This document shows positions 1 through 64,000 of a stretch of 64,000 nucleotides of DNA, piece by piece. Location of the stretch: contig CAVSBO010000003.1 of the NCBI GenBank assembly GCA_963726195.1, forward strand, positions 640,001 through 704,000, written 5' to 3'. A program made the translations under genes and the position numbers. The notes under the pieces were generated by a model. That model searched no databases and had not been told where the DNA came from. It worked only from the letters and a program-made list of their open reading frames with translations. Position 1 is the first letter of the stretch. Each line of letters opens with the position of its first letter. This stretch comes from Candidatus Thorarchaeota archaeon. Lineage in GTDB: Archaea > Asgardarchaeota > Thorarchaeia > Thorarchaeales > Thorarchaeaceae.

Positions 1-1270
1 CAAGTCTAGTCTCTAAGAGTTTCTTCCCTCTTTCATGTCTGGACTCCAACAGAGGTTGGTCGTCAAGCTTGGCTCCTGATTGAATCCTTTCCATTATCTG
101 GTATCCGACGACCGATCCCATTCTCGGAGTTAGGACTTGCCCACCTATCAGTCGCCCGTCATCAGTTGTCACGAGTGCAGCCTTGAGACATTCTGCTGGA
201 TCATCCAGATACTGAACCCTTGTCTCGACGCCCACATCGGCGGCAGTCACGGACGAATGGCCGACACAGACTATGTCAACCCCAAAGAGTCTGTCGTACT
301 GGAGTCTCAAGAACACATCAGGATAGGTCTTCTCTCTCCCAGCGGCACACGCACCTGCCTGACGCCCAGCACGTGCTGCCGCGCTTCCGACAGGCATGAG
401 AATCGGCTTGCCAGTGAGCGTGTCTTTCATCTCCACGCAATCTCCGACAGCATAGACACCTGGCGATGAGCTTTCCATCTTCGAGTCGACCACGACACCG
501 CCGAGCGGACCAATTGCGAGGCCGAGGTCTCGCGCAAGGCCGACGTTGGGTACGACTCCGGTCATGAACATAACAGCATCTGCGCGGATTGTCTCGTCCT
601 CTGTCACCAACCCTGTGACTCGATCCTGGCCGATCACTGATTGTGGAGACTTGGACATGTGCCAATGAATATCATGCGGCATTCGGGCAACCAGCTCTGC
701 ACTCATTGATTCTTCCATCAGTCTACGCAGCACTCTTGATCTAACGACTACGTGCACTTCTTTCTTGAGACGGCGAAGTCTCTCTGCAGTCTCCAGCCCG
801 CTGAACCCCGCACCGACAATGACGACGGATTCTGCTGACTTCAGAGACTCAGAAATGCGCCGAGTGTCCGCTAGACTCTGGGTTGTGAAGACACCGGGCA
901 GGTTTACACCAGGTATCTCGGGAACAACGGGTTTCCCGCCCGTGGCCAAGACGAGACGATCAAAGGCGACTCTGCTCAGATGGCCTTTGAAATCGCTTAC
1001 GTCCAAGTACCCCGACTTGACATCGCCTCCAACCACCGAAACGCCCATGACCACTTCGATGTTCCTTTTCGAGAATGAGGCAGTGGACCAGTCAGGAATG
1101 AAGAGATCATCGGAATTAGGAGATTCTAGAGCGAGAGATATGCCGGGTCTTCTATGTGATTCGATTCGTTCTTCCGTGAGCACCGTGACCTGTGATTCGG
1201 GTGACAGCATCCTAGCAGCATAGGCCGCCGCTGTTCCCCCCGGTCCATAGCCCACGACTACTATACTCAT
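1..1270 (-). CDS. FAD-dependent pyridine nucleotide-disulfide oxidoreductase (NADH oxidase/CoA-disulfide reductase-like); 3' end runs off the window
   Basis: Hand translation from ATG at 1270: MSIVVVGYGPGGTAAA (FAD GxGxxG), LVLATGG, VVIVGAGFSGLE (NAD-binding), VYAVGDC. No stop before position 1, so it is absent from the ORF track. Confidence 0.85.
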   Translation of the reverse strand, partial: MSIVVVGYGPGGTAAAYAARMLSPESQVTVLTEERIESHRRPGISLALESPNSDDLFIPDWSTASFSKRNIEVVMGVSVVGGDVKSGYLDVSDFKGHLSRVAFDRLVLATGGKPVVPEIPGVNLPGVFTTQSLADTRRISESLKSAESVVIVGAGFSGLETAERLRRLKKEVHVVVRSRVLRRLMEESMSAELVARMPHDIHWHMSKSPQSVIGQDRVTGLVTEDETIRADAVMFMTGVVPNVGLARDLGLAIGPLGGVVVDSKMESSSPGVYAVGDCVEMKDTLTGKPILMPVGSAAARAGRQAGACAAGREKTYPDVFLRLQYDRLFGVDIVCVGHSSVTAADVGVETRVQYLDDPAECLKAALVTTDDGRLIGGQVLTPRMGSVVGYQIMERIQSGAKLDDQPLLESRHERGKKLLETRL

Positions 1271-4200
1271 CAGCCCTCTACTCCCTGCTTCTTTGAGAGG
1301 AAACGTGGCAGAATCTTGGCAGCCACAACCACGACACAAACCCCGACTACTACGATTACCACTATGGAATAGTCACTGAAGACAAGAACATGCGTGAAAA
1401 GCAGCTCAACCTTGCCAACGGATAGGCTGGTGGCGACTGCATACACTCCGTACTGCCCTCCTGGGAATCCCGATGCGACTACTTCAATCGAATACACTCC
1501 GTGGTTGCCCGATAAGGTGAAGTTCAGCCAAAGTCCCTGTTCCGAGCGGAAGGCAACTCGGACGCTGGATGCGAAGAGGTAACCTTCTAGGACAAGTTGA
1601 CCTGTAATCTTGCTAGTAATGAATGGCCCTACCCCGACAGAATCCTGGTCGAGCTTCATGCTAGTGAACGTCAATGTGGAAGAAACGCTCGAAGAGAGAA
1701 TAATCGGGGCCAAGGAGAGAGTCCAGCTTCCGTCGCTGACATTGAACATGAAACTTACAACATATGGTGAGGAGGTTTCATTGAGGCCAATGGTCACATT
1801 AAGCGAGGTGATACCCGGCACAAGAGCCGACTTGAGCGCGTTCAGATTCCCATCCACTGTAGCCCAACCTAGAACTATCGAGCTGATTCGCATCGTCCCT
1901 ATCGGAAACCTGTGCGTGAATCTTGTAAGATGTGTCGACTGCATTTGAAGAGACATCACTGACTAGCGGTCTCCACTGGTCCACGACGTTAGCATATGAG
2001 GTCATGTCCGCGTAGGCCAAACTCTGATTGTGGGTGCTGACTCGCATCCTGCCCGCGCAACGGAGGATCTGTCTGCTGAATCGTGACAAATGCTGTTCTC
2101 GTATCGTTCCAGAACTGTGCCGTTCGCGAAGAGACCAGATACTGCGTACCATTCCACTCGTAGACAGCTGCTAATGCTCCTGTCACATTCACGACTATGT
2201 CCGCACCGTTCGGTCCCGTACCAGAATTCATGTCTGTGTCCCATTGAACCATAAGTGTGTCTTGAGATGCAAACCTCGGCTCTCCTTTCAGTGCGACTGC
2301 CAGACTGATGCTCGCCGCCTGCTGATATAATGCAAGACTCAAGATGTCAAGGCCGCCGTAGAGGGTGAGATTCTGTGGACTTGTCGAAAGCTGTGCGATA
2401 CCTGCCCAATCAGATCTGTTAGACCCCGGTCCCAGCTTGATGCCCAACACTTCTCTGACAGACAGGACCGAATCACAGAGGCCGTAGCCCCAGTCGTTCA
2501 GTGGTGGTGAATTATGACTGGCGTAGCCACCAGCCCCTTCTAGCAGGGCCGTCAAGGCGGCCCAGCCTGTGTTTCCACCTGAAGCCTGTCCTATCAGAGC
2601 CAATAGTCCGGCGACATGCGGAGCCGCCATGCTGGTGCCGCTCTTCGTGGTCCACAAAAATGACAAGCTGTTGGAAGCGGCAATGATGGAGATTCCGGGA
2701 GCAGCAACATCAGGCTTGAGCACTCCGTCGATCCTCGGCCCTCGCCCCGAGGAAGAACTAATCGAGTGGCTGCCTTCATCATAGCAGCCCACGCAGACTC
2801 CATAATCAGCTGTTGCTGGTGAGCTTATTGTTCGTGTATTGTCCTGTTGACTAGTGAACCGCAGGCTTGAACCGAACCATGCGTTGTCCCACGAATAGGC
2901 ATCAACCAAGACAGCCTGCCCAGAGGGATTGACCACGTTAACCTGCCAGAGACCTGACGTCCAGTTATGCGCGCTCGTAGCAATCTGCACAATCAGTCTG
3001 TTGGTGCCGCGAATGCTTGTGTCAGCAAAAACGTAGGCGTTGAGCTGAGGCTTGCTCACCGAGAAACTCGATCCAGAAATACTAGCGAAGGGGCCGAAGT
3101 CGATTGCACTTCCCGTAGGTGGAACCAGCACGACGTGCTCATCTGAGTCATTACTATGCCAGAGCACATTGAGGAACGAATATAGAGGAGGTGAGGAGAC
3201 CGATAGAGTGGCACCGTTCGTGCCGCCAGAGCTGACTTGAAAGCTTGCGTGTTTGGAAGTCCCCCCAAGGTTACCAGCCGCTATCGTTGATACGGTATGA
3301 TTCTTCAGAAAAGCATCACTGATAGCGAGGTCCTCGAGGTCTGTGCCATCTAGGAACCCGAGAAAGCTGCTGAAACTCATGTTGATGATTTCGGCGCCAT
3401 TCGTAATTGCAAAGTAGATGCCCTCTAGAATGTCACTTGACTCGAGCGGGCTCTTGATGACTATTAAATCAGCACTAGGCGCCACGCCAACCATCGAAGT
3501 GAGCCCGATTTGTCCGCCTGCGATTATTGATGCGACGTGAGTGCCGTGGCCATCCGAGTCACCCACACCAAGTGCACCCGTGGTGAGGTTGACGCCACGT
3601 ACATAAACGCGGTTGTACTGCTGATCGAATAGCATAGATACTTTGGGCTCGCCCAAAACGACGACCTTCTCGTCTGGCAGAGTGATATAGCCGTCGCCAT
3701 TTGAATCGATACCGCCGAGCCACCTGTCGCCGGCGCTGTAATCAAAGAAATCATTCTGGTTGACATCGATGTACATGTATTCATCAGCGATACTCACATG
3801 ACTCACATTTGTGCCTATGCTCGCGATGGGTCCCTCTCCTGAATCCATGTTGGAGTCGTTGTCGATATCAACGTAGTACTTGCCGGCTGAACTTCGAACA
3901 GTGAATGGCCCGCTGGATTGTCTCCAAAATGATGGGTGCAGCCAATTGACACCTGTGTCAATCAATGCGACTGTCATGCTTTTCCCGGTGATGGCGTTCC
4001 CATCCTTGCTCATGTTGTTCCAGACAGTAGGTGCGCCAATTGCCGCCACGGACGATTGGAGCGACGGGAAGAACTGCCTGTTGCCGGATGTGGCACTTCT
4101 GAGTCCGATACCAGCCAGAGAATTCAGCGACGCAAGACTAGGCACCAGCGCTGAGTACACATTCCCGACGTGAACTACTGAGCCGAACAACTTCGTAAAC

Positions 4201-4454
4201 TGAACACCGATTTCTTGTGCACTCTCAATATCGGAAGAAGACAACACCTTGTCGAACTGCAGGAGCGCCCTACAGGCAGCTGCGCTTGAACTCAACCCGA
4301 ACGAGGACTTGGACTCAAGGTCCATCTTTAGCATGGAGTCGACGGCGATTTGGGACCCTTGAGGACTACTCACTTGCTCTTTCTGCATGGCCAAGGGGGT
4401 TGGAATCAACAAGGAAACCAAGAGGACCATGACAACCAAGTATCGGGTGTACAT
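1270..4454 (-). CDS. S8 subtilisin-like serine peptidase, secreted and C-terminally membrane anchored (split by two apparent frameshifts near 2055 and 1890)
   Basis: ORF 1989-4454 has a signal peptide and the triad IDTGV / DGHGTHVA / GTSMAAPHVAG. Reading continues through frames 1799-2152 and 1270-1959, which ends in a TM helix plus basic tail. Confidence 0.85.
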
Positions 4455-4677
4455 CGTCTTACCTCGGGGATGGTCATTGTGTGCGTCGAACCTTGTTTAT
4501 TCTTTTGCCTTTGGTGAGCACCGACACTAGTAGTCGCATTTACCGGTAGCTGCCACAGACTGCTTCAGAATCCTCAACCATCACTCCTTTGCGTCTAACT
4601 GCACATCTCTGAAGACGACCTCTGGCCCGATAGTGCCAAGGAACAGCTCAACACGAAAACCGAAGGACTTCAAGAGA

Positions 4678-6390
4678 CTACGCGCTAGGTACTGACTGCA
4701 TCCAAGTCATGCACTCAGGATCCTCTGGGAACGCATCCTCTTCGCGTACCAGTCCCCGGGGAGAGCGAATGCCCGTTATGGGATATAGTGCTAATCCATG
4801 ATTCAGAGCGGCCTCAGCTGCTCTCCGTCCCCAGCTTCCTGGTGCAGATACGACAGCGCAGGCAATTTGCTCGCTTGCCAGTATTGTTGCTTCAAGACAG
4901 CTATCACGAGCTGACGTCACGCAGAGCGTCTGACTCGCCGAGCAGTACCAAATCCGGCCTTATGCCCAAATGGTTGAAATCTGGTAGGAGTAGCACATTC
5001 CCAGACTGCACCAATGACACCATCCGATGCATCGAACCTGTGAGACTATTCGCCAACACCTTTAGTTTGCCTTCCATCAGTCGTTCAAGAACGGCTTCCT
5101 CCCCAGAGTCGAGAACTTGCTTGCTTGAACTCAAGTCTAGACTCGTAGGTGACAGGCGTCTCTGACTTGATGCCTATGGATTCCAGCGCCCAATGCAAGA
5201 GATCTCGACCCTGCGATAGCACGCCACCTGGCTTGGGCACTATGTCTTCGATGTTCAAGGAGTATTCTAGTGAAGTTAGAGGCGACGAGGTATCCTCAGT
5301 GACTGCGAGATACTTGGGTTTGAGTCCATTAAGGTAGCTGACAGTTAACCATGAGCTATCAGAATCAATAGGTCCTTCCCCGAGAACTAGAGAAAGCACC
5401 TTCCCTGTCGGGAGAGTGTTGCAGACTGCGCGAGGAGCTGAGGTGAGCTGATTCAAGCAGATGTCTCCTTTCGTGTAGCTTTCTCGGATTGGTTAGACTC
5501 TCGCAGAACCCTCGTATTGAGTGATAGTCGTCGGTTCCAAGTGGCACTTCGTAACCATCATGGATCACTCTTAGAGCAGCAGTGCATCTGTCAATCGGAA
5601 GGTCGATTGGAAAGCTCTCGAGCAGAGACAGGACTCGCTGAAAGCCTCTATCTCCATAGCACTCCGAGTGTTTGACGAAATGGTTGACAATCGGGCGAAT
5701 GTTTGCGTCTGGGGTGTTTTTTCTCCACGTATCAAGCCATTGCTCTTTCAAAGGGCTCTTCAGAAGTGAATGGGCGATCCCATTCGCTGCACATTGACCA
5801 AGCACCTGACCCGCGCGGTCTGTGCTCAGAAGCAGAAGGAAGCCTGCACGTAATACTGCACCTTCGGCCCAACTCGCGCTCGCCACAGACTCCTCGAAAA
5901 GAAGAGTACCGTCCTTCTCAATTTGCATTCCAAAAATCGGAGTACCTTGTCCGAGTTTCTCTTTGGTCACAAATATGTTGGGAAACTTGGGTTCGGGCCG
6001 TCCAAGTGCTCTTGCAATCTTTCGCATGGCTCGTGACAGTGCAGACCTGAATTCCTCCGTGGCCTCCATTCTGAGTTCCTCAACGGTGGGTTCTCTAGGT
6101 TTCTCGAACTTTGCTAGAAGTCGGGCCGCATTTCTGATCATGTCATATGTGGAGTTTTCGACGTTCTCAGCTCCTAGCATGACGCCAGCAACACTGAAGA
6201 AGTACAGCCTGACACGGTCCTGATTAACAACTGCGACCAAGAACATTATTCCACGAAGCTGTTTGAAGTACTTCCTTAGAGCTGATTCCTTTACACGGAG
6301 CACGTCGACTGACAAAGCACCAGCTTCTAGGAACTGCCTCTCTCCAAAGGCGGCGATTTCCTTTGGTACCTCTCTGGGAATTCGGGACAT
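4678..6390 (-). CDS. hypothetical protein, probably one gene broken into several frames
   Basis: Overlapping minus-strand ORFs 5365-6390, 5085-5456, 4904-5134 and 4678-4920 with protein-like composition; no family recognised. Confidence 0.5.
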
Positions 6391-6540
6391 TCAGGTATCC
6401 TCTCAAGTAATCGAGACTCATTTGCACTGCGGTCGTATGCTTAATCTAACGTTGTCCAGCGCAGCCGCCTTAATTCATTTTGGTCAGTCAGCGTCATGAG
6501 TCACGTTTTGCCAGTGACGGCCAACAGGAAAACGAGGAGG

Positions 6541-6566
6541 GCGGCCCGAATGATTACTCAGGCCGC
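6541..6566 (-). terminator. stem-loop downstream of the 6589-7074 gene
   Basis: Minus strand GCGGCCTGAGT-AATC-ATTCGGGCCGC forms an 11-bp stem with G-U pairs, followed by a pyrimidine-rich tract. Confidence 0.4.
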
Positions 6567-6588
6567 AAGGCAGAACATCAAAGCATGA

Positions 6589-7074
6589 TCATACATTGGT
6601 AGCAGCTGCTACCTGTGCCATCTCGGTCTCGTACATGGGCAGTAGAATATCACGAGTCGGTGGTGTGTTCATGACGATGTCCAAGACTTCTGAGTTCCTC
6701 ATGAGAATACAGCCTAGGAATGAGTAGTCAAACTTGTCAAGACGGATGTTGACACCTCTCCGGGGGACTTGGGTCAGCAGAAGAACAATGCTGAAGTCAC
6801 CCCTAGGTAGTTGATTCAAAATGCCTCGTTTCATGTCGGGCTCTAGTTGTCCCTCAAGCTGACGGGTCATCGAGCCACGCTCTATGAAATTGTAGCGGAT
6901 TCTCTCAAAATCGCCGCTGGAGCTCTTCTTTGGTCTGATGAATGAGATTGAATATCCCAGTCGCTTCAATGAATTATAGCCAATTAGTGTTCTGTACAAA
7001 GGCGGACTTACCGGTTCAAGTTCCACCTTCCTGAGTTCAACGACGTCTTCGTTTCTCTTGACTTTGAGGTTCAA
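6589..7074 (-). CDS. hypothetical protein
   Basis: 161-aa ORF filling the gap; no family recognised. Confidence 0.6.
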   Translation of the reverse strand: MNLKVKRNEDVVELRKVELEPVSPPLYRTLIGYNSLKRLGYSISFIRPKKSSSGDFERIRYNFIERGSMTRQLEGQLEPDMKRGILNQLPRGDFSIVLLLTQVPRRGVNIRLDKFDYSFLGCILMRNSEVLDIVMNTPPTRDILLPMYETEMAQVAAATNV

Positions 7075-7195
7075 TGAATCACGTTCCCTTGCGGTCTTGG
7101 TCCCTTTGCCAAACCATGTCTGGCCGCAAATAAAACGTTATGAGTAAACAATCCGCCATATGTAATACTAGCTAAACACTCCGCGAAAGAGAATG

Positions 7196-7699
7196 CTACT
7201 TGATTGCTCCTTCGAGTCTCAGCAGTTCGATTTTTCTTTTGACGTCTCTGCCATACCCACCAATGCCAGTGCTGGATACGACACGATGGCATGGGACGAG
7301 CGGACAGAAGCGGTTCGCAGCCATCACATTTCCCACGAATCGTGCTGCGCCTGGCAACCCAGCACGCACTGCAGACTCACCATAGCTCAGGGTCTCGCCC
7401 CGAGGAATCTGGAGAGCGGCCTCCAAGACATTGCGCTCCTTATGGGTGAGACCTGACATGTCGAGCTTTATGTCACTCGCATCTAAGTCGGGCGCACCTC
7501 TCGAAGCTGCGAAGACCTTCTCCAGAACTGCGAGATAATCCACCGAGTCCTCTCTTCTGAGGCCGGCTCCCCCTGCTGAGAGTATGGCCTCAGCCTCAGA
7601 ACCTCTGGAATCGCATGTTGAAAACAGACCTTCATTAGTGAACACGCCTGCCACGTGGTCTTTGCCCTTCGTAAGTACAGCCACGACCCTTTCGGGCAT
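7196..7699 (-). CDS. ogt: methylated-DNA--protein-cysteine methyltransferase
   Basis: IPRGETLSYGE, AARFVGNVMAAN and the active-site motif PCHRVV. Confidence 0.93.
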   Translation of the reverse strand: MPERVVAVLTKGKDHVAGVFTNEGLFSTCDSRGSEAEAILSAGGAGLRREDSVDYLAVLEKVFAASRGAPDLDASDIKLDMSGLTHKERNVLEAALQIPRGETLSYGESAVRAGLPGAARFVGNVMAANRFCPLVPCHRVVSSTGIGGYGRDVKRKIELLRLEGAIK

Positions 7700-7721
7700 G
7701 ATGAATCATCCACCGTGCTTC

Positions 7722-8609
7722 TCAAACCTGGCTGCACTTCATCACAGCAAAGACAAGCAGAGATGTAAGCTCAGGGTCGCTCTTCTTCATGCCCATCTGA
7801 CACCATCCACCGTCAGTGCTCTGCGCCGAAAGGATGAGTTCTATGCCCTTTCTTATGATGTTCCGCTCCAGCTCAGACTCCGGAATAGGAACACCAGCAA
7901 GGTCGACCATGTCTTGGGTAAGCTTCTGCTCCAGTGATGACTTGAGATGCTGCATTAGGGCCGCTCTGCCATCCTTGTAGATCTTATTCTGCGAAGTGAT
8001 GCCAATTGCTGCTAATGCTGGCAGGATGTTGCCAGTCCCTAGGGGATCCGATTCGTTATGGCCCTTGAAATCCGGCCAGTGTCCATCCTCGTTTTGCAGC
8101 CCCATCAAGTAGTCCCGTGCTTTCTTCAGACGGGACTGATCCTCAAATCCAACATTGCACAGGGCCTCAAGCGCCTTGCCCGTGAGCCACGTGATGCTCT
8201 TCCCTACGGGGTACCAGTCTCTCCCGCCGGTCCCGCCAAACTTCGTCTCAATGAGAGGGTCGAGATTCAGTGCTTCAGCAAAACCGCCATCCCTCTTCTG
8301 CCGGGACACGAGAAAGTGTGACATCTTCTCAACTAGGCTTGCGTGGGTGCTTACGAATGGCTTCAACAGCATCAAGACCTCAGCGGTTTCTTTCACTGAG
8401 CTAGGGTTTCCCTGTCTCAAGTTGAAGGGCAAGCCACCATCTCTGTTGAGGAGATTTGCTAACTGAGAGAGCACCTTTTCCAGCTCAGGTCTCGGCATGC
8501 TATAACCCGATGACGCAAGTCTCAGCTTGTCTGCAACGTTTCCATTCGCCATCAAGTAGCTCTGCGTGTCGTACGGGAATTCGATTGTTTGTCTGCCTTG
8601 CTTGGACAC
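7722..8609 (-). CDS. prenyltransferase/squalene oxidase repeat protein
   Basis: Repeated QxxDGG/HW motifs (NRDGGL, QKRDGGF, QNEDGHW, QSTDGGW). Confidence 0.75.
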   Translation of the reverse strand: MSKQGRQTIEFPYDTQSYLMANGNVADKLRLASSGYSMPRPELEKVLSQLANLLNRDGGLPFNLRQGNPSSVKETAEVLMLLKPFVSTHASLVEKMSHFLVSRQKRDGGFAEALNLDPLIETKFGGTGGRDWYPVGKSITWLTGKALEALCNVGFEDQSRLKKARDYLMGLQNEDGHWPDFKGHNESDPLGTGNILPALAAIGITSQNKIYKDGRAALMQHLKSSLEQKLTQDMVDLAGVPIPESELERNIIRKGIELILSAQSTDGGWCQMGMKKSDPELTSLLVFAVMKCSQV

Positions 8610-8731
8610 CTCTATTCCTCCGTGTCATCCGTGGTCAGAACTAGGGCTGCTGTTCCAGAACAAGATAGGAACCTCTTCTGCCCTTTCGCACTATGAGGTA
8701 TAGGCGAGGGCAAATTAAAACCTGTTGGACC

Positions 8732-9013
8732 CTACCCTTCTGGTTCCCCTTCATCCTCGTAGAACTCGAGAACCTCTTTGTTGCGTTCTCGCCTCTCGTC
8801 ATCGGTGAGTTCTTCTTCTCCGCTCTGCGCTTCCTTGTCCACGACAACTATCTTCTCGCCAGGAGTGTGACTTACTCTGTAGTCGACGTGATACTCGGTA
8901 GGCGCTCGCTTGACGACTTTCTCCCAGCCGCATTCCCGGCACTTGAGCACAGTCTTCTTTTTCTCACCTTTCTTTGGGAGCATGAGAGCTCCGCACTTCT
9001 CACAGAACTCCAA
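8732..9013 (-). CDS. RpoM/TFS (Rpb9/A12/C11)-like protein with only the N-terminal zinc ribbon
   Basis: MEFCEKCGALMLP...LKCRECG is typical of the TFS N-terminal ribbon. There is an acidic tail and no second ribbon. Confidence 0.7.
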   Translation of the reverse strand: MEFCEKCGALMLPKKGEKKKTVLKCRECGWEKVVKRAPTEYHVDYRVSHTPGEKIVVVDKEAQSGEEELTDDERRERNKEVLEFYEDEGEPEG

Positions 9014-9199
9014 TGATCTCGTTCTCCCCGGCTATATTGGTCCCCCCGCACGCGCAACCTGCTGATTTAACGTTTACGGCCAGTACCCGGAAAGAAGAAC
9101 CATAGGACAACGGAGAGGTTCAATCTACCGCCCTTGTCGACACAGGAGGGGTTGGCAAGACCCTTCCATATCGAAAACAGTACGCAACTAGCCGTAGAA

Positions 9200-9484
9200 T
9201 GGGCAAAGTTGAGGGAAAAGGGAAGGACATGATTCTTCTAAGTGCACACAGATTCGGCAATCTTGAGCCAGAGAACCGCATGGTAATGGCCCATTGAGCA
9301 GAAGTTTTCCAACTGCTGTGCTTAGAGAGCATCTGCAGGTCTGATTATCACTGAAGATTCACGTGTGAGCTTCCAAGGCGCCGGCTACAATCGAACTCCG
9401 GGAATCTACTCCTCTCATCAGGCTCAAGGCTGGAGAAAGGTGACCGGTGCAATTCACAACTCCGGCGGTGGAGTCTTCCGGCAA
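9200..9484 (+). pseudogene. degenerate 5' fragment of an Old Yellow Enzyme (nemA-like) gene
   Basis: Aligns by eye to 10457-10770: RFGNLEPENRMVMA then a stop, followed by ASAGLIITEDS and GAGYNRTPGIYSSHQAQGWRKVTGAIH. The upstream ttgaggxaaaagg is shared too. Confidence 0.8.
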
Positions 9485-9564
9485 ACCCAAACATGTATTC
9501 ACGATTTCTCAGACATTCACAGGTTTCTCTTACTCACTCTACACTCAAACACTCAGAGAGGCGC

Positions 9565-9996
9565 TCACAAAATGGGAAGTAACAAAACGATTTCGCGTTG
9601 ACTCTTGTAGAATTCGACCTCTGGCCGCGAACGATCCACTCTACATTCTTTTGCCATCGCTTCAAAAGTCTCAGCTATGACTTCCACCCTAGTTCGGTAG
9701 TATGCAACTTTTTCGCGGACGTATTTCCCTCCTGGAATCGTCCACGTTGGAAGTTCGAAAGTTTCGGCTTCTTCTTCATCAATAGTAGCCACACAGGCAC
9801 GATAAACGTTATCGCTATAGACGCCATAGAATCTACGCCCTTTAAGACTTGGAAGCTTCGACTCGAGCTCGGACCATGCTTCGCCAACTCCAGAAAGGCC
9901 TCCTTCCGCCTTGACCCACATCACTCGAATGGGATCTATTGTCACTTCCATTCTTGTCATTGCAGCACACTTCACGACGACTATGATCAGTGGCAA
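9565..9996 (-). CDS. GyrI-like small-molecule-binding domain protein
   Basis: AWSELESKLPSLKGRRFYGVY, YRACV, WTIPGGKY, DRSRPEVEFY; the start is probably nearer 9951-9960. Confidence 0.75.
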   Translation of the reverse strand: MPLIIVVVKCAAMTRMEVTIDPIRVMWVKAEGGLSGVGEAWSELESKLPSLKGRRFYGVYSDNVYRACVATIDEEEAETFELPTWTIPGGKYVREKVAYYRTRVEVIAETFEAMAKECRVDRSRPEVEFYKSQREIVLLLPIL

Positions 9997-10095
9997 AGAT
10001 AATGGTTTCCAGAGCTATCGGTGATATTTCCCACCAAATAGCAGGTTTATCTGCTCAGAAGCGAAACACCGGACTTCAGAGTAAGGCGTTCACAA

Positions 10096-10391
10096 TGATT
10101 GACTACGGGAAAGTGATGAGATTCCTTAAGGCCCTCGCTAACCAATCACGACTCGAAATCCTAGAGTGCATACCGAATGGAGTCGCAAACCCTGGCGAAA
10201 TCGCCAAGAAACTTGATCGCCACAGGTCGACCATCGAGAAGCATTTGGGAGTGCTTCTGAAAGCAGGAATTGTCGAAAAAGCTCCTTCACTAACAAAGGG
10301 GGGTCAGCTTTCTATTCGCTACAAAGTATGCGATAATGCAACAGAGCTTTTGAAAACGATTCTAGACTCAACTGAGAGAATCTGTACATAA
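10096..10391 (+). CDS. ArsR/SmtB-family winged-helix transcriptional regulator
   Basis: FLKALANQSRLEIL...EIAKKLDRHRSTIEKHLGVLLKAGIV; likely start ATG 10096 within ORF 9990-10391. Confidence 0.85.
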
Positions 10392-10472
10392 TTGAATGGA
10401 GTTCACAAGAACGCATACATCGAAAGCACTAAGTAACTCGCCATGAGAGGGGCTAGATTGAGGTAAAAGGAA

Positions 10473-11546
10473 ATGGACGTGGCTGTTCTAACCCCTTATA
10501 GGTTCGGTTACCTTGAGCTGCGGAATCGCATGGTGATGGCTCCCATGACCCGTAGTCGTGCGGTCGAGGGCAACATCCCGCACCCGGCGGCACCCACGTA
10601 CTATAGCCAAAGGGCTTCTGCAGGCCTCATCATTACAGAAGGTTCACAGGTGAGCCCTCAGGGAGTGGGCTATATTCGTACTCCGGGAATCTACTCGCCC
10701 CAGCAGGTTGCAGGCTGGAAAAAAGTGACCGACGCTGTTCACAAAGCAAGCGGGAGAATCTTTCTTCAGCTGTGGCATGTAGGAAGAGCCTCCCATCCCG
10801 ATTTTCACAATGGCGAATTACCTGTTGCACCCTCTGCACTTCCCGTTGAGGGCGAGGTCTTCACCTCACAAGGCAGAAAGAAAATCTCCATTCCAAGGGC
10901 GTTAGAACTGAGCGAAATACCAGGCGTTATCGAGCAATTCCGAAAGGGAGCCGAGAACGCAAAGAAGGCGGGCTTCGACGGTGTGGAACTCCACGGTGCC
11001 AACGGATATCTGCTGGATCAATTCCTCAAAGATGGCTCCAACCAGCGAACCGACAAGTATGGTGGCAGCGTAGAGAATCGCGCACGCTTCCCGCTTGAAG
11101 TCACAGAGGCTGTGATTGGAGTGTGGGGTCCCGAGAGAGTGGGATGCAAGATAGCTCCTCATTTCAGCGCACTTTCGATGTCAGATACGAATCCGCGAAA
11201 CACGTTCTCTTACTTTGCGAAGGAGCTGAGTAAGATTAAGCTCGGTTATCTTCACTTAGTGGAATTTGCCGCTGGCCCGTTTGCCCCGGCACTTGATGCG
11301 CGGCTTGCTCCAGTCATTCGTCAGGCATTCAAGGGGACTCTCATCTTGAACGGAGCATATGGCGCAGAAAGTGCAAACGAAGCAATCGAGAAAGGCTGCG
11401 CGAACCTGATTTCGTTCGGATCTCTGTTCTTGGCCAATCCTGATTTGCCCGAACGATTCAGAAGGGGTGCTCCGCTGAATACGCCGAATCGTGCGACCTT
11501 CTACGAAGGCGAAGAGAAAGGATACATCGATTATCCGTCACTGTAA
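10473..11546 (+). CDS. nemA: alkene reductase / N-ethylmaleimide reductase (Old Yellow Enzyme)
   Basis: NRMVMAPMTRSRA, QLWHVGR, ELHGANGYLLDQF, NQRTDKYGGS, GYIDYP. Confidence 0.93.
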   Translation: MDVAVLTPYRFGYLELRNRMVMAPMTRSRAVEGNIPHPAAPTYYSQRASAGLIITEGSQVSPQGVGYIRTPGIYSPQQVAGWKKVTDAVHKASGRIFLQLWHVGRASHPDFHNGELPVAPSALPVEGEVFTSQGRKKISIPRALELSEIPGVIEQFRKGAENAKKAGFDGVELHGANGYLLDQFLKDGSNQRTDKYGGSVENRARFPLEVTEAVIGVWGPERVGCKIAPHFSALSMSDTNPRNTFSYFAKELSKIKLGYLHLVEFAAGPFAPALDARLAPVIRQAFKGTLILNGAYGAESANEAIEKGCANLISFGSLFLANPDLPERFRRGAPLNTPNRATFYEGEEKGYIDYPSL

Positions 11547-11596
11547 ATAGTGCAGAACTGGATGTGCATTCGTTGGGCTTTCGGGAGTCTCTCAGC

Positions 11597-11785
11597 TCAG
11601 CTGCCCTGGTGCGACTTATCTCTCGAATAGCCAGCAAGACGCCAGATGTACTCCCTGAGTGGCTCCGTTATTGCTCGGGGCTTGATGAGTTCGCCAGCAC
11701 TCGTCATCCTGAGCCCGAATCCGAGACTGGACAGTATATCTGAGCGTGAACTCCACTTGATTCCTGCCTTCCTTCGTCCGACCAT
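11597..11785 (-). CDS. possible small protein
   Basis: 62-aa ORF from ATG 11785 preceded by GGTG; fills the intergenic gap; no family recognised. Confidence 0.3.
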   Translation of the reverse strand: MVGRRKAGIKWSSRSDILSSLGFGLRMTSAGELIKPRAITEPLREYIWRLAGYSRDKSHQGS

Positions 11786-11892
11786 CGCGGGTGCACCCAA
11801 TCGACCTTCTGTGGTGTTGCGAGCCAAAACCTACATATTGGTCATGGGCTCGTGCGTGCACGCCGCTCTAACTCAATCAAGGAGAGTCTGCT

Positions 11893-13224
11893 ATGGTCAA
11901 GGTAATCCCGTTTCGGGCCTACAGATATGACAAGGCCAAGGTTAACGACCTCTCAAAGGTCGTGGCACCTCCATACGATGTAATCAAGGACAAGATGGTC
12001 GACACGCTTCAGTCGGTGTCCCCTTACAACATGGCTTGGATATCCAAGAACAAGCCGACCGGGACTGACAACGACTCGAACAACCAGTACACCAGAGCGA
12101 GAGACATCTGGAAAAAGTGGTTGAAAGAGGGCGCGGTGAAGCAGGATGCGAAGGAGTGCTTCTACGTCTACGGCCACGACTTCGAGGCCGCGGGCAAGAA
12201 GCTATTCAGGTTTGGGTTCATCGGTCTTCTAGAGCTTGAGGACTTTGCGACAAAGCCGCCAGCAAAGGGACCATTTGCGGGCGTGCTTCAGCACGAGGAG
12301 ACATTGCCCAAGGACATAATGGACCGTCTCAACCTTTGCAGGCAAACGATGACGCAGTTCGGGCTGATATTCGTGATCTATCCCGATCCAAAGCGGGAGG
12401 TCGATGCTGTGCTGGAACGTTACATCAAGAATGCACCACTGCTCGATGTGACCGATATGGAAGGTGTTCGACACAGGTTATGGGCAGTTGATAACCCTGC
12501 AGATACAAAGAGAATCTCCGAACTCATGAAGGATAAGTATGTTATCATAGCAGACGGTCATCACAGATACAAGACAGCACTCGCGCTGTCGAAAGAGAAT
12601 CCCAGCGTTCCGGCTGCAAAATACAGGATGCTCACATTTGTCAACATGGCCAATCCGGGTCTCGTGATTCTGCCAACACACAGGCTAGTCCAGAGTCTTG
12701 AGAACTTCTCTAAGCAGAAGCTCCTCGATGGTGCCAAGCAGGGCTTCGAGGTCAAGGACTTCAAGACAAAAGAAGAGATGTTTGCCGTCATGAGAAAGCA
12801 GAGCGATGCAAAGCGTCATGCCTTCGGTCTGTTCATAAACGACGGAAAGTTCTACGTGCTTACACTCAAAGACTTGTCTCTCATGGACAAGGTCGTCCCA
12901 GACAAGTCGCCGCAGTGGAGGAGTCTTGATGTCGCGATACTTCATTCGCTTATCCTCGACAAGGTTCTTGGCATCGGCAAGGAGAAGCTCGCCCAAGGTA
13001 CCATGAAAGGTGAGGGCTATGTCATCTACATCAAGGATGTCGGAGACGCAGTTGACGAGGCGATCAAGTCAGTGAAGGAGAAGGCTCAGGCAGTGTTCTT
13101 CATGAATCCGCCAAAAGTTGAGGAGGTCGAAGCGGTCTCTAGGAACTTCGAAATCATGCCACAGAAGAGCACCTTCTTTGCACCGAAGCTTTTCGACGGC
13201 TTGACAATGAACAAGCTTGCGTGA
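11893..13224 (+). CDS. DUF1015 family protein
   Basis: PFRAYRY, VAPPYDVI, QHEETL, IIADGHHRYKTA, MPQKSTFFAPK. Confidence 0.92.
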   Translation: MVKVIPFRAYRYDKAKVNDLSKVVAPPYDVIKDKMVDTLQSVSPYNMAWISKNKPTGTDNDSNNQYTRARDIWKKWLKEGAVKQDAKECFYVYGHDFEAAGKKLFRFGFIGLLELEDFATKPPAKGPFAGVLQHEETLPKDIMDRLNLCRQTMTQFGLIFVIYPDPKREVDAVLERYIKNAPLLDVTDMEGVRHRLWAVDNPADTKRISELMKDKYVIIADGHHRYKTALALSKENPSVPAAKYRMLTFVNMANPGLVILPTHRLVQSLENFSKQKLLDGAKQGFEVKDFKTKEEMFAVMRKQSDAKRHAFGLFINDGKFYVLTLKDLSLMDKVVPDKSPQWRSLDVAILHSLILDKVLGIGKEKLAQGTMKGEGYVIYIKDVGDAVDEAIKSVKEKAQAVFFMNPPKVEEVEAVSRNFEIMPQKSTFFAPKLFDGLTMNKLA

Positions 13225-13467
13225 GCACGTTGGCTTTGCCGCCAAGTCCTTTGCTCTTCCAAGACGACAGGCGATGCCTATGGACTTCGAGAGGCAGATG
13301 ACCCTGATTCATTTCTCCACTGGGTAGTGATTTTCTTTGGTCTGAGTGCCCAGACATCAGACCCCCGAGCATCTTATATCGGTCCTATTAGGGACCATGC
13401 TCAGGTACTAAGCATCCAAATCAGCAGCTTGCTGTGGATTTGCGTAGAACAAACCTAGGTGATAAGA

Positions 13468-14553
13468 ATGGGAAAGAGAGTGTATAACTTCAATGCTGGT
13501 CCTGCAGGATTGCCCCTGCCTGTTTTGGAAAAGGTCAAGGACGAGTTGCTCGACTATGCAGGAACTGGCATGTCTGTCTTGGAGATATCTCACCGCTCCA
13601 AGGAATACGAGAAGATCAATCAAGACTCCATTGACCTGCTACGCGCTGCCATGGGTCTGCCAAGCGACTACAAGGTACTCTGGCTGGGAGGTGGCGCTTC
13701 GTCGCAGTTCTTCATGGTTCCGCTCAACCTTCAGCTTCCGGGAAAGCCAATGGAGTACGCTGTCACAGGTGCGTGGGCTCAGAAAGCAATAGCTGAAGCA
13801 AAGTTCTATGGCGACGCAAAAGCTGTAGTCACTACAGAAGACAAGAAGTTCTCCTACATTCCGAAGAACGTCGCCTTCTCAGCTAATGCAGCGTTTGCTC
13901 ACATGACCATGAACGAGACAATCCACGGAGTGGAGTGGTCCTACATACCACAGGTACCGAAAGAGGTTCCGCTCGTCTGTGACATGTCATCTGATTTCTT
14001 GTCACGCGTGATCGACCCCAAGAAGTTTGGTGTAATCTACGCGGGCGCACAGAAGAACGTCGGACCTGCTGGCGTATGTGCGGTGATTGTCAGAGAAGAC
14101 CTCTTGAATCGAGTTCCTGAAAAGACGCCCTCGATGCTCAAGTGGAGCACACACGCAAAGGAGAACTCCCTGTACAATACTCCACCAGTGTTTGCAGTGT
14201 ACATTTGCAAACTCTGGTTGGAATACATGAAACAGATTGGAGGCATCCCTGCAATCGAGAAGATGAACGCCGAGAAGGCCAAGATCATCTACGACGTGAT
14301 TGACAAGTCCAAGGGCTTCTACAAAGGTCATGCGCAGCCAGATTCGAGAAGCCGCATGAACCTAACCTTCAGACTAGCGAATGAGCAGCTTGAGGACAAG
14401 TGCGCTAATGAGGCGACAGCCAAGGGCCTGATTGGACTCAAGGGACATCGGTCAGTTGGAGGCATGCGTGCATCTCTGTACAACGCTGTGACAATCGAGG
14501 GAACGAAAGCTCTCGCAGAATTCCTCAAGGATTTCCAAGCTAAGAATCAATAG
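13468..14553 (+). CDS. serC: phosphoserine aminotransferase
   Basis: YNFNAGPA, EISHRS, DMSSDFLS, YAGAQKNVGPAG (PLP Lys), GHRSVGGMRASLYNA. Confidence 0.96.
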   Translation: MGKRVYNFNAGPAGLPLPVLEKVKDELLDYAGTGMSVLEISHRSKEYEKINQDSIDLLRAAMGLPSDYKVLWLGGGASSQFFMVPLNLQLPGKPMEYAVTGAWAQKAIAEAKFYGDAKAVVTTEDKKFSYIPKNVAFSANAAFAHMTMNETIHGVEWSYIPQVPKEVPLVCDMSSDFLSRVIDPKKFGVIYAGAQKNVGPAGVCAVIVREDLLNRVPEKTPSMLKWSTHAKENSLYNTPPVFAVYICKLWLEYMKQIGGIPAIEKMNAEKAKIIYDVIDKSKGFYKGHAQPDSRSRMNLTFRLANEQLEDKCANEATAKGLIGLKGHRSVGGMRASLYNAVTIEGTKALAEFLKDFQAKNQ

Positions 14554-14565
14554 TGTACAACTGGC

Positions 14566-14595
14566 AGTAGGAGCTGACCTCGGGTCTCTCCTACT
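14566..14595. terminator. hairpin between convergent genes
   Basis: AGTAGGAG...CTCCTACT stem with an inner GACC-TCG-GGTC, followed by a T-rich tract. Confidence 0.55.
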
Positions 14596-14685
14596 ACCTG
14601 TCTTCTTCTGTGCTTAGAACCAAGACTATAACGTAGTGTCCGAGATTATGGTGTTGGATTTGGAATGATGGCCCAATCCGTCCCA

Positions 14686-15051
14686 TTAGCTGGACTTGCG
14701 CTTGCTTGAGAATACGGAAACAGCGTTTTCAAGCAGCCTCTTCATGTCATCAACTGCTGAACCATCGATGACTCCTTTGTAGGTGCGTCTCATGAGAGAG
14801 CCGCTAGCTTTCACGCCCACGTTTCTCATGCCGTGACTCTGGAAAAAGCCTTTCAGCGCCGATACAATGGGTATTAGAACTCCACCCGGCAGCCTACTTG
14901 CCACCAACTCTTTGCAGCACTGACAATCCAAAACCACGACTGTGTTCGCTTCATCCACAAGGACTTGCACAGGTATCCGGATGTCGGATTGTTTGCTCGA
15001 TCGGGCAGTCCCATTGTTTAAGCGGAGTGCGAAGCTGGCAACCTGTTTCAT
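14686..15051 (-). CDS. hypothetical protein (CxCC motif)
   Basis: 121-aa ORF; LDCQCC; no family recognised. Confidence 0.55.
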   Translation of the reverse strand: MKQVASFALRLNNGTARSSKQSDIRIPVQVLVDEANTVVVLDCQCCKELVASRLPGGVLIPIVSALKGFFQSHGMRNVGVKASGSLMRRTYKGVIDGSAVDDMKRLLENAVSVFSSKRKSS

Positions 15052-15164
15052 GTCTTAGCCCTTCGTCAGGCTCGACTTCTTGTCTTGGTTTTGGCGTCTA
15101 GGCGGGCAGCGCTCGTTGGCCACCCGCCCGCCAAGGTGAACTAAGGCCAAATCAACCTGCCTGT

Positions 15165-17808
15165 TTAGGCTGGCGCTCCGGACGCCCTTTCTTCGCCAGA
15201 ACTGATGGGACTGGCACTGGGCTGTCGCTTCGAACGCCTTCTCATCGCCAGAACCGCTGCGATTAGCACAAGGACCACTATAATCCCGACGAAAATCGCA
15301 ATTCTGAAAATGTCAGGACCGGGTTGCGTGGTCGTTGTATTGGTCGTTGACGATTGAACCTTGTACCAGTACTCAGGTGAAACGGCCCAGTTATTGAGCG
15401 TGTCATTCGCGAGAATCCTGTAGGTTACATTGGTGTCAGCTGGAAACGAAGGAATCGTCCCAATATAGAATGAACCCGCAAGGGACATTGTCATATTGGT
15501 CCACTTGAGACCATCGTAGAACCGGAGGGTCACTTTGCTAACACCCGAAGCGTCAGTGACAGTCACGTTCACAGTCACAGTGTCTGCAGATGTAGGCGCG
15601 GATGGCTTGACGTGCGGAACTCCAATTGAGGGCGGTGTCAAAGCGTAGGTCACTGCCGCTGAAGCGTTCAGCTTGCCAAAGCCCCACTTCTCGTTCGGCA
15701 CAGCTCCCGTGAATGCATCGACTCGAGCACTCATCTCAACAATGGTTGAGACCTGGCTTCCTGCAGATGGCTTAGCCTGAAGGATTAGAGCAGCACATCC
15801 CGCGACGTGGGGTCCTGCAGCGCTCGTTCCACTGAAGAGACGATATCCACCAAACGCAGGATTCAGGCTAAGGACACCGTTGGCATTGAACCATGCTTCC
15901 CAAGTGGAGGCGTTAGTGTAGTCTGATATGATGTCCATTCCGCCAGGCGCGGCAATGCTTTGCTTAATGACACTATCAATCCTTGGACCAATGCCAGAGT
16001 AGGAAGCAATGTCACCAATAGTACCTCCCAACAAGTTACGAGTGTGGTAAGATGCCACACTGATTGCTGAGTCTGCAGTCGACGGCCAAGTTATCTCATA
16101 TTCATTAGAGTGATCCGTCATCCAAGTGACGCCGCCGCTCCAGCTACTCTGGTCGTCAGCTATGAAGCATTGGAAAGTGGACGTGACCGGCGGAGTGATA
16201 GCCAACTGATGGAACGGAGGGACTCCAGCGGTAGTTGGTATGGGTTTCGTTGTTGTCCAGATGTGGACCCCAAGCATTCTCGTTGACCGAGCAGATGTTG
16301 ATATGAAAGACTCAACCCAGAGAGTTCCTCCGTCGACAGCGAACCCCTGCACGACGAAATTCTTGTATCCATTTCCGGGAGTGAGAGGGAATTGAAGAGG
16401 AGGCCCTACGATTCCCCACGCAGCGAAATTCATGACCAGCACGAAGCTGCACTGTGAGAAGTTCGTATTGTCACGACACAAAACAGTAATCCAGATGTTC
16501 CAATACTCAGGTGCCGGAAGACCGGGCACGTCGAAGTCCACTGCATGCTGATTGCCGCCAATGGTTGTGAACTTCGCATGCTTATCGGTGCCACCCAAGT
16601 TGCCGCTAGGGACTATGACAGGGATTCCGCCGCTTGTTATCGTGTCAATCATCGTCTCCGCTGCAGAGCAACTCCCGCTGCCGTCAAGGTAGTGATATAT
16701 CCAAGAACCGATTTCAATCAGAATCACGTCGGCTCCATGATTGACGGCCCAAGTAAGACCCTCCTCTATCGTGAATGTTGTGTTTGTGGCGCCCAAGACC
16801 TTTATCATCATGAGCTCTGCGCCCGGAGCAACGCCTACGTAGGTCCTGTATCCAATCTGACCGCCGAGCAAGATACCTGACACAGCGGTGCCGTGACCAT
16901 CGGTGTCTTCATGTGTGCTTACCGTCAGGTTGATTCCTCTCACCCAGACTTTGATACTGCGCGCCGGGGTGCCATCTCTCTCGGCGATGTATTTCGTCTT
17001 TGGTGTGCTGAGCATCACAAGCGTCTCGCCAACATCGAGTTTGCCGTTATGATTCGCGTCGTTAACGACAAAGAACGGTTCGCCTATTTGGGGAATCCCA
17101 TCCTGCGAGATATTCTCCGCCCATATCCAGTCAATTGATGCATTGAAGACACCGTCATGCCCAAGGTCGATGAACCTGAGAGTCTCGTTGGCGGAACCTA
17201 CGCCATTTCGATTCAGGTCAATGAAGTCAGTGCCATTGGTTGGCTTTCCATCGCCATTCTGATCAATCCAGTTGTAGGTGCCCCCGTCTGCAAACCACAA
17301 GTCGGGGTGTTTCCAGTCCACTCCCGTGTCCAAGTCTGCGATCAGAACGCCCTTACCAGTAATGTTGCGACCAAGCCCGTCTAAGGTCTTCCAGACATCA
17401 TCGGCCCCGATCTCAGGAATCGAGAACATCCCTGGGAGAGGTGAGCGAGTCTGAAGAAGTCTGGACAGCAGCGTAGGTGAAGAGACCTTCGACTGCCAAT
17501 CTCGCAAGACTCTTGGCATCGCCCCTTAGAAGATAGAGGTCACCAACGGAACTCTGACTAGGATCTCCAAAACTGAAGTGTACACCCAGGGACTGGAGCT
17601 TAGAAACCACATCCGCAGAAAGCGGTGACGAGAATCTTACAACCACGGGTATCTCACTGCCGTACGTCTTGGCCAACGCCTCAAAGTCCGGCATAGATGC
17701 CTTCTCCGGGCCAGGTGCTGTAACAGACGAGCGAGGCAGAAAAAGAACAGGTACTATAGGTATCAAGAAAAGAATCACAATTAGCGTGCTCATTACTTTC
17801 TTCTGCAA
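15165..17808 (-). CDS. S8 subtilisin-like serine peptidase, membrane anchored (frameshift near 17425)
   Basis: Signal peptide and propeptide lie in ORF 17413-17913. The triad LDTGV / DGHGTAVS / GTSAAGPHVAG, an Ig-like domain, a Thr-rich linker and TM + RRRSKR lie in ORF 15165-17519. Confidence 0.88.
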
Positions 17809-17934
17809 AAAGGCCGCCTCCTCATTGAGAGGTCCACTCGATAACCAACACAGACTCAGTTGTCTGCAGATGCTGTGGCTATCTTTCCCACATATTAATT
17901 GTGCGACGACCAACAGTCCGCCGGTTGTCTGTCC

Positions 17935-18372
17935 TTACTTGACTATCAGCACAGCACACCCAGCCTTGTGAACTACCAAGTCGGTTGTGCCGCCGATGTG
18001 GGTCCTGTCTTCGCGCCCAAGACCTTGAGAGCCTATGACTATGATGTCTGCCTTTCTCTCCTTTGCAACGTGGACGATTTTGTCAGACGGTTCGCCTCTC
18101 TCCAGTATCAGCTCAATTTGCAGCTTGTAGCCAGAGGCTGCAGACTTGTAGCCCTCAAGCAACTTGTTACCGCTAGTGACGTATTGCTGGAGAGCGGACA
18201 GCAAGTCGGAACCCGATGATTTGGCGACCTGCTGAACTGTGCCAAGGTCAACTACATGAACTATGAGCAGCTTGGCCTTGGTCATCTCTGCAAGCTCAAA
18301 GGCCACTGTGGCTGCTCTGGCGGCGTTTCTGCTGCCATCGACGGGGAGGACGATGGTCTTTATGGTACTGAT
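17935..18372 (-). CDS. universal stress protein
   Basis: In-frame extension (I)STIKTIVLPVDGSRNAARAA; LLIVHVV; GEPSDKIV; ADIIVIGSQG; IGGTTDLVV. No canonical start codon upstream of the PVDGS motif. Confidence 0.9.
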   Translation of the reverse strand: MSTIKTIVLPVDGSRNAARAATVAFELAEMTKAKLLIVHVVDLGTVQQVAKSSGSDLLSALQQYVTSGNKLLEGYKSAASGYKLQIELILERGEPSDKIVHVAKERKADIIVIGSQGLGREDRTHIGGTTDLVVHKAGCAVLIVK

Positions 18373-18588
18373 GAGCTGCCCGGCTCCCGGTACAGAATGT
18401 CTTGCATAACCGACTTACATTCGTATTATGTCCTCAAATATCTTGCCTTTCTTAGAAACCATGATTGTCGGCATGAGGACGGGCGATGCGACAATCTGAG
18501 GAAGTGGTCCTACAGCTGATTGTGGAGAAAAGCAAGGCACCCACTCGTCGACGCATTTCCGAAGCTTTAACTGGCGAGACCAATCCAA

Positions 18589-20085
18589 ATGGAAGTCAGT
18601 GATTCCCAGGGGACGTATTTCTTGACGAATGTTGACCTGATTGATTATCATGAGAAGAAGGAATACCCGAGTCATAAGAAAGCAATAGCTGCTATTCTTG
18701 TTGTCTTCGGTGTATTCGTTACTATCGGAGTGTATTCGGTACTGCAACTTTGGGAGCAATATGGCAGCCAAATTCTGCCTTTCATTCAGGGTCTCCCTTT
18801 GCCGAGCATCCTAACTGCTAACCGCTACAGCATAGCGTTGATACTCGGTGGCCTGATTCTTCTCAGCGTGCTGGTTGCTATGGGTGCATCAGCTCTGGCC
18901 AAGAAGCTGGGAGGAACCCTCATCTACGTTGGTGCATTATTCATGAACCTGATGACATGGGCGGTGGTCATCATCGCCGTGGTGATGGGGGATGTTCCGC
19001 TGAGCGCCCTCGCCGAGAACTGGCCCATCATGATACCGGGATTCTTCACTCTCTTCATAACTATCTTGCTGTTCACTGTCTTCAGAGACAGAATCCGGCG
19101 AGCTGGACAACTCATCAAGCTGACCGGGAAGGTTTGCCTTGATGAAAAGGGAGTGTTCGTTCCACCGCTGTTTACGATGGTGTTCACTCTTGTCTCAGCA
19201 GTGCTATTCGGAGCAATCGTTTTTGAGTTCACGCCGATTGATGTGATATTGGGCAACCAAGCTTGGTCCGTGGACTCGGCGGCATCCGTTGGTATACCCC
19301 TGCTCCTGTACCTGTTCACAACCATCTTCTTCTACAACCTTGCTTACGGGGCTAGCTCGGGAATGGTGTATATCTACATGAGAGGGAGAGACCCAACTCT
19401 CGGCGATGGAGTGAAAGCATCTCTTGGTGTTGTCGCTGGTCTGGCGGCGTTGGCTGTGATGAGCGTCATTATAGTGCTCGTCAGAATTGCCCTTCAGCGC
19501 GGCGGACGTCAGGTTGGAGGAGCAGGAGGAGAAGCCGTTGGCAGGGTCGCAGGAGGTGTCATTGGCTGGATATGGGCACTTGTGAACTTCTTTACAATTC
19601 CTGCCATGGTTGCTGAGGGAGTCGGTGCGAAGGCGGGAATCAAGAGGAGTGCAGGTCTTGTCAGAAAGAACTTTGTTGACGTGATGATCAAACAAAGCGC
19701 AGTGCGCTGGGCCTTCGGTGTACTCGCACTGATTTTCTTCATCGCCTTTGCAGTTGGCGGTGCAGCCATCGGATGGGTTCTGTCGGGTGGCGACATCGTG
19801 AATACGCTGATATTCGCGGTCGTATTCATCGTGCTCGCTGCGATTCCGTGCACACTCGTGTTGCGCACATTCGACATCGTCTATGTAACCCTCCTCTACG
19901 TTTTCATTCGGCGGCAAGAAGGGGAGATTACTGGCAACACGGCACTTTCAGCCGATATGAGCAGAGAACTTGAGTCGTCATACAACGCTGCTAGACGTGG
20001 CGGCAGGCTAGAGAAAGTCCTGTGGGCGATGGCCTCAGACCATCGCCCCATCTTTTCATCATTAATCATCGTCCTAAGAGTATAA
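18589..20085 (+). CDS. polytopic membrane protein, choline-transporter-like (CTL/SLC44)/DUF6159-like
   Basis: About 10 TM segments; RDRIRRAGQLIKLT, ASSGMVYIY, NFFTIPAMVAEGVGAKAGIKRSAGLVRKN resemble CTL-family blocks. Confidence 0.6.
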   Translation: MEVSDSQGTYFLTNVDLIDYHEKKEYPSHKKAIAAILVVFGVFVTIGVYSVLQLWEQYGSQILPFIQGLPLPSILTANRYSIALILGGLILLSVLVAMGASALAKKLGGTLIYVGALFMNLMTWAVVIIAVVMGDVPLSALAENWPIMIPGFFTLFITILLFTVFRDRIRRAGQLIKLTGKVCLDEKGVFVPPLFTMVFTLVSAVLFGAIVFEFTPIDVILGNQAWSVDSAASVGIPLLLYLFTTIFFYNLAYGASSGMVYIYMRGRDPTLGDGVKASLGVVAGLAALAVMSVIIVLVRIALQRGGRQVGGAGGEAVGRVAGGVIGWIWALVNFFTIPAMVAEGVGAKAGIKRSAGLVRKNFVDVMIKQSAVRWAFGVLALIFFIAFAVGGAAIGWVLSGGDIVNTLIFAVVFIVLAAIPCTLVLRTFDIVYVTLLYVFIRRQEGEITGNTALSADMSRELESSYNAARRGGRLEKVLWAMASDHRPIFSSLIIVLRV

Positions 20086-20124
20086 AGCAGGGTAAGGTCA
20101 ACAAACGGAATCGAGGGAAAAACA

Positions 20125-21147
20125 TTGGAACCAAAGACAGCTGCTGCTAATGCCCTTGAGGCGGTGCTGGAAGCGAGAACAGGAGAATCTCTGTTAGTTG
20201 TAACAGATGATGTGAGAAGCGATGTTGGCAGAGCCTTCGCGCAAGGGGCGCTCGAGCTCGGTCTATGGACAAGAATGGTTGTGCTGCCTACTCAGGAGAA
20301 CACATTCAGATCGGCCATCCCTGAGCATCTCACAGAAATGATCAACTCAGCAAACCAGCCAGACATATTCGTCAACACGCTACGAGGGCCATCTCAGGAG
20401 ACCCCCTTCAGAATCAAGATTATCAACCTTGAAACAAGAAAGGGTCGTTCCAGATTGGGGCACTGCCCGGGTATCACAATGGACATGCTCACGGATGGAG
20501 CATTGGCAATGACCAAGGAGCAACATGCCAAGATGCAAGGAGAGGCCCGTAACCTCCTCGCTCTTCTACAGGATGTGGCCTCAGTTCGTGTGACTGCACC
20601 AGCCGGTTCGGATTTCACCCTCAGCGTGAAGGGTCGTACTTGGTTCTCGGATACGTATGTAGACTGGAAGACCATGAAATGGATGAACCTTCCCACGGGC
20701 GAAGTTCTAGTTGGTCCCGTGGAGACCGCAATGCAGGGAACGCTCGTCTGCGACCTAGCATATGGAGGAGGCGCTGGAGCGCTCAAGAAACCAGTCAGAA
20801 TCGAAGTGAAGAACGGACGCGTCATGAAACTCGACACTGACGACAAGGAAGTGCTCAAGGCGATAGAGCAGACACAAGCGACTGATGAGATGGCCAAGCA
20901 CGTAGGCGAATTCGCAATCGGTCTCAATCCAAAAGCGAGGATTGTGAAGGAGTTTCTTGAGTCAGAGAAGATTGGCAATGCGATCCATGTAGCGTTCGGT
21001 AACAACATGGACTATCCGGGTGTGGTGGCGAACAACTCTGCCACACATCAGGACTTCCTTGTTGGCAAGCCGACAGTGACTATCACTTATGCGGATAGCC
21101 GATCAAGAGTCGTAATGGAGAACGGTGCTCTTCGGACCAAAGAGTGA
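20125..21147 (+). CDS. M29-like (thermophilic metallo-) aminopeptidase
   Basis: NLPTGEV, GEFAIGLNP, ESEK, IHVAFGNN, SATHQD. Confidence 0.88.
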   Translation: MEPKTAAANALEAVLEARTGESLLVVTDDVRSDVGRAFAQGALELGLWTRMVVLPTQENTFRSAIPEHLTEMINSANQPDIFVNTLRGPSQETPFRIKIINLETRKGRSRLGHCPGITMDMLTDGALAMTKEQHAKMQGEARNLLALLQDVASVRVTAPAGSDFTLSVKGRTWFSDTYVDWKTMKWMNLPTGEVLVGPVETAMQGTLVCDLAYGGGAGALKKPVRIEVKNGRVMKLDTDDKEVLKAIEQTQATDEMAKHVGEFAIGLNPKARIVKEFLESEKIGNAIHVAFGNNMDYPGVVANNSATHQDFLVGKPTVTITYADSRSRVVMENGALRTKE

Positions 21148-21161
21148 ACGCAAGCCCAAGC

Positions 21162-21416
21162 CTAGAAGAATGTGCCGCCGCTTGTATTTCTTGGGGACAT
21201 GAAGTACCAAAGGATGTTCATTGAGAGTAGTACGATTACAAGACTCCAGAGAATAACAACCATTCCGCCTTCTCGACTGAATCTCCAAGAATAGATACCG
21301 ACTCCCGCAACCACTAGGCCCATGACGATACCTACCTGAGGCGCAAGTAGGGCAATCGGGAAAGCCACAGCACCGAGGATCAATCCATAAGCGAATATCT
21401 CGTTGTGCTTGGCCAT
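21162..21416 (-). CDS. small membrane protein
   Basis: 84 aa with three hydrophobic segments; GGAG upstream. Confidence 0.6.
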   Translation of the reverse strand: MAKHNEIFAYGLILGAVAFPIALLAPQVGIVMGLVVAGVGIYSWRFSREGGMVVILWSLVIVLLSMNILWYFMSPRNTSGGTFF

Positions 21417-21571
21417 CAGCCCATCTCCAAGTGCGTTCTGATTGTCAGCTGTCTATTGCATATTCAAGTGACGAACTACCTATTACACTGTCGTATCGAA
21501 GCAGCAATCCAGATTAACAAGAACAACGGAAAGCTTCGCTCGATAGGACGGATCTGAAAAGGCAACCGCCT

Positions 21572-22859
21572 CTAGAGCCAATCAAAAGCCTCATTCCAAG
21601 TGATGCTGGACCCTGAGAATGGATTCAGGTAGAGGACCTTGAAGAAATCTGATACGAATCCTTTCTCCGCTGCCTTATTGAATGTCGGCATGACGAAGTC
21701 CGTCTTCCCAACGTGGTATGTGAACACGTATGGTGCCCAAATATTGACACGGCCATCGTCTGTCTTGGGCTTGAAGAAGTCGGTTGTCGCTCTGGCGGAG
21801 TCTGGCGGCCTCAAAGCTCTTTCTGCGATATACGGGGTCACCTCTTCGACTCCCATTCCTTTGTCATTCATCATGATTGCAGCGTTGATGGAGACCATTC
21901 GTCTCAGTGAACTTCAGCTCTTCGAATGCCCTTGCGGTCGGACTCTCGTCAGCTATTCTCAAGAACTCCTTTGCAGAATCAGCCGAACCTTCAGATATCA
22001 CACTGCGACCTGTGTGAAGTGGAACGACACTCAGCTCAAGATACCGATTCTTGAGGTAGGCGCGCTCACGAAATAGATTATTGACGTGGTGTTCGTATTC
22101 ATGATAGATCACCGATAGTGACACTTCGCGGTTCATTGGATGGTCGACGTTGAACTCATTCATCGACTTGAAATCGCCAAGATAGTAGTTGTAGCCGCCC
22201 CAGGGCTTGTTCGTTACAGCCTTGTAGCGCACTCCGTTGTCGCGTATGCGTCCTCCGATTTTGGAGAAGACTCTCTCTTTGAACAGGCGGCCGACCTCGG
22301 AAGCCTTGTCTTGAAGCTCGCCCTCAATCAGATTCCTCAGAGGCTCGCCTCTGAGCTCTCCGGTCGTCATGAAGCGGTCGGCTCTTTCCCTCAAGTCCGC
22401 TCCCGGAAAACCAATGAAGGCCTCATCGGCACGTTGAATCTGCCGGTCGATGACACTCTCAGGGTAGGCCTTCATGTCGATGTTGAAGAGGCGTTTGACG
22501 AGCTGACCGTAGGAGATGTCAGCACCGCTAAGCCACTCTACTAGCGTTTGCAGGGAGTGTATTTCGCCGAGCAGATACTCTGTCCTCAATTGGTTTCGAA
22601 TGGTGCCCTTGATGTTGTCAATCAGAGGACCAATATCCTCCAAGATTGACTCTGGTTCCGTACTCCCAGTCTGCTTTTCCGGGGCCAGACTAGAAGGACC
22701 GAAGTAGGCGTCGACAATGCTGACGCCAGTGAGCCTTTCGCTGAAGTTGCCTATTCTACCACATGTCCGTACGTACTGCTCGACTGTTTTCACGCTCGAT
22801 GCCTCACTTGATGGTGAAATGGCATACCAGGATGTAGTTGTTTTAGACGGCTCTGCCAT
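21572..22859 (-). CDS. DUF885-like putative zinc metallopeptidase (frameshift near 21905)
   Basis: HEYEHH plus downstream EGSA in ORF 21864-22859; C-terminus WAPYVFTYHVG in ORF 21572-21898. Confidence 0.6.
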
Positions 22860-22954
22860 GGAGGGGAACCGGGAACGCCTGCTCGGTCATCCCTGTCAGA
22901 AATGTTAGTGGTAGCGTCTTGATTTGGTCTTTCTGGTTGTCCTTGGTTCTGTCT

Positions 22955-23359
22955 TTAGCCACTCGATTGTCCAGCGGAATCCGTGGGATTGCGTTTGCCT
23001 CGTTTCGGAAATCGGCTGAATAGTGGTAGATAAGCGCCAGCTACTGCAACCGCTAAGAAGTTCGAGTAGAGGAGTTCCATTACGTAGGTTCTTGGGAAGA
23101 AAGCAGCCACAATGGCATTGTTAAACTGAGACGATAGACTGAACCCGGCAAAACCAAACAAGAATAGCCCCACTGCAGCCGCAATACTCACTCTCTGCTT
23201 CCAGTACACATACGCGAAATCGCACTCGGCAGCGGCGATAACCAGTAGCCCTGATGAAAGAGTTCCAATTGACGGATTCGTTGCTTCAGGATCAGTCTGG
23301 AGGAATATGCAAATAACCTGAACAGTCTCCGACGTCAAAGCAGCAAATATGCCTATCAA
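22955..23359 (-). CDS. membrane protein (5' end uncertain)
   Basis: Four hydrophobic segments. Confidence 0.5.
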   Translation of the reverse strand: MIGIFAALTSETVQVICIFLQTDPEATNPSIGTLSSGLLVIAAAECDFAYVYWKQRVSIAAAVGLFLFGFAGFSLSSQFNNAIVAAFFPRTYVMELLYSNFLAVAVAGAYLPLFSRFPKRGKRNPTDSAGQSSG

Positions 23360-23752
23360 TGTCGGAATCGCAACTGATTTCTTCGTGTTGTGTCTCTCCT
23401 ATGGACTGCCAGCTCCTACAGCATCATAGAACGTGTAGATTCGAATTCTAAGATATCCATACAGCTTGAAGCCATATATAGTGATGAAATTCGCGCGACC
23501 CGGGACGACTCTCAACCACCAAATCCACCGTGGCTCTCATTTGTTAACCCAGACAAGAGATTCCACTTCAAATGAAGCATCGATGGACTAGTAGTCTTCC
23601 GACTTGCTGCCACACAACAAGTGGTCAAGAGCATCTACAGATGGTTTTCTTATTTCCGACGATCCACCACCTTCTCCTGTTCTTCGTCGCAAGGATGCAA
23701 GGCGCGAGATTCAATAGGGGCGGCGGTCAGCCGCTTGATAGGTAAGCGTAGC

Positions 23753-24109
23753 ATGCCAAAAAAAGGTGGGTCTTCAAAGCGTAATATCGCGCTTCTACTC
23801 GTCGTAGTAATAGTTGTGACGATTGGAATCATTGCATCACACGATGGCCTTATTGGCACAACAAGCATTGCAGATATCAACAATGGCAACGTTCCGAACG
23901 GTACCCAAGTGGTCGTGAAGGGTGAACTCACAGCTCGCTTGGGCGATCTTCACACCGTCACCGTGCTAGGCGGCAGTAACACTCTTCTCTTCACCTGGTC
24001 CGGGTCCTCTCCGTCCCTGCATTCAATAATCGTGGTCCGGGGCACTGTCAGCTCAATAGTTACGCTCTCAGATGTCTCATCAGTTGATGTCGTGTGGGTG
24101 TTCAGATAG
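23753..24109 (+). CDS. small membrane-anchored protein, possible OB-fold
   Basis: MPKKGGSSKR + TM, then SIADIN...GTQVVVKGEL...IVVRGTV pattern. Confidence 0.6.
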   Translation: MPKKGGSSKRNIALLLVVVIVVTIGIIASHDGLIGTTSIADINNGNVPNGTQVVVKGELTARLGDLHTVTVLGGSNTLLFTWSGSSPSLHSIIVVRGTVSSIVTLSDVSSVDVVWVFR

Positions 24110-24152
24110 ACAAAGAGTGAGCCGTTGGAGAAACGTATTGTCAGGACATCAA

Positions 24153-24908
24153 TCACATTCGAAGGGTGGCCCGTCCGAACACGCGTTCCGAGCCATCCTT
24201 CTGGCGAAGTGTGAAAGTCGCCTCATTCTTTGATATCGTGATTTGTGACATCACCTGAGTTGCTGCTCCTCTGAGTCTTCGAGAGAGCAGAGTGCCAGTG
24301 TTGTATAGGACCATCTCATTCAGTCGCCAGAACCATGGAACGTGGCGATGACCATTCAGGACAAGGGAACACTTAGTTTGATCGAGAACGCCTAGAACAT
24401 CTCCTGCGTCTTCCACAACGTTATGCTCACGTCCTGTAAACGGAACAGCCACGAGATGATGGTGAACAGCAAAGACTCGAACCTTGTTATGAGCCTTGCC
24501 GAAGAAGTCAGTGATGAAGGGATACTGCGCCCGCCCGACATGGCCTGCGTCATTGTCTGGCTCTGCGCTGTCCGCGGCATAGATGGCTATGTTCTCATCT
24601 TCGTATGTCTTGAAGCGGGGACCAAACAGGTGCTCGAAGTGAGCAGACCCGTAGTTGCGCTCATCGTGGTTTCCGGGTATGATGACCTTGGGAATGGAAA
24701 CGTCTCCAATGACCTCTGCAAACGCATCATATTCCTCCTTGAGACCCTCAGTTGTAAGGTCGCCTGTCACAAGCAACATTGGGGAAACTACGTCTCTTGC
24801 CCGCTTCTCGACAAAATCGATGATCTGCTTGAAGTCATCAATGCTCACTCCCTCCTCTCCAATGTGGACATCACTCATGTGAAACAATGTCATTGACTTG
24901 TTTGCCAT
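24153..24908 (-). CDS. calcineurin-like metallophosphoesterase (Icc/CpdA-like)
   Basis: SDVH, TGDLT, PGNHD, HHH, GHRH motifs; its ATG directly follows the TAG of the upstream gene (TAGATG). Confidence 0.92.
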   Translation of the reverse strand: MANKSMTLFHMSDVHIGEEGVSIDDFKQIIDFVEKRARDVVSPMLLVTGDLTTEGLKEEYDAFAEVIGDVSIPKVIIPGNHDERNYGSAHFEHLFGPRFKTYEDENIAIYAADSAEPDNDAGHVGRAQYPFITDFFGKAHNKVRVFAVHHHLVAVPFTGREHNVVEDAGDVLGVLDQTKCSLVLNGHRHVPWFWRLNEMVLYNTGTLLSRRLRGAATQVMSQITISKNEATFTLRQKDGSERVFGRATLRM

Positions 24909-27038
24909 CTATCGGAAACCTCCGGAAACGCATGCGGAGTGACAAGCTGAGTGGCATGCTGAGTGGCACACACATGCGGAGTGGCAAGCTGAATGGCAAG
25001 CACTGTGACACGCATCGTGCGACACACATGCACTGTGACACGCATCGTGCGAAACGCATCGACTAGTCCCCTCGAGGATCGGTTTGAGAGGCTCTGTGAT
25101 TATCTTGCCGACATTATCAACTACTTTCCCTATCGTGGACGCAACATTCGTGATTATCTGAGAGGTCGCCGTTGCCACGTCACCCATGGTCCGCCCGATA
25201 TCAGATATCGCATGCCCAGTTGCCGTCGATAGGTCTCCGAACCAGGTCGGAATCTGTGGCGGCGCTGTAGCACCCACCGGGCGAGAGAACGAATCGTGGA
25301 TGTACGTGTCGTGATGTGGGTTCATGTAGAGCCAATACCAAGCCCAGCCGTGATAGGACCCAGTGAAGTAGTAGTCTGCGCGGGCATCGACCGTGGGATT
25401 GGACTGTAGCTCCTGCCAAGCTCCCTCAGCGAGTTTGTCATGCTCCGCCTTCGTGGCCTCGAAATCGGCCTGCCAAGACTTCTTCTGTACTTCATCGGCC
25501 AGACGCTCAATGAGATCGTCAACCTTCTCGGGCGCAAACTCATCGTCTACGACTGCGTCGACAAGCATCTGTTCATAGTAAGTCAGTTCCTCGAGTTCAA
25601 TTCCCGTGACTGAGACTTTCAGAGGATCTACAGAGAGTACCCTCAATGCGCCCTTCTTGACACACGACATCAGTATCATGGACACTATTTTCTGCCTGCT
25701 TTCATTTACGAAGAAGGCTGACTCAACTGGATCGAGTTCAGCGACTGTTCCGGGCTTGCCGAGAGTCTGGATTGCTATCTCAGGTTTCTTGTATACTCCC
25801 GTGGTTTCGTCAGGCTCCCACTTCGCTCCATAGTGCGAGGTAGTCTTCTTGTAACCATAGTACGCAATCCCTAGGAATGCGACGACTCCGAACCCAAGAA
25901 CGAGCGCGCTCGGAGGAATCAGTGGCGGGATGTACTCTGCAACATAGACGTTCACTGTGAATACCAGCCACTGCGACACATTTAGGCTGGATGACGATAC
26001 TTGGAACGTCACTGGCAAGATTGCCGGCACATTCTCAGGCACGAATTCATACGTCAGGAGTTGGCTTTGTCCTCCGACCATAGTACCGATGTATGTTGAT
26101 GCCTCACCGGATGTCATGGTTAGATTCGCTGGGACTGCTACGCTGACAGTCACATCATGCAGGTCGGCGTCACCGATGTTGAAGATGCTCAGGTCAACGT
26201 TGAATGGTGTGCTGGCCTGTGCGTTAATGTTGGGCACAACATTGTATCCCAGCGCACCGGGTTGCACGTAGGCCGCATAGAATGACCAGTTCGTATAGTG
26301 GAATACTCTCAGATGCTCCTGCGTGTAGGCGGGGTTAGCAGTCAGACTGACACTGAAGTTCCTGGGCGAAGCAGAAGGATTAGATGGGTATGCCAGAAGA
26401 CTGTATGAATCGAAGCTCCGTTCACTGCTTCCACTCCAAATCCCCTGTCGAGAGTCCACAACATACCCGGAGTAATTTGCACCCTGTTGAGTTATCCCTC
26501 CTTCCCCTGTTATCCACGAAGGCTGCATCACGATTGGGTAAATCACACGGATGTTCTCCATGTCAACCCTCTGAGACCACTGGGCTGGTGCCCAGTTGAA
26601 CACGCCCATTTCAAGCGTCTGTTGGACTATCCGACTAGTGCTGAAATACCCGAACACAACAGTGACTGTGTTTCCACTCTGAGTCCGTGGAGTCCAGTCC
26701 AAGCCATATCCGCCCGATTTGGTCGTGACAATGAGACTGTAGGTGTTGCCGCCCATCTGGACATACGCCCGGCTGGGATCATACACGTTCGACTCCTGTA
26801 TGCCAAGCAAATCAAAGCCCCCAAGCGAGCCGCTGGTCACTGTGAAATTCATCCAGTAGGTGACATTGATGCGCCCATTCGGCAGAACAACCACGTCAAC
26901 GAGTACGCCATCAATATTCACAACAGGGCTCTGACTTGGGACAGCTGCCGTGCTGAAAAGTGGTGACAGGAATAGTGCGGAGAGGACTACGACTACGGCG
27001 AGCAAAGACCTATGACCCGAAAACCCCTTTCTCTTCAT
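24909..27038 (-). CDS. DUF2207-like single-pass membrane protein with a C-terminal Cys/His-rich (CHSA)n tail; putative radical-SAM modification target
   Basis: Signal peptide from MKRKGF, extracellular beta domains, TM at about aa 397-417 of the ORF, cytoplasmic LDPVESAFF/KKGAL/LTYYEQMLV region, then the tail CVSHDACHSACVSHDACHSACHSACHSACVCHSACHSACHSACVSGGFR. Confidence 0.8.
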   Translation of the reverse strand: MKRKGFSGHRSLLAVVVVLSALFLSPLFSTAAVPSQSPVVNIDGVLVDVVVLPNGRINVTYWMNFTVTSGSLGGFDLLGIQESNVYDPSRAYVQMGGNTYSLIVTTKSGGYGLDWTPRTQSGNTVTVVFGYFSTSRIVQQTLEMGVFNWAPAQWSQRVDMENIRVIYPIVMQPSWITGEGGITQQGANYSGYVVDSRQGIWSGSSERSFDSYSLLAYPSNPSASPRNFSVSLTANPAYTQEHLRVFHYTNWSFYAAYVQPGALGYNVVPNINAQASTPFNVDLSIFNIGDADLHDVTVSVAVPANLTMTSGEASTYIGTMVGGQSQLLTYEFVPENVPAILPVTFQVSSSSLNVSQWLVFTVNVYVAEYIPPLIPPSALVLGFGVVAFLGIAYYGYKKTTSHYGAKWEPDETTGVYKKPEIAIQTLGKPGTVAELDPVESAFFVNESRQKIVSMILMSCVKKGALRVLSVDPLKVSVTGIELEELTYYEQMLVDAVVDDEFAPEKVDDLIERLADEVQKKSWQADFEATKAEHDKLAEGAWQELQSNPTVDARADYYFTGSYHGWAWYWLYMNPHHDTYIHDSFSRPVGATAPPQIPTWFGDLSTATGHAISDIGRTMGDVATATSQIITNVASTIGKVVDNVGKIITEPLKPILEGTSRCVSHDACHSACVSHDACHSACHSACHSACVCHSACHSACHSACVSGGFR
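24912..25058 (-). repeat. coding tandem repeat: seven CHSA units plus two CVSHDA units
   Basis: 12-nt units TGY CAY (AGT/TCA/TCC) GCW, plus a duplication with 30-nt period (TCGCACGATGCGTGTCACAGTGC twice). Confidence 0.95.
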
Positions 27039-27132
27039 TCGACGCACACCGCCCGTGCAAGAGGAATTGGCCAGAGCAAGTGTATCATTTTCTTCCATGA
27101 CCCATTCAGCAACAGTCTGCGTTACTAATCTC

Positions 27133-27528
27133 TCATTGGCCCTTTCTGGCCCGATGCATTTCTGCCTGTGCCGTAGTTAGCTCTGACAAGTCAGCTTTCG
27201 CTGCAGCCCATTCTCCCAGTTCGGGAAATGCGTCAACCATCCCGCTCCAGACAACGTGATATGCTTTCTTCAGTAGAACTGCGGCGTCTGAGTCCTTTCC
27301 AACATACTCGAAGAAGCATTTCACCATGACCGGTGTCTGATCTGAAACGTTGGCCGGTATCTCTGTGCCAAAGCCCGCGAAAGCAACATCGAGCTCGTTT
27401 AGAACATCCAATCTCTCTCGTAGACCTGCTGCGAGAATGGGTAGGTCCATGTCATAAGCACTGAAATGCATGACCAGTTTCTTGCCACTTATTGTGCCGT
27501 ATGGCAGTTTTGTTTCGCTCGAACTCAT
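27133..27528 (-). CDS. hypothetical protein
   Basis: 131-aa ORF, co-oriented immediately upstream of the Cys/His-tail gene. Confidence 0.7.
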   Translation of the reverse strand: MSSSETKLPYGTISGKKLVMHFSAYDMDLPILAAGLRERLDVLNELDVAFAGFGTEIPANVSDQTPVMVKCFFEYVGKDSDAAVLLKKAYHVVWSGMVDAFPELGEWAAAKADLSELTTAQAEMHRARKGQ

Positions 27529-27648
27529 AGCGCGATGACTCCAACATTATGCTGGTTAACAGTCAGGTCTACGAGTTGATAAGCCTTTCAGGTCATGGTT
27601 GCTCGTTCAGAAGCATTAAGAGGATTCCCGCTCCTTCCGAGGACAGAC

Positions 27649-29070
27649 ATGGAAGCCCAAACCTACACCTATGCTCTCGAGGATCTCTCGTGGGTTCCCA
27701 AATTCATGGATGAAGTAAAGGACTTCTTTTTTGCGAGACCTGAGGACAACCTACTGATTCTCAGGCCCAACAAGACCATGCACCTCAACGAAAGTGCCAT
27801 GACTATGTTGAGGATGCTTCTAGATGGAAAAAACCCAGAACACGTTGTCAATCACTTTGTGACACACTTCGGTGCAGACAGACAGGTCGTTTTGAACGAC
27901 CTTGCCGCCTTTGTCGAGGACCTCCGAAGAATGACAATCGGTGATCAGAACATACTTGCTTACAAGACCGCAAAAATCATCCCGTTTGGCTCAGCAGAGA
28001 TAAGATACCCTGTCCTTGGTGAGATTGCACTCACCTATCGATGCAACAACAAGTGCAAATTCTGCTACGCATACTCTCCATATCGCGAATCGAAGGAGAT
28101 GTCCACGGATGAAGTCGAGCGCATCATAGACATAATTGTGAGAGACGCTCATGTTCCCAGTCTTTCGTTCACGGGAGGGGAACCCACTCTTCGCGATGAT
28201 CTCTTCGAACTGATATCTTACGGTCGCAAGAGAGGACTACGAATGAACCTCATAACCAACGGCAGAAAGTGCGCGGAGAGTTCATTTGTCAATCGACTTG
28301 TCGAAGCCGGGCTCAACAGCGCCCAAGTTTCAATCGAGGGCCCAAACGCTCGCGTTCATGATTCGATAGCGGCATCGGAGGGCGCTTTTGACCAGACAGT
28401 GAGAGGCATAAAGAACCTCAAGAAGAGCGGCATCTACACTCACTGCAACTCGACCATATGCAAGATGAATGCTGATTCTCTGATGGAACTCGTCGACTTC
28501 CATGCGGATGAACTCGGCCTGACCTATTTCAGCATGAATATGGTAATCTACACAGGCACGGCGGCAAAACTGCGCGACGAATTGATGATATCCTACTCGG
28601 AGATTGGAGATATCGTGAGGCGCGTGAAGCATCGCGCGAACAAGAAAGGATTGCAGTTCGTCTGGTATGCTCCGACACCCGTTTGTCTGTTCAATCCTAT
28701 CGCCCATGGACTTGGGGCCAAGAGTTGTGCATGCTGTGATGGTCTGCTCTCTGTCGACCCGGAAGGTGGCCTCTTGCCGTGTTCGAGCTTCAGTGAGCCC
28801 GTGGGTAACCTGCTCAACGACGGATTCGAAAAGGTGTGGTACTCAAGAGCAGCCCGATTTTGGCGGGCCAAGGATTTCGCACCCGAAGGCTGCAAAGCCT
28901 GCGGCCACTTTTCATATTGTACGGCCGCATGCCCTCTCTACTGGGATGTTTTCGGATATGAGGAGATCAAACCGTTCTGGCCGGAAAAGACCAAAATCGG
29001 ACAGGCGATAGATGATGCGAGACTTGGTCTGAGAAGAAAGACAAGAGGAAGCCAGCATGGTATAACTTAG
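27649..29070 (+). CDS. radical SAM/SPASM peptide maturase with an N-terminal PqqD/RRE domain
   Basis: LNESAMTMLRMLLDGKNPEHVVNHFVTHFGADRQVVLNDLAAFVEDL (RRE); CNNKCKFC; TGGEP; SPASM CACC...PC...GNL...CKAC...CTAACP. Confidence 0.92.
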   Translation: MEAQTYTYALEDLSWVPKFMDEVKDFFFARPEDNLLILRPNKTMHLNESAMTMLRMLLDGKNPEHVVNHFVTHFGADRQVVLNDLAAFVEDLRRMTIGDQNILAYKTAKIIPFGSAEIRYPVLGEIALTYRCNNKCKFCYAYSPYRESKEMSTDEVERIIDIIVRDAHVPSLSFTGGEPTLRDDLFELISYGRKRGLRMNLITNGRKCAESSFVNRLVEAGLNSAQVSIEGPNARVHDSIAASEGAFDQTVRGIKNLKKSGIYTHCNSTICKMNADSLMELVDFHADELGLTYFSMNMVIYTGTAAKLRDELMISYSEIGDIVRRVKHRANKKGLQFVWYAPTPVCLFNPIAHGLGAKSCACCDGLLSVDPEGGLLPCSSFSEPVGNLLNDGFEKVWYSRAARFWRAKDFAPEGCKACGHFSYCTAACPLYWDVFGYEEIKPFWPEKTKIGQAIDDARLGLRRKTRGSQHGIT

Positions 29071-29083
29071 CTCGCCGAGTTTC

Positions 29084-29804
29084 CTACTTGACACCGACCG
29101 TGTTCACTATGACTCGTCCGCAATATGGGCAGGTCTCTTCCTCACCAGGCAAGACAGGTTTTGCCAGCTTACCACCGCAGAATGGACAGGCTGTTACGGC
29201 TTTGGGGAGCTGTGATACGGCCTCCGATGTATATACGACCCTCGAGTTCTCATCAACGACGCCCCGAAACTTGCCCTCCTTTGACAGCTCTCTCAGGGCC
29301 TCGATAATCTGGGTATCATTGGCCTCCGTAACGGCCGATACCTGGTCGAAAGTCATTCTTCTCTGGGCTAGAAGAAGGTGAAGAAGGCTCTCCTTGAGCG
29401 TGACCGCACGAGGGCTGACGATTTCCCAGGATCGTTGATCGAGATACACCAATGGAAGCTGGCGCCGAGCAAGCTTCTCAGCTGCTTCGGAAACAGCCTG
29501 GGTGTCAGCCTTCAATTCTCTTGCAGCTGCATCGACGCTTATCCTACCCTGTTTCTGAACGAGTGGAATCAACCGAGCGGACACATCACTAACACGACCT
29601 TCCCGCATACCCCTGGACACCAACCAGAGCCCTATTGCCAACTCAGGGAGTCCAAGTATTCCCCAAGTCTATCATACCGGAAACCAGCAAGGTTCCCAAT
29701 TCCCCCGGCACACTCACTGTGGCAGTATACACGAGATAGGCCATAGCTGCAGCAAGTATCACCAAGATGATACCTAGTAGCTGCACAAACCTTGGGTTCA
29801 CCAT
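29084..29804 (-). CDS. membrane protein with two winged-helix/PCI-like domains and a C-terminal zinc ribbon (frameshift in a G4 run near 29662)
   Basis: MVNPRFVQLLGII... TM segments; ISVDAAAREL; ELSKEGKFRGVVDENS; CPFC...CPYC. Confidence 0.7.
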
Positions 29805-29936
29805 TCTAAGCCTAGAATAAGGATATCTTCTCCCTCAGTTATACCTTCTCCTCGCCGCCGGTATCTGTGCGCACAATAGTTTTATTAGCTAAGGCAACAA
29901 CTCCGGTACAAGTCAGACCGAGAGGATGAATATCTC

Positions 29937-30353
29937 ATGGTTATAGACCGAGAGGGAGCAACTAGCGCAGTAATCCTACGCCTGAATACTGGGAAACCTG
30001 TGGAGTTCCCAGCTGAGTTCGTTGCTGATATTGGGGAGAAAGCTTGCCCTCACTGTGCTGCATCACAAAGACAAAGTCGTCAAGCTGTTTCCTGTTTCCA
30101 GTGATGTCATCTATCTTCTGAGGATAGAGATTAGTGACCTTTCACGCAACTTCCTCAAGCAGCTCAACTTCGCGTTCAACGATGCTAAGCTCAACGATAT
30201 CATCTTCACCACTGGCGTTTGTCTCAGGGGAGAACGCTGTTATTACGAATGCTATTTTGTCCCAGACCAGCTTGTCGTGACGCTGCGGGAGCTAGAGGAT
30301 AGTCTCAAGAAATCCCAGGTGTCTCAAGAGTAGTATTGCGTAAGGTGGACTAG
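29937..30353 (+). CDS. hypothetical protein, possible ACT-like domain (two apparent frameshifts)
   Basis: ATG 29937 joins ORF 30022-30333; the corrected end reads LKKIPGVSRVVLRKVD. Confidence 0.5.
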
Positions 30354-30753
30354 TGGCAACTGGCCGATAGCACGACAGGTCAACAGCCTTAGAGTGAACA
30401 ATGTCTCTCGCCTAATTAGTGCGGAATAGGCGAGTTTGGGCGCCGCGGCACTCTGAACAATCCTTGAGCCACGTTTTCCTTTCGATTTGGGAACTCACTA
30501 CCTGACCGTGTCATCTCCAGTCAACTTGCGGTGGTTTCTCAGATTGTGCGGGGTGTACGATTCAAGGAACAGCCAAAGAATCTGCTCCGGGTCTCTTTTG
30601 ATTCCGTAGGACTCAAAGGACTTCGCGACATCGAATACGACAGAAGCATTTATCTCTGGATAGTCTCGCGGGTCTGCAGTTTCCGTCTCGCAATTCCGAG
30701 GCCGACAACGAGACTGATGAACTGATGTTGTGCACAGAAAGAGACGAGAAAAG

Positions 30754-32464
30754 ATGCCAAAGCCATCCAATCCACTAATTGTGCAGTCTGATAAGTCCGT
30801 TCTGCTCGAGGTTGATAATCCTCTATACGAGGAGGTTAGAGATTCTCTGGCGCGGTTTGCAGAACTGGTCAAAAGCCCAGAGTACGTTCATACATACAGG
30901 ATAACACCTCTCAGCCTCTGGAATGCAGCTGCAGCAGGGATGAAACCGGATGCAGTCGTACAGGCTTTGGAACAGTACGCCAAGTATCCGATTCCGGGCA
31001 ACATCGCACGCGAGATTCTCGACTACATGAGCAGGTATGGCCAGTTGTCGCTCCTGAAAGAAGGAGACAGGCTCATCCTATCGTGTGCAACCGAAGACCT
31101 TGCTGAAGAGATATGGGCCAATACCAAGGTCAGGGCACTTCTGCTGGACAGACTGGACAACACTAGGATGCTCGTAGATCCGGCCCAGAGAGGTTTCGTG
31201 AAACAGATTCTCCTCGAGTTCGGTCATCCAGTCGATGATATTGCAGGATACGTCAAGGGTGAGGAACTCCGCTTCGAACTGCGTTCTACTACTCTCGGAG
31301 GAAGACCATTCAAGCTGAAGAGCATACCAACAGGATGCAGCGGCTACGTTCTACGCAGGTGGAGGGATAACCGGAGGCTCGGGCGTGGTCGTGCTTCCAT
31401 GCGGTTCTGGAAAGACAATGGTAGGCATGGGCATCATGCAGGAACTCCAAACATCCACTCTGATACTATGTCCCAACGTCGTTGCGGTTCGTCAATGGAT
31501 AACAGAACTGCTCGACAAGACGACTCTCAAACCAGAGCAACTAGGTGAATACACAGGCGATAACAAAAACGTGCGTCCTATCACTGTCGCAACTTATCAG
31601 ATACTAACTTGGCGCAGGTCCAAGGAGGAAGAGTTCGAGCATTTCAAAATCTTCGACGCCAGAAAGTGGGGCCTAATCATATACGATGAGGTGCATCTCC
31701 TTCCAGCTCCGGTATTCAGAGTTACTGCATCCATACAAGCGACAAGAAGACTGGGTCTAACCGCAACCCTTGTAAGAGAAGACGAAAGGGAAGAGGACGT
31801 TTTCAGTCTCATTGGACCGAAGAGGTACGATGTGCCATGGAAGCAACTTGAGGATCAAGGCTGGATAGCGACCGCGGTCTGCTACGAGATTCGCGTCGAG
31901 TTACCTGACAACCTGAAGCGTAAGTATGCTATCGAAGAGGATAGGAGGAAGTACAGGATTGCGGCAGAAAACCCCGTCAAGCTGGAAGTGCTAAGCAAGA
32001 TAGTGGCTCACCACCAAAAGGACAACATCCTCATCATCGGTATGTACTTGGACCAGCTGAAGATTATTGCCGATGAACTCGGAGCCCCGCTGATTACAGG
32101 AAAGACCGGGAATGATGAGCGTCAGGAACTCTATGATGAGTTCCGCCACGGGCGAATCAAGACGTTGGTCGTGTCAAAGGTCGCCAATTTCGCTCTCGAC
32201 CTTCCGGATGCGAACGTCGCCATTCAGGTTTCTGGAACTTTCGGTTCCCGTCAGGAGGAGGCTCAGAGACTTGGCCGCATATTGAGACCAAAGGTCGATG
32301 GTAGTCTTGCCCGATTCTACTCGATTGTGACCAAGGACACTCGTGACATGGATTTCGGAGCAAAGAGACAACTGTTCCTTACTGAGCAAGGATATCAGTA
32401 CGTCATAGCCTCAGCAGAGGAGGAAGTCTGGAAGCAACCGCCAGAATCTCTCTGCACAGTGTAG
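30754..32464 (+). CDS. xpb: XPB/Rad25/ERCC3-type DNA helicase with an N-terminal helicase-associated domain (frameshift near 31318)
   Basis: PLIVQSDKSVLLE, YRITPLSLWNA; LRAYQ; LPCGSGKT; DEVH; GLTATLVRED; QEEAQRLGRILR. Confidence 0.93.
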
Positions 32465-32548
32465 AACCAATCACTTCCTGTACTCTGCAGCATATCACTT
32501 CTTGGCCATCGGTTCCAGCGTTTCGATTGTCGCTTCCTGTCAAACGCC

Positions 32549-33517
32549 CTAGACGGTCAGATATGACCTCAGGTAATCCATCTTCTGATTGACGTAGGCT
32601 GCAACTCTCGTGCCTACATCGGGAGTGACCAAGTCGGGCTCGATCATTTCTCTTTCAAGATTGGCTAGGAAGCCTATGCTCCAGCCGATAGCTGATGCTA
32701 GGGCGAGCGGAACGAGAGCCTCAATCTTTGAGGCCTCAGCAGACTTGGCGAAGACGCCCCCCTGAACGCGATGATCTCTTGCTCCCTCAACCTGACTGAT
32801 CAAGTAGGCCAAGTCGAAGAGCGGCTCTCCAACGCAACACGATCCCAGGTCTAGCAGGAGTACTCTATCTCTCTGAAGTACTATGTTGGACTCCTGCAAG
32901 TCCCCGTGCATTGTCTTCTCGGACCAGACACATGATGCATCCATATTCATTCTGAGTTCCTTCACCGCCTGACCAAAGGAACTCACTGATATCGTCAAAA
33001 GAGAGGATGGGCTTGAGGGACCTTTCGTGCTGCGGGCCACGAGTTCCGCTATATGTTTCAGATAGTCGGAAGCTTTCTTGTAAGACGGAATTCCCGTCGG
33101 ACGCAGCTGTGACAGAACTGATATCGCTTGTCGCAACATTTCCAGGCTGGACATAGGCATCTGGTCGAGCGACGAAGGGATTGTTCCTTCCACATACTCA
33201 GTCATCATGAATGGAGTATGCATGTCATCTTCAAGACGTCCGAATTGAACTGGCCTAGGGCATAGACCTTTGCGAAACAGGAAGTCCATGACTCCGTATT
33301 CTTGAGCATAAGGATGCGTACGGTGAGGACCTTTGAGTGCCGGGAATTTCAGAACGTAAGTCTGCTCAGGCGTGCGTGCAATCAAGGAGATGCTGTCCCA
33401 GCCGCCTTGGGCTTCCGAGCCGACAGTAATCGAGCCTCTGCCGCGCCATACGTCGTTCACCAATCGACCGAGTTCATGCAGGTCATGACCGTGCACCTGA
33501 GTGATTCTCGTCTTCAT
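32549..33517 (-). CDS. aminoglycoside phosphotransferase/choline kinase-like protein
   Basis: YVLK, HGDLQESNI, LLDLG, GEPLFDLA. Confidence 0.82.
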   Translation of the reverse strand: MKTRITQVHGHDLHELGRLVNDVWRGRGSITVGSEAQGGWDSISLIARTPEQTYVLKFPALKGPHRTHPYAQEYGVMDFLFRKGLCPRPVQFGRLEDDMHTPFMMTEYVEGTIPSSLDQMPMSSLEMLRQAISVLSQLRPTGIPSYKKASDYLKHIAELVARSTKGPSSPSSLLTISVSSFGQAVKELRMNMDASCVWSEKTMHGDLQESNIVLQRDRVLLLDLGSCCVGEPLFDLAYLISQVEGARDHRVQGGVFAKSAEASKIEALVPLALASAIGWSIGFLANLEREMIEPDLVTPDVGTRVAAYVNQKMDYLRSYLTV

Positions 33518-33602
33518 GACTGCCTCACCTCGTGAAGCAATGCTGCCCGGGAGAGCGTGACCGCAATGTGCTGCCTTCTTGAGAGTCATAGCATTCCAAG
33601 GA

Positions 33603-34727
33603 CTATGCTTTCTTGTCCGCCAATATATCCCCGACCGACGCGAGCAATGCAGACAGGTGAACGAAAGGATTCTTTCCTTGTTTCATTCGAAAGTCGATTT
33701 CGGCAATTCTCTGCACTAGAGTGTTCTTGGTTTCATCGTCTAGCGGTCTCTTCACGACATCTCTCTGGATCTGAAGACACACCTCGTCAGCCGTGTATCC
33801 TTCTACGGCCAAGAGCTCTTTCATCAGGTCTCTGGACTCAGCAAAGGAACCCTTCGCTGCCAATGAGACCATGCGGCGCACAGCGCTCACGATCCGAGAC
33901 TCGGAACACTCATAGACAATATCCTCAGTGACCTTTGCGACACCTGCCGCAGAGACCTGAAGAAGGTTCAAGGCACGCCGCATGTCACCCGACGACTCTT
34001 TGGCGATGGCAGTAAAGGCGGCATCATCTACTCGGATGTGTTCTCTTGTGGCAACATCAGTCAGGCGCATAACTACGGCCTCATCTGCGAGCGCGGGGAA
34101 CTTCAGAAGGAGACACCGAGACAAGATTGCAGGACTCCATCCAGTCAATGATGGCGTGATGAGAATGAAACGGCAGGCATCGCTGTAGATTTCCATCGTG
34201 CGGCGTAGAGACTGTTGCATGTTCGTGTCAAGAGCGTCAGCCTCGTCTAGTACTAGGTACTTAATCATCTCACTACTGACTGTCATTGTGGAGGCAAACA
34301 TCCTGATAGCTTCGTGCAGGAGCTGGCTCTTGTTTGGTTCATGGGCCTTACCTTTTAGGGCGATGCCAGTTTTCGCCTCGCGATACACGGCAGACATGAA
34401 TTCGTCCAACTCAGTGCGCTCGCTTCGGTCCAGTTTTGCCAAAGCTGCTAAATCACGCTTTGCTTTTGCAACGGACATGTCCCTAAGGTCACGAATGTTG
34501 AGGTACTGAAAGTTTGCTGAGTATGTATCGCCTAACAGCTCATGGGCAAAGACTAGAGCTGCGCAGGACTTTCCAGTTCCGGAAGGACCAAGGAATATCA
34601 TGTTTTGCGCGGCCTTTGACTGAGCAAGGCCTTTCAATTGCCGGATGACCTCATCTTGACCAACGAATTCGTCCCAAGTATGCGGAGAGTATTTGATAGA
34701 CCAGAGCACCGGCTCCAAACGTCGCAC
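33603..34727 (-). CDS. rfcS: replication factor C small subunit paralogue with an internal insertion
   Basis: WSIKYSP, GPSGTGKS, LDEADAL, LRRTME, SRC, GDMRRALNLLQ. Confidence 0.88.
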   Translation of the reverse strand: MRRLEPVLWSIKYSPHTWDEFVGQDEVIRQLKGLAQSKAAQNMIFLGPSGTGKSCAALVFAHELLGDTYSANFQYLNIRDLRDMSVAKAKRDLAALAKLDRSERTELDEFMSAVYREAKTGIALKGKAHEPNKSQLLHEAIRMFASTMTVSSEMIKYLVLDEADALDTNMQQSLRRTMEIYSDACRFILITPSLTGWSPAILSRCLLLKFPALADEAVVMRLTDVATREHIRVDDAAFTAIAKESSGDMRRALNLLQVSAAGVAKVTEDIVYECSESRIVSAVRRMVSLAAKGSFAESRDLMKELLAVEGYTADEVCLQIQRDVVKRPLDDETKNTLVQRIAEIDFRMKQGKNPFVHLSALLASVGDILADKKA

Positions 34728-34868
34728 CAGTGAAACGGGTTAAAGGATGACAAGATAAGTTTGCCCTTACCACCTTCGAATAGGCAATCGTCAACTGTTC
34801 CGTGCGCGCTTGCTGATAGCACAACCAAAATCGTCATAAACAGCTGATATGAGGCTCGTTGGTTACAA

Positions 34869-36611
34869 ATGTCAAAGGAAACGCTCGAACAGGAACTTGA
34901 GCACCTGCTGAGAGAGGACCTCCTTGCCGCCTGCCAGTTCTGGGGCGTGCAAGTGACTGGAACTGCTTCAGGGACATCCCTCATCAAACTCCTTGCTGAG
35001 ATGATGAAATCAAAGGAGGGCAGGGAGAGGATTTTCCATTCCTTTGACCAGAAGGAAATTGACCTACTAGGAATGCTCACGCTTAGCGGAGGAGCCATGA
35101 GCTATGACAGGTTGAAGCCGTACAGGAAGATATACAGTTACGGCCAGTTGAACCAAACCGAGCGAGATCTGCGGAAGAAGGGCGTGATCGTAAGACGTGT
35201 CGTGTCTAGGCTTACCGAATATGGCCGAGAAGTCGCAGAATTCAAGATTCTAGATTTCCTCGTCCCACACCTTGTCAAGTTTTTCTCAGAGAAACCCACA
35301 CCTGTAACCGAGAAACCGAAGTCAATCAGAACAACCATCGATTACAGAGACACACTGCTAGTGGACATGCTTCTTCTTGTGTCCTACCTCGCCAAAGAGG
35401 ATGTGAAGATGACATCCTCTTGGGAATTCCCCAATAGGGACATCGACCGCGTCGTGCAGGCAATGTCAGAACCGACGGCTGAACGGTTTGACCTTGTCCA
35501 GAAGGCAGCACGCAAGGCAAGTGCGTATTCCATCATCGAGAACGACAAAGCGGTTCCCTCCAAAGTAGATGTACTGTTTGCTGGACGACAGGAACAGGTC
35601 GCTCGTCGAATACTGTTTTCCGCACTTGGCCGTTCGAGAGCAATCTGGGCAACACCTGACCAGCCGACAGAATACACTCTCAACCTAGTGATTTGTCGGC
35701 TGCGTGAATGTACTGTGAAGGATTGGATTAGTGTCGCAGAGCTTCGTGATTGGATTCGTGCCGAACTGTTCGCCGACAACCAGCCATTGAAGTGGATTCA
35801 AGTTGACGAAGACCGAGTCAGTACAGCTCTTGAAACGCCTGTTCTACTTGGCCTCCTGCAGGCTGCGTACAAAGGAAAGAAGATCCAAGCAGTCAATCTT
35901 ACCCCGGTTGGTGCAGCGGTCATAGCAAACCAACCCCTTCCTCCGACAGAGACTCGGGAATCGTTTTTCGTCCAGCCAAATTTTGAAATCACGGTATTCA
36001 CATCTGAGATGGACTATTACAAGCTCTATCAGCTCATGCTTTTCGCTGAACCAGTCAAGACTGATGTCGTGAGCACGCTCAGGATTACTGACAAGTCAGT
36101 ATTCCAGGCAATAGAAATGGGTCTCAGAGAGCGGGACATTCTGGGATTTCTCGAGAAGGAGAGCAGCAAGCCAGTCCCAGCAAACGTTATTCGATCGGTC
36201 AAGGACTGGGTTTCACAGGCTACCTTCGTCACCATTACGCAAGTGTTCATGCTGGAGACAGACAGTGAGAAGGACCTTGAGAAGCTGATGCTGATTGAGG
36301 ATTTCAAGCAGAGTGTGGTGAGAAAAGTGGGACCTACCGCGGTCGTGTTGCAGGGCGACGTCGACAAGTTGTCAGAAGACCTCCGCAAGCACAAATGCAA
36401 CATTACGAGAGCAGACAAGAAGAAGGCTGAACCCGAAGTAACGCCGGGTGCTGCGGTGGCCGAACAGGTCTTATTATACGGAGACCAAGCTGTCACCGAG
36501 GCTCCTGAAGATTGCGAAGGCTGCCCAGCCCTTCAGTCGTGTAACAAGGTTGTCAAGCGAAAGCGCGGACACCACGAGGAGAACGTAGGTGAAGAAACCG
36601 ATTCTTCCTGA
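34869..36611 (+). CDS. helicase-associated (Helicase_C_3 / Tfb2-like) domain protein, putative XPB partner
   Basis: FFVQPNFEITV...LMLFAE...RITDKSVFQAIEMGL...ILGFLEKESSKPVPANVIRSVKDW; C-terminal CEGCPALQSC. Confidence 0.75.
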   Translation: MSKETLEQELEHLLREDLLAACQFWGVQVTGTASGTSLIKLLAEMMKSKEGRERIFHSFDQKEIDLLGMLTLSGGAMSYDRLKPYRKIYSYGQLNQTERDLRKKGVIVRRVVSRLTEYGREVAEFKILDFLVPHLVKFFSEKPTPVTEKPKSIRTTIDYRDTLLVDMLLLVSYLAKEDVKMTSSWEFPNRDIDRVVQAMSEPTAERFDLVQKAARKASAYSIIENDKAVPSKVDVLFAGRQEQVARRILFSALGRSRAIWATPDQPTEYTLNLVICRLRECTVKDWISVAELRDWIRAELFADNQPLKWIQVDEDRVSTALETPVLLGLLQAAYKGKKIQAVNLTPVGAAVIANQPLPPTETRESFFVQPNFEITVFTSEMDYYKLYQLMLFAEPVKTDVVSTLRITDKSVFQAIEMGLRERDILGFLEKESSKPVPANVIRSVKDWVSQATFVTITQVFMLETDSEKDLEKLMLIEDFKQSVVRKVGPTAVVLQGDVDKLSEDLRKHKCNITRADKKKAEPEVTPGAAVAEQVLLYGDQAVTEAPEDCEGCPALQSCNKVVKRKRGHHEENVGEETDSS

Positions 36612-37623
36612 GGAGCTAATCGGGCATTTTCTGGGAGTTGGCAGCGTCGGAGAGACGGACCCAAAGGTGCCTCTGTCCTACGTGAAGCCACTGCGAGTCC
36701 CGTATGCTTACGAACTCCCGACGCTCAGAGAAGAAGACATGATCAGACGGTTTGCCTCACTGGTTGATGGGTTCGAGGAAAAAGACGACTTCGTCATGGA
36801 TGTCGACATGTATTCGTACAGGGATATGACCGAGGATGATTCGCCCCTCTTGCCAGATGAAGCTCATGCGCACAGTTTGTACTCGATGATTGAGAATGCC
36901 TCTTATGATTTCTTCAAGACCCAGCAGGCGGCGCCAAGTACAATGTGCTTCAGTACTCGAGGGGCCGATGGGAAGCAGTTGGTAACAAGAGCGATGTTTC
37001 ACTTCTACTCATCATTGATGTCGAGGGCAGCAAGAGGGCAAGCAAAGCATCTCTCTCAATGGAGTAGGAATCTCATTCTGTGTCAAGATGATCCAGCACT
37101 CGGATTCGTGTCAAAGATGCTACAGGAAGGAAAGGGAGAAGGCCTGACTCTCAAACATATCATTCAAAGCACAGAGAAGGTGTACCCTGAGGGAGTCATA
37201 CCTGCGTACCACTTCTGCGATGACTGGAGAAAACTCACCGAAGACGATTGGTACATTCTATGGGACGGCCCGCCTAAAATCATTCACATCGATTTGCTGT
37301 CGTTTAGTCCTGACATAGATTCGAAACACGCTGAGAAGCTGAATTCGTTCCTCGACAGGGGAGGAAGCATTGCACTCGGCATTCTCCCGAACGTCGACAG
37401 CGGCTTCGCGAAGCCCGTAATTGAGACGCTCAGACAGAACTTGGCGAGAACACTGCAGTCATTTCACAAGAGCGGTGTCAACGTGAGCCTTCTCGATGAC
37501 CGCGCCATGATCTCCACACAGTGTGGCCTCTCAAGGGCGAGCAGCTCGCTGTGCAGAGAGATACATGGAAAGAGCAAGGAGTTCCCGCTTATTCTCAAGA
37601 AAGCAATCAAGAGCCTCAGCTGA
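36589..37623 (+). CDS. cobalamin-independent methionine synthase catalytic-domain-like (URO-D/MetE fold) protein
   Basis: GVGS start, QDDPAL, YHFC, ALGILP, STQCGL; overlaps the upstream stop. Confidence 0.6.
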   Translation: MKKPILPEELIGHFLGVGSVGETDPKVPLSYVKPLRVPYAYELPTLREEDMIRRFASLVDGFEEKDDFVMDVDMYSYRDMTEDDSPLLPDEAHAHSLYSMIENASYDFFKTQQAAPSTMCFSTRGADGKQLVTRAMFHFYSSLMSRAARGQAKHLSQWSRNLILCQDDPALGFVSKMLQEGKGEGLTLKHIIQSTEKVYPEGVIPAYHFCDDWRKLTEDDWYILWDGPPKIIHIDLLSFSPDIDSKHAEKLNSFLDRGGSIALGILPNVDSGFAKPVIETLRQNLARTLQSFHKSGVNVSLLDDRAMISTQCGLSRASSSLCREIHGKSKEFPLILKKAIKSLS

Positions 37624-37712
37624 AAAAAACAACTCGACCTCTCTTCCAACGTTCACGAGATATGCTTAATAAAGGCGTGAGCGGCGCTATCGCAAACTCT
37701 GTGGTGTTGTTC

Positions 37713-38549
37713 ATGGCAGAGTCAGGCAAGAAACCGGGCAGGGTCATGAGCTTTGTTCAGGGGTACAGACTGAAGATGCTCATCCCTGAGCTGCTTGTTG
37801 TCTTCGGTGTATGGTACATGAGCCCGAATTCGCCAAAGATCAACGTCTATCTCTTCCTTGGGCTGTTTTCCTTCATCGCCCAACCGGTCTACTTCATTCC
37901 AAGTGGGCTGTTGCTTCTTGTCACAGCGTTCATGCTTCACGGAATCTACCCATTAGACAACTATCACGAAGGCAAGATTCCTACTCTTCCAAAGGCAGCC
38001 GTCTTGATGATTCTTCTAGCGTTCCTCTTCCTCCCGCTCCTAGTCGCTTTTCAGATGATGGGGTATTTCATGACAGAGGCAACAGAGTACATTGGCCGAA
38101 ACGCTCTATGGGAGCGCATGGAGAGCATCGGTGATTTGTTCTTCTATGCCGGGCCGATGTTCTTCCTCGCATTCCAGTGGTGGCTCTTCATTCCTGTCTT
38201 GTTCTTGTCAGAGGCTGTTGATGGTATACACAAGATAGCCCACCATGAGACGTCCAGTGTGAAGGTAGCTGTGCTGTTCTACTTCCTATGGCCCGTTTCA
38301 ATGCCATTCTTCTTCAATCCAGTTGAAATCATGGCAATGGCCGCTCTATCCATTCCTGCTTTCGCGTTCTACTCGTACATCAGGCCCTACTATGCATACG
38401 TCACTGCTGTACATACTCTGACATTCGCCCTACTCGTCGTCGTGACAATGGTGTTGGGACAATGGATGCCTTTCGTAAGCATGTGGTTCCCTGGATTCAT
38501 ACCGCCGCACGTACCGCCAAGACTCTGGCCGCCGATACTGCCGCCATAG
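37713..38549 (+). CDS. polytopic membrane protein
   Basis: Seven or more hydrophobic segments, Pro-rich C-terminus. Confidence 0.65.
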   Translation: MAESGKKPGRVMSFVQGYRLKMLIPELLVVFGVWYMSPNSPKINVYLFLGLFSFIAQPVYFIPSGLLLLVTAFMLHGIYPLDNYHEGKIPTLPKAAVLMILLAFLFLPLLVAFQMMGYFMTEATEYIGRNALWERMESIGDLFFYAGPMFFLAFQWWLFIPVLFLSEAVDGIHKIAHHETSSVKVAVLFYFLWPVSMPFFFNPVEIMAMAALSIPAFAFYSYIRPYYAYVTAVHTLTFALLVVVTMVLGQWMPFVSMWFPGFIPPHVPPRLWPPILPP

Positions 38550-38550
38550 A

Positions 38551-38853
38551 TTAATTTGAGTTTGCGGCAGTTGGCTTTCGGCCAGCTTCCTCAGTGTCCT
38601 CTTCACGCAGCTTGTGCTTGAACGGTCTTCCCTGACCGTAGATTCTGGGGTCGTCATTCCTCGTCTTTGACATGATGGCGGCGAAACCAATTATCTGAAT
38701 GACCAGAGCAATCATGCTGATGAGGAACACTTCTCCGAAGTACTCGTGCGTAAAGAGCCGGTAGAACCATATGGTCGGGTAGGCGAACGCTTGGATTATT
38801 ATCCCTGCCAGAAGCATCAGTATCCACCTGTTCGTCCAGTTGGCACGAGCCAT
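38551..38853 (-). CDS. small membrane protein
   Basis: Two TM helices plus a charged tail. Confidence 0.6.
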   Translation of the reverse strand: MARANWTNRWILMLLAGIIIQAFAYPTIWFYRLFTHEYFGEVFLISMIALVIQIIGFAAIMSKTRNDDPRIYGQGRPFKHKLREEDTEEAGRKPTAANSN

Positions 38854-38927
38854 ATGCGATCACCCTCAAGAGTTCGGGTTGACGCGCTTGGTTGCCCGAC
38901 AGTTAAAGGTAGCTATGACGTCAATCT

Positions 38928-39893
38928 CTATGCTCTGTAACTCTCCTGAAGTAGTTCAACAAGCTCAGCTGCTAGAGCTCGGAAATCACCTTTTGAGACA
39001 AATGGAACCTGACTGCTACGTTGAGGAATGTCAAATCTTCCAACGATGACGGCTACGTCCTTATCCATTGAGAACTCAAACAGTGCAGGATATCTCGTCA
39101 TTAGCTTTGCGCGCCTTGTTTCTTTGTTTGCGATCTTACCTTTGTAAATCGTGCCTACGAGATACGGATACACGAAACCTGACTTGGACACTTGTACCTT
39201 AATCATGACAGTGTCGGGAAGACCTTCAACGTAGGCTTTGCATTCAGCATCAAGGATTGCGTGCATTTCACCACGCTCACCTACCTCGACACTGACCCCT
39301 GCTTTTATGCCTCGAACAGCAGCGAGTTCACGCGTGTATCTGTAAGAATCTCCAGACAGCGGGGGTTTGAAGAAGGTCTTCGGATCAATCTTCACTATCC
39401 TGTAGCCGACAAGAAAGCCAAGTACGGAGACTACGCCATACTGAATCACAATCAGGATGGACGAGTCAACGAAGTTCCCAAAGACGGGTGGCTCGAACTG
39501 CTGATAGAGCACACTAAGGACTCCCAGACCAAGCGAGACTGGAAGGAGTACGCAACAAGTCAGTCCTTCTGCAGCATGGGCGTAAAGGTCACCATAAGCT
39601 CTCTCATGTTCCTTGACCATGTGTTCGTATTCTGGGAAACTGGCCCAAACAGTATCGTGTTTCCATTCACCTGGAATGTAGTCAATGGCTCTCTTTGAAG
39701 CAGCTCCCATGGCCCCGGAGAAGAACAGAACAAGAGTGGGTATCCCGAAGAACGCTACCAGCAGAGAGCTCAGGCCAGGCAGGCTCGTGATTCTGTACCA
39801 TACACCGAGAACAACGAAAAGGGCAACCAGCATCGGAAAAGATTGATTGACCTTGCGCTGCCTGCTGTAGTCGATGACTCTTTCTTCACTCAT
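38928..39893 (-). CDS. hypothetical membrane protein (paralogue 1 of 3)
   Basis: Four TM segments plus a soluble C-terminal domain; overlaps the upstream stop (ATGAGTGA). Confidence 0.75.
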   Translation of the reverse strand: MSEERVIDYSRQRKVNQSFPMLVALFVVLGVWYRITSLPGLSSLLVAFFGIPTLVLFFSGAMGAASKRAIDYIPGEWKHDTVWASFPEYEHMVKEHERAYGDLYAHAAEGLTCCVLLPVSLGLGVLSVLYQQFEPPVFGNFVDSSILIVIQYGVVSVLGFLVGYRIVKIDPKTFFKPPLSGDSYRYTRELAAVRGIKAGVSVEVGERGEMHAILDAECKAYVEGLPDTVMIKVQVSKSGFVYPYLVGTIYKGKIANKETRRAKLMTRYPALFEFSMDKDVAVIVGRFDIPQRSSQVPFVSKGDFRALAAELVELLQESYRA

Positions 39894-40857
39894 CCGTCTC
39901 ACGCTTCGCCCCGCTAGCCCCACCGCTTGTGCCACTTAGTGCAGCACGACCTATTCCGAGCTCGGTCATCAGTTCGTCAAGTATCTCATCACTGCCCTTT
40001 GCTTTTACGTACTCCGCGACGCATTTGCTTACCATCTCTTTCAGCACACGCTGTAGAGAAGCGCTATGGTCCATCAGTGGAGCGGCGAATTCCATAATCC
40101 CTGATTCAAGACTGACCTTTGCCACGACACTGGAAGGCTCGGCCGATTTGTCAAATTCAACCTCGACCCACGCTGAGTTCTCTATGCCTTCAATCCGGCC
40201 CACTGCATGGGGACTCCGAAGGGTGTAGTAGCCTCCACTTTCGCCAATGGACAGTCTGACTCCAGCCCAAGAAACTCCAAGGGTGTTTTCGAGCGACCCA
40301 ACAGCCGAGCTTAGAGGCCGAACCCTAACAACAGGGAAACTCACGGTGGCGTCATTTGGAACTACAAGAAACACAACCCGCAAAATAGCCAGCCCGAGAG
40401 CCATTAGCAGCAATCCAAACAAGTACGGGGCCCATCCAGACGCCTGTTGGAAGTAATCCACAATCATGAGTGGCAAGAGGAGAGCAATCACGGCAATAGT
40501 AGTGGTAAGCAAAGCAAGGGGAACATCGAACCTGCTCTGGAGATGTGAGTATCCTTTAGTGTATTCTGCCACTACGTGCTCGAACTCGTCATATTTGATC
40601 TCTCTCTCCTCGAAGTTCCATTGGATGGGACCTACAGAAACCCTCTGTTTCATCCTCCATGAAAGAAGGACCAACGGTGCTAGCATTGTTCCCATCACGG
40701 CTGCAGCCAGGATAATCCAACGGCCGGGATCTGACCACGCTGTCAGTAGTCCCGACTGAGAGAACTCCTCTCCCGCAACAACCCACAACAATAGCACGAG
40801 AAAAGCGATAACGTAGTATGGGAGGAGCGACTTGTATACAACAACCTCCTTAGACAT
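39886..40857 (-). CDS. hypothetical membrane protein (paralogue 2 of 3)
   Basis: Same architecture as its neighbours. Confidence 0.75.
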   Translation of the reverse strand: MSKEVVVYKSLLPYYVIAFLVLLLWVVAGEEFSQSGLLTAWSDPGRWIILAAAVMGTMLAPLVLLSWRMKQRVSVGPIQWNFEEREIKYDEFEHVVAEYTKGYSHLQSRFDVPLALLTTTIAVIALLLPLMIVDYFQQASGWAPYLFGLLLMALGLAILRVVFLVVPNDATVSFPVVRVRPLSSAVGSLENTLGVSWAGVRLSIGESGGYYTLRSPHAVGRIEGIENSAWVEVEFDKSAEPSSVVAKVSLESGIMEFAAPLMDHSASLQRVLKEMVSKCVAEYVKAKGSDEILDELMTELGIGRAALSGTSGGASGAKRETDE

Positions 40858-40922
40858 CAGGCCGTCTCCATGTCAGAGATGTATGTTAGGGAGAGTTAGC
40901 AGTTTCGGTGCTTGCCATGTCG

Positions 40923-41942
40923 CTATTCAATACCAAGGAGGCGAAGCTCTTGTTTCGCAAGACTGCCATTGACTTCCTTCCGCACGTATTCTAAGAGGAT
41001 CAGAGCAATGGCGTTCTTGGTTACAAGTCTTACGTCTTTCACACCGAGCTCTCGAATCCGTGACGGGATGGGGTTACGAACATAGTAGCCATCTCTGTCA
41101 TCGAGAGTTTGCTTCAGGAAGTTCCGGTCTCCGGAATCCCAAAGCCAAGATGTGCCCCACGAACCATCAGGTCCTCGCAGGACACATACAACCTTAGATA
41201 GCGATTTCAGCTCTTCAGAGGCCGACTCGACGTATGCTTCGTTTTCAAAACCGGAGAAGCGCAGAATCACACGGGGGTTCCTGTAGACACTGAAATCACC
41301 GCTGCGTCCCTTCTCCATCACTATTCTTACGGAAGACACGTTGGGAACACTGTGTTGCAACCTAGCCACCCATAGAGCTTCGCGAATCAAGGGCAGTCGA
41401 AAATCCGGCGACGCTGAGTTTGATGTTGCCCGATATGCACCGTAGAAGGAGACAATGTCGATGCATAATACTATCACCACAGACAACGTCTGAATCCATG
41501 GAGCAATTGCTCGATTCATGAAGAATGAGTAGTATGGGAGTGAGAGTTCGAGAACAATCAAGATAACCGGGACATGGAAGTACCAAAACCTGCTAAGTGG
41601 TACCATGCGGCCGTATCGCTTGACGTAGTCCTTGACCAGACTCCCGCATTCTTCTGTTTTCAGCTGAACGGTCTCGAATCGCCAATCCGGACGTGAGTGG
41701 TTAACCGCTGATTTCTTCGCCTTCCATCCTAGGCAGAATCCGGCGATTGCAGTGTACAGGGGTATGCCCAGAAAGCAGAACAGAACATGCAAGTAGTCAA
41801 AATCGGAGACAGGTGCGAGGATAGGGACAATGATGTAGGTGAGCAACACCACGAAAACAGTTTCGAGAAGGAATAGGGCCCAGATGCCCTTCATCGATCT
41901 GAAAACAATCGGAGAATCTGACATCCAAGAACCGTCCTTCAT
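40923..41942 (-). CDS. hypothetical membrane protein (paralogue 3 of 3)
   Basis: Same architecture as its neighbours. Confidence 0.75.
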   Translation of the reverse strand: MKDGSWMSDSPIVFRSMKGIWALFLLETVFVVLLTYIIVPILAPVSDFDYLHVLFCFLGIPLYTAIAGFCLGWKAKKSAVNHSRPDWRFETVQLKTEECGSLVKDYVKRYGRMVPLSRFWYFHVPVILIVLELSLPYYSFFMNRAIAPWIQTLSVVIVLCIDIVSFYGAYRATSNSASPDFRLPLIREALWVARLQHSVPNVSSVRIVMEKGRSGDFSVYRNPRVILRFSGFENEAYVESASEELKSLSKVVCVLRGPDGSWGTSWLWDSGDRNFLKQTLDDRDGYYVRNPIPSRIRELGVKDVRLVTKNAIALILLEYVRKEVNGSLAKQELRLLGIE

Positions 41943-42121
41943 CTGGACGGCACACCGCCTGTGTCTTTAAGAATTGCTCGCCAAGTATCGATGGCAATCC
42001 GGTTCCTTCACGTTCGGAGACACACCTGTGTGTGAGGCATGCAAGAGCCCTGTGAGACCGACGGTAACGCTTATTAACGGGAAAGTGTTAACAATTGTGA
42101 AGAGACGGAGGTAATAGTGCT

Positions 42122-42604
42122 ATGGTAAAAGTAGGAGACAAAGCGCCTGATTTTGAGACAACCACTGAGAGCGGCGAGAAGTTCAAGCTGAGTCGCTTGA
42201 AAGGAAAGAGAGTTCTTCTCTACTTCTACCCGAAAGATGACACACCGGGTTGCACGGCTGAAGCGTGCTCCATAAGGGATAGCTACGCGTCATTCGTCGG
42301 AAACAATGCTGCCGTTTATGGAGTATCAGGGGGGTCATCGAAATCACATCAGGACTTCAAGAAGAAGTACAGTCTGCAGTTTCCTCTACTAATGGACGAA
42401 GACTTCCGGATAGCGAAACTGTACGGAGTATATGGAATGAAGCAGATGTACGGCAAGGACTACATGGGTATCGAAAGGACCTCATTCCTGATCAATCAGG
42501 AGGGCAAGGTCGAAGCCATTTTTGGTGGACCTGAAGGAATGGACAAGGTAGACACAAAGGAGCATGCCAGCCAAGTCCTCAAGGTCTGGGGCTTGAAACT
42601 ATAG
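42122..42604 (+). CDS. bcp: peroxiredoxin, BCP/PrxQ family
   Basis: YFYPKDDTPGCTAEAC, ERTSFLI. Confidence 0.95.
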   Translation: MVKVGDKAPDFETTTESGEKFKLSRLKGKRVLLYFYPKDDTPGCTAEACSIRDSYASFVGNNAAVYGVSGGSSKSHQDFKKKYSLQFPLLMDEDFRIAKLYGVYGMKQMYGKDYMGIERTSFLINQEGKVEAIFGGPEGMDKVDTKEHASQVLKVWGLKL

Positions 42605-42615
42605 AGGCGAGCCAA

Positions 42616-43099
42616 ATGCTGAAGACGGGTGATCAAGCTCCGGATTTCGAGAACGGTCACAGACTCCGGAGAAAGGTTCAAGCTCAGTGACCTCAAAGGT
42701 AAGAAGATCGTCGTTTACTTTTATCCGGCAGACGATACGCCGGGCTGCACGGCAGAGGCGTGTTCTATCAGGGACAACTATGACACATTTCTCGCTCAAG
42801 GAATTGGTGTCTACGGTATTTCTGGAAAGTCAATCGAATCGCACCAGCGTTTCAAGCAGAAACACAAACTGAACTTTCCTCTTCTCTTGGATGAGGACCA
42901 CAGCATTGCCAAACTCTACGGCGTCTACAAGCCAATTGGAGTTCATGGCAAGGGGATACTTGGAGTCAAACGAGTGAGCTTCCTCATAGACGAGGAGGGC
43001 AAGATAGAAGGTATCTTCGGCGGCTCAGAAGGCCTAGACAAGGTGAAGACAAGTCAGCACGCCGAACAGATAATCAACTTCTGGGGCCTGAAGCTTTGA
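42616..43099 (+). CDS. bcp: peroxiredoxin, BCP/PrxQ family, second copy (frameshift near 42652)
   Basis: MLKTGDQAPDFE from ATG 42616 joins YFYPADDTPGCTAEAC in ORF 42629-43099. Confidence 0.9.
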
Positions 43100-43126
43100 G
43101 CAAGGCCCCCCACCACTCTTCGTTTC

Positions 43127-43862
43127 TCATCTTTTCGCAGGCTGACCCACGCTGCTCATGTAGATAACGGACTCCTTGACGCCATCAATATCAAGAATCG
43201 CGTTCATTTCATTATCATAGAAGGCCCCTATTTGGCAGCTCCCGAGGCCGATAGCTTCGGCAGCAAGAGCCAAGTTCTGTGCGATATGACCGGCGTCCAA
43301 GTAGACATACCTCAGCTGCTCTCTCAAGATACTTCCATGCTGACCTCTGGAAAACCGCGGACCAAATGAAGACGACTGCTGCGCGGGAGGCTGTGTCTTG
43401 ATCGAGAGCACCTACTGCGACTTCTTTCGCAAGATTTCCCGGTTTGAGCTGCTGCAGAGCATGGGCTCTCATGTCGTAGTGATAGAGTCCCTGTTCAAGA
43501 TCTGTGACGCGATTTACGTAAACGTAGGTCTCGACAGGGTACAGTGCGCCTGCGGAAGGGGCTGTGCGCAAACCATATTCCCTCAGGTCGGCTGTGATAC
43601 CTTGTGTTGCCCACAACAGCTGTGACAGTTCTTGCTTTGTCACTGGCGCTTGGCTATAGACTCTGATGCTTCTTCTTCTTCGTAGAGCGTCCCAGAGTCC
43701 AGGACCGTCATCCGTCTTGGGCGGGGGCAGAGCCACAGCCTTCTTGCCGGGGTACTCCTTGAACGGCAAAGGCTTGGAGGCCTGATCAGCGCCTCGTGTT
43801 GGAAGATGTCCTCGCACATACTTTGTCTTTTCTTGGATGTCCTCAACGACCGTCGGAGTCAT
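43127..43862 (-). CDS. SagB/ThcOx-family nitroreductase/dehydrogenase (frameshift near 43320)
   Basis: [27 protein letters not shown]; continues into [30 protein letters not shown]. Confidence 0.9.
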
Positions 43863-44039
43863 ATGATATCATCGCTAATCACATGTCTCAATCTTATCAA
43901 CTAATGGGAAATTCGGAGACCGCACCAGCTCGTCTTCCTCCGTAGAGGCATAGGTTTTAATCGAGGCTGGAGGCCAGCTCCATTCAGATAAGCAGACGAA
44001 GAGAAGTCTGCCGAACACGTAGCTAAGGGGCGCAAAGTA

Positions 44040-45467
44040 ATGCCGGAGAAGAAGACAACCAAGAAAGAGCCCGAGAAAAAGGTCGAGAGGCCATCTGTCC
44101 CGGTGAAGGCTGAAGAACAACTTTCCGCGGATGAGCTGAAGAAGAAAGCTGAGAAGCCTGGCAAAGATGCTATGATATTGCATCCTTTCTACCAAGGCAA
44201 GATCATGAGCATCGGTAAATGCCCAGTACGAGATTTCTCTGATTTCGCCATATGGTACACGCCCGGTGTAGCAAAACCGTGCCTCGCAATAAAGGACAAT
44301 GAGGATTTGGCCTATGAACATACTAACAAAGGCAACATGGTCGCTGTTGTGAGCGATGGAACCAGAGTCTTGGGACTTGGTGACATCGGCCCTTATGGCG
44401 CCGGACCGGTGATGGAAGGCAAGGCACTTCTTTTCAAATACCTTGGCGGCGTTGACGCGTGGCCTCTGTGCATCGACACAAAGGACACACAGAAGATAAT
44501 CGAGTTCGTGAAGTTAATTCAGCCAACCTTCGGAGGAATCAACCTCGAGGATATCTCGAAACCCAAGTGTTACGATGTGCTGGACACACTGAGACGTGAC
44601 CCTACAATCAAGATACCAGTGTGGCATGACGACCAGCAAGGCACCGCCTGTGTTGTTCTAGCTGGTGTCTTGGGCGGCTTGAGGGTTGTCAAGAAGGATA
44701 TCAGGACCGCTAAGGTTGCCATGCTTGGCGTCGGAGCCGCAAACACCCGCACAGCATACCTCCTCATATCCGCCGGAGTCAATCCAAAGAACATGGTAAT
44801 GGTAGACACCAAGGGTGCCATTTATGCAGACCGCGAGGACATTGTGAAGGAGAAGAACTTTGACAGGCTCAAGTACGACTTGGCCCAGAAGACAAACCCG
44901 ACTCACGCGACAGGCGACCTCGGAACGGTCATATCAGGTGCGGACATATTGCTTTCCGCGTCTGAACCTGTACCGGGATCCATCAAGAAGGAATGGATCT
45001 CCAAAATGGCGAAGGACTCGATCGTCTTTGCATGTGCCAACCCGCTTCCTGAAATATGGCCCTGGGATGCGAAGGATGCCGGGGCAAAAATCGTCGGAAC
45101 AGGACGAAGTGACTTCGAGAACCAGATTAACAACTCTCTCGGCTTCCCCGGTATCTTTAGAGGAGCTCTGGATGTCCGAGCAAGAACAATAACCGATGAG
45201 ATGTGTATCGCCGCGGCTAAGGCTCTTGCAGACCTCGGTGCCAAAGGGGCGTCAGAGCATAAGGTCATCCCAACGATGGATCAATGGGAGCTCTACCCGC
45301 TTGAGGCCACCGCCGTCGGAATGAAGGCAGTCGAGCAGAAAATCGCGCGGAAGCAGTGGGAGGAGAAAGCTTTGTACAAGCATGCTGAGGACGTAATTAG
45401 GACAGCTCGGGCGGCCTCGGAAATGCTCTACAAGCAAGGCTTCATTCCCAAGGCACCGCCTACTTGA
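44040..45467 (+). CDS. NAD(P)-dependent malic enzyme
   Basis: YTPGVA, DGTRVLGLGDIG, PVMEGKA, INLEDI, HDDQQGTA, ANPLPEI, QINNSLGFPGIFRG. Confidence 0.95.
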   Translation: MPEKKTTKKEPEKKVERPSVPVKAEEQLSADELKKKAEKPGKDAMILHPFYQGKIMSIGKCPVRDFSDFAIWYTPGVAKPCLAIKDNEDLAYEHTNKGNMVAVVSDGTRVLGLGDIGPYGAGPVMEGKALLFKYLGGVDAWPLCIDTKDTQKIIEFVKLIQPTFGGINLEDISKPKCYDVLDTLRRDPTIKIPVWHDDQQGTACVVLAGVLGGLRVVKKDIRTAKVAMLGVGAANTRTAYLLISAGVNPKNMVMVDTKGAIYADREDIVKEKNFDRLKYDLAQKTNPTHATGDLGTVISGADILLSASEPVPGSIKKEWISKMAKDSIVFACANPLPEIWPWDAKDAGAKIVGTGRSDFENQINNSLGFPGIFRGALDVRARTITDEMCIAAAKALADLGAKGASEHKVIPTMDQWELYPLEATAVGMKAVEQKIARKQWEEKALYKHAEDVIRTARAASEMLYKQGFIPKAPPT

Positions 45468-45546
45468 GTGTATAATGCAGGCTGCGTCGTGAAACTTGCG
45501 CCGCAGCCACACTCTATTCTTTATGCACGTTCTCTAGACAAGCACT

Positions 45547-47535
45547 TCAGTGATGCTGCGTTTCGTTGCGTAGGTGCCGCTCCATGATGGCTGACCCGAC
45601 TGCAAATGGTACAAGCACGAGCAGTACAGCCACAAGCATGGTGTTAATGTGCGGGTTGGGGTCAAGGCCGTCAATAAGCAAATCACTGTCTGAGTCAGGG
45701 TTCGTCGGGTTCAGATGCTCAAGTAACTCCAGCTGGTCTCTTAGGAAATCATTGTCAGTATCCGGACTCATGGGATTCATTCCCAGTTGTATTTCGATCT
45801 TGTCAGGTACGCCATCGTGGTCCCCATCTGGCGACATTGGGTCGGAACCGTAACGATACTCTTGGAGATTCGTGAGAGTGTCATTATCAGGGTCCAGAGC
45901 AGAATCATTGACGAGGGGATTCAAGCCCCATTTCACTTCCCAGCCATCCGGCATTCCATCGCCATCGGTATCAGGATTCCTAGGATCTGTCCCGAGTCTC
46001 ATTTCTTGGATGTTGGTAAGCCCATCATGGTCTGGATCTTCGTGACTGTCGTCGCGCAACCAATCAAGATGATATCGCACTTCGAAGGCGTCGCCCATTC
46101 CGTCGTTATCAGTGTCCGGCCTGAACGGATCGGTACCGTTTCCAATTTCGTCCTTGTCGCTAAGACCGTCGTGGTCCCAATCCAACGGCGGATTGGGCGG
46201 CGGCCAAGAGTATTGTTGGGAATCAGGCACACCATTGCCGTCTGTATCTGATGTGTATTCCAAATACAGAGTTATGTCAGAGGTCTTATTTGCCTGATTA
46301 AGAACAGTGACTGTCAAAGGGCCTAGAGGGCAGATAGAGTCAGAGGTCAGAGAAAAGTTCCCCACTGAAAGCTCAGTCACTGGCAGAAAGACTGCAGTAC
46401 TGTTTGCTATTGTAACTGCCAGGCTACTGTCATCGGACGTAGTGCCTCGTAATACCACCTCTTGAGGAACGGTCATTACTGCTCTCAGATTAACACTAGA
46501 CAGAGGCGCGATGGACTGCTGCAGTTTCTGACGTGAAATCTGGCCATTACCGCGCATAGACAAGTAGACTGCAACTGATGCAGAAGCCTTGGCGAGAAGG
46601 ACAGCCTGAGTTGTGTTGTATCCGAGGTAGCTCAGCCTATCAGGTGGAGGCATTTCAGGATCGTACGTGTGACCACTCTTCACATTCACTGCTGAGAAGT
46701 GGGCGGCCTGAAATGGAAGATGATCCGTCTGTGTGTATGTTCCCTCGGACGCAGACATTATGTTCAGACCAGAGAGTTGCATGAATGAGATCAGGAGGTC
46801 AGCTAGATATTTGGTCGACTGATAGCCAAGCATTGATTGGCTTTGGTGTTCCACGAGCAATCGTCTGGATTCATCCTGATATGGGCTTCGATAGAGAATC
46901 TGGTCGTAATTGTAGAACGCGATGACCTGGGTGCCACGCCCAGCCAAGTATTGCGAAATCTCTTTGGACCCATAGAGTGCCCTGATGAAATGGTATGTAT
47001 CTAAGAACTCCTCATTGCCAGCGAAGAAACAGTAGTAGATGTTGATAGGGAGTCTGAACTGTGACAGAATCTTGGCTATCATCATTACCACGCCGCAGCC
47101 TCCTGCGTTGTCATCTACGCCAATACCTATGTCAGACGTGTCCAAGTGTGCTCCGAATACCAGAGCACGGGAGTCATTCCCATAACCCTGCTCATATCCA
47201 AGAACCGAACTGTGTGCTCCGAACAAGGAAGCATTGAGTCCCCATATTTTGAACTGGTCGATTATCCATTTCGCGGCCTCATCATACCCTGTAGTCCCAT
47301 CAAATCGGTTCCCAAAGTTGGCAATTGTTTGACTGCAGTGGAGGAAGTCAACTGCCACTCCCAACTGCCAAGCAACGTCCCACCAGTCGAGCTTGTTGAA
47401 TGGGTCAAGTGTTGCGTTTGTTTTTAGCTCGGGAACCTGATTGTTGGGTACCTGAAGATGGAGCGATATCTGAACGACAACTACGGAGGCGACTGCCAGA
47501 ACCATGGCCACTGCGATTGCTTTGCGTCGGTCCAT
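45547..47535 (-). CDS. M28 family metallopeptidase with C-terminal DxDxDG (TSP3-like) calcium-binding repeats
   Basis: GAHLD, DDNAGG, NEE, TDH; about 9 DxDxDG.. repeats; hydrophobic anchors at both termini. Confidence 0.85.
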   Translation of the reverse strand: MDRRKAIAVAMVLAVASVVVVQISLHLQVPNNQVPELKTNATLDPFNKLDWWDVAWQLGVAVDFLHCSQTIANFGNRFDGTTGYDEAAKWIIDQFKIWGLNASLFGAHSSVLGYEQGYGNDSRALVFGAHLDTSDIGIGVDDNAGGCGVVMMIAKILSQFRLPINIYYCFFAGNEEFLDTYHFIRALYGSKEISQYLAGRGTQVIAFYNYDQILYRSPYQDESRRLLVEHQSQSMLGYQSTKYLADLLISFMQLSGLNIMSASEGTYTQTDHLPFQAAHFSAVNVKSGHTYDPEMPPPDRLSYLGYNTTQAVLLAKASASVAVYLSMRGNGQISRQKLQQSIAPLSSVNLRAVMTVPQEVVLRGTTSDDSSLAVTIANSTAVFLPVTELSVGNFSLTSDSICPLGPLTVTVLNQANKTSDITLYLEYTSDTDGNGVPDSQQYSWPPPNPPLDWDHDGLSDKDEIGNGTDPFRPDTDNDGMGDAFEVRYHLDWLRDDSHEDPDHDGLTNIQEMRLGTDPRNPDTDGDGMPDGWEVKWGLNPLVNDSALDPDNDTLTNLQEYRYGSDPMSPDGDHDGVPDKIEIQLGMNPMSPDTDNDFLRDQLELLEHLNPTNPDSDSDLLIDGLDPNPHINTMLVAVLLVLVPFAVGSAIMERHLRNETQHH

Positions 47536-47805
47536 CTTGTTTTCAGGCCTTCGCCCAGTGGGTTCACCGACGAGGCCGGCAAACGTGGATAAATACGCGT
47601 CGAATGCAGCGTTCCGGCGGAAGGGAAAATCCTCATTTGAAGCAGCTGTTCAATTCCACTGCTGCATGAATTGCGTGACAAGTTCATCAGAGAATGTGTT
47701 CCCTTTGCCGTGCAAACGCTCGTGCTTTTTCGGAATCACAATACTGTGCACATCCCACATCACAGCCATGAAGTACGGAATACTTTCGCCTATGTCCCGG
47801 GGCGG

Positions 47806-47813
47806 TTTATATA
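47806..47813 (+). promoter_or_regulatory. putative TATA box for the cdc6-like gene
   Basis: TTTATATA about 23 nt upstream of ATG 47836, consistent with a leaderless archaeal transcript. Confidence 0.45.
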
Positions 47814-47835
47814 CCTCCAAAAGAACAATCTCCCG

Positions 47836-48978
47836 ATGAGAATGCAACTGTCACAGCGCAGTCCAAGAGGCCTGTTCGACCCCTATTACGTACCCGATGT
47901 CCTACTCTATCGCGATAGGGAGCTTGAGTCGATCACGGGCGTTTACAAAGACTCCTACGAAAGCGAGTACGGAGTCAATTGCCTTGTCCACGGGATAGGA
48001 GGAGTAGGCATGACAGTTTTCTCGAGATACTTTCTAACGAGAGTCATCCCAGAAAGGTTCGATGCCCACACTTTCTATGTTGACGCCAAGGGCAAGGACG
48101 TGCTTGAGATAGTCGGCGACCTCAACGATGCCATCCACCGGAAAGAGAACAAACCAATAACCGTGGCCTTTGATCTCGATGTCCTCTGGATGCAGTTCAA
48201 ACGAATGGCATCAGATGCGTCCAAAAGAACTGTGTTCGTCATCGATAATATCGATGAGCAGAACGAGGATGTCTACTCCAAGCTCGCGAGGCTTTCGAAG
48301 GAAATCAAAGCGAGCACCATTGGAGTGCTCAACAGCCACGATTATAGAATGCTGACCAAGCTGCCAGCAACTCAGATGGCCTACGACTTCGAAGTCCATC
48401 TAGACACATACAGTCAGTCTCAGCTGTACGACATAATCCGCATGAGAGTTGAAGATACGTTTCCCTTGGGTCTAACCGAGGACATTCTGAGATACATAAC
48501 AGACATAGTCTGTGAATTCGATGCATCAAAGCCCAAGACATCCGTCGAAGCCCTGAAGGTTCTTTGGCCGCTGGCTCAACGAGGACAAGAGATTGACTCG
48601 GATGCAGTGCGTGCCGCGACAGCGAAGATAGTCACATTGGGTCAGGATCAAGACTTCATGGAAACGTTAGACACCATCAGCATGAATGACTACATGACGG
48701 CATTGGTTCTCGAAGTTATGGCTGAGCATCTAATGAGATATCGGACGGAGACGTACATCGACCGTCAGACGCTCAACGAGATTGTCCAAATAAAATGCGA
48801 GGAGCTTGGGGTGAAACACGCGCCCAATGACATAGAGAAGAGCCTTCAAACACTCATATTCGAGAGTATAGTCTTCGAATCTGGATACTCTCACAATCTT
48901 CTGTATGTTTTGGTCCCGCCGGATGTGCTCTACGATTCGGCTCTAAGCATAAGGCGTGAGCTTGCCAGAGGAAAGTGA
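47836..48978 (+). CDS. Cdc6/Orc1-family AAA+ protein with a degenerate Walker A
   Basis: FDPYYVPDVLLYRDRELESI, LVHGIGGVGMT, VFVIDNID, YSQSQLYDIIRMRV; C-terminal winged-helix-like region. Confidence 0.8.
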   Translation: MRMQLSQRSPRGLFDPYYVPDVLLYRDRELESITGVYKDSYESEYGVNCLVHGIGGVGMTVFSRYFLTRVIPERFDAHTFYVDAKGKDVLEIVGDLNDAIHRKENKPITVAFDLDVLWMQFKRMASDASKRTVFVIDNIDEQNEDVYSKLARLSKEIKASTIGVLNSHDYRMLTKLPATQMAYDFEVHLDTYSQSQLYDIIRMRVEDTFPLGLTEDILRYITDIVCEFDASKPKTSVEALKVLWPLAQRGQEIDSDAVRAATAKIVTLGQDQDFMETLDTISMNDYMTALVLEVMAEHLMRYRTETYIDRQTLNEIVQIKCEELGVKHAPNDIEKSLQTLIFESIVFESGYSHNLLYVLVPPDVLYDSALSIRRELARGK

Positions 48979-49114
48979 GAAAGCGGAATCGAAAAAGAAG
49001 TGTTAGCATTTCCACGCTGGGTCAGCCAATCAATCAGACCGTAGTCTGAGCGCCCGTCATCTCCCTAACTCAGTGATTATAAACCGCGAAAGCTCTTGAG
49101 TTTAGCTGGACCAC

Positions 49115-50287
49115 TTGCTCCGCCGGTCTAGGAAAAACACAGTGACGACGACCAAGAGAGCTTCCAAGAAGCACTCTGAGATGACATTCGAGAAATGTGT
49201 CCGCTGTGGGAGTTGCATTAAGATATGTCCCATCTTTGATGCAATGGGAGAAGAGCAGTACTCTCCTCGTGGCAAGCTGTATCTCCTGCAGGTCATGGAC
49301 AAGATAGAAGATGACCCCGAGCTTGCAAAAGAGTTCAGAAGACTCATGTTTCAATGCGCTCTTTGCGGACGGTGCACCGATGTCTGTAGCTCCGACGTTG
49401 ACCTTCTGAGAGTGTGGCACGAGCAGCGGGCAAAGGCGATCAAGGATGCTCCTCAAGAGTTCAAATACCTCGAACCCCTTGAGAAGGCCCTTGAAAATGT
49501 CAAGAACATCTACGGACTAGCGCCCGAGGATAGGGCAGTCTATTGGCTCGATGAACTGGAGCAGGAAATCCCGAACATACGCAAGAGAGTCTATCCTGAG
49601 GAGAGAACGGCCGACGTGGTCGTCTTCTTGGGCTGCCTCATGTCATTTCGAGCCTCACAGGTAGATGTGCTCAGAGCACTCTTCAAATCCCTCGAAATCC
49701 TGAAGGTGGACTACTTGGTCCTCGGTGCAGAAGAGTTCTGCTGTGGGCATCCGCTCTATCTCATCGGCGACGATGCAGGTGCGAAGAAGCTTTGGACACA
49801 CAACAAACGCACCATCAAACAGACTGGCGCAAAACAAGTGATTACGTGTTGCCCGGGCTGCCTCTATGAACTACAGAGCAACTACAACCTCAAGGGAATA
49901 GAGGTGCTCCATCACACTCAGTTCTTTGACAGACAGCTAGAATCGATACGGGCATACAAGCAGACCGAGGATTTCACTTATCATGACCCTTGCGAACTGC
50001 ATAGGATATGCAATGTTAAGACTGAGCCTAGGTCCCTCCTGAAGAAGATGAATGTCCGCTTCCGGGAACTGGACTTGAGCTGCTGTGGTGGCGGCGGTTT
50101 ACTGAGGATGACCGATCCGAACCTCAGCGATAAGATTCAGCAACTTCGGGCAGCGCGCGAGAGACTAAGCACAACAACTGTGATTACGGCATGTCCTGCT
50201 TGCGGAGAACAACTGCTCGGTAACAATCTCAAGACCAAGGATATAGTGGAGCTTCTCGTGACATGCCTTGAGGAGGGGAAAGACTGA
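49115..50287 (+). CDS. Fe-S oxidoreductase with CCG domains (GlcF/HdrD-like)
   Basis: CVRCGSCIKICP, CALCGRCTDVC, CCGHP, YHDPC, CCGGGG, CPAC; the start may be GTG 49142. Confidence 0.9.
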   Translation: MLRRSRKNTVTTTKRASKKHSEMTFEKCVRCGSCIKICPIFDAMGEEQYSPRGKLYLLQVMDKIEDDPELAKEFRRLMFQCALCGRCTDVCSSDVDLLRVWHEQRAKAIKDAPQEFKYLEPLEKALENVKNIYGLAPEDRAVYWLDELEQEIPNIRKRVYPEERTADVVVFLGCLMSFRASQVDVLRALFKSLEILKVDYLVLGAEEFCCGHPLYLIGDDAGAKKLWTHNKRTIKQTGAKQVITCCPGCLYELQSNYNLKGIEVLHHTQFFDRQLESIRAYKQTEDFTYHDPCELHRICNVKTEPRSLLKKMNVRFRELDLSCCGGGGLLRMTDPNLSDKIQQLRAARERLSTTTVITACPACGEQLLGNNLKTKDIVELLVTCLEEGKD

Positions 50288-50288
50288 G

Positions 50289-51627
50289 TTGAATATCCGG
50301 GACATCGTCATCGGTGCAAATGCTTCAATCTACTACCGGATGGACTTCCGCAAGATCAAGGGTGTCTATTACCCACGCACTGAAACGCAGGTCCGAGAGG
50401 CCATTGCTTGGGCCAGAGAGAGGGGCTACGATGTCACACCAAAAGGCGGAGGCTCAGGTCTCAGTGGGGCTTGCACCGGGGGCGAGCGCGACCGTGTCAT
50501 GATAAGCAGCCTCCAGATGAAGGAGGTACTCTCCATTTCGAAAGACCAGGGTTACATCGATGTCCAGCCCGGGGCAACTCCTGACGAAATCAACGCTCTT
50601 CTGGCTCCTTCGAAGATGAAGTTCTACGTCACACCCAGTAGCAGGGACATAGCAACTGTCGGAGGAATGCTGAACACTGACGGGGGCGGAAACGACGCTT
50701 GGGTGAACGGGACGATGCGTGACAATACGCTGAGGGTCAAGATGATTCTCTATGATGGCCGGCTCATCACGGTGGACCAGAAGGGAGTAAAATCAGACGA
50801 TTCACAGTTGGAGGCCGACCTCAACAAAGCGAGAATGACCATCAACGACGTCGCAAGCTCGCATGGTACTCTTGGGTTTGTTACGGAACTACGTCTCGCA
50901 ATAAGACCCACCGTCCAAGAGAAACTGGTTGGTGGACTAGTAGAATACAAGGACAGCGATGATCTGGGCGGTACACTGCGTACGATGATTGAAACAAAGA
51001 GCCCCATTAGGTATGGAGAGGCGATAGTCGCCGCGCATCCTGATGTGCGAGGTGATCTGCGGCCTCCTGAGCTGATTCTCGAGTTCCCTGAGGACTATGC
51101 AGCCGATCTTGAGAACATCACGCAATTCAGGAAACTGACCAGTGAGGAGCTGAGCAAAGCTGAAGGATGTGAGGCTGAAGCTGCCTAAGCGGAATCCGAA
51201 GAAAGGACTACAACTGGCTCTCTTCGAGGATTATGGATTCTATAATAATGGTCTGAACGTAATAAAGGAGGATGTGGCCAGAATTGACGCTTTGCTCAAG
51301 AAGCATGGTTTCGTACCGTTCGCCAAGTATGGTCATGCTCCATCAAAATGGTACTTGGGAAACAACACTCCAGCCTACGGGATTATCTTACACTCAAGGG
51401 AAATCAAACCCGAAGGCATTACGAAGGCCGAGGTGTTCAAGGCCGTCATGGAGCTCGTGGACTTGTGCGAAGAGCTGGGCATCACTCCGAAGCCAGAACA
51501 CAAGTGGCCTTACAACGACAAAACAAAGAACAAGAGGATTCAACAGCTGAGAGAGCTGATTGGGGAGGGCTTCAATACCTTCGTTCTTCAGTCTGATTGC
51601 AATGTCGTCCTAAGTTCCATGGTCTAA
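50289..51627 (+). CDS. FAD-binding oxidoreductase, GlcD/D-lactate dehydrogenase-like (frameshift near 51163)
   Basis: PKGGGSGLSG, VQPG, PSSRDIATVGGM, SHGTLGFVTE; continues in ORF 51169-51627. Confidence 0.82.
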
Positions 51628-51734
51628 ACATCAGCGGGGCACGCTTGAGCCTGAATCATACTCAGCTGCTTTGCTCTCTGCTGCTAAGAAAATGAGTGTG
51701 TGTAGCCGGAGGGACCGGCTCACACCGTAAGCTG

Positions 51735-52163
51735 CTATTTCTTCTTCTTCTCTGCGAACTCTTTCTTGACCCACGCGTCGAGGCCACTCGCGCCTTGGAG
51801 AGTCTTGAGTTCAGCAGCAAGGTTCGTGGCTTCGATGATTGCCACCCATCCCTTTCCATATGGGTCTTGATTCAGGAGACCGGGGTTGGTCTTGAGTTCG
51901 TCGTTTATTGTTTTGAGTGTGCCACCTACTGGCGCCTTCACGGGTCCGGTCCACTTTCCTGACTCAAGAGTGCCTATGCTCTTCCCGGCTTCTATCTTGG
52001 CTCCGGCAGGCCGCAGGCGTACGAACTTAATCTTGCCCGCTAAATCCATGCCGAAAGTCGTGAAGCCTATCCGTACGTTGTTTCCGTCTTCCTTCTTCAA
52101 CCACAACTGGTCGGTTGTATAGTAAAGGGAGTCTGGGAAATCGAAGCCTTCGTACTTTACCAA
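51735..52163 (-). CDS. gcvH: glycine cleavage system H protein (lipoyl carrier)
   Basis: VRIGFT, LAGKIKFV, LESGKW (lipoyl Lys), LNQDPYGKGW; likely TTG start at 52163. Confidence 0.9.
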   Translation of the reverse strand: MVKYEGFDFPDSLYYTTDQLWLKKEDGNNVRIGFTTFGMDLAGKIKFVRLRPAGAKIEAGKSIGTLESGKWTGPVKAPVGGTLKTINDELKTNPGLLNQDPYGKGWVAIIEATNLAAELKTLQGASGLDAWVKKEFAEKKKK

Positions 52164-52319
52164 GTGATTGTCACCTGAACGGGCCTCAGTGAGAGAGCGA
52201 CTTAAGATAGTTTCGGACATAGGCGCTTTCAGACACCCTGAGAAGTGGTTTCGGTGGTTTTGGGGGTGCAGCATTCCATATGTAGAACGAGTGGTAGTTA
52301 TTACCTATTGTAAGAGCTA

Positions 52320-53096
52320 ATGGCTGAGATGGACAGACAACAAAGCCTTCCAGAGACCGTATTCCGCACAGCGGACCAGATGGCGCGCCGGATAGTAAGC
52401 ACCGGAAACGCCTCTCTCGACACTCTGCTAGGGGGAGGTCTCGAAATCGGTCTCATGCACCTCTTCTACGGAGACCGTTGCCTGACAGAAGACCTTCTGC
52501 GGGCCGCAGTCCAAGTGCAGCTTCCCGAAGAACGTGGAGGCATGAACAGTCCGACAATAATCATCGACAGCGCGAACATAATCAAGATAGAGAAGCTGAC
52601 TGATTTTTCCTTCGAGATGGGATTCGAACCAGAAGATGTGATGGATCACATCTACATATCTCGTGCCTTCAATTCATCGCAGACATACGACCTTGTGATG
52701 AACCAGCTGGAACAGTTCTTTGAGAGAGTGCCCGCACGGCTGCTAATCGTTTCTGGTCTCCCTGACCTCTACATTGCAGAAGGAACAACCGGAGAAGGCC
52801 TTCAGCAGATTTCGCACATGGCAACGAAGCTCATGGCGTTCACTCTTAATCGTGGGATAGCCACGTTGTTGTCTGCACCGGCTTCTGAAAGAAACCCCGA
52901 GCTGCCCGCTGGAGGCAGAACCCTTTCCAGCTGCGCTCAGGTACACATTCAGGTTGCTGAGAGCAAGGCCTACTTCAAGTATACACTCACTAAGCACCCA
53001 CAGTACTCTGTCAGACGAGCTTCGCGTTCAAAGCCGGTGTCATTTGGCACCACTCTCCCTCTCTCTTGCTTCCTAGATGAGAAAGAAAGAGAATAG
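52320..53096 (+). CDS. RadA/Rad51-like protein with degenerate ATPase motifs
   Basis: STGNASLDTLLGGGLEIG, VQLPEERGG, IYISRAFN. Walker A is replaced by YGDRCLT and Walker B by LLIVSG. Confidence 0.8.
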   Translation: MAEMDRQQSLPETVFRTADQMARRIVSTGNASLDTLLGGGLEIGLMHLFYGDRCLTEDLLRAAVQVQLPEERGGMNSPTIIIDSANIIKIEKLTDFSFEMGFEPEDVMDHIYISRAFNSSQTYDLVMNQLEQFFERVPARLLIVSGLPDLYIAEGTTGEGLQQISHMATKLMAFTLNRGIATLLSAPASERNPELPAGGRTLSSCAQVHIQVAESKAYFKYTLTKHPQYSVRRASRSKPVSFGTTLPLSCFLDEKERE

Positions 53097-53117
53097 AGAG
53101 GGACTCAGAGCCCTCTC
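53096..53117. terminator. hairpin between convergent genes
   Basis: GAGAGGG-actcagag-CCCTCTC inverted repeat. Confidence 0.5.
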
Positions 53118-53125
53118 AATGCTTC

Positions 53126-56100
53126 CTATTTTTCTCTCGTGAGACTCTTCACAAGTTCATCGATGAGATACTTGGGTAGCTTCTTGGCCTGTTCCATGAT
53201 GGTGTCGATTTCGTGAGCCGGCACTCCCTTCTGCTCGAGTTGCTTCTTCAACTCCTCGAGCTCGTACTGGCTCAGCTTCTCGCCCGTTACAATCTCCTCA
53301 GCACCGGCAGCCGGAGGCGCCCTCCTGAGCCCTTCGCCAGCTGGAGCAGGCACCTTAGGCTTCTCAGGCAGAAGGATTATGCGCTCTTCGGGGACTTCCT
53401 CGACGACTTCGGGGCCAGCCTTCTCACCCTGCGCCTCGCCCATTCTTTTCTCAGCTTGTACCTTGAGCTCTGCCATTACTTGGTCGAGTGTCTTGCCCTC
53501 GCGACGTGCAGTACGCAATGCTTCCTGGTTGATCACTTCTTTCACGAAGGCGGCCTGCTCGCTGATTTTCATTTTCGATATGTCAGCCTTGAAATCGTCC
53601 AGTTCTTGCTGGCTAAGATGAGTAAGCATTGATAGCTCGATCAGAAGCTCGCCCATCTCAGGGATTTCCACAACGACTGCCTCAGATGGCACTTGTACCG
53701 CAGTCTTGACCAGCTTCAATTCGACGAAGGTGTCGTTGTACAGGTCTGCCACCAGCTCCTGTCGTGACTTTACGCCAGTAATGGGCTTGGGCATCTTGCC
53801 CTTCCTGATTGACTTGATGAGACCGTTTATCTCGCGAAGCCGCTTCGGCACACTGAAGACTCTCAACCACAAGACAAACAAGGTCATTATTATGAAGAAA
53901 GCTGGAGCAGCGAACGTCACGGCGGTCGTCATGATCTTTTGAGTATCGGTTGGGAGGGCAGTGACGATGATTGACTTGGAACCACTAGAGAAGTTGCCCT
54001 TGGATAGAGTAATGTCAACATAGAGACGACTCTCCTGCAAGCCAATCGGAATGAGACCTGGGTCGGCGAAGATTGTGAGCTGGTACGTTCCACCGCCTAG
54101 GTCCGTGGTTGTTGTTACCAAGCCAGAACTCGCATGGATAGTGATGTTAGCATCCTCTATTCCTTGCCCGCCATGAAGAGACCAGTTGTCGTAATAATGG
54201 ATAGTGAATGTCTTGGTCTCTCCGTAGAACATGGAAAAGGCGTCACCCGGTAGCCCGTCAAATGTGAAAGCAGTTGGGACTGGGATAATCTTGATCAGGA
54301 GATCAATGTGTGCGTCCCGCCTATTGTCGATAGACAGGGTGAGGCTGAAGCGATATGCGTCTGCTTGAATCCTGAAATCGGTGGTGCGCAGGGTTAGCCT
54401 GTAGTAGCCCCCAAGGATACGCGCAAGGGTTTCATTTGTTCCGGAGGTGTAACCCGGATACAACCACGCATCGTACGAAGCGCCATCAATGCCGCCCCAG
54501 AAAGATGTGTTCTGTGGCCATACCGTGGCGTTGAAGAAGAACAGCAAACTGAGGTCATCGCCATACGCTACTTCGTAGAGCTTTTGTCTGGATCGTACAC
54601 CCCATTTTGGTAGTCCACCTTGATGGCAGTAGGTATCTTGCTTACTATCAGGTAGAATGATCCGGATGATGGCACGTAGTTGTCATAGTAGAACGAGAGA
54701 GTGATAGGATACGTACCCGGTTCAACGAGGGTAGTATCGATGAAGATGGAATACGTTCCATTGCCCAAGTATTTTGCATTGTGATGCCCATTGAGCCAGT
54801 AGTATGATGCGTTGACAATGTGGCCGAAGGAGACGTTGGCTATCCCAATCTTGGTATCACTATTCAAATAGCTGAAGTTAAAGGAACCGTTCCAGCCCCA
54901 ATACTTCTCCTGCGAAGTTGGTGCAATGACGGATGTAGGAATCCTCTGAATCACTACTATGACTACCGAGCCAGAGTCAGCGAATTGCGGGTCTTGGCTG
55001 TGGGCGGTTATCCAGAAAGTGTATGAAGTCGCGGCCAGCTCGGACGTGTTAAGCCAGTAGTAGTAGTGGCCGGGTGAGGATCCGTTGAGAGTGAAGAATC
55101 CGATCTTCTCGCCTGCGTGCCACATGACATCAGCATCAGAGCGGTAGTAGTCCGGATCACTCTGGGATAAGTTAGCAGTAACCCATACGCCGATTCTCAC
55201 CATTTCGGACCAGTAGAATGTCTTATTCACATACGTTGCAGTGCCACTATCTGGCCGGGTATACGTAGTTACCTGTGTGACAGCCAGCTGAATCGAGGTC
55301 GATGCAGTCTGATGGTTGGGCCTTGTGGCTACTATGGTAATCGTGTACAGATTGCCAACACCGGCCGCTGCCGTGCCTAGGACATACTCATAATGTCCGT
55401 CTCCCATGGAAGTCATATAATCTGTCCTTGCAACATCGAAGTGCCAAGATATGCTAACGACCGCATCGGTTACTGGCACGTTATTGTATGTGTCATTCAA
55501 GTATACAGTAATCGTCCAAGGCGCACCTCGCGGCAGCGTATTCGATAAGGCGTCCGGCGTGACGGATGTTGGTAGCATTTGAACGTTAAGTGAAATCTGA
55601 GCATCTGTCACAGCATAGTTGTTCTTGACCGCGTGCAGTGACACAGTGACGCTGCCCCACGACACGAGCGAAGTGTCAAGACTTACAGAGTAGTTCCCAC
55701 TTGGTGAGGTCGGAGCAAGGCTTCCTGAATGCGTTCCGAAAATGTAAGTAACCGTCACTCCTGATACGAGCACATGGTGTAGGGTGTCATTGATGAGGAC
55801 ATGAATGACAATCGAATCGCCCCAAAACACCGACGGACCTGCTTTGAGGTCGCTCGGGACTACGATGGAAATCGGAATGGCCTTGAGGAATATATCAACC
55901 AAGAGCACCTGTATCGTGTAGTTCGCCTTGGATGCCTGTATCTGCATCGTCTGAGAGCCAGTTGGCATCCCGGTGGTGGTGAAATTCACTCCGTATCGTC
56001 CTGAACCAAGGTACGTCCACGATGTGGTTGACCCCCAAGTGATGGTCAACGTAGCGCCCGCCAATCGTGTCCCAGAATCAGTGTCGGTAACGTTCACGAT

Positions 56101-59100
56101 GAGGAATGCGGGGTCGCCTGCATAGAGATTTGACGGGACGGACGCAACGGCCACCGCATTTCTGTATCGGACTTGGAACTGGACCTGTCGCTCCACCAGA
56201 GTACATGGATACCAGTTGAAGGTAATCTTCAATGATTTCAGGCCCGCAAGCCCTGAGTCAGAGATGTTCACAGTGATCCGGTACAGACCTCCACCTAGCT
56301 CAGTAAGTGTCCAAGTCTTGGGCTGGGCACCAGGAACGTAGATGACACTCACATTGCTCTTGGTCACGCCTGTGATACCGTGCAAATGATCGGTGTCTGT
56401 GAAGGTCACGTTGATTGACACGACCTCATAGTAGGGCACAGTTGAAGGAACCGGTACGCCTGCCGCCAGGTCAGCCGAAATCAACCTGACTGTGCCACCG
56501 ATGGACCGAGGAGTCTGGTTAGAGTAGTACGGCACGGTGGCTGCGTTCCACAGGACTGCCAAGGTAAACGTGTATGACCGTATTCCTAGGAGCCTATTCG
56601 TATTCAGGCGAATGGTGTAGGTGCCGGTGTTCACGCCAGTGCCTTTCACAAGTGTGTAGTCGGTACCTACTTGGAGACCCGGTTTCTGGACGCAATCGAA
56701 TTGCACGATGGCATTTGCTATGCCCACGCCTGTATCAAGATCCTTGTAGTAGAACGTGAGATTCAGGAGGTCACCCATAGGAGTGTTGTCTATCGGGTTC
56801 CAAGTGAGGGCCCCCACCCTGTTCGTCGTGGTGATTCGAACAATGGTTGTAGCATTTGCGTAGTAGGGCACGACATTAAGCCAGTAGACTTTCACCGTTA
56901 TCTGGTAGTTCGTGAGCAAATGACTACTCAGTATAGTCGAGTTGATAGTTATGTCATATGTACCAGCAACAGAACCTGTTGCAACGCTGTATTGACCGGA
57001 GGTCAGATACTTTGTGCCATTGAGAATGAGAATGTTGCTTGATATGCCGTTGATGTAGTATCTTCTTTCGACGTCCGAGTACGCAATAGTGAATACGACG
57101 TTGTCAAGGTAACGTGTTAGTGATGGCGGCGTCACAACATCAACCGTTGTGATTCTCCGAATTACCCCGATATCGACGGACCTCGAATTGTTGGCGTAGT
57201 ACGGAGTCCCAAACCAAGTCGCATAGGCGACTACCGTTGTCGTGGTGATGCCATCCAGCACTGTTGAGTTCACAGAGATGGCCCACACTCCAGCCGAAGT
57301 CTGGACCGCTAAGTATTGTGAACCTAGCGTCAGAAGCGTGCCATTCTTCTTCAAAGAGATCGTGGCAGACCCGATGCCTTTCCCACCAGCATCTGCATCT
57401 AGGTATGTGAGTGTGAAATTGGCGTAGTCAAGATACGGGGTTGACGAGGGTGAGGAAGCACTCAGACTTGTTACCCTTGAGCGCAGCTGGAATGTGATGT
57501 ACGCATCATCCCAAGCATAGAATGGGACCTGATTCGCATAAGTCATGTTGATATGCAGTGTGTAGACCGTACCAAGTTTCAGCCCAGCGTGATTGTATGT
57601 GGAGACTGTAAGGAGGTAGTAGCCGAACGCGGGCTGCCAAGAACAGACAAAGAGCCAGCTGGTTCCATTGAGTATCCGAATTGAAGTCAGTCCTGTGCCG
57701 TTCCCAATCGACGTGAGCCTGAGCAAATCCTGATAGTGGACCTTTACCTGAATTGAAGAGTTGTAAGCGACCTGGTCTATCGGCTCGGACGAGAGAAGCG
57801 TAACCCGCTGCATTATGTTGAACTGTTTTGTTGAATTAGCGATGGGCATGTAGAACTCTGGTCTTGTGAGGACTATCCTTAGTGAATAGATACCCGGAGA
57901 CGACTTGTAGGTTGTGTTGAGCTGGATGGAGTAGCTTCCTCCTCCGGCCGCCGTGACCTTGTATTTGCTTGCAGATATGGGAATTACCCCATCGTAGAGC
58001 GTGACGGTCGCCCCGTTTATTCCCTGAGAGGTGCCAGTCACATCAGTCCAAGTCACAACAAATGTGACGTTATCAAGATAAGATGTCGGAGCAGGAGTCT
58101 GATAGTCCAAGACTGCCTGTCGAGCAATCACCACTAAACTCATTGACTGACCAGTCCGGTTGCCATAGAACGGTGACCCGGCCCAAGTTATGTTCATTGT
58201 AAAGGACTTCGAACCAAGCGGCGCAAGTCCTATCGGAGACTGACTACAGTTGAAGGACACGGTGAACAGCTTCGTGACGCTGTTGTAGCTGAGGGTGTAG
58301 CTGAGAGAGGCTCAGCTTGATTGTCATCTTCACGTTGTTAGCGATGGGTACGTTGCCGCCTCCAGTGACATCATCAAACGCGAACGTGAACGTCGCGTTC
58401 TGGCCCCATGCTGTGGGCGACGGCGGAGTTGTGATAGACACGAGCGTGTCTCGCGGCTGAATGCGAACTGAAATCACATCAGTACGGTTGGTGTAGAAGG
58501 GCGACACACCCTTGGTCCAATTGATGAACACGTTCATGTATATGAGACCGGTGTGAGTGAACAGTGTCGTATTGAAACGAATAGAGTAGTTTCCTCCACT
58601 TATCCACCAGATCTTGACTTTCGACAGGTTCACCGATTCACCTTGGAAGACAACCCTGATATGCACATTGCCGGAACTGTTGTCAATGCCAGTGCCGCTG
58701 AGTTGAGCGTAGAGGAACACGTAGCTCATATTGTTGAGATATGCGGTCGGCTCAGCTGCCACGAGCAATGTGTATTTGGAGTCTGTACCGACGAGATTGA
58801 CGCTTGTCGACAGGGTCTTGTTCAAGTACTTGTAGACAGACCCCGTCCAGTTGAAGTAAATCGTGAAAGTCCGGAGACCTAGACCAGCAAACTGAGATGC
58901 AGGAATCCTGATGATGTAGAAGCCAGCTCCTAGGACTGTGTCATTGTACAATGTTGAACTCACAGAGCCTGTTGAGTTGGTTACTTTGTGGTGAACATAG
59001 CTTGACTTGATACCAGCAACGTTGTCAAGGTCACCGTAGTACACTGATACGTTGATCATACCGTTGTAGGATGTGGGCTGAACGGCACTGACCAGCCGAA

Positions 59101-62100
59101 AATCAGTGTTGTGTGTTCGAATCGTAATTGTGATGTTGAAGATGCCGAACTGATAGTTGACACCCTTTGAGAAGTTGAAAGTCACTACATAGTTTGACCT
59201 CAAGGTGTCAGTGTCGAAAGTTGTGAATGTGATGCTGTATCTCTGCTCCGCAGGAACATATGTTGCGGTCAGGCCCCTAATCCACGTGGTGGCCATCGTG
59301 GCGCCTGATATTGGCTGGTTGCGGTCTGTGTCCCGGAAGCTCATATAGAAGACGGGACTGTTGCCAACAGGAATGTCAAGTGTGCCGACTGTCGGAATAG
59401 CCGAAGTGTAGGCAATTCTGATTGTCAAAGTAAATGTCAGACTTCTTTGTCTCATATTGAGGTGCAGATGCGGTCAAGTTGAAGACACGGTCTCCCTTGG
59501 CTAGACCCGTAACGTTCAACATCAACTGATAGATGCCGCCGCCCAAGTTCTGAATCCCATAAATCGTAATGCCTTGAGCCGTCACGGTTGCTGTGGTGAT
59601 ACCCCTGTTCCGGTCCACATCTGTGTAGTTCAAAGTGACTGCAATGTCAATCCCGTAGGGCGTGGTAACGTGTGGGTAGTTTGCAGACGACAGGTAGCTT
59701 CGGGCTGGTCGGTAGCTGAACGATATCACGAGCGAAGCTGTGCCATAGTTCGGGTTTGATGGCGTAACGGTTATGGTGATTGTATAGAAATTCATGTTGA
59801 GATATGCACTGCTTATGGTAAGGTTGTACCTGCCATTACCCAGCGCTGTGACAGTCTTCGGGAAGGTGTATGTCGAGTTCTTTACCGTAAACTCTGCTGC
59901 AGTGATGCCATTGATTGGATTGCCATTGTATTGGTTGCCCAGTTCGCTCACATTGAAACGCAGGATGATACTGAAACTGTCTCCGCTCGGGAAGACCAGG
60001 TCGCTGGGCTCGTTGTAGAGATAAGTTCCCAAGCTCACAATTGTGATCGAGAATGTATACGAGGCCGTATCGTAGAACTTGTTTGTCTGCACGCATGTCA
60101 CTGTTAGAGTAATGCTATGCGCGCCAACTGACCAAGTGCGAGTGTCCAGTCTATGAGTATAGTTAGTGAAAGTCTGAGTCCCGAGAGCGCCAGCGTTGTA
60201 CGATACGCCGTTTGTTGTAACGTTACCTATTGGAACTTGGATGGCGTTGTCCAAGTCCGTGAAGACAACGGTAACACGAGTGTAGTTTCCGTAAGGTGAC
60301 AGCATTCCTCCACTGACGGACAGCGACGTGCGATGAGCCCTGATTTGAATACTGAATGTACTTGACGCGGCGTCATAGTACTTGTTAGAGGTGATGCAGG
60401 TTGCTGACACGCCGGTGGACACTGAGCCAACAGTCCATGTGCTCGTAGTAAGAGTAGGAGAATAGCTGACGGCTGGAGTCTGAGTCCCGTAACCGGTTGG
60501 AGTGTATTGAATGCTCGAGACATTCGCCAAGGGAACCTGAACAGCCGAATCTGTATCCCAGAACACAACACTGACAGCTGTATTGTAACCCCAAGGGGTC
60601 GGAGCTGCAACGGAAGCTGAAAGCATCGTATGGTGCGCACGGATCGTTATCACAAAGCTGCCAGCGGCTGAATCGTAGTACTTGTTAGAGGTGACACAAG
60701 TAACTGAAACGCCGGTGGATACTGACCCAATAGTCCACGTGCTCGTAGTGAGGGTGGGAGTATAGCTGACAGTGGGAGTCTGGGTTCCGTAACCGGTGGG
60801 AGTGTACTGAATGGTCGAGACGTTGGCTATTGGTACTGCAGATCCAGTATCTGTGTCCTTGAAGGTGACTGTGATTGGCGTGTTGGACCCCCACGGGGTT
60901 GAAGAGCTTGTCACGGCGCTTACCGTCGTGTGGTGAGGCCTAATCGTGATAGTGAAGCTACTGCTTGCCGAGCTATAGAACTTGTTTGAGGTCACGCATG
61001 TTGCCGTCACAGTGGTCGAGACCGATCCAACTGTCCATGTGTTTGTGGTTAGGGTGGGAGTATAGCTGTTGGCTGGAGTCTGAGTTCCATAACCGGTGGG
61101 AGTGTACTGAATGGTCGAGAACGTTGGCTATTGGTACTGCAGATCCAGTATCTGTATCCCTGAAGGTGACTGTCACAAGCGTATTGAATCCCCACGCGGT
61201 GGAGTTGGCCACCACAGCTGAGATTGTCGTGAAGTGTGCCCTTACTACTAGGGTGACGATTTCCCAAGAGCTCTTGTAGTTCGCATTGTTGGAATTCACT
61301 GTAACGTTGAGGCTATAGCTCTTGACTGTGAGGCCGCTTGAAAGGTATGCGAACATGTAACTGCTTCCATAGGATGTGCCGTTCACAGTGATACTGCTGA
61401 TGTAACCTGAAGCTGAGATGTTGACCCCTCCACCGTCAACATCATACCATGTCACAGTGAATCCGGAGTTGAATCCCCATGGTACTGGGGTAGTGTACTT
61501 GGAGACCACGCTCGTCGTCCGGGGCACGATTGTCAAGGAAATCCGAATAATGCTGCTGTAGTAGTTCGATTTTGACAGTGTAATATTGATCAAGTAGGTT
61601 CCGACAGCCTTGGTGCCAACGTTAATGCTGACTGTGTACTTGCCGCTACCAGAATCAGATACAGTCGCTACGATACCTGACGGGTTCTGGACCGAATTCG
61701 ACGCCCCGGCTATTCCGGCAAACGAGTGATCTGTATCGTTGTAAGTGACAATCTTCGATGTGCTAATCGAGTATGGTGTTGACGCTGAACTTCCGCCTAT
61801 ACCATAAGTTGTAGTGTAGATGTTGCGTACCGTGAACTTGATGCTGACATTGCCAGCCAGAAGGTATGTGCTGCTAGGTGTAGCCTTAATGAAATACACG
61901 TAGTCGCCGACACTCAGGCCTCCCTGCAACGTCACAGTGTAGCTGCCGTTACCGTGGTCTGTGGTACCTACTATTGTGCGGTTAGATGAGATTGTGGCAC
62001 CTGAGATCTTCGCCAAGGAGAAAGCATCGTACAGAGTCACCTTGACGACGAAGTTGTCGCCGTATGGCGCAGAGGCTGGTGTACTATACGTCAAGAAGGT

Positions 62101-64000
62101 CGAATGACTGAGGTCCAAGTTCATGTAGGTGGATGAAGCTGTGTAGTACTGCTTTGAGGCAGCGAAATTGATTCTCCATCGTTTGGCAGTGCCTAGATCA
62201 GTTGTATTCATTGTCTTCTCGTAGTAACCGTTGCCCAGGTCGTCCAGAGTTATCGTGCTCGGACTTGTCCAGTTCATGGTGACCGTTGCACCGCTCACCA
62301 GAGCTGAATTATCCGTGTCAGTGAGTTTCACCTGAACGTACAACAGGTTGCCCACTATCTTCGATGAAGTCTGAGTAGAAGGCGATATCAGGCTGAGACC
62401 TGTGGCATGTTTCACCGTGAAACTGGCGCTATCTCTACCCACTGTCACGGGAAAAGCCTTTGTGCTATTGAAGTTCACATCTGCATACCAAACCCCTGCC
62501 GCCCATGAACTTGTAACAGTAACCCCGGTCCATTCGAAATAACCACTACCATCTTGTGAAGGATCGTCTGCTGCATAGAAAACCTGACCGTTGGGGGCTG
62601 TAAGGAGAAGGCGCTCGGTCGAATTGCTAATAATCGAAGCTCCGCCCCTGAAACATGAGGCATTCCCGACATAGTACGTATACGTGCTTGAGTAGCTACC
62701 GCCGTTGATTCCACACCGCAAACCTGATGTCACTTTGACAGCCGTTAAGACGAATTTCCATATTCCAAAAACGTCCACCACAGAGGATTTTGCCCGTACT
62801 TCGCTGCTCGAAATGGTTACCTCGGACGTTCGAGTTGAACCGTCAGCGTCGGTCACACTGGAAAGAGTCCACGAAGACGGTTTGCTAAGCGACACGTTTG
62901 TGTAAGACACGCCAGCTGGAGGAGAAATCAGAACGTTGGCAGTCCAAGTCACTACCGACCCGTTTGATACGCTAAAGGTCGTGCCAACGTTGTAGCTGTT
63001 GTCAAGAGTACTAAGAGTGGTAGTGATGTTGGCACTAGCGGCTGTATCGAGTGTCACTGCTGACGCAGAAGTGGTACTGTAGCCGACAGACAGCGTTCTT
63101 GGACCGGCCCAAGATCCTGATACTGTATACTTCTCGGGCAAGGCGGCAGGAGTCACGTAGTTCACAAATACGCGTGCTAGGTGACTGCCATCATATCCAG
63201 TTGTGCCCTTTATGGCATTGTAGCATTGGTAGTAGGTCGAATAGGTGAAGTTGAGCATTATGCAGATGTAGTTGCCGCTTGACCATCCAGCCCTCGTCAC
63301 AACCTTCTGTATTGGGCCCGAGATATCAGGGGAGGCATATCTTGTATCCGCCACCCATCCGGTTGGATTCCAGTCAATGCTTGTTGACATCCATGTGTAC
63401 CTAGCCTCCAAGTGAGGAAGACCAGCAGTGAATGCCGAAACGGTGTCTGCATCTGCAAGGTAGATTCTCATATTGGGTGTGTTGCTGGTCCCTGCAGATT
63501 CGACTTCGAGATAGGCAGACGTGATTCCAGCTCCCTTCGGAATACTCAACGGAAACTGCAAACCGACTTGATAAGTCGAGGCAACATTAAAGGCTGATGA
63601 ATCCCAAATACCCACATCCAAAATGCCATCGTCAGCATATCCGTTCAAATCGACACCTGTGCTAGTATCATCATAACAGTCCCTGCTGGCACTGTCTGGT
63701 ACGTATGGGGACACACTTCCAGAAGAAGAACCAGTCACTGTGGTACCGTTCGCTTTCAGAGTGATTTGCTCTGGAAAAGGCCGCACCTGCAAGAGGAATT
63801 CAATATCGTCAAGAAGAACCTCACTTGTACGTGCGTTGGCTTGGGCTCCGCTGAGGTCAGTTGCCAGACCAACGTCGAGAGTCACTTGGCAGGGCACAGA
63901 AGTGGTGAGAAAGGCCGACGCTGGTATGTTTGCTGAACCCTGAAGCCACGTGTCTACCGCGTCACTGGCTTCAAAGACGAACATCTTGACCATAGTGCTT
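53126..64000 (-). CDS. giant (>3,600 aa) Thr/Ser/Val-rich Ig-like repeat surface protein with a C-terminal TM and a cytoplasmic domain; 5' end outside the window; four apparent frameshifts
   Basis: ORFs 60973-63993, 59376-61010, 58244-59455, 54568-58260 and 53126-54547 join at indels near 61121, 59445, 58305 and 54583. Repeated DxD...I..A...G.Y.I beta-sandwich units with many NxS/T sequons. Confidence 0.85.
60070..61250 (-). repeat. about four tandem 300-bp (100-aa) repeats inside the giant gene
   Basis: tagtacttgttagaggtga and variants recur near 60073, 60376, 60676 and 60976; aaccggt(t/g)ggagtgta(t/c)tgaatg recurs near 60491, 60791 and 61091. Confidence 0.9.

Follow-up and report, generated by a model that had tools for sequence, protein, structure and literature searches.

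RRE–radical SAM enzymes have been mined by way of short precursor genes. One RRE–radical SAM mining study dropped precursor genes longer than 600 bp as false positives (PMC10288494). The closest precedents for the system described here are CrpC/CrpA and the TIGR04222 proteins linked to MNIO (DUF692). In Methanococcus voltae, CrpC (TIGR04463) is likewise an RRE–radical SAM–SPASM enzyme encoded beside a large protein, CrpA, with C-terminal Cys repeats; there too a folded domain helps recognition and the product remains a protein (PMC13692751). However, CrpA is a 29-kDa protein with an N-terminal RRE site and CxxD/Q-type motifs, whereas our proposed substrate belongs to the type I membrane proteins and its site is internal. 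The MNIO-linked system also has a membrane protein with a C-terminal Cys-rich tail as its proposed substrate, but the enzyme belongs to another class, the tails are placed in the periplasm and the linkage is loose; the substrate role is untested there too (PMC12452194).

Protein substrates have precedent in CrpA and QhpC (PMC13692751). QhpD is an RRE–radical SAM enzyme that also puts thioethers into a protein subunit, but QhpC is a small subunit of an enzyme, its leader is N-terminal and the acceptors are Asp/Glu. The sactisynthase systems StsB/StsA and SkfB (PMC10288494, PMC6231123) share a W/YxxP recognition sequence with the present system and have an alternating CxCxC core recalling one of the tail types described below; they differ in their short free precursors and Cys-Gly hairpins, and in the Sts system the RRE is separate. 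The CXXX-repeat radical SAM systems (TIGR04114, TIGR04115, TIGR04117) also have Cys at every fourth residue, but in short targets. RRE-dependent RiPP precursors share with our protein a recognition sequence upstream of the core, which here is a predicted interface without binding data; they are normally short and free and lose their leader, whereas ours is a 709-aa membrane protein with no conserved peptidase neighbour. No description of such a membrane-protein tail modification was found in the literature, and searches with the tail motifs returned, among the papers listed, only DNA-primer matches, most subscription papers lying outside the search in both cases.

Organization of the locus

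The window, that is, the whole stretch of 64,000 nucleotides analysed, comes from a Thorarchaeota genome that is 88.9% complete. The initial annotation described a radical SAM gene transcribed divergently from a run encoding a hypothetical protein, a membrane protein and a metallophosphoesterase, and the coordinates confirm this layout:

20125-21147: M29 aminopeptidase (Pfam)
24153..24908, minus strand: metallophosphoesterase (Pfam)
24909..27038, minus strand: type I membrane protein, 709 aa, proposed substrate, single copy in the genome
24912..25058, minus strand: its 49-aa Cys/His tail (CHxA repeats), proposed core, from sequence
25095..25739, minus strand: its folded cytoplasmic domain, DUF2207_C/TIGR04222/GOLPH3-like (weak match; AF2)
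25761..25799, minus strand: predicted RRE recognition strand with YKKPEI ([Y/W]xxPx[hydrophobic]), from motif conservation; centre of the predicted interface
25851..25931, minus strand: single transmembrane helix with basic residues at its C-terminal side (hydropathy)
25932..26942, minus strand: extracellular part, M1-aminopeptidase-N/ribophorin-I-like beta domain (DUF2207 N-terminal type) plus Ig/CARDB-like domain (AF2 pLDDT 96)
27133..27528, minus strand: hypothetical protein, 131 aa, an ORF divergent from the radical SAM gene
27595..29070, plus strand: RRE–radical SAM–SPASM enzyme, 491 aa from the first ATG (Pfam PqqD, Radical_SAM, SPASM)
27757..27930, plus strand: its RRE (PqqD-like) domain (PF05402, residues 55-112), bearing most of the predicted interface
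28042..28065, plus strand: CxxxCxxC SAM-cluster motif, C150/C154/C157, invariant in 126 paired enzymes
28684..28965, plus strand: SPASM region with seven conserved Cys, the linker C364 and then C378, C396, C433, C436, C442 and C446; Glu457 at the expected last-Cys position
29084..29804, minus strand: 2-TM, winged-helix, zinc-ribbon partner, a 239-aa open frame once one extra base is removed

The length of the membrane protein is counted from the ATG at 27038, longer starts being possible at 27047 and 27098. Judging from the sequence, the enzyme probably starts at Met19 (27649), giving 473 aa; its closest homologues are 472–480 aa long. The extra base that breaks the frame of the 2-TM partner gene lies near 29668 and is probably an assembly error; contigs in two runs, both from one study and of close strains, lack it. 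No RNA holder was listed for the locus. Similar 2-TM zinc-ribbon genes adjoin the pair in Thorarchaeota, in Anaerolineae and at loci of the second tail type. The metallophosphoesterase was rejected as a core part of the system: it is a lineage-limited neighbour, found at 18 of 39 Thorarchaeota loci and at none of the other loci. The 131-aa protein is present at all 39 of these loci and at just two others; no family was found for it by Pfam, and the atlas gave only matches under 0.9. Thorarchaeota loci share much of their local gene order.

Linkage of enzyme and tailed protein

The expected co-occurrence of the radical SAM clade with Cys-tailed proteins was found in both directions. Starting from the enzyme, a tailed gene is present at almost every radical SAM locus of Thorarchaeota and Anaerolineae that has room for it. 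On the tail side, the same RRE–radical SAM/SPASM clade was present at 35/35 metagenomic loci picked by their tail (only loci flanked by 1.5 kb or more on each side being counted) and at 16/16 strong matches in Chloroflexota. Presence or absence of the pair is concordant in 36 of 37 family genomes, nine of which lack both genes. Over 55 loci, among which relatives are not independent, pairwise identities of enzyme and membrane protein correlate (Spearman 0.76, against 0.23 for the best permutation). A lone enzyme, of the clade paired with the second tail type, occurs in G047, a more distant, 89%-complete genome in which no tailed gene was found; G057 was rejected as a further case, both genes running off contig ends, and in G030 the only trace of a tail is a fragment at the edge of a contig. 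The enzyme profile is matched at E ≤ 1e-60 by at least 2132 protein clusters, the partner not being confirmed for all of them.

Architecture of the membrane protein

Hydropathy analysis gave two hydrophobic stretches, one N-terminal and signal-like, the other a transmembrane helix; one such helix is found in 181 of 194 homologues, and mean K+R rises from 1.3 before it to 3.8 after it. The topology first proposed, a signal peptide and one transmembrane helix with the tail in the cytoplasm, is thus borne out as a prediction by hydropathy and the positive-inside rule. The extracellular part matched yeast OST 6c26_1 (VIA Z 15.7, rmsd 3.3, 186 aligned), ERAP1 (Z 12.7) and CARDB 3idu (Z 10.5). Its likeness to ribophorin I was discarded as a functional clue: the fold is merely common to M1 aminopeptidases, and no function is shown. 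For the cytoplasmic domain, atlas TM to DUF2207_C clusters was 0.53, between predicted models, and a Foldseek search returned no match at E ≤ 0.001. GOLPH3 3kn1 ranked top in two programs (VIA Z 5.6, rmsd 4.4, 153 aligned), but we claim neither GOLPH3/Vps74 homology nor lipid binding, because Z 5.6 falls within the tool's stated noise range. The label 'DUF2207-like' stands on the predicted fold and on sub-threshold matches of homologues only, the membrane protein itself having no Pfam match: DUF2207 (PF09972/PF20990) was not matched in the window, homologues scoring 17.8–21.4 bits, under the cut-off, and TIGR04222 (cut-off 43 bits) was not matched at the locus, whereas the cytoplasmic domains of homologues match it weakly (16–21 bits, E 2e-4 to 5e-3).

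The motif [Y/W]xxPx[hydrophobic], a known lasso-leader motif (PMC13381572), lies just after the transmembrane helix in 200/207 homologues, with Pro in 205/207, against a background frequency of 0.0006 per residue. It stands a median of 238 aa ahead of the first tail Cys. The complex model placed the RRE on the YxxPx strand with a score of 0.82, the best control reaching 0.00; this mark was attained by 58 of 80 solved pairs and 2 of 110 mismatched pairs. The model runs had at least 28% of contacts in common, with partner pLDDT of at least 70, and the enzyme contacts are predicted at residues 62-68 and 102-109 and in the following linker (118-134). Likeness to solved RRE–lasso-leader structures may contribute to the score. 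The predicted RRE site therefore lies some 240 aa before the tail begins, rather than in the segment preceding it as had been supposed, and the tail is not among the confident contacts. Y/W covariation between motif and RRE residues was uninformative, since W is the mark of a single clade, and numerous columns with no relation to the motif follow it as well.

The Cys/His tail

As first read, 11 Cys and 9 His fall within the last 49 aa of the membrane protein, which close with GGFR; the rest of the protein has a single Cys. Compared with the window, 36 Thorarchaeota tails are 99.4% identical in amino acids and 71% in nucleotides; of their codon differences, 1155 are synonymous and 11 non-synonymous. 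On this sequence evidence, the tail is under extreme purifying selection and not a product of chance. A second tail type among homologues consists of alternating Cys-Ala (CACA) repeats with almost no His, and pairs with its own enzyme branch. The residue directly before Cys is Ala in 88% of cases in CHxA tails and in 65% of cases in CACA tails. Within the limits of genome completeness, no other ORF carries CHxAC or CACAC repeats, and the reported lack of a short precursor ORF nearby extends to the whole genome. The suggested comparison with the CXXX-repeat target model TIGR04114 gave no match at E ≤ 1, either on the tail or anywhere in the genome; two homologue tails touch TIGR04117 at E 0.03–0.04.

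The RRE–radical SAM–SPASM enzyme

The PqqD-like RRE (PF05402, 33.6 bits against a cut-off of 23.4), the CxxxCxxC motif and the SPASM domain attributed to the enzyme hold, PF04055 and PF13186 both exceeding their cut-offs. The SPASM Cys set is not full, however: the terminal Cys after CxxCx5Cx3C is absent beyond C446 in the window enzyme and in 94 of 119 CHxA enzymes. Position 457 is Glu or Asp in 112 of these 119, and all have a linker Cys near 364; five of seven CACA enzymes have eight candidate Cys. Scoring against NCBIfam maturase models did not assign the enzyme, no cut-off being reached among its best 25 matches: it scored 55.8 bits with TIGR04463, the CrpC family (cut-off 525), 98 with NF045574 (cut-off 625) and 33 bits with TIGR04115, the CXXX-repeat maturase (cut-off 350). 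CACA-tail enzymes form their own branch in a quick tree with long branches and no root, used solely to show that branch, and have T246/Q397 in the active site where CHxA-tail enzymes have S/S.

Discussion

The enzyme is inherited together with a membrane protein bearing a docking motif and a near-invariant tail, and therefore probably crosslinks the tail of the whole protein. The original inference that the RRE–radical SAM enzyme acts on a cytoplasmic Cys/His tail gains support from the two-way linkage, the lack of a free precursor, the positive-inside topology, the RRE motif and the complex model, although no chemistry is shown. We consider it probable, in the absence of any experiment, that the membrane protein is the substrate, that it stays whole and that its tail is crosslinked after juxtamembrane RRE docking. 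After insertion, the C-terminal ~310 aa would, as inferred from sequence, lie in the cytoplasm. The YxxPxI strand, whose conservation is observed, is predicted to join the RRE beta sheet just inside the membrane, in the manner of a lasso leader. The stretch between motif and tail, a folded domain with helices, may serve as a spacer bringing the flexible tail to the active site, where, by analogy with the family, a 5′-deoxyadenosyl radical would take H from residues beside the tail Cys, making several crosslinks of -2 Da each. The Ala before each Cys is the first candidate acceptor. The product would be a membrane protein with the shape of a receptor and a stapled tail in the cytoplasm, acting with the small 2-TM partner.

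If the tail is modified, we lean towards Cys thioethers, of S–Cα type by the active-site profile, the chemistry being untested. Alternatively, the same pair may make His crosslinks (C–C or C–N), epimerize Ala or oxidize Cys; this variant takes a sizeable minority share of the preferred explanation, but is overall unlikely. In CHxA tails, the residue directly after Cys is His in 71% of cases, and active-site residues of the enzyme vary with tail type; however, a related enzyme serves CACA tails nearly without His, so that Cys and the preceding Ala are the shared elements. The pattern with the linker Cys364 recalls SuiB, an enzyme with fully ligated clusters, while the AuxI site of CteB is open (PMC6231123), and Cys364 could by analogy fill AuxI as in SuiB; yet SkfB has an open site despite a conserved fourth Cys (PMC6231123). 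The catalytic-proximity profile, mapped by motif landmarks, is Y,T,I,S,S,S in our enzyme, Y,T,I,S,K,L in StsB and F,F,T,S,H,Q in the ranthisynthase CteB (PMC10288494). It equals StsB at 4/6 positions (Y158/T193/I220/S246 against Y113/T147/I174/S199), only the last two (S,S against K,L) differing, and CteB at 1/6, which counts, though not decisively, against non-thioether chemistry.

It is distinctly unlikely that the tail goes unmodified and serves as a module binding metal or Fe-S, the enzyme docking via its RRE but acting elsewhere or helping to build a cofactor on the tail. Such a module could account for the good ligands that 11 Cys and 9 His provide, the helical, low-confidence AF2 model of the tail, the distance between predicted docking site and tail, and the zinc ribbon of the 2-TM partner. 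Nevertheless, a fixed metal site would not be expected to vary from 6 to 15 Cys or to have a His-free alternating version, both the branch and the active site of the enzyme go with the type of tail, and RREs with this lasso-type motif deliver substrate (PMC13381572, PMC12710340).

We find it very unlikely that, as in a classical RiPP, the modified tail is cut off and released as a small product, the other outcome initially envisaged. The leader-like motif, the core-like tail, the Gly/Ser-rich linker ahead of many CACA tails and the M29 aminopeptidase would fit release, but it is unsupported by conserved neighbours: M29 accompanies just 9 of the 39 Thorarchaeota loci and none of the rest, and the most conserved neighbour families include no peptidase or transporter. 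Moreover, no conserved cleavage motif is apparent before the tail, and the extracellular and cytoplasmic domains are both large, conserved and well folded (AF2). Incidental synteny, for which the lone enzyme and the shared Thorarchaeota gene order could be invoked, is largely refuted by the two-way linkage counts and hardly deserves credence, the pair surviving changes of order, strand and all other neighbours in archaea and bacteria.

For the intact, crosslinked membrane protein, a use in metal binding or metal/redox-linked signalling is a guess, and a doubtful one. On balance we favour the reading that archaea and bacteria widely share a system whose radical SAM enzyme binds an intact type I membrane protein at an internal lasso-type motif next to the membrane and makes a ladder of crosslinks in a tail 180–270 residues away, beyond a folded domain; each of two enzyme branches would suit one of two tail chemistries. 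A membrane protein resembling a receptor would then be modified post-translationally along RiPP lines, and the linkage, whether Cys-Ala or His-based, may be new. Both the recognition strand and the core have now been located, and both are soluble. The enzyme family points to a large substrate class missed by short-precursor filters. If our reading is true, it would reveal a new protein modification common to Asgard archaea and anaerobic bacteria, give a first handle on DUF2207/TIGR04222-like proteins and possibly provide an enzyme for stapling the Cys-repeat tails of folded proteins.

Linkage of the enzyme and the tailed membrane protein

The arrangement of the window sequence matches the four-gene layout of the initial annotation, and a fifth gene lies beyond the enzyme:

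24153-24908, - strand: metallophosphoesterase
24909-27038, - strand: 709-aa type I membrane protein with a Cys/His tail
27133-27528, - strand: 131-aa hypothetical protein
27595-29070, + strand: RRE-radical SAM/SPASM enzyme
29084-29804, - strand: 2-TM zinc-ribbon protein

The homologue search placed the nearest relatives of the enzyme in Thorarchaeota (68-86%), followed by Anaerolineae (45-51%). In Thorarchaeota the pair is divergent, with the 131-aa gene in between; in Anaerolineae the tailed gene, its tail nearly identical, is immediately upstream of the enzyme on the same strand. The proposed linkage held across genomes: an enzyme of the same clade was present in 35/35 loci chosen via the membrane protein (each flank 1.5 kb or longer) and accompanied 16/16 strong Chloroflexota matches in a sample of 201 genomes. 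Within the window's family (37 genomes), both genes occur in 27 and neither in 9; the remaining one shows just a fragment of the tail, at the edge of a contig. The sole real exception is a more distant genome (G047, 89% complete), in which no tailed gene was found and an enzyme of the clade associated with alternating Cys-Ala (CACA) tails (L236:5740-7086) lies beside a methyltransferase. Since related genomes are not independent, these figures are counts rather than statistics. In another genome, G037, two enzyme copies (L238:2-1249 and 4786-6174) flank one CACA-tailed gene.

The pair is joined by the small zinc-ribbon gene in Thorarchaeota, Anaerolineae and many of the CACA loci; the window copy has a one-base frameshift, the base being absent from the contigs of close strains. 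Other bacterial loci with CHxA-repeat tails carry a different membrane gene of ~330 aa (46/56; L115:3520-4476 and 45 others), usually directly after the enzyme, whose product has a conserved C-terminal region (YPYxY...RQ...GYHT) and no Pfam match. The phosphoesterase, counted in the initial annotation as part of the run, is confined to 18/39 Thorarchaeota loci. No conserved peptidase or exporter was found among the locus neighbours. Between the enzyme and zinc-ribbon genes, Anaerolineae encode a ~400-aa coiled-coil-like protein (25/25; L062:8928-10226 and others), and L017:4683-5852 and 30 other Thorarchaeota loci usually a PLP-dependent alanine-racemase/D-serine-dehydratase-like protein, absent from that place in the window. 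A class I methyltransferase gene, possibly a second tailoring step, is often downstream of CACA-branch enzymes (L111:7900-8535, L235:4777-5535, L236:7132-7848, L237:4276-5019, L195), and a probable PAP2 gene is near two. A gene split into 331 and 108 aa (window 21572-22859) resembles, by eye, proteins of ~406 aa encoded close to the system in 28/39 Thorarchaeota loci; an XPB-like helicase spanning two overlapping frames (window 30730-32464) is probably another assembly indel error.

The membrane protein and its tail

The membrane protein, without any match in Pfam or NCBIfam, combines a signal-like stretch with a single TM, and its final 49 aa contain 11 Cys and 9 His. AF2 predicts a confident extracellular fold, namely a beta domain resembling both ribophorin I and the N-terminal domain of M1 aminopeptidases (predicted structure comparison), then an Ig/CARDB-like domain. 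The extracellular domain (window 25938-26645) is the most divergent part among close strains, the tail being almost invariant. Because basic residues follow the TM in the homologue set, the C-terminus is inferred, by the positive-inside rule, to be cytoplasmic, as proposed. The cytoplasmic part is predicted to comprise a folded domain and long helices, with the tail at low confidence. Among predicted structures, this domain comes closest to unnamed clusters from Chloroflexota and Bathyarchaeota, and next closest to DUF2207_C (TM 0.53), and the homologues match DUF2207 and TIGR04222 only below cut-off; the label 'DUF2207-like' is therefore fair as resemblance but not as membership.

Over 36 Thorarchaeota, tail identity is 99.4% for amino acids versus 71% for nucleotides, with 1155 synonymous versus 11 non-synonymous codon differences; judged from these sequences, selection is acting on the tail as a peptide. 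No other ORF of the genome (88.9% complete) carries a repeat of this kind. Two kinds of C-terminus occur among apparently full-length homologues: CHxA repeats of period 4, and alternating Cys-Ala repeats terminating in GGG; hybrid tails are also seen. One of these, at comparison locus L224 (5001-6764; P0015), switches from CHxA repeats to a CACA ending; the active-site loop of the enzyme nearby is of the SS type. Ala before Cys is common to both tail types (88% and 65%), whereas His is restricted to one. Enzymes beside CACA tails form a separate branch in a quick tree and differ from CHxA-tail enzymes at two active-site positions, although only 7 CACA enzymes were aligned.

A predicted docking site

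The complex model scored 0.82 (best control 0.00), with at least 28% of contacts in agreement between runs and a partner pLDDT of at least 70; its mark was reached by 58/80 solved complexes and 2/110 mismatched pairs. Contacts predicted with confidence run between the RRE with its linker and a strand, YKKPEI, that lies ~20 residues past the TM, and they are centred on an invariant Pro. This pass may reflect recall of solved RRE complexes, and the model is therefore evidence of likeness, not of binding, which remains inferred. Sequence comparison, which does not rest on the model, shows [Y/W]xxPx[hydrophobic] at the docking position in 200/207 homologues of both tail types. This is the motif recognised by the RREs of lasso peptides (PMC13381572), and WxxP is bound by StsC (PMC12710340). 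The initial annotation had suggested docking on the segment preceding the tail; an RRE interface is indeed predicted, but the strand does not adjoin the tail, 180-270 residues and a folded domain separating the motif from the first tail Cys.

The putative reaction

Pfam assigns PqqD, Radical_SAM and SPASM domains to the enzyme, which falls below the cut-off of every NCBIfam model among the best 25, as well as those of TIGR04463 and TIGR04115. The SPASM Cys set is not the full one that had been claimed: the canonical last Cys is replaced by Glu457, which leaves 7 conserved Cys for 8 iron sites, so that one would be open or carboxylate-bound; sequence alone does not show which one. Read at the six landmark positions of PMC10288494, the residues of this enzyme are Y158, T193, I220, S246, S397 and S398, compared with Y, T, I, S, K, L in the sactisynthase StsB and F, F, T, S, H, Q in the ranthisynthase CteB, a profile that leans toward S-C-alpha thioethers. 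Against this leaning, by analogy, counts a SuiB-like Cys near 364 in the linker, present in every enzyme aligned: in SuiB a linker Cys completes AuxI, but in CteB that cluster keeps a site open for a substrate Cys (PMC6231123).

Linkage, the conserved motif and the predicted interface support the proposal that the enzyme acts on the tail; the reaction itself is only inferred, as is the role of the pair. It is probable that the tail is modified while the protein stays intact, and modification followed by release seems very unlikely. Should the tail be modified, a thioether is the somewhat favoured linkage, the product again being inferred.

No paper or curated model of this system was found. 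Its layout parallels that of TIGR04222 proteins, for which a role as MNIO substrates has been proposed (PMC12452194), and its proposed working that of CrpC/CrpA, but it belongs to neither family. In CrpC/CrpA, an RRE-radical SAM enzyme crosslinks Cys residues of a large protein (PMC13692751).
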